Shown piece after piece: positions 1 through 30,752 of a stretch of DNA of 30,752 nt. Made by a program: the position numbers and the translations under genes. Each line of letters opens with the position of its first letter. Position 1 is the stretch's first letter. The stretch covers positions 1 through 30,752 of IMG/VR virus record IMGVR_UViG_3300044676_000834, one strand, 5' to 3'. A model generated the notes under the pieces. That model did not search any database, was not told where the DNA came from, and saw nothing but the letters and a program-made list of their open reading frames with translations. The stretch is from a virus. Its lineage: Duplodnaviria > Caudoviricetes.

Positions 1-72
1 GGCGTATCAGGTTCCTCGCGTATACGAGCTATACATTTTGGCGAGACACCTTATGGCTTGAGGACATCATAA
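1..72 (+). CDS. 3' end of an upstream gene (…GVSGSSRIRAIHFGETPYGLRTS*), possibly a tail tubular/nozzle protein; partial
   Basis: Frame 1 is open from base 1 to TAA at 70-72, which overlaps the next ATG (TAATG). The product is inferred only from its position upstream of the ejection genes. Confidence 0.5.
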   Translation, partial: GVSGSSRIRAIHFGETPYGLRTS

Positions 73-419
73 TGGCAAGGTTTACAGCTATACCAGCAGT
101 TCCCCAAGGTGGGATTACAGATTGGCAAAGTGTGCTAATTAGCTCTGTTAAAGAGAATGTAGAGCTGCTTACCGGCCTGCGTGGTGAAGCTGATCTAGCT
201 AGTAAAGCTGTAACAAAAGGCCAAATAACGCTCGAGTTAATGGGCGACCAAAACATGAAACAAATATCCGCTAAAGGTGCAGGCTTTACAATCAGTGGTC
301 AAGAGGTTGCTGGACTTGACGACTATGGTCTGTTATTAACAGATGTACAAACTTTGGCTAATGATTTAGCGTATACTAGAGCAGTGCTTAACGCACTAAT
401 ACAACAGCTGAGAGGATAG
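72..419 (+). CDS. Hypothetical virion-associated protein, 115 aa
   Basis: ORF with GAGGA RBS, translationally coupled to the upstream gene; C-terminal coiled-coil-like helix; lies in the structural arm. Confidence 0.75.
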   Translation: MARFTAIPAVPQGGITDWQSVLISSVKENVELLTGLRGEADLASKAVTKGQITLELMGDQNMKQISAKGAGFTISGQEVAGLDDYGLLLTDVQTLANDLAYTRAVLNALIQQLRG

Positions 420-423
420 AAAT

Positions 424-1338
424 ATGGCTATGAGACCTACTCCACAGACTCCGGCTATGGCACCTACTCCGCTGGATGTGCCTACTGGAGCAACCACTGA
501 GGCAGTTCCATCTACTGTCTCTATGGACTTACCCCCAAGTATTCAACAACTTATTACTATGCCTACCCCTGGTGTCAATGAACAGGCCGTAGGACAAATT
601 ACAACAGGTACAGTAGCGGCTAACCCTCAGTATCCTGTACTCGATTTTCGTATGCAGCCTAGCTATGAAGAAGGCGGAATGATCGGCCCGCAAGGCATGC
701 CGGTTCGCCCAGCAGGGTTGCAACAGCAACAAGCTAGTGGGCCTATGAATCCACAGATGATTGACATGCAGATTAACGACATGCTTAACAACAACCCAGA
801 AGTGGTTGCACGAGTTCGTGCCGCTATTGAAGCAGGTATACAGTCTGGGGAACTTAGTCAGCAAGGACTCAACATGGCTGTCCAGTTAGCTGAAGTTGTT
901 TTGCAGAACCCTGATATGTACCCGCAAATGCGGCAGTTTGCTATCCAACGAGGACTTATCCCTGCGGAAGATATTCCGGAGCAGTACGACCAAGGGTTAG
1001 TCATTGCCATAATCATTGCGGCAAAAGCTATGAAGGCAGATGTACAGCTCGAAGGCGTGCAAATGAACCCTGAAGTTGGCCAAGTAGCTCCTATGCAGGG
1101 CGCACAAGCTGGTTCAATGCAGCAGCCCCCAATGCAAGAGATGGAATTTGGCGGAATGGTTAACGGCCCATCACATGAAAAAGGCGGTGTTCGTGTAAAG
1201 ATGCGCGGCGGCGGTGAGATTGAAGTCGAGGGCGGCGAGTATGTTATCCCTAAGGACATTGTAAAAGCTAAAGGCACTGAGTTCTTTGATAAGATGTTAG
1301 CTCAGTACCAAGGTGAAGATAATAAAGGAACAGCATGA
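424..1338 (+). CDS. Pro/Gln/Met-rich phage virion-type protein with a C-terminal GGxVxGPxHxxGG…EGGEYVIP motif, 304 aa
   Basis: AGAGGA RBS; ATGA overlap with the next gene. The motif GGMVNGPSHEKGGV…EVEGGEYVIPKDIV resembles motifs common in phage virion and tape-measure-type proteins. Confidence 0.75.
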   Translation: MAMRPTPQTPAMAPTPLDVPTGATTEAVPSTVSMDLPPSIQQLITMPTPGVNEQAVGQITTGTVAANPQYPVLDFRMQPSYEEGGMIGPQGMPVRPAGLQQQQASGPMNPQMIDMQINDMLNNNPEVVARVRAAIEAGIQSGELSQQGLNMAVQLAEVVLQNPDMYPQMRQFAIQRGLIPAEDIPEQYDQGLVIAIIIAAKAMKADVQLEGVQMNPEVGQVAPMQGAQAGSMQQPPMQEMEFGGMVNGPSHEKGGVRVKMRGGGEIEVEGGEYVIPKDIVKAKGTEFFDKMLAQYQGEDNKGTA

Positions 1339-1823
1339 CCCTTCAAGTAGTAGAAAAGCAGAAACCCGAAAGCCTTGAACCAAAACGGTACGAGGCTATT
1401 CTGCTGTCTACTCAACAGTTAATTGATAAATACTGGGCGCAGTGTGTACCACATTTAGAAAAATGTTTAGAGGGTATGCACGGCGAGTGTACAGTAGAAG
1501 ATATTTATACAAGTGCGCTGCAAGGTCAGATGTATTTGTTAGTGGCAAAGAATGACGATGAAGAGCTACCTGATGTAAAGCTAGTTCTAGTCATGCAGTT
1601 AGTGTACTACCCACGGTACACTGCTATGAACGTTGTGGCTATGGGGGGTAAAGACCTCAGACATCTTATCAAGAAGTTTTGGCCTGACGTTTGTGGGTGG
1701 GCGCGTATCTGCGGCGTTAAGCAGATTGAGTGTTCAGTAGCACCAGCAATGGAACGTATCCTATCAGGGGCTGGGTTTGAACGTAAATATGTCCAGCTCA
1801 AACAGGATTTAATGGAGGTCTAA
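1335..1823 (+). CDS. GNAT-fold-like phage protein (positional analogue of P22 gp14 / T7 gp13), 162 aa
   Basis: Alternating alpha/beta pattern ending WARICGVKQIEC…MERILSGAGF, typical of GNAT C-termini; located directly before the ejection genes. Confidence 0.55.
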   Translation: MTLQVVEKQKPESLEPKRYEAILLSTQQLIDKYWAQCVPHLEKCLEGMHGECTVEDIYTSALQGQMYLLVAKNDDEELPDVKLVLVMQLVYYPRYTAMNVVAMGGKDLRHLIKKFWPDVCGWARICGVKQIECSVAPAMERILSGAGFERKYVQLKQDLMEV

Positions 1824-1824
1824 T

Positions 1825-3339
1825 ATGACAACTATCGCAATAAACCCGATGGTGGTTTCGGTTAGTCCTACTAACGCTACCCCCATCCATAGTATCCAAC
1901 CTACCGAACATGGCGGCGGCGCAAAAAAGCTCGTAGCTGTTGTAGCGGCAGTTGCAATTCCGTTTGCAGCCCCAGCTATCGCGTCAGCTATCGGACTTTC
2001 GGGCGCAATCGCAGCCGCAGGTGCCAGTGCCACAATCGCTTCTGTCGCAGGTTCTGCTATTGTGGGCGCAGGTCTTGGAGCCATTAGTGCAAAAGTTACA
2101 GGTGGCGACGTTAAAACTTCAGCTATCTTTGGCGCTATCGGCGGCGGTATCGGCGGTTATACTTACGCACAAAACCCAGCTAACGCAGCGCAGATAAGCG
2201 GTCAGACAGGATCACAGACCTCAGCAACACTAGCTGATGGCACAAGCTCACTAACAGGTGGCGCTGACGCAGGTACGACTCTTTCTGGCGGCACTGATCA
2301 GCTCGCTCTTGAGCCTGGGGCAGGCGGTGGAAGCAACCTAACTAACGCATCATATACCCCTGCGCAATCAGGCGATGTAGCAGCCCAACTGTCTAACACT
2401 GGCAACGCACAAGTTGTAAACGCTAGCCTTCCTGGCTCTACTGTAGCACAAGGCGGTCAAACGCTAGTTCAATCAGGAGCAGGCGCAGGAACACAAGTCG
2501 GAACTTACGCATCTCAGCTGCCACCTGACGCCTCATTTGGCGCTAAGTTTGTAGCTGGTGTAAAAGATTCTGGTTCTGTACTCGCATCTAAACTAACTAG
2601 CCCAGATGCTATTGCTAACGTAACGCTTCAAGCTGGCGGTCAGCTACTAGGTATGGCGCTTGCGCCTGACCCTGAAATGCCACCAGAGCAAAAAGAACTG
2701 CTTGAAATGCGTAAGCAAGAACTGGCGCAGCTTAAAGAAAAAGATGAAGCAGCGTTTAACGCACAGATGGATGCCGCTAAGCAGTATCTACAGCAAGCTA
2801 AGCAGTACGACCCAACATACATGGCGTTCCAAGCGGCTAATAAAGAAGCCATTGAACAACAGCGTAAGTTGCGTGAGCAGTATCGTCGCGCTGGGTTGTC
2901 TCGCGGTAGAAATATTAGTGAAGCAGAAAAACGCCGCATGAGCCTAGACGCAGCGCGTAGTGTCAGCTCCGAGTATGATCGCGGGTTCCAGACTGGATTG
3001 ACTGCTCAAAACAGAACTACACAGGCTGGGCTGTCAGCAATTCCTAGTTCAGCACGGTTTGCTAACTATATCTCTGGGCTTAAGAGTCTTGAAGACGATA
3101 CCAGTAGCGCAATGGCAGCAGCTAGAGCGCGTAGTTCAGGTGCAGCTAAGAACATTTCTGACTTGTTTGCTGGCTTTAATGTTAAGGCAGGTAACACTGC
3201 AGCAGCACAAAACCAGATGGCGGGCTTGAAAAAAGACGCTGTTAGTGGGTTGCCAGATGGCTCTGATAAGGATGAGGAAAATAATATTCCAGACTCTGTC
3301 AAACCTTTCTATCAGCCTGACGGCTTTTATCAGGTATAA
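1825..3339 (+). CDS. Putative DNA ejection / internal virion protein with a hydrophobic Gly/Ala-rich N-terminus, 504 aa
   Basis: GGAGG RBS; long GxxxG/AxxxA hydrophobic stretch (LVAVVAAVAIPFAAPAIASAIG…GAIGGGIGG), a Gly/Ser/Thr linker and a C-terminal coiled coil. Confidence 0.7.
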   Translation: MTTIAINPMVVSVSPTNATPIHSIQPTEHGGGAKKLVAVVAAVAIPFAAPAIASAIGLSGAIAAAGASATIASVAGSAIVGAGLGAISAKVTGGDVKTSAIFGAIGGGIGGYTYAQNPANAAQISGQTGSQTSATLADGTSSLTGGADAGTTLSGGTDQLALEPGAGGGSNLTNASYTPAQSGDVAAQLSNTGNAQVVNASLPGSTVAQGGQTLVQSGAGAGTQVGTYASQLPPDASFGAKFVAGVKDSGSVLASKLTSPDAIANVTLQAGGQLLGMALAPDPEMPPEQKELLEMRKQELAQLKEKDEAAFNAQMDAAKQYLQQAKQYDPTYMAFQAANKEAIEQQRKLREQYRRAGLSRGRNISEAEKRRMSLDAARSVSSEYDRGFQTGLTAQNRTTQAGLSAIPSSARFANYISGLKSLEDDTSSAMAAARARSSGAAKNISDLFAGFNVKAGNTAAAQNQMAGLKKDAVSGLPDGSDKDEENNIPDSVKPFYQPDGFYQV

Positions 3340-3351
3340 GGAGTAACGCCG

Positions 3352-6048
3352 ATGGCTTTGCTGGGTAACTTCATAGGTGGTGCGTTAGGGCTTCAGTCTG
3401 GTGAGTCGTACACTCAATCAGTAGAGGCCGCTAATCGTTTACAAGAGTTGCAGCGCAAGAATCAAGCGCGTGAGAACCAGCTCGCCTATGGTGTTGACAC
3501 TGAAATGCGAGACGGTACAGCAGGTGTTAAACCTCTTGACGCCCCAGAGCCATTTGATTTTGATACGCTACAACAGCCAGGGTTGCGGAATATTCCCGTT
3601 GTGCCTCCTGCTGCGGTCGATCAAGAAGGCGGCGTGGCCGATGGAGTACCTCCAGCAGGCGCAGAAACTAAACCTGTACCAAAAACAGATGGCAGCGGTA
3701 ACTTTGTTATTGAGCCTAAAGACGGGACTATACCTAAAGCACCCACTACTGATCTTACTGATCCGTATACTGAGCCTGCTAATGAGTTTGATCTTCTACC
3801 GTATCCTGGCCCTGAAGTACCGGACTTAAACACTTATAACCCTGCTGCAAAAGCGGGCGAAGAAGCTAAGCGTAAGAACCTAAAAGGCGCAATGTCGGAA
3901 GTTATGCGGAGCGCGAACATAAAGCGCAAACATGGCAGAGCAGGTAAGAATGTAACTAACGAACAAGATTTAGCGTATGAATGGTGGACTAGCGATGAAG
4001 CGTTCCAGTTGTTCTACAACAAACCAAGTGTTCTTAGCATGGCAAAGCAAGACCCTATCGGATTTGCTTTGCGCTACATGCAACAAAGCGACCAACGCGC
4101 AACATCTGAAGTAATTACACAGGGTGCAGCTAGAACTAAAAAGCTAATTGATGGGCGGGTTGAAGGACTTAAAACTGAAATAACCAGTGATAAAGTTCAG
4201 CGGTTGTATAGAGCTGCTAACGACATAGGCATTGATCCTTTCGCTGCGATTGCAATTTTCGGTATTGAGTCTGACTTTGGCCGTAACGCAGGTACAAGTA
4301 GCAGAGGCGCTAAAGGCGGCATGCAAGTCATGCCTGAACAGTTTGAGCGCTTAAAGAAATGGTTTGCTGACCCTGCTAACCGCGAACAAATTGAACGTGC
4401 GTTTACTATGGCAGATGGCACAGTAAACCAAGCGCGAGTAGAGTACGCCATACAGACATTTTCTAATATGAAGATGCCTAATGCCAGAGGAATGGGCGGT
4501 AACGGCGGTGAAATTTATGGCGGACTTGCACAGCTGGTGTATAACAAAGCCATTGGCCTACCTAAAAATCTATGGGGTGCTGGGTATCAGACTAATGCCA
4601 ATAAAGTTTTAGAAGCCGGTGCGCCTTTAGCTGTAGATGATGGCAATATCAGTAACTCTGATTACAACCAAGCGTATGTGTCGTTGTATAACCACATTCA
4701 ACAGACCTACGGCAAGCAGCTTGCGGACATCGAAACTCCTTACGGCATTGACTTAGCTACTATTGAAGGCTCTGGCGTTGGCAAACCTACAATGGTGCAG
4801 GCACCAGTAACGGAAACAGCGCAAACAGGTGGGCAGGACAACCAACCTCAAGCAGGCGCAGGCCAAACGCAAACTCAGACGCAAACTCAGACGCAAACTC
4901 AGACGCAAACTCAGACGCCAACAAAGTTTGATGGTGGGTTTGAAATCCGTATGGAAGATGGGCCAGTTGTCTATAAAGACGGCAAACCTATTGGCAGATT
5001 TGCGGAGGGCACTCCAGAAGCCTCAATGTCTGCAGCGGAAGCCTACATTGCCAAAGAACTTGGGCAGAATGTAGCAACACCAAACATCACAATCGCTGGT
5101 AAAGAAGAAAAGTCAGCGGCAAATGAGGGCGTTGACCCTGATATTACCAAGTTTTTGAAAGACCCTCCTGCTATCGGCATCGAGATGAAAAACATCATGC
5201 GTGCCAGAGAGCTAGAGCAACAGCTTCTCCAGCGTAGGATAGATGAAGCCAACGCACAGATTGAAGCCAACAACCGCAAAGTCCAAGAGTATGAGCGTAT
5301 GGCTCAAGTAGCCCGCATCAGCGGTGATTTGGACGGTTACACTCGCTATAGAGGTTTGGCTGATACTGTAAACGCACAGTCTGTTCAGCTCCGTAACTCA
5401 GCCCGCGTGGCTGTGGACGAAGGCAAAGTCAAAATGCTGGGGTACGACAACAAGATACTGCTGGCACAGGGCGCACAAGCACTGCAAGACTTAACCTATG
5501 GCTCGACAGCTCGCGCTGGCGCAGTATTGTCTGCGTATTCTGGCCTTGATATTAAGGTACAGCCACGGTCTGACGGTAAGTTTGACATCGTGGTGCAAGG
5601 CGATGTGCAAGCTACATATACTATGAACCAGCTGTCTGATAAATTGCAGTCAGCGTTTAGCCAAGCCTATCGTGACCAGAAACAGAAGACACAAACAGAA
5701 CGTCAGACATATCTGTTTGAGAAAAATGTTGATCTGCAAGTTGAACTGGCTAAAGAACGTCAGAAACTCATCGGCACTATCAAAGAGAAGACGCTTCAAG
5801 GTAAGATTGACGCTTATCTTAAGTCAATTGAAAACGCTAAAGGCGAGTTTAAGACTCTTAATAACGGTATGGCTGTTATCTTTGACGGGCAAAACTACTT
5901 CCTGCTAAACCCAGAAGCTATCGTTACAGACCCAGAAACAGAAGAAAAATCTAAGCAGCCACGGTTGTTCCCACTAGACATGGCACAGGCACAAGCGTTA
6001 GCCTCAGGAGTAGGATCAGCAGAAGCGTTCAAGAACGCGGCGAAATGA
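3352..6048 (+). CDS. Internal virion protein with an SLT-type lytic transglycosylase domain, 898 aa
   Basis: TAAGGAG RBS; AANDIGIDPFAAIAIFGIES (catalytic Glu codon at 4267-4269) followed by SSRGAKGGMQVMP matches SLT motifs I and II; C-terminal coiled coil. Confidence 0.8.
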   Translation: MALLGNFIGGALGLQSGESYTQSVEAANRLQELQRKNQARENQLAYGVDTEMRDGTAGVKPLDAPEPFDFDTLQQPGLRNIPVVPPAAVDQEGGVADGVPPAGAETKPVPKTDGSGNFVIEPKDGTIPKAPTTDLTDPYTEPANEFDLLPYPGPEVPDLNTYNPAAKAGEEAKRKNLKGAMSEVMRSANIKRKHGRAGKNVTNEQDLAYEWWTSDEAFQLFYNKPSVLSMAKQDPIGFALRYMQQSDQRATSEVITQGAARTKKLIDGRVEGLKTEITSDKVQRLYRAANDIGIDPFAAIAIFGIESDFGRNAGTSSRGAKGGMQVMPEQFERLKKWFADPANREQIERAFTMADGTVNQARVEYAIQTFSNMKMPNARGMGGNGGEIYGGLAQLVYNKAIGLPKNLWGAGYQTNANKVLEAGAPLAVDDGNISNSDYNQAYVSLYNHIQQTYGKQLADIETPYGIDLATIEGSGVGKPTMVQAPVTETAQTGGQDNQPQAGAGQTQTQTQTQTQTQTQTQTPTKFDGGFEIRMEDGPVVYKDGKPIGRFAEGTPEASMSAAEAYIAKELGQNVATPNITIAGKEEKSAANEGVDPDITKFLKDPPAIGIEMKNIMRARELEQQLLQRRIDEANAQIEANNRKVQEYERMAQVARISGDLDGYTRYRGLADTVNAQSVQLRNSARVAVDEGKVKMLGYDNKILLAQGAQALQDLTYGSTARAGAVLSAYSGLDIKVQPRSDGKFDIVVQGDVQATYTMNQLSDKLQSAFSQAYRDQKQKTQTERQTYLFEKNVDLQVELAKERQKLIGTIKEKTLQGKIDAYLKSIENAKGEFKTLNNGMAVIFDGQNYFLLNPEAIVTDPETEEKSKQPRLFPLDMAQAQALASGVGSAEAFKNAAK
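4864..4917 (+). repeat. Coding tandem repeat: CAAACG plus 4 x CAAACTCAGACG, encoding (QT)9
   Basis: Four perfect 12-bp units read directly at 4870-4917. Confidence 0.95.
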
Positions 6049-6055
6049 GGTAAAT

Positions 6056-9000
6056 ATGGCTAAAGCAGGACTCTCATTTGGTAGCCCTACACTTGGCGCG
6101 ATGGATTTGGAGCCACTGGGCAACCCATATGATCCAGCTCCTGACATTGGTATAGGCAACCTTATCGGCACCAAAGAAGCTCTAGGCGTTCAAGCAGACG
6201 CAGAGCTAGGTGCGGCTATGTCGCAGTTCGATTTGCCTAAAGTAACTAAGCCATCTGCAGCACAGATGGGGCCGAATGTTTTGTATAGCGAAACACAAGG
6301 CAAGATGTTTGTGAATGGCTCGCTATTTGACCTCGACGATGCAGATAACGCACTACGGTCTATAGAGTATTTGGACAAACCACGGCAGGGTAATCCAGAA
6401 GGTGACGGCTGGCGCCCTCTTACACCTGACGAATACGGCAGATACATCAAAGCTATTAAAGACCCTAGCTACGGCAGACGGTTTGCCGAGAACTGGGAGA
6501 CAGGTGTAGCATCACTGAAGTCTTTGTTCGGTGCAGGCGCTGTGCTTGTAGGCGCAGAAGAATATGGCCTTGGGGTCATGGAACGCGCCGGTGAGACCAT
6601 GCGTAAGAACGCACCGTTCTCAGGTGAGTTTACTGAAATCGGGCTAGGTGACGAAGACTTAGGCCCAGTTGAGTGGTTTGTCGGGGTGCTAGGCTCACAA
6701 GGGCCGATGCTTCTTGAGACTATCGCAGCTGGTGCAATAGGTTTTGTTGCAGGTTCCGCTACTGCAGGGCCAGGATTAGGGTCTGTAGGCGGCACAATCG
6801 CTGGTCTTACAGGTAAAACTGCATTTAAGAAAGCTGTTAAAGAAGCAGCAGAAGCCTACGTTAAAGAAAAAGCTAAAGGTAAAGCAGCCGCTAAAGCCTT
6901 TATGAAAACAGAGCAGGGTAAGACACTCAAGCGTGCCTCAGGTATTGCTGGAGCCACTGCTTTTGCATACACCAACAACTTTGGTATTGGCGCGTCAGAC
7001 GTATATTCTGAGTTACTTGAGCAGGGTATAGACCCAAGTGACTTTGACGCTAAGATGTCTGCACTGGCAACCGCTGTGCCTTACGCTTTGCTAGACACCA
7101 TCCCTGAGTTTGTCGCAGGGGCTAAGATATTTGGTGGTATTACTAGAGGATCAAAAGGCGGACGTTTACGCCGTGGCACTACAGGTGCTGTGGCTGGTGG
7201 TGTTATAGAAGGCACAACTGAAGCAGGCCAAGAAGGTCTGATTATGGGTACGTCCAACCTAGTAACAGGTAAGGACTACAGCGACGAAGCGCTCCACCGC
7301 CTTATCAATTCATTTGCCGCAGGCTTTGCTATTGGTGCGCCTATCGGTGGCATCACTAACCTTAAAGGTAATAAAGAAGCAGACCTTCTACAGGGCAGCA
7401 CTACTGAGCAGGAATCTGGGCCTACAACTATGGCACCAGATCAAGAGACTGGGCAGGGCGAGCTGTTTACTGAAGAAGAAACTCTGTCTACTGACCCGTT
7501 TGTTGGGCCAAGACCTATTGCACCAGAAGATACTACGCCTGCTGCAGTGGCAGAACGAGACGCTCTGCTGAACGAAAAGAACAAACTACAACGCTTTATT
7601 AGCGAAGCAAACATCCAACTTTCTGATATGGCTAGCGGCAGAGCTACCCTAGACGAAGGCCGTGTAACTCAGCTACGCAGTCAGATTCAACAGGCTCAGC
7701 AGGCAGTGGCTACTATTGATGAGTCACTAGGACAGTTCCAAGGACTCCCAGGCCAAGCACAGCAGTTTGCAGAGCAGATGGGTACACAACCCACCCTGTT
7801 CGAGCCTGCACCTGCGCTTAATGTAGAGACTGCAACCGAGACTCCGTCCGGTCAGATGCTGTTACAGCCAGAGCGTAGAGTCACAAGAACTAATTTTGTA
7901 GGCCCACAGCCACAGTTAGCACCAGACCCAACACCAGTGGTAGAGCCAACGCCAGAACCTGCGCCTACTCAAGCAGAGCTAGAAGCAGCTGGTCAACAAA
8001 CGCTACCACTCCAAACTGATTTACCTAGTCAAATCCAGCAGACTGCAGCGCAACAGCCTGCAGAGGCACAACCTAATTTGTTACAGCAGCGTATGCAGGA
8101 AGCAGCGCGACAAGCTCAGTTGCGGGCGGAGGAAGATAGGCTACGCGCTGAAGCATTGCGGGTAGAGAACGAACGCATCGAACGGAATAACCGCGAACTC
8201 GAAAACTCACTTGCGATACAGCAGGCGCAGAACGAGATCGCGGCATATGAGGCGGAGCAATCTGGTATGACACCGGTAGCAACTCCTCCTGCGCCGGTTG
8301 CAGACCTCCCTACTGCACCTGTCCCAGTTGTTCCGCCTCGCCAGTTAGACCTGTTCCGTGGACAAGTGAAGCTACCTAAGATTTCTAAAGCGGAACAGAA
8401 AGCCATTAACAAGGCTAATCGTCTACGCCGTAAACAAGAGCAAGAAGCCGTCGCCGCTGCAGAAGAAGCGGCACGCCCAATGACCCCAGCGGAAGCGCGT
8501 GCGGCAGGGCAAGGCATACTATTAACACAACGGGGCGAGCCGTCTGTAGCTGCACTCAAAGCAGCGGGCACCCGAGAGGAGACAGTCACACCAGAACTTG
8601 TTCAGGCAACACCTGCTGAAGAGACTGTCGTCGCCCAGCAACAGCAAATCAATGCGCTTCAGCGCAGGGTAGAAGAGCTGGCAGCAGCTCAGGAGGAACA
8701 AAATGCCGTTCAAGAGCGAAGCACAGCGCAAGTGGATGTACGCGAACAACCCGCAGATGGCGAAGCAGTTCGAGGCCGAAACACCGAAGAACGCAAAGCT
8801 GCCGCAATCGCTAAGTCCCAAGAGCGTATCAGAGAAGAGGCGGATCGCACGGCAGCAAGCCGCGCTGAGAAAGCAGAAGAGACCATTCGGGAAGATAGCG
8901 GTCAACAAGGTGTACAGGAAGATAGCGTACAAGAGCGATATTTCGTAGACCAATCAGAGAGCGAAGAATTTATCGTAGAAGAATTGATCTACGACTTTGA

Positions 9001-12000
9001 CTCTAAAGAAAATATGGACGAGCTAAAGACCGTGGCCTTGTCTTTGATGGACTACGCCTACTGGTCTGCGGCTCCTAGCGGTACTAGCAACGTGGCTAGA
9101 GATTACAAAGCAGCTAGAGAGAAAGCCAAAGCCTATGTAGATAAAGCGTTTTTAGACCCTGAGTATTTCTACGAAGGCCAGATAAAACTACTGGATCGTG
9201 AGTTCTATAAGCAAGCAGTCAACGCAGATACCAGATCATCTACGCAACCGTGGTATGAATATGCTACTCGCCGTGGGCTTGTCGAAAGCATCGCGCTGAA
9301 GTCAGATGGAACCACTCGTGTAGAGATAACAGGTAAGCCGCACGAAAAAATCTTTGGTAAGGCCAAGCCTAAAGTAGCAAAAGCTAATGTATCCGAGATT
9401 GTCGATGACGATTTTGATGATACATACGACCAAGCTGCACGCGATATGGATGAGAAAGACGGTAAGTTCTACCGTGTCGAGGATGGTTCTGAGATTACCA
9501 GCCCTCTAAGTATTGTCCGTGTGCAGGCCATTGCGTCTAAGATACTAGGCAAACTAAAGACCAAGCCTAAGATTTATGTGGTTCGTAACCAAAGAGACCT
9601 GCTTGAGAAACACCCAGAAGTGTACGCAAGAGCTAGAGCCTCAAGACCTAACAACGATTTCGATACAGTTAATGCAGCAGGCTTCTCTGTAGCAGATGAG
9701 ATTATTCTGTTTAGCGATAACCTTAAGACTGAGCAGCAAGCCAAGTTTGTTATAGCCCACGAAGCTATGGGCCACTTTGGTTTCCGTGCGTTTATGCCAC
9801 CTGCGCAGCTTAATAAGTTGTTGACTGATGTGTATAACAGCGACTCTTTTGTCCGCCGTGTGGCTGACGCTAAGATGGAACTGTATGGCACAGACAGGCT
9901 GGAAGCCATCGAAGAAGTATTGGCTGACGCCGCAGCAGACATAGACGCAAGCATAGTTAAGCGCGTGTGGTACGCCATCAAAGATGCTCTAAATGCTATG
10001 GGCTTTAACTTTGAAGACGACCTCGCCAGGTACATGCTACGGCAATCACGCAGGAACTTGTTGCAGGGAGGCAGTAGTCTCGTAAGTATGCAAGAGCTTG
10101 CGCGTAATCTCAAGAGCTTACAGACTGACAACACGTTGGGACGTTACTCACTCGCAGAAGATACTGCAGACGCAGTATCTCGCGCTATGTCATCCCACGC
10201 CTACACCAAGCGTAGCGGTAAATACGGCGGTATGCGGGCGGTCAAACAGGTAGTTGCTGACTTCAAAGACATAGAAAATATTAAGGATGTAGGCTCTTGG
10301 TTCGGTAGCCTGCTTGAAAATGTCCAGTCACTAGACAACCTTGCTACTCGCAGCGATGGCTTGATGCAGGTGTTTAACATCTTCCAAGCTAGGTCAAACA
10401 GATCAAGACGGTTCCTGTCTAACTATGAAAGCATGACTGCATTCTCGCACTCTGCGTTTAGTTTCACAGATGAGAACGGTGTCAAGCAGACTGGCCCTAC
10501 ATCAGAAGAACTAGAGTTCGCAGGTGAACTGCTAGCCCATGCTGCGCTGCACAAGCAGGCCACTATTAGTGACGCAGACATCCGTGACCTTGGCGACCTT
10601 GTCGTTATGGACGGCAACAAAGTAGGGGTTGTGCGTGATAACTTCCAAACAGCTGTAGAAGCTGGCGAACTAACACGCGAAGATTTCCAGAATGGAATTA
10701 CTGTAGAGCTTGGCGACCAAGAGCAGGGTGTATTTGAGCAGCGGACTTACCGCCCACTAGACTCTGAAGGCAACCCAAGAACTATCACTGACAGAGTGTG
10801 GCGCATCTACACAGAGCAGCGCAACGCAGTAAACCAAGCTGCGCTAGATGTTCTTACATCTCACATCGAAGGTGGTATTGCACAGCGTGAAGCTACCATT
10901 GAAGGCTTCAAAGAAAACTACAATATGACTGACGAAAACACTGCCGCGATGCGCCGTGTGATGGAAAAGTATATTGAGATTTACCAAGCAAACGCCAGAC
11001 AAGAAGGCGGTAGCTACCAATACGACAACGAATCCGTAGCAAAAGCACGCGGGTTCTTGCGTGAGATCAACCGTGCTTTGTTTGAGAAGAAGAAAGTAGA
11101 CGACTGGAAGCAGGGTAACGCCACTTGGAAAGACACAGAAGGTAAAGAGCAACGCTTTGATACCGCTGAGTACCAAGATATTATTGATGGCTTGGATGCT
11201 CTGTCTGCTAGAAACTACAACAAAGATAAAGCCAACCAAATAACATCTGCTGTTGGTAACTTGTACCTGTTAGAAGTTCAGTCAGCTAACGCGCAGTTCA
11301 ACGCAAAACGTACGATTATGACATCGTATGTACCGTTTACACGCCGTGGCAATCATCAAATTCGACTGGCTGCGTATGATGAGAACGGACAACCAGTTGA
11401 TCTTAGCCCTGTTTGGCGGACTGTCTTGCCATATTACCAAGCTGGTAATGCTAAAGACGCTCGTGAGATTGCGGCTAACTTGAATGAAGAATTTGGCGGC
11501 AAAGACTTTGAGATCGAAGATGCAAACGGGAAGACACGGACTATAACCTTCCGAGCAATTTCCGAGAAGACCCGTCAGGGTTCTGTCTTAGGTCAGCAGT
11601 TTAGTCTCAACGACTTCATCAACACTCTTGCTCGTCTTGATGTCAACATAAACCCACAAGAACGTGAACGTATTGTGGAAGCATTGACGAAGCAGACTGA
11701 CCGTGCTCGTAGAAGCCTACAAAGAGCAGGTGTTAAAGGTTGGGATAAGGATGTAGTAAGAAGCACCTCTGAATACCTTGAGACTCAAGGCCACATTGCA
11801 GGTCAGACATTCTATCGCCACCGTCTGAACAACATCATGCTGAGAGACAGCCTCTGGCGTGGTGATTACTCTAAGGTTCAAAGACTGTTTGCTGAGACAC
11901 AGCGCACTGATCTATCCCCTGAACAGCTGCGTGCAGCACAGACTGCCTACGACAAATATGCTGTCATGTATTCGAACATGGCAGGTATCGGGGCGCCTGA

Positions 12001-13810
12001 AGCTATCAACAGAGTAGATGCAGATAAGAAGCGTGCGGCAGGTGACTCAACTGCACCTAAGACTATAGCTAATAAAGGTAAGGGTGAGACTTATAGAGCC
12101 ACTGCGCTAGGACTTCAGCAATGGTACGCTGATGCGGCAAACATCAATGATTCAACTGAGGACTTGTTGTCAGGTGAAACAGGCTCTCGCCTCAAGATGT
12201 GGACTGTTGTTGCCCAACTTGGTGGTTCTGTAGCCACCGCAGGTATCAACATGGTGTCAATGATGACACACAGTATTCCTTTCTTGGCTACATACAACGA
12301 GGCTAGAGGTTTCGGGGGCGGCTTTGGTCTGGCTAAAGCGTCTTTTGAAATGCAGCGAGCAGCTCGTAACATGGGTAGTCCAAAGCTAGCTGATGCGGCT
12401 TATCTACAGAAAGTAATCAACGATCCGAGACTACAGAAGAAACATAAGATAACCCAAGAAGAAGCCTTGTTCCTTGCTGACGCTACATCTGAAGGCGTAT
12501 TGCAGTCTGCACAGGCTAACGCTCTGATTGGTACGGCTCGTGGCGGTATTAACAGCAACAAACTTCAAGGTGGAATTAAAGGTTGGATGTATATGTTCTC
12601 ATATACTGAACAGCTAAACCGTAGATCGACAGCACTGGCGGCATACAGGATGCACATCCAGCGAGCAATCGCAGGAACACCAAACTTCAACAGCTTGCCA
12701 CAAGAACAACAGCAAGAGATGATGGAGCAGTTCCGCGCTGAAGCCACTGAGTTTGCTCGTAACGCTGTGAATACTTCGCAGGGTGAATATGGTATGTTCA
12801 ACCGACCAGAGATGGCTCGTGGTAACGTAGGCCAGTACCTGTTTATCTATAAGCAGTTCTCTATCATCACGATTCAGATGCTTCGGAACCTTAGTCCTGA
12901 GGGTAGGCTCTACTTTATCGGTATGCTTATGCTTATGTCTGGACTGAAAGGTATGCCTTTCGCAGACGACCTAATGGATTTGATTGACACTCTCCTGCAA
13001 ATCTTCAACATCAAAGAAGCAAGCGTAGAGAAAGTTATGTATGAGTTGTTTGAAGACCTAGCCCCTGGCTCTGCTAAGTACATCATGCGTGGCGGACTAG
13101 ACCAGTGGACTTCGGGTACTTTCTCAACCCGACTTGGCTTTGGCGATATGATTCCGCTTACTGGTGCAGGTAGAGCAGGTGCTGACACAGGCCGTGAGAT
13201 TACCAACTTCTTTGGCCCAGTCTACTCAGGCATTGAAGGTGCGTTTGCAACGGTAGGAAACGCAACCAAGTATCTGGCCGGAGCCGTAGGGATCAAAGAC
13301 CAGACAATGAGTTTCTCTGACGTATTCCGTGACGCACCCGTAGCGGCATTGCGTGGTTTGACCGATGCTTACACTTACTATGACACTGGCGTAGTCACAA
13401 ACTCTCAAGGTAAAGTGATTGACCCGAGTGCTACTTGGGGTCAGACGCTTATGAGAGCCGCAGGTTTCTACCCATCAGTAGCGACTAGATCAAACGATGT
13501 GGTCAGACTAAGCAAGTATACAAGTGAGTATGTCAAAGCCCTCAGAGCAGACTACACTAGCGCATACTCTAAGGCTTATATCGAAAACGACCTAGACCGT
13601 ATGATTGAGATTGAGCTTATGGTGGATGATTGGAACACCATCCACTCAGGTACAGAGTTTGAATTTACAGACTTCAAGAACAGAGCCAAGCGGTCTGCTG
13701 AGTCTGCCGCGCTACCTACGGCACAGCGTTACTTAAAGACTGCGCCTAAGAACGTCCGCCCAGATACCCAACGCTTGATGGAGATCATGGGCATTGATGA
13801 CGTTCAGTAG
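6056..13810 (+). CDS. Giant polyvalent internal virion / ejection protein with a zincin-like metallopeptidase motif and a PLxRFG-like C-terminal region, 2584 aa
   Basis: GAGGT RBS; Gly-rich hydrophobic N-terminal region; low-complexity P/Q/E linker; AHEAMGHFG…IEEVLAD (HEAMGH at 9758-9775); YVPFTRRG at 11327-11350; hydrophobic helices near the C-terminus. Confidence 0.8.
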   Translation: MAKAGLSFGSPTLGAMDLEPLGNPYDPAPDIGIGNLIGTKEALGVQADAELGAAMSQFDLPKVTKPSAAQMGPNVLYSETQGKMFVNGSLFDLDDADNALRSIEYLDKPRQGNPEGDGWRPLTPDEYGRYIKAIKDPSYGRRFAENWETGVASLKSLFGAGAVLVGAEEYGLGVMERAGETMRKNAPFSGEFTEIGLGDEDLGPVEWFVGVLGSQGPMLLETIAAGAIGFVAGSATAGPGLGSVGGTIAGLTGKTAFKKAVKEAAEAYVKEKAKGKAAAKAFMKTEQGKTLKRASGIAGATAFAYTNNFGIGASDVYSELLEQGIDPSDFDAKMSALATAVPYALLDTIPEFVAGAKIFGGITRGSKGGRLRRGTTGAVAGGVIEGTTEAGQEGLIMGTSNLVTGKDYSDEALHRLINSFAAGFAIGAPIGGITNLKGNKEADLLQGSTTEQESGPTTMAPDQETGQGELFTEEETLSTDPFVGPRPIAPEDTTPAAVAERDALLNEKNKLQRFISEANIQLSDMASGRATLDEGRVTQLRSQIQQAQQAVATIDESLGQFQGLPGQAQQFAEQMGTQPTLFEPAPALNVETATETPSGQMLLQPERRVTRTNFVGPQPQLAPDPTPVVEPTPEPAPTQAELEAAGQQTLPLQTDLPSQIQQTAAQQPAEAQPNLLQQRMQEAARQAQLRAEEDRLRAEALRVENERIERNNRELENSLAIQQAQNEIAAYEAEQSGMTPVATPPAPVADLPTAPVPVVPPRQLDLFRGQVKLPKISKAEQKAINKANRLRRKQEQEAVAAAEEAARPMTPAEARAAGQGILLTQRGEPSVAALKAAGTREETVTPELVQATPAEETVVAQQQQINALQRRVEELAAAQEEQNAVQERSTAQVDVREQPADGEAVRGRNTEERKAAAIAKSQERIREEADRTAASRAEKAEETIREDSGQQGVQEDSVQERYFVDQSESEEFIVEELIYDFDSKENMDELKTVALSLMDYAYWSAAPSGTSNVARDYKAAREKAKAYVDKAFLDPEYFYEGQIKLLDREFYKQAVNADTRSSTQPWYEYATRRGLVESIALKSDGTTRVEITGKPHEKIFGKAKPKVAKANVSEIVDDDFDDTYDQAARDMDEKDGKFYRVEDGSEITSPLSIVRVQAIASKILGKLKTKPKIYVVRNQRDLLEKHPEVYARARASRPNNDFDTVNAAGFSVADEIILFSDNLKTEQQAKFVIAHEAMGHFGFRAFMPPAQLNKLLTDVYNSDSFVRRVADAKMELYGTDRLEAIEEVLADAAADIDASIVKRVWYAIKDALNAMGFNFEDDLARYMLRQSRRNLLQGGSSLVSMQELARNLKSLQTDNTLGRYSLAEDTADAVSRAMSSHAYTKRSGKYGGMRAVKQVVADFKDIENIKDVGSWFGSLLENVQSLDNLATRSDGLMQVFNIFQARSNRSRRFLSNYESMTAFSHSAFSFTDENGVKQTGPTSEELEFAGELLAHAALHKQATISDADIRDLGDLVVMDGNKVGVVRDNFQTAVEAGELTREDFQNGITVELGDQEQGVFEQRTYRPLDSEGNPRTITDRVWRIYTEQRNAVNQAALDVLTSHIEGGIAQREATIEGFKENYNMTDENTAAMRRVMEKYIEIYQANARQEGGSYQYDNESVAKARGFLREINRALFEKKKVDDWKQGNATWKDTEGKEQRFDTAEYQDIIDGLDALSARNYNKDKANQITSAVGNLYLLEVQSANAQFNAKRTIMTSYVPFTRRGNHQIRLAAYDENGQPVDLSPVWRTVLPYYQAGNAKDAREIAANLNEEFGGKDFEIEDANGKTRTITFRAISEKTRQGSVLGQQFSLNDFINTLARLDVNINPQERERIVEALTKQTDRARRSLQRAGVKGWDKDVVRSTSEYLETQGHIAGQTFYRHRLNNIMLRDSLWRGDYSKVQRLFAETQRTDLSPEQLRAAQTAYDKYAVMYSNMAGIGAPEAINRVDADKKRAAGDSTAPKTIANKGKGETYRATALGLQQWYADAANINDSTEDLLSGETGSRLKMWTVVAQLGGSVATAGINMVSMMTHSIPFLATYNEARGFGGGFGLAKASFEMQRAARNMGSPKLADAAYLQKVINDPRLQKKHKITQEEALFLADATSEGVLQSAQANALIGTARGGINSNKLQGGIKGWMYMFSYTEQLNRRSTALAAYRMHIQRAIAGTPNFNSLPQEQQQEMMEQFRAEATEFARNAVNTSQGEYGMFNRPEMARGNVGQYLFIYKQFSIITIQMLRNLSPEGRLYFIGMLMLMSGLKGMPFADDLMDLIDTLLQIFNIKEASVEKVMYELFEDLAPGSAKYIMRGGLDQWTSGTFSTRLGFGDMIPLTGAGRAGADTGREITNFFGPVYSGIEGAFATVGNATKYLAGAVGIKDQTMSFSDVFRDAPVAALRGLTDAYTYYDTGVVTNSQGKVIDPSATWGQTLMRAAGFYPSVATRSNDVVRLSKYTSEYVKALRADYTSAYSKAYIENDLDRMIEIELMVDDWNTIHSGTEFEFTDFKNRAKRSAESAALPTAQRYLKTAPKNVRPDTQRLMEIMGIDDVQ
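8703..8948 (+). CDS. Overprinted small basic protein (MPFKSEAQRKWMYAN…), 81 aa, in the +1 frame inside the giant gene
   Basis: AGGAGG at 8691-8696, 6 nt before the ATG. The N-terminus resembles small phage proteins of the MPFKSxxQRxxMxA type as I recall them. Composition 13 K + 7 R versus 5 D/E. Confidence 0.7.
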   Translation: MPFKSEAQRKWMYANNPQMAKQFEAETPKNAKLPQSLSPKSVSEKRRIARQQAALRKQKRPFGKIAVNKVYRKIAYKSDIS

Positions 13811-16669
13811 CTACTCTTTGACCACCTGCAACTGACCATAGGCTAAGTCATCAGCCGTTACATCAGCGTTTTCTAATAGACTGTGGAAGCGTGGATGCGT
13901 CAGGTTAAAGCCAATCACATACGACTGCGCTAGTTTAACTGGCGTGTCTTTACCTAGTGATGCTTTCTCTGACTTCGGTGTAGCAATCACCTGCTCCACA
14001 GTAAGTTCCTCTTTGAATGACTTGTAGTCAGCTCCGCGTACAGACAACCACTTGCGGAAGTGAGTGCGGTCTATCATCATCGTGCCTTTGTCGAATGGGT
14101 CAGCGGCAGACTTACGGAATACATCAAGGCGAACCCTGATGTCACCTCGTGGCATACGGCTGTAATCTGGTTGTGGCTTCTGCCCTGCTGTGTGCATGAT
14201 AGTAACCTGTGCATCTGCACTGTCAGCCATGTACTCAGCGATGAGATCAAACGCATCAACTTGGTTTTCTTGGACAGTCCTGCGGATAGCACCAATCTGT
14301 GACAGTACCCACTCGGTTGCGTCTTGGTACTTAAACTGGATGAGGTTCCAATCGTCAGCTAGCTTCATAGCTAGGTCAGCAAGAATGATTGACTGCTCCC
14401 AATAGCGTTCTTCACCGCTAAACTTTGCCTTATACTTTCTGTGGAAACTCTCTGAGGCTTCTGCAATAGCGGCAGTAATACCTTCTTCGCCCATCTCTAG
14501 TAGGTTCTTAATAAAGATACGCCCTGCGTGACCGTAGTTAGCGTGGATAGCATCATAAATCTTCTTACCTGCGGTGCTGTCTCTAATGAATATAGGGCTT
14601 TGCGGCACAGTAATCTCTAGCAAACGAGCCATCTGTGCGTCTGTGTCTAGGCCAGAGGCTATCAGCTTACTTTGTAGGGACTTGTTGGTAGATACTATGA
14701 CAGGTGTAGCCCATGTCTTAGCGTCTCGTTCTTCAGCGTTGCGGTTCAGTCGAGCCTTATCCCGCCCTTGTGATACCCAATAACAGAAGTCACCGACCTC
14801 TTTGTCGTTCATCATCGTGACTTCATCAATGGTCAGCGGAAGGTTAGCGTATGTGCCAAGTCGTGCGAACAAGCTGTTCTGTGTGTATTTAGCGGCAAAG
14901 TGTAGCTTGTCTGGGTTGCCCCATATGGACTGACCCCAATACTGAGCGAGTGTTTTACCCCCACCAGTGGCTCCGTAGAGTGAGATAGTCAGACCCTTGA
15001 GTCCAGTAAAGTTATACAATGGCGCAGAAAACGCCACCCCTAGCGCAAACATATGCGTCTTGAGGTCTGCCTTTTCCATGATCCCTGTTAGTGCCGACCA
15101 AGTTTCGAGCGTACCCTTTGTCTGGTACAACTCCCCCCCTTGTCTCTGTATACCTGATGATAGGTTTACTTGCTCCTCTGACACTGCCCCATTAGCGTCA
15201 CGCCTAATAAGTGTGTCGCCTAAAACAAATGCCGTGTTCTTTTCTTTCCATCCCATCGTTGAGTAGAGGTTAGTCATGGTACGGATTTGTCTTAGCTCCT
15301 CCATATATGTTCGCATCATAAGTTGAAAATACTCCGTCTGCCGCTTGTTATAAAGGACAATACCTTGGTCTGCGATTGCCGTTGCAAACTCTCGGCTACC
15401 CTCTGCAAGATACGCTTGGCGTAGCGTAATCTCTTGCCACCCCATGTGTGGTCTGTTCCAGTGGAAGCGGACAGTCTCATATCCTAATGACTCATCATAG
15501 CCATAGCCCACTGGGTATATATCGAACTTGCATACATCTATATCCGTATCGTCTATCGTTACTTTAATGCCATCTGCTGTGCGCTTGAATGGCTTTGGCA
15601 TAGGTATGGAGTTAGCTACTTTATCTAACGCCTCCTGTGGAAGAGCCACCTCTTGATACTGCACCCCAAGTCTGGCAGGTGAACCAATTTTGCCTTTGAA
15701 CTTACAGCCTCTGCATCCATTCGGCCTGTCTGCTTCAAACTTCGCACATGTCGTCGGGCCAGTAGTGGACTCTCTCCAGTGAACAAGTTTCTGTATGGTA
15801 GCTTTTTCATCGTACGACGGATGTTGACTACTCCATTCTTTAGCTGTGGTCTCAGGGTCAACGCAGTGTGCCGCTACACCTATGAGGTCATACCATAGTG
15901 GTTCGTCTACATCGGCTTGGTTGTTTATCGCCCACTCAATCTGCTTACACTTAGCCGCTACTACAGAGCCAACGGCAGGTGGGAACTCTTGCTTTACCGC
16001 TAGACTGTCGAGCAACGTGTTGTCACGAGTGCGATCTATACTGGCTGCTGGCGCCGCCTTGAAGTAATAACTTAGGCAATCCTTCAGAGTAGAAACATCT
16101 ACAGGGTCAGCTTGCACAATAACTTGTACCTCTGCACCGCCCTTACGATTGTGCGTTCCAACTGGACGCAATACTCTTGCGCTATCAGCAGGGACAGCAG
16201 GGTCAACCTCAAAGCCTTTAGCCACACATGCTTGCTTCATAGCTTCAGCTAGTGGCTTCCAGTCTTCGGGTTCTAATTCTTCGTTGAATACCCAATACAC
16301 ATGCAAGCCATTGCCCGACTTAACAATCATTGGCTTGGGTAGACTTAGTTCTGCAATGAATTTACCGAGCGCAGTCAGTCCATCCTTCCATGTAGGAAAT
16401 GGTTTGTCTGCTCCGCAATCCACATCTAAAGCTACTAACTTAGTAGCCCTTACATTATCCTGCTTCCTGTTTCCTTTATTAGCAAACGCTGAAACAGCGA
16501 AATAAACATTCTTGTCTGTCTGTACTTGGTCTAGTTTAAGACAGGCTGTAGCGAGTTCCTCTACCGTATCGAAAAAGCCTTGTTGTACTTTGCCTTCTGG
16601 GCTTATTAGTGTTGTTACATAGTACCCTTCGGACGGTAGAACTCGCTGAAGAAACTCCAACGTGTTCAT
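13811..16669 (-). CDS. Primase-helicase: N-terminal RepB/AEP-like primase, Cys-rich middle domain, DUF927 helicase
   Basis: Primase motifs VALDVD, VKSGNGLHVYW and DSARVLRPVGTHN; Walker A YGATGGGKT; Walker B PLTIDE; IVSTN. Start moved to MNTLEF, which has an AAGGTGG RBS. Confidence 0.85.
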   Translation of the reverse strand: MNTLEFLQRVLPSEGYYVTTLISPEGKVQQGFFDTVEELATACLKLDQVQTDKNVYFAVSAFANKGNRKQDNVRATKLVALDVDCGADKPFPTWKDGLTALGKFIAELSLPKPMIVKSGNGLHVYWVFNEELEPEDWKPLAEAMKQACVAKGFEVDPAVPADSARVLRPVGTHNRKGGAEVQVIVQADPVDVSTLKDCLSYYFKAAPAASIDRTRDNTLLDSLAVKQEFPPAVGSVVAAKCKQIEWAINNQADVDEPLWYDLIGVAAHCVDPETTAKEWSSQHPSYDEKATIQKLVHWRESTTGPTTCAKFEADRPNGCRGCKFKGKIGSPARLGVQYQEVALPQEALDKVANSIPMPKPFKRTADGIKVTIDDTDIDVCKFDIYPVGYGYDESLGYETVRFHWNRPHMGWQEITLRQAYLAEGSREFATAIADQGIVLYNKRQTEYFQLMMRTYMEELRQIRTMTNLYSTMGWKEKNTAFVLGDTLIRRDANGAVSEEQVNLSSGIQRQGGELYQTKGTLETWSALTGIMEKADLKTHMFALGVAFSAPLYNFTGLKGLTISLYGATGGGKTLAQYWGQSIWGNPDKLHFAAKYTQNSLFARLGTYANLPLTIDEVTMMNDKEVGDFCYWVSQGRDKARLNRNAEERDAKTWATPVIVSTNKSLQSKLIASGLDTDAQMARLLEITVPQSPIFIRDSTAGKKIYDAIHANYGHAGRIFIKNLLEMGEEGITAAIAEASESFHRKYKAKFSGEERYWEQSIILADLAMKLADDWNLIQFKYQDATEWVLSQIGAIRRTVQENQVDAFDLIAEYMADSADAQVTIMHTAGQKPQPDYSRMPRGDIRVRLDVFRKSAADPFDKGTMMIDRTHFRKWLSVRGADYKSFKEELTVEQVIATPKSEKASLGKDTPVKLAQSYVIGFNLTHPRFHSLLENADVTADDLAYGQLQVVKE

Positions 16670-16690
16670 ATGTGCCACCTTCATAGTTGC

Positions 16691-16712
16691 GGAAGGGGCT
16701 TGCGCCCCTCCC
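16691..16712 (-). promoter_or_regulatory. Intergenic GC-rich stem-loop with a GCAA tetraloop and no U-tract
   Basis: Minus strand reads GGGAGGGGC-GCAA-GCCCCTTCC (9-bp stem with one G-U pair). Confidence 0.6.
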
Positions 16713-16719
16713 CTTTACC

Positions 16720-17004
16720 TTATTCTTCTTTGCCCAAAATCTCAAGAAGCCTTTGAAAACGATACTTCTGCTCAAGGGCTATGACCTCTGGTTGAGGCCA
16801 CCCCTCAGACATTAGGCTAAGAAGTTTCCGTAGTATCTCACGAACTTTGTCATCGTTCTTCTGACGGATGGGCTTACCCTTTACCCATCCGTAGTAAGTC
16901 ATTCGTGATACTTCAAACAACTCAGCCATATTGCCTGTCGTCAGTAGCATGTGTTTCCGCAGGGCTTCCACTTTCGTGAAGTCTAGCGGTGGCACATTAG
17001 TCAT
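16720..17004 (-). CDS. Cro/XRE-like helix-turn-helix protein, 94 aa
   Basis: LRKHMLLTTGNMAELFEVSRMTYYGWVKG matches the HTH pattern. Confidence 0.75.
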   Translation of the reverse strand: MTNVPPLDFTKVEALRKHMLLTTGNMAELFEVSRMTYYGWVKGKPIRQKNDDKVREILRKLLSLMSEGWPQPEVIALEQKYRFQRLLEILGKEE

Positions 17005-17953
17005 CAGCTACATCCCCCACCAATGCGGCAATCTCAGCCGCTAGGTCATCGGCTTGACCATTAGCCACAGGTGCGGCTTTAGGTTCTTCGACTACCTTTG
17101 GTTTCTCAGGGGCAGGATCAGCGGCTTTCTTAGCACCGAACCCTTTTACTGGAGCAGGTTCCTCTGCCTTAGGCTCTGGTGCAGGAGCAGGAGCAACAGG
17201 CTCAGCTTGCTTTTCGATTGCCGGTACTTCCGCAGGTTTGCTTGTGAGAGCAACTTCTCCTGTGATGACCTTCACCTCGTCAGTCCCGAACAACTTATCA
17301 ACAGCGTTCTGTGTGTCCTCATCATTGAAGCCACCGAAAGAGAACTGTAGTTTCGGGAACGATGCGTTGGTATCAAACGAGACTTTAGTACGCACAATCT
17401 CAGGGGCGATGCCTCTTACTGACAACTCCTTCTGGTATGCGTTGAGACCTTTCAGTGCGGCAGGTGTAACTTGTAGTAGATACACTGCGCCTTCGGGGTC
17501 ATCAGCCGCCACGATAGCAAGACGCTTCTGGTCAGCACAGGCTTTAATCTGTTGCCCTTGCGGTGTCACTTTAGAACCCCATGCGTTTTGCGGACAGCTA
17601 GCACAGAGGTCATTCTGTGGGTCAGTGCTGTCTACATGTGGACTAACACCATCAAGCGAGAAACAGTCTGGTGCAGACGGTTCAGCATCGGGTGTCCATG
17701 CTTTCGCATACCATGTCTTTGATAGCCGTGGGTTAGCCCCAACGATGACAGCTTCCAACACATTGCTGTCAAGCACAGTCTCATTGCCATCTTCGACAAT
17801 GCGGAAACGTGCGCCTTTAATAGATATGCGTGGGTAGCTATCAGCATTGCTTGACATGCCGCCCATCAATGACTGCGCTAGCGCAGACGGTTTACCAACT
17901 TTACTAGCCAAGTGTGCAGGTACTTGGATATTGGTAGGGATTAAATCACTCAT
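16997..17953 (-). CDS. Putative ssDNA-binding / replication accessory protein with a Cys cluster and an acidic tail
   Basis: YPRISIKG N-terminal motif; PDCFSLDG…CASCPQNAWGS…KAC; P/A/E/K linker and acidic C-terminus (DVADD); lies in the replication module. AGGAG spacing favours the second ATG. Confidence 0.6.
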   Translation of the reverse strand: MSDLIPTNIQVPAHLASKVGKPSALAQSLMGGMSSNADSYPRISIKGARFRIVEDGNETVLDSNVLEAVIVGANPRLSKTWYAKAWTPDAEPSAPDCFSLDGVSPHVDSTDPQNDLCASCPQNAWGSKVTPQGQQIKACADQKRLAIVAADDPEGAVYLLQVTPAALKGLNAYQKELSVRGIAPEIVRTKVSFDTNASFPKLQFSFGGFNDEDTQNAVDKLFGTDEVKVITGEVALTSKPAEVPAIEKQAEPVAPAPAPEPKAEEPAPVKGFGAKKAADPAPEKPKVVEEPKAAPVANGQADDLAAEIAALVGDVADD

Positions 17954-17962
17954 AGTCATCTC

Positions 17963-18367
17963 CTAATCTTCGACTTTAGTTACAGGTTTACGGACGTTTA
18001 CATCAATGCGTGTTCCGTAATTCACGCCTGACGGTACTGCTTTCTTTTGTTCGATATAGCCCCGAACAGCAGTCTTACTGACTCGTTTTTCTAGCATGTC
18101 GTATGCTTCGTTCTCCTTGATAAAGTTTAGAACAGCATCCCAATCCGCTACATTTGCGTAGTCAGTGGTTGTAAGAAACGCAGTGCCATTGGCTGTCTTA
18201 AAAGACGTTACGCCATCAGCATCAGCTTTCTCTTTAATCCACGCTTCAAGTTTCGCCATCTTATCCTTGAGGTCTTTGACCTGATCTTTGATCTCAGCTT
18301 CAAGAGCCTCCTTCTTATTGCGATACTTGAGGTACGCTTCAATTACTTGGTCTACAGTTAGACTCAT
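17963..18367 (-). CDS. Conserved-type phage coiled-coil protein of the replication module, 134 aa
   Basis: GAGGTG RBS; N-terminal coiled coil followed by GVTSFKTANGT…VADWDAV…PSGV. Confidence 0.7.
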   Translation of the reverse strand: MSLTVDQVIEAYLKYRNKKEALEAEIKDQVKDLKDKMAKLEAWIKEKADADGVTSFKTANGTAFLTTTDYANVADWDAVLNFIKENEAYDMLEKRVSKTAVRGYIEQKKAVPSGVNYGTRIDVNVRKPVTKVED

Positions 18368-18371
18368 TTCG

Positions 18372-19922
18372 TCACCTCGTTTCTTGTTGTATCAAATCCA
18401 ATAACAAACCTTGTAGTTTCTGCTTGTTCTTGAGCCGTTCATACATCCGATACTCAACTTCAGTACCCTCGATATGTACAACATTCGATACATGTTTCTT
18501 ACCAATTCGCTCAATCCGACCATTCGCTTGAACATATTGTTCGTTGCTTGTTACTGGCCCATACCAGACAACCGTAGATGCGGCAGTCAAAGTTAGCCCA
18601 TGAGCCATAGTCGCAGGATGAGCAACCAATACATGTGGGTCTTTAGCGTTCTGAAAGTTATGGAATATCTCGTTGCGTTTAGATGCGGATACCGCACCAT
18701 TTACAACACTGACAGTCCAGTTCTTCTTTAGCTCTCGTTCCAACATGTGCAATGTGCCTGTTAGTGGCACGAATATAATTACTTTACCTCCTACTTCATC
18801 AATCACCTCCTTCACAGCGTTTACTCTTGGGGCGCAATCAAGTTCTATGTTGCGACCATCATCCCCATAGGCCACACCACATGCTATCTGAACAAGTTTC
18901 TGTAACTTGACCGCCTCATTGACAGCGGTGATAGTGCCTTCTTCTGCCATCTCTGTGACAAAATGTCGCAACATCTTCTGATAGTGTTCCTTTTGTTCCT
19001 TCGTCAGTTCGACTTTGCGTGTCTGGAATACTGTGTCTGGCAGATCAAAGCACTCATCTCTGGTGTATCGAACCGCAGGTTGCAGTATATGTTTGACAGT
19101 CTCCACTGACTCTGGTCTTGGTATCCACTTCCATTGACCAATCTTCATCATCACTTGCTCTCTGAAAGCAGTGTATGTCTTGGTGCAGAAAGGGCTATCA
19201 ACTAGCTTTGCCAAAGCCCATGCGTCTGTCGGGTCATTCGGCGTGGGTGTGCCTGTCATCATCCACAAACGTGTTGTGGTGTTACGACCCATCCAACGCC
19301 TCAGGATTTTGAAACGGTTAGTCGATGGGTTGCGGTAGACAGCCGCCTCATCCACGATAACTAAATCGAATTTATCTTGTGCTTCGTCAGCAATGATAGG
19401 GAAGCCATCGTGGTTGATGATATAAAAGTCAGCTTCCGTATTGATTAGCTTCTTACGCTTGGCGGCAGTGCCGTGTAAGGTTATGCCTTTCCTGTGTGGG
19501 AAGCCCATGAATATACCGTCACCCCATACACGCTCAAGCGTAGACAATGGTGACACAATCAAACACTTCTTAACCGCACCCACTCCCATCAGGTAGTCAG
19601 CCGCCCATAGAGCAGACTGTGTTTTACCTGTGCCGATCTCATTCAAGACTAACGCCTTAGAGTTCATTGTCAGGAAAGCGGCAGTCATCTTCTGGTGTTC
19701 GTATGGTGTAAAGCGACCAACCCAATCGTAATAATACAGGATAGGCGCAGGTGCTTGGATGCCCAAGTTACGCAACACCTTCACCTCATCAAGACGATGC
19801 GGTGTAACAACCAACTCCTTACCCTTAAAGTTAAAGGTCTTCGCAGTCGGTATTGTATCCAATACTTTGTTTGGGTGTGTAAGGTTTAGTGCTAAAGCCT
19901 TTGCTTGTTCAACAACTATCAT
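18372..19922 (-). CDS. SNF2-family (SF2) helicase
   Basis: EIGTGKT, VIVDEAA, MTGTP, HGLTLT and QANGRIERIG motifs. Start at MIVVEQ gives an ATGA overlap with the VRR-NUC stop. Confidence 0.9.
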   Translation of the reverse strand: MIVVEQAKALALNLTHPNKVLDTIPTAKTFNFKGKELVVTPHRLDEVKVLRNLGIQAPAPILYYYDWVGRFTPYEHQKMTAAFLTMNSKALVLNEIGTGKTQSALWAADYLMGVGAVKKCLIVSPLSTLERVWGDGIFMGFPHRKGITLHGTAAKRKKLINTEADFYIINHDGFPIIADEAQDKFDLVIVDEAAVYRNPSTNRFKILRRWMGRNTTTRLWMMTGTPTPNDPTDAWALAKLVDSPFCTKTYTAFREQVMMKIGQWKWIPRPESVETVKHILQPAVRYTRDECFDLPDTVFQTRKVELTKEQKEHYQKMLRHFVTEMAEEGTITAVNEAVKLQKLVQIACGVAYGDDGRNIELDCAPRVNAVKEVIDEVGGKVIIFVPLTGTLHMLERELKKNWTVSVVNGAVSASKRNEIFHNFQNAKDPHVLVAHPATMAHGLTLTAASTVVWYGPVTSNEQYVQANGRIERIGKKHVSNVVHIEGTEVEYRMYERLKNKQKLQGLLLDLIQQETR

Positions 19923-20221
19923 CCTAACCACTCCCGAATAAATTGACGCACCTCATCAATGGTGTCAGCGTCATATACGAGAAAGCATTTGCCCCCTGCC
20001 ATCTCTATCTCCTTCATTGCTTTTACCTGTAGTGCTGTAGGCTTCTTTGTCTTGTCAGCCTTGCACTCAATACCGATAAATCTCCCACCTATAATCGCAA
20101 TCCTGTCTGGGATACCTGCTCTACCGAATGGCCCTGCTTGTGGACTAAAGAACCAGATACCTTCTTGCTTTAACATCATGTCTAGTTTGCGTTTTATTTT
20201 ACCTTCTGGGGTATTTGACAT
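19919..20221 (-). CDS. VRR-NUC family nuclease (resolvase-like), 100 aa
   Basis: PEGKIK…GIPD…IECK…PTALQ motif set. Confidence 0.85.
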   Translation of the reverse strand: MSNTPEGKIKRKLDMMLKQEGIWFFSPQAGPFGRAGIPDRIAIIGGRFIGIECKADKTKKPTALQVKAMKEIEMAGGKCFLVYDADTIDEVRQFIREWLG

Positions 20222-20242
20222 TATATTTACACACTTGTCAAG

Positions 20243-20902
20243 TTAGATTTGAGCGTAGTCACACATATCTTTTGCAGGACAGAACCGACATAACCCACTT
20301 GGTTTGGCAGGCCAGTTTTCATGCTCCGCAGATTGGTAGATACGGTTAATCCTAGACAGTAAGTTACTCCACATCTCGTCGGACTGCTCTCGACTGAACT
20401 CCTCAGAATCCATTGCCATGTCTTTGAGCCAGACGAATGAAGTCTTGATAGTCACGACCTCAGGGAAGTGCTTCCATACCTGCAAGGCAAACATCTCAAG
20501 CTGTGTAAAGTCTGGTCTTCGCTTGCCTGTCTTCCAGTCCACAACCACTGCCGTGTCACCCTTGAGTATCAAGACATCCAGTATGGATCGTAGCCATGCG
20601 TCACCCGCAAACCAACTTGTTGGTGTAAGGTTCTCGGTCAGGGTCAGTTGACGCTCTGCGTGTAACTCTCCACCCCTAGCCATGTTCTCCACAGTCTTGC
20701 AGATAACCTCATACTTCTCAGCCTCGACTGGTAGAGGCGTGTTGTTTACTAACCTCTGCTCCAAGAACTCGTGGATACGCTCACCATATTTACTGGCTTC
20801 GCCACCTGTATCCTGCACCTCCTTCGTTACTCGCTGATGGTAGTAACGCTTCGGGCAATTCTCATACAGCTTAATAGCTGAAAATGAATGTGCTAACTGC
20901 AT
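20243..20902 (-). CDS. Cas4/RecB-like PD-(D/E)XK exonuclease
   Basis: SFSAIKLYENCP, GERIH, ILD…VVDWKTG, QLEMF and C-terminal CRFCPAKDMC (1+3 Cys). A GGAGG RBS precedes MQLAH. Confidence 0.85.
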   Translation of the reverse strand: MQLAHSFSAIKLYENCPKRYYHQRVTKEVQDTGGEASKYGERIHEFLEQRLVNNTPLPVEAEKYEVICKTVENMARGGELHAERQLTLTENLTPTSWFAGDAWLRSILDVLILKGDTAVVVDWKTGKRRPDFTQLEMFALQVWKHFPEVVTIKTSFVWLKDMAMDSEEFSREQSDEMWSNLLSRINRIYQSAEHENWPAKPSGLCRFCPAKDMCDYAQI

Positions 20903-20956
20903 TTGACCTCCATAGGTAAGCACCGTAAGGGCGGTGTTCGCCACTCACGGTAAGGT

Positions 20957-22831
20957 TTACTTTGCATCACCATAGTTATACCCCACGCCAGACTCGCAAG
21001 CAACAGGTAAGTCCTGCGCCCAACGAGGCGGCTTCGACATTTGTCTCTCAACAAATTCTCGTGCGATTGTCTGCTCTGTTTCCAGGGCCGTGATGATTAC
21101 TTCGTCATGTACTTGAAACGCTACATGATATGACTGTCCGATTGCCGCCATCTGCTCGGCTACTACAATCCTAGCAAGGGCTTGAACAATGTTCTCTGTT
21201 ACTTTGCCACCGTAGATGCGTGTCCAGTCAACCTTCACATCTCCACCAGACATCACGCGCAGTTGCGCTAACTTACGGTAGGTTCGGGCATCGTTAATAT
21301 ACTCAAACCCATCTGGTGTCTGTCGCAGTGCATGGTATTTAATACGCATACCATTTGGTAACAGTATACCCTCGTTGTCGTAGGGCAGTAGGTCAGTTAT
21401 GTTTCCACTCCCACCTGCCACCATACCTGTAAGGGCGTGTCCGCACCTGTTCCATAGCGATACAATCTTGTGGTTCTTCTGGCGATACAGCCTTACAATA
21501 CGCTCGGCTTCGTTCTCATCAACATCAACAGAGATACCACCTTGACCAAGTGCCAGAGTATTGCGGAACTTTACCGCACCCATTCCGTAGCCAAGCCCCA
21601 AGATACAGGTCTTGCCAACAAAGCGTTCTATCTTGTCAGCCTTAGTGACCTTGCGTCCGTAGACCTCAGAGGCGAACTCACTATATACATCTCGCCCTTC
21701 TCGGAAGGCTTGCACCAAGTCATCCTGTCCTGCAATGTAGGCAACCATCCTCGCTTCAATCTGTGATGAGTCACAAGCTATCATCACCTCACCGATTGGC
21801 GCAGTAAGCGCAGTGCGTATAGCACCGTTGCGTGGTAGGTTCTGTAGGTTCAGCTTGTCTCCACCAGAAAATCTTCCTGTGTGTGCGCCATAGTAGTTAA
21901 GCATGATGGGCAAAGCACCACGATCCGCAACCTTCATCAAGTTTTCTGTGCGTGTTTCTTCGATGGTAGACTTAGTGCCAAGCCTTGCCGCCACTAGGTT
22001 CTGAACTCTAGGGTCAGGGTGTTCAAGCAGTGCTGTAAACTCCTTGTCAGTCTTGGCAAAAGCGAAAGTCTCCTTGCCTGTTCTAAGACTAACCTTCATA
22101 GGCGGTTCTACACCTACCGTTTGCAGTAGCCTTGCAAAGATTTGATTAGACATCAGTGCTTTCTTAACCTTCTCCTCACTCAAACCTTTGAGGGATAGGT
22201 CTTGTATCAGCTTCTGCTTGTCGTCTTTAACTTTCTGCAAGTGCTGTGCAAGCACATCCGTGTCGAGGCATATAGTCGGCTCGGTATACATCCGTATCGT
22301 CTGGTCAATGACCATCAACTCCGATACTGGGAAGCCTTTCTTTAGCTTTTTGAATAGCTCATAGGTAAGGTCAGCATCGTTGACGCAGTAAGAAGCATAC
22401 CTGTCAAGTTCTTCTGGTGTGAAGTCCTTGCGGTGCTTACCCATGTTGTTGAATACTTCGTCACCCTTCTGCCCTAGCTTGTAATGAGAAGCGAGTGCCT
22501 TTAGTGAACCCCCAACAGTGGCATTGTGATAGGGTCTTGCCATAGACAGGGTATCGAACCAGAACTTAGGCTTGATACCGTAGTGCCATGACAAGATAGC
22601 CCCATCAAATGCGGTGTTGTGGGCAAGTATCGCCTTGTCAGAATAGTCTAACGAGTTAAGAAACTTACCCACATCACTACCACTATACCAATCGGTTGGA
22701 TAGTCGTTCACCTTGACGCATACACCTATCACCTCAAAGCGAGGGTCACGAACATAGGCTTCAGTCGTCATCTTAGACAACGAATATTGCCTGTCGTAAT
22801 AGGTTTCAAAGTCAATGGTTACGATGTCCAT
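20957..22831 (-). CDS. polA: Family A DNA polymerase with a 3'-5' exonuclease domain, Leu762 type, 624 aa
   Basis: Exonuclease motifs IDFETY, AHNTAFD and YCVND; HTGRFSG; motif A DSSQIEAR; motif B RFVGKTCILGLGYG; motif C VHDE. Confidence 0.95.
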   Translation of the reverse strand: MDIVTIDFETYYDRQYSLSKMTTEAYVRDPRFEVIGVCVKVNDYPTDWYSGSDVGKFLNSLDYSDKAILAHNTAFDGAILSWHYGIKPKFWFDTLSMARPYHNATVGGSLKALASHYKLGQKGDEVFNNMGKHRKDFTPEELDRYASYCVNDADLTYELFKKLKKGFPVSELMVIDQTIRMYTEPTICLDTDVLAQHLQKVKDDKQKLIQDLSLKGLSEEKVKKALMSNQIFARLLQTVGVEPPMKVSLRTGKETFAFAKTDKEFTALLEHPDPRVQNLVAARLGTKSTIEETRTENLMKVADRGALPIMLNYYGAHTGRFSGGDKLNLQNLPRNGAIRTALTAPIGEVMIACDSSQIEARMVAYIAGQDDLVQAFREGRDVYSEFASEVYGRKVTKADKIERFVGKTCILGLGYGMGAVKFRNTLALGQGGISVDVDENEAERIVRLYRQKNHKIVSLWNRCGHALTGMVAGGSGNITDLLPYDNEGILLPNGMRIKYHALRQTPDGFEYINDARTYRKLAQLRVMSGGDVKVDWTRIYGGKVTENIVQALARIVVAEQMAAIGQSYHVAFQVHDEVIITALETEQTIAREFVERQMSKPPRWAQDLPVACESGVGYNYGDAK

Positions 22832-22833
22832 AC

Positions 22834-23301
22834 CTACCGACCCTCTGCCAATTCACCTGCTAGTGCAATGTAACCTGCCGCATCACGATAGTTATCCATG
22901 CGGTCAGGGTTCTGTGCTGACCTAGCCACCTTGAGTAGGGTCATCATCACAGGGATGTCAGTAGGTAAGATACCCATCTGCTCTGGTAAGTCTAGGTGAG
23001 CGTTCCAATACCTAGCAATTCTTACGGCATTGGTTTCAAAATCACCATGTTCTACTTCCCTGTCGCCGTCCACCAGTGTGCTAGCTTGTGACAACAAGTT
23101 TACACGAGTGCGTTGTTTGGGTTGCACGGTCTGCACACTTTGTTCAAGCACTTTTTTCGGTGTGCCTATCTTAGCTTTGAGGTTATACACATACTTAGCT
23201 GTGCATCCACAAGCCTTCGCCACATCGTTAGGCTTAGCACTAGGGTTCTTGAGAAGGTATGCCCACACCTTCTCCGCTTTGGTTTTCTTCGGTCTTGCCA
23301 T
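22834..23301 (-). CDS. N-terminal HTH fused to a DUF6378-like domain
   Basis: HTH-like KVWAYLLKNPSAKPNDVAKACGCTAKYVY; C-terminal DGDREVEHG…N…IA..W…MMTLLKVAR…DNYRDAAGY. A GGAGG RBS precedes MARPKK. Confidence 0.7.
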   Translation of the reverse strand: MARPKKTKAEKVWAYLLKNPSAKPNDVAKACGCTAKYVYNLKAKIGTPKKVLEQSVQTVQPKQRTRVNLLSQASTLVDGDREVEHGDFETNAVRIARYWNAHLDLPEQMGILPTDIPVMMTLLKVARSAQNPDRMDNYRDAAGYIALAGELAEGR

Positions 23302-23410
23302 CTCTTTTACCTCCAAAGATGATTGTTAACTTGTCCTTAGTTTCACTTATAATCTCCCACTCATAAGGACATTGAGTGAGCCATTCATAAAAATCATCAT
23401 CCAGTTTCAT
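23240..23410 (-). CDS. Small hypothetical protein (MKLDDDFYEWLTQCP…), 56 aa
   Basis: Fills the gap between flanking genes; G-rich RBS; overlaps the downstream gene by 62 nt. Confidence 0.5.
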   Translation of the reverse strand: MKLDDDFYEWLTQCPYEWEIISETKDKLTIIFGGKRDGKTEENQSGEGVGIPSQEP

Positions 23411-23882
23411 CACCCCCTTGTAAAGTATACACTGCCACGCCTTTACCACAGTGTAAAGAATATTCGTTAGCGACAGCCACAGCTTGAGCCGCAGTAGCCC
23501 CCATACCTAACGCTCCCATTGCATATTCTTTACCGTGTCCAAAGGCCATCGGTGCTTGTAACCTTACAGGTGAGTAAGTTGCCTTGCTTTCGTGTCCATG
23601 AAAGCCTTCGTAAACACACAGCCCTTCGTCATCTACAACGATTAACTGCGCCATTGATGGTGCAATATCCATGTCGTGTCTGGCTTGCCAGTTACACCCA
23701 CCGACAAACCAGTCTTTCAACTGGATGATGTATCCTAGTATTCCAACACCTGAGACTATACAAATCTTACCAGTCTCAGGGTGCGTAACATACCAAGCCT
23801 TGTCTGACTCCCACTTCATAGAGCCATCGTTAGCTTGTCTATCTGTAGCGAGTGACTCGCCATCCCATACAATCACTGTCAT
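23397..23882 (-). CDS. HslV / proteasome-beta-like Ntn hydrolase, 161 aa
   Basis: N-terminal M-T-V-I-V-W-D-G…LATDRQ with Thr as candidate nucleophile; AFGHG…AMGALGMGATAAQAVAVA…CG pattern. Confidence 0.75.
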   Translation of the reverse strand: MTVIVWDGESLATDRQANDGSMKWESDKAWYVTHPETGKICIVSGVGILGYIIQLKDWFVGGCNWQARHDMDIAPSMAQLIVVDDEGLCVYEGFHGHESKATYSPVRLQAPMAFGHGKEYAMGALGMGATAAQAVAVANEYSLHCGKGVAVYTLQGGDETG

Positions 23883-24091
23883 TCTTCACTCCTATGCCAT
23901 GAGTCTGTATGAAGCCATCCCCTCATGGGATACCAAAGCGAAACCCCTTGATATAACTCGCACTTCTTATTGACGCATTGCCTGATACTAAAGGCTTTCA
24001 TGTGTTTGAATGGGCCTCTACCCCAATGCGTATGCTTGGTCATCTCACCGCACCTAGTGCAGTCTGGGTGTTTCGCTTTGATAAACTTCAT
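23879..24091 (-). CDS. Small Cys/His protein (CTRC…CVNKKC), possible Zn ribbon, 70 aa
   Basis: Coupled to both neighbours by TAATG and ATGA overlaps. Confidence 0.6.
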   Translation of the reverse strand: MKFIKAKHPDCTRCGEMTKHTHWGRGPFKHMKAFSIRQCVNKKCELYQGVSLWYPMRGWLHTDSWHRSEE

Positions 24092-24987
24092 TACTTCTCT
24101 GACTCGAATACATCAAACCGTCTACGCAGTTCGATACTGTTGTTGTTACAAACATAGTCTAGGGCTTTGAGAACATCCTTACCCTCAGGCTTGTTACTCA
24201 TGTAGTAGCCTGTCGATGTCGTCTGAGCCAGACCTTTGAGAAGTTCTTGTGGGAACTCGTTGTGGCGGATGCCATGTTCGAGCAAGTCTAGCCATTGCTT
24301 TGACTCCCACTGTGGCTGTCGCCAATCCCATCGGCTAGTCTGGTTGCGCTCTGACCACATCTCATCAATGATGCCATCGAAAGCGTGAACTCTGACACGA
24401 GCCTTGATACCACGCTTGAACTTAGCCAATGCTCTGCGCCATTCTTTGCGTTCCTCTGGTTTCTCAACTAGCTTGTCGTCAGGACGAGGATTTAGACAAG
24501 TGCCATCGACAATATCAAACTCGATACCTTGAAAGTAACTAGGCATCTCACGCATTGTCGGGGTGTATTGTCTGTAGTGTGCATAGGTGTGACCGTAGTA
24601 TGGGTCACTCTCCCCTGCCTTGTTAGCCTCATGTTTCTTGGCGCACTCTGCAATCACTTGCTTTGTGTGACCGATACGATACAGACCCTTGCGGTGTCGC
24701 ATCATTGTGAACGGTAACCAACGGTGTAACGAGGACACTAAGGTCTGAGCCTGACCGTATACAGACTCGGCAGGGGCAACAAACGACAACCTGTTGTCAG
24801 GCGACAGCCGACATAAATCGACTGTGCCATAGCCTGTCATCTTGAACAGGAAGTCATCACCTTCCTTGAACATTCTAAGCCAACCAGTTACAGGCTTACC
24901 CTTTGCAGGGCTACGCACCTTAGACCAGAGACTATCTGCCTGTTGATAGTTTAGGATGGTGCGATGTTGTGGTTCTAACCAACTCAT
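24091..24987 (-). CDS. Hypothetical protein, 298 aa
   Basis: TAAGGAG RBS; long ORF within the operon; no motif recognised. Confidence 0.8.
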   Translation of the reverse strand: MSWLEPQHRTILNYQQADSLWSKVRSPAKGKPVTGWLRMFKEGDDFLFKMTGYGTVDLCRLSPDNRLSFVAPAESVYGQAQTLVSSLHRWLPFTMMRHRKGLYRIGHTKQVIAECAKKHEANKAGESDPYYGHTYAHYRQYTPTMREMPSYFQGIEFDIVDGTCLNPRPDDKLVEKPEERKEWRRALAKFKRGIKARVRVHAFDGIIDEMWSERNQTSRWDWRQPQWESKQWLDLLEHGIRHNEFPQELLKGLAQTTSTGYYMSNKPEGKDVLKALDYVCNNNSIELRRRFDVFESEK

Positions 24988-24997
24988 TATTAACTCC

Positions 24998-25675
24998 TTA
25001 TCGTGTCAGTTTGGAAAAAGTTACAGCCGCAGTCATGCTGTTGAGATCAACACCAATCTGATCGGTGTCTTTCTTCTTACGCTCGACAATCTTCTTGTGT
25101 CGCTCTTTGGTGTCATCGTCTAGCAAATCCCATAGAGCAGGCCATGCTTTGAGTGCAGGGGCTAGCGTGGAATAGGTTTCCATGAGTTTGTTTATGCCCT
25201 CAAGGAAAGACTCTTGCTTAGACTCCTGCTCGAATATGCCACGCACATACTCTTTGAACTCAGGGATAAGCCATGCCCAACGACTATCGTTGTAGTCAGC
25301 AGTGCCTTGCCGCCAGTTAAACTTGAAGCCTGTAACGGACTCATCTAGTTTACTAGGCCAACGCATAGTCTTACTAAATGTCAGCCTTACCTCGTCACAT
25401 TTGTATGCGCTTTGCTTGTGTGATGCAGTCTGGAACACATCCTCTGGTGCATTGTGAAAACCAGAGAAGTCAAAGTTATCTTTGGTTTCCATTGCATAGT
25501 CAGGCAGTGCATTGAACTTAGCAATGTCATCAGCAGGAAAGAAGGACTGATAGAACTTATCAGCCCAGTGCGAAGGCACATTCGCCTTAGCCTTGTCGAT
25601 GTTATCTCTGAACATCAACTTAGCATTGGTGCGGATTGTGTCTTTAAGTGTGTCGGAAAATCTTACAGTAGCCAT
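24998..25675 (-). CDS. Nmad5-like protein (nucleotide modification associated domain 5), 225 aa
   Basis: GGAGGT RBS; C-terminal STLAPALKAWPALWDLL resembles the T(L/V)xxLxxxWPE signature of Nmad5. Confidence 0.5.
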   Translation of the reverse strand: MATVRFSDTLKDTIRTNAKLMFRDNIDKAKANVPSHWADKFYQSFFPADDIAKFNALPDYAMETKDNFDFSGFHNAPEDVFQTASHKQSAYKCDEVRLTFSKTMRWPSKLDESVTGFKFNWRQGTADYNDSRWAWLIPEFKEYVRGIFEQESKQESFLEGINKLMETYSTLAPALKAWPALWDLLDDDTKERHKKIVERKKKDTDQIGVDLNSMTAAVTFSKLTR

Positions 25676-25677
25676 TG

Positions 25678-26775
25678 TTATACCTCCATCTTTACTACTT
25701 CACCGAATGGTGCTTCATCACTGTGAGTAGATACCCACAGCACAGGATATTCTGGTGCGTCACCGAAGTCGTTACAGCACAGGTCAGTCAGGAACACACA
25801 AGCGACAGGGTTAATATCCTTGTCACGCATGAACTGAAAGACTGGACTGAACGCAGTGCCACCACCGCCATGTGGTTTGATTACAGGTGCTTCACCCTGC
25901 TCATACTCATCATAGTGGGATACTTCAGAGTCGAAGTAGATGATGTGTAACTTGAGAGGATGATGGTCTTGCTGAACCTTGACAATCTCTGCGGCATACT
26001 GGTTGATTTCATCTTGCCCAATCGAACCAGAGCAGTCCACACAGAACGCCATCTCACCAAGAGCCTCGCCTGTAATACTTGGCAGATACATACCTTGCTG
26101 TATGAACCTGCGGTTAGGTCTTGCAAATGAACGGTCATCAGTGCGTTGCTTGATGACAAAGTTCTGAAGCACATCAGCCCAATGAACCTTAGGCTGTAGT
26201 ATTTCATCGACCATACGCTCAAGACCTGCACTCATCTTGCCCATCATCTTGGCGGCTTGTGCCGCTTGAGCAACCTTTACCTTCCACTCTGCCGCCTGTT
26301 GTTCTAGTTCGGCAGGTGAACCCTCGCCATCTTGACAGTCATCAAGTGGGTCATTGTCACCGTCTTGAGTATCGGGCAGGATATTGTAGATGCCATCACT
26401 TGTGCCGTTACCTGCATTGTAAATGTCATCACTGAGCAGACCACAGTCAGGCATCTTGCCAATGTGTTCGTCTACCAACAGTTTGTTGATGACATAATCT
26501 GCCGCTTGATTCCACTTACGAGGGTCACGGCTTTGTCTGCGGAAGTTATGCTCCAACATAGGGTGCATACATTCGTGAGCGATGAGGAACTTTAACTCCT
26601 CATCATTCAACGCTTCACAGAACTCAGGATTAAAGACGACCTGCTTGCCGTTAGTTGCGGCAGTAGGAACATCTTCACATATCTTGAACGGCATATTCAT
26701 GGCGACATTGCCGATGAATGGATGCTCAAGAACCAATGCAGTCTTGGCTTTGCTGAGTCGTTTAGTCAATTCCAT
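25678..26775 (-). CDS. DUF2201-type metallopeptidase-vWA protein
   Basis: PTAATNG, IAHECMHPMLEH (HExxH), WNQAADYVIN; vWA MIDAS VDCSGS, GGGGTAF, FLTD. An AGGAGG RBS precedes MELTKR. Confidence 0.85.
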   Translation of the reverse strand: MELTKRLSKAKTALVLEHPFIGNVAMNMPFKICEDVPTAATNGKQVVFNPEFCEALNDEELKFLIAHECMHPMLEHNFRRQSRDPRKWNQAADYVINKLLVDEHIGKMPDCGLLSDDIYNAGNGTSDGIYNILPDTQDGDNDPLDDCQDGEGSPAELEQQAAEWKVKVAQAAQAAKMMGKMSAGLERMVDEILQPKVHWADVLQNFVIKQRTDDRSFARPNRRFIQQGMYLPSITGEALGEMAFCVDCSGSIGQDEINQYAAEIVKVQQDHHPLKLHIIYFDSEVSHYDEYEQGEAPVIKPHGGGGTAFSPVFQFMRDKDINPVACVFLTDLCCNDFGDAPEYPVLWVSTHSDEAPFGEVVKMEV

Positions 26776-26965
26776 TGTCATCCTCCTGTGATTCTTTGAT
26801 GTCCTTATCAATCTCGGCTAGCAAACTAAGCGCAGTGCCATGCGGTATATACTCAAGCACTAAGTCAATGAGTAAGTGCATAGGCATCTCGTGCATACGG
26901 TCATGCCAGACATCCATAGCAGACTTGCGTGTCTCCCATAGGGTTTCGATTTCATCTAAGGTCAT
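26762..26965 (-). CDS. Small acidic hypothetical protein, 67 aa
   Basis: GGGGAG RBS; TAATG overlap with the upstream gene. Confidence 0.65.
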   Translation of the reverse strand: MTLDEIETLWETRKSAMDVWHDRMHEMPMHLLIDLVLEYIPHGTALSLLAEIDKDIKESQEDDNGID

Positions 26966-27816
26966 TAGTTACTCCCCATAAATGCACCCATACGCTTCAT
27001 AATATCGTTGGCTTCAGCCGCTTTGTTACGGCGTAAGTCAGGGTCATTACGAAGTGCATCGGGGTGGTGTTTAGTCAGCGACTGCTCCACCTCAAGACGC
27101 ATAGCCTCAAGGTTAGGATCATCAGTGAAGTTCAGTCTCGACAGGACAGAACATATTTCTCTGGTATTCTCGACCAGAGTGTCACGGAATACAGCCGCAG
27201 GGTCAGCAAGTTTCTCAGCCATGTGCTGAACTCGCTCATGCAGTCGCTTCCATGCCTCATCCATTGCACTCTGAGCCGCGTCTTGAACTCGTGCTTCAAC
27301 ATCGGAAGTGATACGAGCAAGTTCCTCATCGGCAATATCGACACGGAAGTCACCGCTAGGCACAGGCATAATCGCCATGTCCATGTTGAACTTGGAAGCA
27401 ATCTCATCTTTGGATGGATAGTCCGTGTCACTGTATAGATTGCCTAGCAATCGCTGAGCGTCATACTTGAGCGACTCATACTCAGCCAAGAACTGATTGA
27501 CAATCATCTGCCATTCATACTTTTCCTTGCGGAACTCATTCATAAAGGCAAGATAGTTTGCGCTTGGCAATATCTGAGTGCCATCAATACCCCACGGCAG
27601 GGTATTGGCGTAGTATTTCTTGCGGATAAGCGTAGACTTCTGGTGAACATTAGCCAGAAAGTCATTCATGGGAAGCAGAGACTTGTTGTATCTACCTGCC
27701 GCATTGACCGCAGAGTTTGCAGAGGCCACCTGTTCGGTGGCTCTCTTGTCGTATTTACGAGCAGTCCATTGTGAGATGGATAACTGCACGAGTAATGCTT
27801 TGTCTGATAGTTTCAT
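26965..27816 (-). CDS. DUF3150-like alpha-helical protein, 283 aa
   Basis: GGAGGT RBS before MKLSDKALLVQLSISQWTARK; TLPW…G, YPSKDEI..KF and LNFTDDP motifs; sits between the AAA+ and vWA genes. Confidence 0.6.
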   Translation of the reverse strand: MKLSDKALLVQLSISQWTARKYDKRATEQVASANSAVNAAGRYNKSLLPMNDFLANVHQKSTLIRKKYYANTLPWGIDGTQILPSANYLAFMNEFRKEKYEWQMIVNQFLAEYESLKYDAQRLLGNLYSDTDYPSKDEIASKFNMDMAIMPVPSGDFRVDIADEELARITSDVEARVQDAAQSAMDEAWKRLHERVQHMAEKLADPAAVFRDTLVENTREICSVLSRLNFTDDPNLEAMRLEVEQSLTKHHPDALRNDPDLRRNKAAEANDIMKRMGAFMGSN

Positions 27817-27829
27817 AGTTACCTCCGTA

Positions 27830-28825
27830 TTAGAACAAGACATCTTGATGGTTGATTGCCCACTTAGTGAACGCTTGCGTCGAAGCCAATTCTGGTTTCT
27901 TACGAGCCGCATACGACACCGATAAGACAGAGAACTCAGGGGGCATACGCTCTGCATAAGTGCAGACACGCTCAAAGTTACTCTCAGTTGCTCGCTCTGC
28001 GATTGCACCAGACAGCGCATACAGAGTGGCAGGGTCATCAGGAACATCCGCAGTAGTAGGGTTCATAATGATATTGTCGGGGTTAGGAAGTTTGCGATAG
28101 ATGCGGACAAAGCCCACAAATTCTGCCGCCGCACCTTCACCTACAGCACCCTTGAAGCACTCGTATTCAGCATCGGGACTGACTACGCCAAGCACTGCAC
28201 TCACACCCTCGACCCATGAACGAGGCGTTGGATTCTGGTCACGCTGAGGATCGAAATCATGTAGCAGATTAGGGCGGAAGCGAATGAACGACACTACCTC
28301 AGGGGCTACATCGTTCTCAATCATCCACTTGGTTGAGTCATCAAGGTGAGTGTCAAGTTCGATGACAGTCTCACGGTTAGCAAGGTGAGATAGAACACGG
28401 TTAGCACCTGCTCTGTCCTCTTGTCTGTTGCCAGTAGAGATGACCATCCACCCTGCTTTGAGTGGCACACCATGCAATGTTCTAGCCTGTTGAATATTGG
28501 CTAGCACTTTCTGCAAGTCATTACCTGCTTGGTTGCGGTCATCGAAGCAGAGAATACCCTCGTCAGGTATATCATCCCGACCTTCAGCGGGATACCAGTC
28601 GGGTATCTTGTAACCAAACCTATCGCTAGCAGTGGCAACATCGGGAATACCGAAGTCCTCTACAAGCATGGTTGGCATATGCTTCTCGATGTAGCCAATG
28701 TGCATCTCCTGAGAAGCAGTTCTCACGAGTGTTGTCTTACCGCCGCCTGGAGCGCCGATGATAGACAAGGCTCGTTTAGTAGGAAATAAATCCTTGATTG
28801 TTTGTTTTACAAGTTCGGCTCGCAT
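27830..28825 (-). CDS. MoxR / AAA_5-type AAA+ ATPase
   Basis: Walker A GAPGGGKT, Walker B ILCFDD, STGN sensor 1, LANR Arg finger, PTPRSW sensor 2; GGGAG RBS before MRAELV. Confidence 0.85.
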   Translation of the reverse strand: MRAELVKQTIKDLFPTKRALSIIGAPGGGKTTLVRTASQEMHIGYIEKHMPTMLVEDFGIPDVATASDRFGYKIPDWYPAEGRDDIPDEGILCFDDRNQAGNDLQKVLANIQQARTLHGVPLKAGWMVISTGNRQEDRAGANRVLSHLANRETVIELDTHLDDSTKWMIENDVAPEVVSFIRFRPNLLHDFDPQRDQNPTPRSWVEGVSAVLGVVSPDAEYECFKGAVGEGAAAEFVGFVRIYRKLPNPDNIIMNPTTADVPDDPATLYALSGAIAERATESNFERVCTYAERMPPEFSVLSVSYAARKKPELASTQAFTKWAINHQDVLF

Positions 28826-29013
28826 TACACTATCTCCCAATGTGCGTTAAATTTGTTATGGTCAGGGCCGAAAGACACCTTCATGTCTTTACTTCGGACA
28901 GCCTTAGCGGCTCCCTTATGGCTGAAGAATAATGGCTTGCCATCATCTCCAGTTACGATTGCTCCACTCTTAATGTATCGAAGCATAAAGAGTTTCAGTG
29001 CGGACTTATTCAT
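28825..29013 (-). CDS. Small basic hypothetical protein, 62 aa
   Basis: AAGGAG RBS; TAATG overlap with the ATPase start. Confidence 0.7.
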   Translation of the reverse strand: MNKSALKLFMLRYIKSGAIVTGDDGKPLFFSHKGAAKAVRSKDMKVSFGPDHNKFNAHWEIV

Positions 29014-29188
29014 GGTTGGTTACTCCTTCCCATATGTGTGTTAAAGTTACGCATGAGTTCGTCTCAGTCCATAACGACTCATCCCAAGTCTCACACCCCA
29101 ACATGAAGTTGATTAGTGCGAAAGCGACAAGGAAACTGAACGCTACGAGTAGCGTTACAGTCCCCATTATTTCGAGAGCCTTCCTCAT
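29006..29188 (-). CDS. Small single-pass membrane protein (MRKALEIMG…), 60 aa
   Basis: Hydrophobic segment VTLLVAFSFLVAFALINFMLG; ATGA coupling with the upstream 33-aa ORF. Confidence 0.65.
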   Translation of the reverse strand: MRKALEIMGTVTLLVAFSFLVAFALINFMLGCETWDESLWTETNSCVTLTHIWEGVTNHE

Positions 29189-29286
29189 GGGAATAGCCCC
29201 CATCCAAAGTAGACATCCATATACGACACTAACGCCGAAGCGATAATGCAATACAGAATCCACATAAACTTAGTGCTTAGTTTCAT
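29185..29286 (-). CDS. 33-aa hydrophobic peptide MKLSTKFMWILYCIIASALVSYMDVYFGWGLFP (not in the ORF track)
   Basis: AGGAGGT RBS; its stop overlaps the next start (ATGA). Confidence 0.65.
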   Translation of the reverse strand: MKLSTKFMWILYCIIASALVSYMDVYFGWGLFP

Positions 29287-29446
29287 CTTCTACCTCCTGA
29301 TAAGCGTCATCAATGTAGACACGAGAGGCATTGACCTCCGTATCCCACCGATTACATGAATGGTTGATAAGCCCGACTGCATGGTCAGCCTCAGTCCCAT
29401 TGACATCAGTGATTTCATCGAACTCGAATATCACTACGACTTTCAT
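29270..29446 (-). CDS. 58-aa acidic protein MKVVVIFEFDEITD…EVEDETKH (not in the ORF track)
   Basis: Translated by hand; ATGA overlap with the upstream stop; G-rich RBS. Confidence 0.65.
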   Translation of the reverse strand: MKVVVIFEFDEITDVNGTEADHAVGLINHSCNRWDTEVNASRVYIDDAYQEVEDETKH

Positions 29447-29649
29447 CGAACATTACCCCCCTTGTTATTGATACCCTTCAAATCCTCAGGATTAGTGAAG
29501 AGCATATAGTTAGACTTGTGCATTGGAGCGACAGTGTAGACACGCTTTCGTGCCATAACCTCACCGCAGACTAGACAGGTGTCATAACCCAATGCCGAAC
29601 GGCGAGGATGAACCTCGCCGCTACAACGAACGCACTCAACGACTGACAT
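29443..29649 (-). CDS. TraR/DksA-like C4 zinc-finger protein, 68 aa
   Basis: CVRCSGEVHPRRSALGYDTCLVC resembles the CxxC…PxxR…CxxC finger; start at MSVVEC after a G-rich RBS. Confidence 0.6.
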   Translation of the reverse strand: MSVVECVRCSGEVHPRRSALGYDTCLVCGEVMARKRVYTVAPMHKSNYMLFTNPEDLKGINNKGGNVR

Positions 29650-29794
29650 ACATCCACCCCCTCTGAGAACAGTTGGATATGTGCCAATCGACAGGCTTGG
29701 CATACTCAGCAGGTGTCAAGTCCCACACTAGGAACCCACCTGTAAAGTAGCCGTATACACCCGATTGAGTTTGGGACAAGTAAACTTTCTGCAT
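29636..29794 (-). CDS. Small hypothetical protein (MQKVYLSQ…), 52 aa
   Basis: GAGGT RBS; start refined from the longer ORF in the track. Confidence 0.6.
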   Translation of the reverse strand: MQKVYLSQTQSGVYGYFTGGFLVWDLTPAEYAKPVDWHISNCSQRGWMYVSR

Positions 29795-29821
29795 AAAGAC
29801 CTCACTAGATTGCATGATTAG

Positions 29822-29860
29822 AGAACACAAAGAGGGAACGCCACTGAGTGACGCTCCCTG
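29822..29860 (-). terminator. Probable (weak) Rho-independent terminator after the first early gene
   Basis: Minus strand AGGGAGCGTCAC-TCA-GTGGCGTTCCCT (12-bp stem with two G-U pairs) followed by CTTTGTGTTCT, just after the stop at 29868. Confidence 0.65.
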
Positions 29861-29867
29861 ATTAACA

Positions 29868-30233
29868 TTACAGCAGGACAATATTGTCATCCGCTTTCTT
29901 GATGTGTTTAACTTCACCTGCAATGGTGACTTTAGGCTTACCCCATTTACCAACGCCTAGAGTAGCGACATCACCACGATCAATAGCGTCCTTAACTTTG
30001 GATTGAGGAAGCGCTTTAGACTCACGGTCTAGTTCTTGGTTTACATTGGGGATGTAAAAGTCCCAACGATTAAACGCCGCTTTAGGATTGGAATCACAGA
30101 ACGCCATAGCAGATGCTACAAGTTCCATGATATTGGTGGCGTTATACTTGCCATCGTCAGAGGGTTGCAGATAGAGCAAACCAGTAGACTTGTTGAACGC
30201 CAGATTAAGATTACCTTCAAAAGTTTTAGCCAT
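29868..30233 (-). CDS. First early gene, hypothetical protein (MAKTFEGNL…), 121 aa
   Basis: GGAGGT RBS; immediately downstream of the promoter. Confidence 0.75.
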   Translation of the reverse strand: MAKTFEGNLNLAFNKSTGLLYLQPSDDGKYNATNIMELVASAMAFCDSNPKAAFNRWDFYIPNVNQELDRESKALPQSKVKDAIDRGDVATLGVGKWGKPKVTIAGEVKHIKKADDNIVLL

Positions 30234-30300
30234 GTGACTAACCTCCAGTATAAAAGTTGATATAAGACTCTCTAAGAGAGCCGCCCCGAAGGACAGGCAA

Positions 30301-30329
30301 ACTTTACGCCGACCTGCTCGGTTTGTCAA
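30301..30329 (-). promoter_or_regulatory. Sigma70-type promoter TTGACA-N17-TAAAGT driving the leftward early arm
   Basis: Consensus -35 at 30329-30324, exact 17-nt spacer, -10 TAAAGT at 30306-30301, about 70 nt upstream of the first gene. Confidence 0.75.
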
Positions 30330-30401
30330 GTTTGCCCCCCGTTTACAGACTGAATACAAGTATATAGGTTTCTTTAGAGTAGGCGGCGCCGTTTCAAAGA
30401 G

Positions 30402-30706
30402 TATCTACTGACAACAGATACTGAGAAGATGAGGTTAATCAAGGGGTTAAGTGTCAGGTATCTAAACTATCTAGTGATTTCGGAATGATGTGGTGTTACG
30501 CGCAAATCATAATATCCCGCAACATTTAAGTTTAGGAAAGGGTATATGTAAAATATCTATATAATTTAGATAAAATAGATAGTAATACTATACATATGGC
30601 TCTGAATATACCGATTTCTATGGCTTTTCTATCAAGATGTTGTATAGTTTGGCTATCTAAAACCCTACATATAGCGTCAGGTTTAGACTAGATAGTATAG
30701 ATACCT
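30402..30706. repeat. AT-rich non-coding array of nine TATCTA/TAGATA boxes with a 19/20-bp inverted repeat (candidate origin or packaging site)
   Basis: Boxes at 30402, 30459, 30468, 30554, 30567, 30576, 30654, 30689 and 30698; IR arms at 30456-30475 and 30687-30706. Confidence 0.75.
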
Positions 30707-30752
30707 CTAAAACCTGGCATTAGAGTGTGCCGTAACCCCCCGAGCAATGGGG

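What the first reader, a model, noticed from the sequence alone, without database searches (positions are those of the whole stretch)
8691..8948. Overprinted basic-protein gene nested in the +1 frame of the giant virion protein
Seen: a perfect AGGAGG at 8691-8696, a 6-nt spacer, then ATG opening an 81-codon ORF (MPFKSEAQRKWMYANNPQMAKQFEAETPKNAKLP…, net charge about +15). It lies wholly inside the 2584-aa gene, where the host frame reads the acidic, disordered-looking linker EEQNAVQERSTAQVDVREQPADGEAV. Recalled, not searched: stand-alone small phage proteins beginning MPFKSxxQRxxMxAxxPxxAKxW/F are widespread, and AVQExS…VxVRE-like segments recur in large phage virion proteins. Inference: that linker motif may simply be the shadow of this hidden gene. 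If so, this is a conserved dual-coding cassette that gene callers miss, and it would supply a small DNA-binding or condensing protein alongside the ejection protein, or reflect a gene engulfed by the expanding polyvalent ORF.
Basis: partly seen in the sequence, partly recalled or inferred. Interest (0 to 1): 0.88.

Follow-up and report, generated by a model that had tools for sequence, protein, structure and literature searches.

The report
Old small gene inside giant gene
A gene for a small, very basic protein lies in a shifted reading frame inside this phage's giant virion-type gene, keeps its own start signals in many related phages and also occurs free-standing, so it is very likely a real but overlooked gene, probably for a DNA-binding protein packed into the phage head.

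Summary
Confirmed. AGGAGG (8691-8696) and ATG 8703 open an 81-codon, +15-charge ORF in the +1 frame of the 2584-aa gene.

Loci found with the host protein alone carry it in 45 of 53 informative cases. Five more hold a different small basic protein (phrog_2423) in the same slot; three hold neither. A Shine-Dalgarno motif precedes 35 of 37 distinct starts (background 3.8%). Selection follows the small frame (pN/pS 0.41, host 1.22).

Its 37-residue core belongs to a large family (3,868 clusters). The family is also free-standing in head modules, fused at N-termini, and nested, always +1, in an unrelated scaffold-position gene (68 of 80) and a second giant family, including cultured Flavobacterium elemo phages, unannotated.

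So 'overprinted' is backwards: the small gene is probably the older frame and the acidic host linker its shadow. Translation is not shown. A head-internal DNA-binding role is inferred (about 50%); a distant relative, Patience gp10, is expressed but has only one virion spectrum.

My paper searches found no report of it. This scan noted the arrangement earlier on other genomes.

The parts
8691..8696 (+). Shine-Dalgarno sequence of the nested gene
   Evidence: Sequence. GGAG/GAGG precedes 35 of 37 distinct nested starts in this giant family, against 223 of 5871 other +1 ATG/GTG codons in the same genes.
8703..8948 (+). Nested 81-codon gene for a basic protein, +1 frame of the giant gene
   Evidence: Conserved in 45 of 53 informative host-selected loci. 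pN/pS 0.41 in this frame against 1.22 in the host frame.
8703..8813 (+). Core module, residues 1-37, predicted two-helix hairpin; shared with free-standing, fused and other nested copies
   Evidence: Alignments A1, A4, A5. 3,868 representatives at E<=1e-3. AlphaFold helices 6-15 and 17-26, pLDDT about 90.
8814..8945 (+). Lineage-specific basic tail with a predicted helix at residues 42-59
   Evidence: In eight close relatives pN 0.149 against pS 0.397. Short or unrelated in free-standing copies.
6056..13810 (+). Host gene, 2584 aa, giant ejection-type or polyvalent-like virion protein (role inferred)
   Evidence: phrog_11358 over residues 2042-2571, E 4e-39. Distant match to the C-terminal part of the Pseudomonas F116-type giant proteins. 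Third of three large genes after 504-aa and 898-aa ORFs.
8702..8950 (+). Host-frame acidic, low-hydrophobicity linker that is the shadow of the nested gene
   Evidence: Composition. Host third codon positions are the least variable here, the reverse of the flanks. Replaced or deleted in frame in some relatives.
9758..9775 (+). HExxxH metallopeptidase-like motif in the host protein
   Evidence: Sequence. HEXXXH variants are described for polyvalent-protein peptidases in PMC5512222 (passages). Activity not tested.
1825..6048 (+). Two upstream virion-type genes (504 aa; 898 aa with a weak transglycosylase match), likely the same late operon
   Evidence: (SLT 18.5 bits, below the 21.3 cut-off). 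Co-transcription is inferred from spacing.

Best explanation
An 81-codon gene of a widespread family of small basic phage proteins sits in the +1 frame inside the giant gene with its own conserved ribosome-binding site and start, and it is very likely translated by internal initiation on the late mRNA to give a likely head-internal, DNA-binding accessory protein. Shown: the frame, its conservation, selection on it, and the free, fused and nested states of the family. Inferred: translation (about 0.9); that the small gene is the older frame and was taken into a dispensable linker by insertion or by growth of the host ORF across it (about 0.8); that the product is packed into the head and neutralises or organises DNA beside the ejection proteins (about 0.5). 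The +1 register is likely kept because only that shadow reads as an acidic, non-hydrophobic linker that a scaffold or ejection protein tolerates. The gene looks accessory: it can be swapped for another small basic protein or lost.
For: (1) Host-selected relatives. 5 of 5 loci at 34-62% identity carry it, 4 of them not found by the small-protein search. In a wider set, 45 of 53 informative loci carry it. (2) Start signals. SD in 35 of 37 distinct starts against 3.8% background; 33 ATG and 4 GTG, so the start function is kept while the host residue changes. (3) Selection. Differences per host codon position 1/2/3 are 0.321/0.241/0.169 inside the overlap, against 0.174/0.150/0.357 and 0.327/0.317/0.597 in the flanks. 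Scaffold nests give 0.395/0.309/0.222 against 0.268/0.198/0.478. Among strain variants listed from four runs, 1 of 8 inside and 23 of 31 outside fall on host third positions, p 0.003. (4) Free copies with the host frame closed lie between terminase and portal, between portal and a scaffold-position gene, after portal, or right after a giant gene. (5) The module is N-terminal in 79 of 81 listed proteins of 150 aa or more, including a Mu F-like head protein and InPase-domain proteins; both domains are tied to phage heads or phage polyvalent proteins in PMC5512222. (6) Frame choice. The frame that nests use is open in only 2 of 36 free copies, the other frame in 27 of 36, yet none of 120 loci was nested in the other frame. 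Nested shadows hold D+E 0.26 against 0.13 in free copies. (7) Patience gp10, a distant relative just after the portal among very basic particle proteins, was detected by mass spectrometry. (8) T4 internal proteins give a precedent for lysine-DNA contacts in heads (PMC3012670).
Against: No ribosome or peptide data exist for any nested copy. Patience gp10 has only 1 stringent spectrum in particles (4 at 30 min, 2 at 2.5 h). Its link to this family is distant: 15.3 bits with one profile (best of 2000 shuffles 7.1) but 5.4 bits with another (best shuffle 10.7). There is no PDB match by sequence or fold. Two complete relatives lack both small families (G002, G003). Some free copies lie outside head modules (L072 beside a ribonucleotide reductase). 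Pairwise rates are not independent, and the locus counts include near-duplicates. The core tree is unresolved, so the number and direction of captures cannot be read from it.
Confidence: 0.6

Rival explanations
1. The gene is real, but the conserved 37-residue module is mainly a head-targeting tag that docks on the scaffold or capsid interior. Alone it carries a basic tail; fused, it brings cargo into the virion.
For: N-terminal in 79 of 81 long proteins with unrelated cargo; fusion to a Mu F-like protein. T4 internal proteins share only a targeting sequence (PMC3012670).
Against: Most copies carry no cargo beyond a short basic tail. The module is predicted to fold as two helices. The profile begins at the start Met, which favours N-terminal hits. 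No packaging data.
Confidence: 0.17
2. The gene is real but acts in the infected cell (late regulation, host shut-off or counter-defence) rather than in the head.
For: Accessory and swappable pattern. Patience gp10 has more spectra in cells than in particles. Some free copies lie outside head modules.
Against: Nests occur only in scaffold-position and giant virion genes among those classified. Most free copies whose neighbours were annotated adjoin terminase, portal, head or giant genes. The 30-min signal at MOI 100 can come from input virions, as the pattern of neighbouring particle proteins suggests.
Confidence: 0.13
3. Classical overprinting: the +1 ORF arose de novo inside the giant gene and free-standing copies escaped later.
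For: It is a +1 internal overlap, the commonest kind for de novo viral frames (PMC8227390). The core tree cannot exclude a single origin.
Against: The small frame is far more widely distributed than this host family: free copies occur in cyanophages and actinophages, and nests occur in non-homologous hosts. Host relatives such as F116 and the elemo scaffold lack it. A second, mostly free family (118 of 120 free or fused) fills the same slot.
Confidence: 0.05
4. The host-frame 'AVQE' linker is the functional element (for example a cleavage or targeting site) and the +1 ORF is its silent shadow.
For: Nested shadows are more acidic than those of free copies, so the host frame is under some compositional selection.
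Against: Host pN/pS is 1.2-1.3 and host third positions are frozen. SD and start are conserved, including ATG/GTG swaps. The same protein is encoded with the host frame closed. The segment is deleted or replaced in frame in relatives.
Confidence: 0.03
5. A programmed +1 frameshift gives a shortened giant protein ending in the basic tail, with no separate initiation.
For: In the window the +1 frame is open 10 codons upstream of the ATG.
Against: In two scaffold nests a +1 stop directly precedes the ATG (L078, L087). In this giant family the upstream open stretch varies from 2 to 79 codons. The SD is at initiation spacing, and free copies start identically.
Confidence: 0.02

Closest known systems
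Embedded o-spanin genes (lambda Rz1 in Rz); embedded, overlapped and separated spanin architectures (PMC6139136, passages read)
   Same: A small gene wholly inside a larger one in the +1 frame. The same family occurs embedded and separate. New host segments are proposed to arise in the frame shifted against the small gene.
   Different: Spanins nest in their functional partner. This family nests in at least two non-homologous hosts (scaffold-position gene; giant genes of two families), shares its slot with an unrelated small protein, and has no hydrophobic signal or cysteine in the window copy.
phrog_1375 (unknown function; includes Patience gp10 and Barnyard gp9)
   Same: Shares the FKS..Q.RW pattern and two-helix core. 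20 of 52 family members match, best E 1.2e-5. Barnyard gp9 is hit by profile and fold. Patience gp10 lies after the portal.
   Different: The window protein itself has no match at E 0.01. Patience gp10 and Barnyard gp9 have a basic extension before the core and are free-standing.
phrog_2423 (unknown function; weak DUF6496 likeness)
   Same: Small basic protein starting M-P-x-K, found in the same +1 slot in five relatives.
   Different: A different family: the profile of this family did not find it, and it is mostly free-standing or fused (118 of 120).
T4 internal proteins IPI-III (PMC3012670, passages read)
   Same: Proposed analogy: small proteins packed with the DNA, with lysine-phosphate contacts, a conserved N-terminal element and variable bodies.
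   Different: No sequence or fold match found. Packaging and processing are untested here. T4 IP genes are not known to me as nested (recalled).
Out-of-frame ORFs translated inside Patience genes 91 and 20 (PMC4324244, section 11 read)
   Same: Same-strand embedded ORFs with ribosome-binding sites and peptide evidence in a tailed phage.
   Different: Those had ambiguous or no conservation and no close database relatives; this one is conserved and belongs to a large free-standing family.

Membership tests
Embedded (nested) same-strand gene | Wholly inside another ORF in a shifted frame, with its own start signals | tested here: met
Embedded (nested) same-strand gene | Purifying selection on the nested frame | tested here: met
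   pN/pS 0.41-0.47 and inverted codon-position pattern
Embedded (nested) same-strand gene | Translation shown | not testable with these tools
   No ribosome profiling or peptide data available
Overprinted (de novo) viral gene | The new frame has the narrower distribution and lacks remote homologues (PMC8227390) | tested here: not met
   3,868 clusters, free copies and nests in unrelated hosts
Two-component spanin (Rz/Rz1) | Nested product is an outer-membrane lipoprotein inside an i-spanin gene | tested here: not met
   No cysteine or hydrophobic signal in the 81-aa product; the host is a 2584-aa virion-type protein
phrog_1375 | Profile match | tested here: inconclusive
   Window protein none at E 0.01; 20 of 52 relatives match, best 1.2e-5
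DUF3008 (PF11450) | Pfam match | tested here: not met
   Nearest named Atlas cluster only at 0.77; absent from the 25 of 26 families shown for 52 members at E<=1
T4-type internal head proteins | Small and basic | tested here: met
   81 aa, +15; relatives 45-98 aa, +9 to +23
T4-type internal head proteins | Sequence or fold homology to IPI-III | tested here: not met
   No PHROGs, PDB sequence or Foldseek match
T4-type internal head proteins | Packaged in the head by an N-terminal targeting sequence | not testable with these tools
   Only indirect: N-terminal position; one particle spectrum for a distant relative
Phage large polyvalent proteins (host gene) | Named polyvalent domains such as LPD38 by Pfam | tested here: not met
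   No such Pfam family at E 0.01
Phage large polyvalent proteins (host gene) | Zincin-like peptidase motif and kinship to known giant virion proteins | tested here: inconclusive
   HExxxH at residues 1235-1240; 26-28% identity to the C-terminal part of F116-type giants; phrog_11358
DUF6496 (alternative slot occupant) | Pfam score above cut-off | tested here: not met
   15.2 bits against cut-off 24, in 1 of 3 proteins

The most novel reading that the evidence does not exclude
Aquatic phages keep a hidden layer of exchangeable cassettes for small basic head proteins that repeatedly colonise the +1 frame of acidic linkers in scaffold and ejection genes. A single-copy gene moves between intergenic, scaffold-nested and giant-nested sites, unrelated families swap within one slot, and many 'acidic disordered linkers' of virion proteins are the shadows of such genes. 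The shared N-terminal module would be a general head-packaging signal.
Probability: 0.35. Interest if true: 0.9.

Novelty: new variant of a known kind. Interest (0 to 1): 0.76.

Why it matters
It gives a natural series for how a nested gene forms from a pre-existing gene: free, adjacent, nested, swapped and deleted states all occur, with the host linker as the newer frame. That is the reverse of textbook overprinting. It means a recurring acidic motif in scaffold and giant virion proteins should be read as a hidden gene, and that a very large family of tiny basic phage proteins is under-annotated. All 68 elemo-phage records that matched carry it under a 'structural protein' annotation, so translation and function can be tested in a cultured phage-host pair.

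Tried and rejected
Families and structures: Pfam, PHROGs and NCBIfam give no family for the window protein. PDB by sequence gave only chance-level hits and Foldseek PDB none at E<=0.001. BFVD hits are uncharacterised proteins. A wider fold comparison of solved chains was not obtained, so a remote fold match remains open. The ESM Atlas gave unnamed viral clusters under 0.9.

Expression: no RNA holder was listed; this is no evidence either way. No promoter-like site on the + strand was found in 7800-9400, and the start region folds no better than shuffles, z -0.83.

Other nests: no second SD-led nested ORF with support in relatives lies in the window's five structural genes. Four 'free' copies lie opposite long antisense ORFs; the two types inspected are shadows of portal genes. 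F116 and phage Y7, distant host relatives, gave no hit in the regions fetched.

Unbiased test of the second giant family failed: only the three seed contigs came back.

The tree of 112 cores is unresolved, 12 of 109 branches starred. The host tree was the quick version only.

'One copy per genome' rests on 10 records of the elemo-like lineage. Seven had exactly one hit and three had none, but two of those three carry divergent nests that the search missed, so it is only suggestive.

PMC7150772 does not mention Patience gp10. No complex prediction was run. Supplements of the phi24B preprint and of the spanin paper were not seen.

Full report
Observation. The sequence is as described: AGGAGG at 8691-8696, six bases, ATG at 8703, 81 codons, net charge +15, in the +1 frame of the 2584-aa ORF at host residues about 883-965. 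On its own this is only mildly unusual. The frame stays open in 34% of synonymous recodings of the host segment, and an equivalent SD-led ORF appears in 36 of 2000 codon shuffles of the gene. The window is a 30.8-kb virus record with a virion-type module on the + strand and a replication module on the - strand. The five runs that hold half or more of its sampled words are estuary metagenomes. The host protein matches phrog_11358 and, distantly, the C-terminal part of F116-type giant proteins. An ejection role is inferred from size and position, and from the proposal made for the phi24B giant protein (bioRxiv 10.64898/2026.04.10.717836, passages).

Conservation in the host family. A search with the small protein gave 26 viral loci. 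Eleven are nested in the +1 frame of long ORFs (2470-2678 codons where complete, three cut by a locus end) and one in a 281-codon piece of an apparently broken giant. Four are N-terminal parts of larger proteins, and ten are free 43-45-aa genes with the host frame closed. To avoid circularity I then searched with the host frame only. All 5 loci from a mid-protein query (34-62% identity) carry the ORF with SD and start at the same place; four had not been found by the small-protein search. A profile of the host C-terminal region gave 80 loci. I dropped 27 that are cut short of or at the site (one of these, L230, shows the ORF at its edge). Of the remaining 53, 45 carry this family, 5 carry a different small basic protein in the same slot, and 3 carry neither. 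These counts include near-duplicates; there are 37 distinct nested proteins, 45-98 aa, median charge +15. GGAG or GAGG lies upstream of 35 of 37, against 223 of 5871 other +1 ATG/GTG codons in the same genes, and four use GTG.

Selection. In eight close relatives the overlap shows differences per host codon position 1/2/3 of 0.321/0.241/0.169, while the flanks show 0.174/0.150/0.357 and 0.327/0.317/0.597. pN/pS is 0.41 in the small frame and 1.22 in the host frame. Over all twelve sequences the core gives 0.47 and 1.32, the tail 0.62 and 0.89. Pairs are not independent. Strain-level variants agree: of the rows shown (77 more were not shown), 1 of 8 places inside the ORF and 23 of 31 outside fall on host third positions. 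Some inside rows may come from other organisms that share the core.

The family. A degenerate pattern for the first 12 codons matches an estimated 860 stored viral stretches. Of 120 returned, 74 are nested, 43 free or fused and 3 unclear; 23 of the 74 rest on short loci where the host frame runs off the edge. All nests use the same register. With the overlap masked, the hosts fall into groups without BLAST similarity. One is a roughly 400-aa gene between portal and the virion structural protein, the scaffold position; another is a second giant family (phrog_32588); the third is the window's family, with L086 a distant member. Scaffold loci chosen by the host C-terminus carry the gene in 68 of 80 (50 by a profile built only from free and fused copies, 18 divergent), with 3 degenerate and 9 lacking it; this set is ranked by likeness to carriers. 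The scaffold and second giant genes belong to one phage lineage that includes the cultured Flavobacterium elemo phages. There the ORF lies unannotated in the giant structural gene, and 68 records match. A profile of the 37-residue core finds 3,868 clusters at E<=0.001. The module is N-terminal in 79 of 81 listed proteins of 150 aa or more, with cargo such as Mu F-like, InPase, DUF5661, NUDIX and cupin domains; 64 of 74 long proteins scanned had no Pfam family. Free copies lie between terminase and portal (L042, L054, L084), before the portal (L051), between portal and a scaffold-position gene (L048), after portal (L107) or directly after a giant gene (L033, L105); L072 lies elsewhere.

The slot. 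In one clade, sister loci hold either this family (L271, L286) or a phrog_2423 protein (L275, L276, L277, L283, L288) behind a like SD and start, or have the segment removed in frame (L269, L274). phrog_2423-type genes are free or fused in 118 of 120 sampled loci and nested, again +1, in two other long ORFs. Two complete genomes of the window's family lack both families. The slot therefore behaves as an accessory cassette.

Direction of origin. The review PMC8227390 (passages) takes the more widely distributed frame as ancestral and expects de novo frames to lack remote homologues. By that rule the small gene is old and the host linker is new. Capture needed adjustment: the frame used by nests is open in only 2 of 36 free copies, and the third codon is TTC in 77 of 77 nested or unclear copies against 23 of 43 free ones. 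The other frame is open in 27 of 36 free copies but reads basic and hydrophobic, and is never used. Nested shadows are twice as acidic as those of free copies. I infer that the host tolerates, and tunes, only an acidic linker. Whether capture was by insertion or by the host ORF growing over an adjacent gene is not settled; the core tree is unresolved. Non-homologous hosts imply at least two captures.

Function. AlphaFold gives helices 6-15, 17-26 and 42-59 (mean pLDDT 83, pTM 0.49), with no PDB match. The nearest library family is phrog_1375 (20 of 52 members). Its member Patience gp10 follows the portal among very basic particle proteins and is listed as a virion protein in PMC4324244 (Table 1, section 11 and Table S1 read). 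The support is thin: 1 stringent spectrum in particles, 4 at 30 min, 2 at 2.5 h, and a link to this family that passes with one profile and fails with another. Charge, late head-module context and the T4 precedent (PMC3012670, passages) make a head-internal DNA-binding accessory protein my best reading, at about 0.5. A head-targeting tag and an intracellular role are the rivals.

Comparison and novelty. Nested genes are known, and spanins show embedded, overlapped and separated forms of one family (PMC6139136, passages). What differs here is one small family nested in unrelated structural genes, a slot shared with another family, and an old nested frame under a young host frame. Searches of the held library found no paper on it; most subscription papers are not in that library. 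Earlier notes of this scan report the same arrangement on other genomes, including the slot and scaffold nests. I had reached these results before reading them; they prompted the spanin reading and a check for further nested genes in the window, which found none. Verdict: real, new variant of a known kind, interest 0.76.

Noticed in passing
L397 and L406 (pattern match at 4001-4038): phrog_2423-type genes nested in the +1 frame of two other long ORFs (1020 and 2000 codons), so this second family also nests elsewhere.
   Followed up: partly
L261:3-11599: The giant gene is split into an N-terminal part that holds the nested gene and a separate 1964-codon part, with tail- or decoration-like genes between them.
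   Followed up: partly
window 8703-8792: The first 30 residues are closest to copies in more distant hosts (L250, L244, 83%) while the tail resembles nearer hosts (L240); many unrelated contigs begin to match at 8696-8703. This hints at exchange of the 5' part.
   Followed up: partly
L151:8001, L153:8001, L152:8001 (P-RSP2, S-CBS2, C75C1): Free-standing copies are unannotated in these GenBank records; several Gordonia phage records likewise have no feature under the Barnyard gp9 match.
   Followed up: partly
L329:2726-4331 (Patience genes 111, 10-13): A run of extremely basic small proteins (+14 to +40) follows the portal; gp111, gp11, gp12 and gp13 have 30-153 particle spectra.
   Followed up: partly
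L172, L173, L174 and 15 more scaffold loci; L205, L209, L224: Divergent variants of the nested protein escape a profile of free copies (18 of 80), and three loci hold what look like decayed versions.
   Followed up: partly
window 13810/13811: The giant gene and the convergent 957-aa primase-like gene end back to back with no spacer.
   Followed up: no
L015:7146-9813: A free copy heads a cluster of small basic genes, one of which (phrog_7595) also matches part of a minor head protein profile.
   Followed up: no
P0026-P0206: In many fusion proteins the module is followed by short E-S, K-x-A or similar motifs that I recall as resembling prohead-protease sites; recalled, not tested.
   Followed up: no
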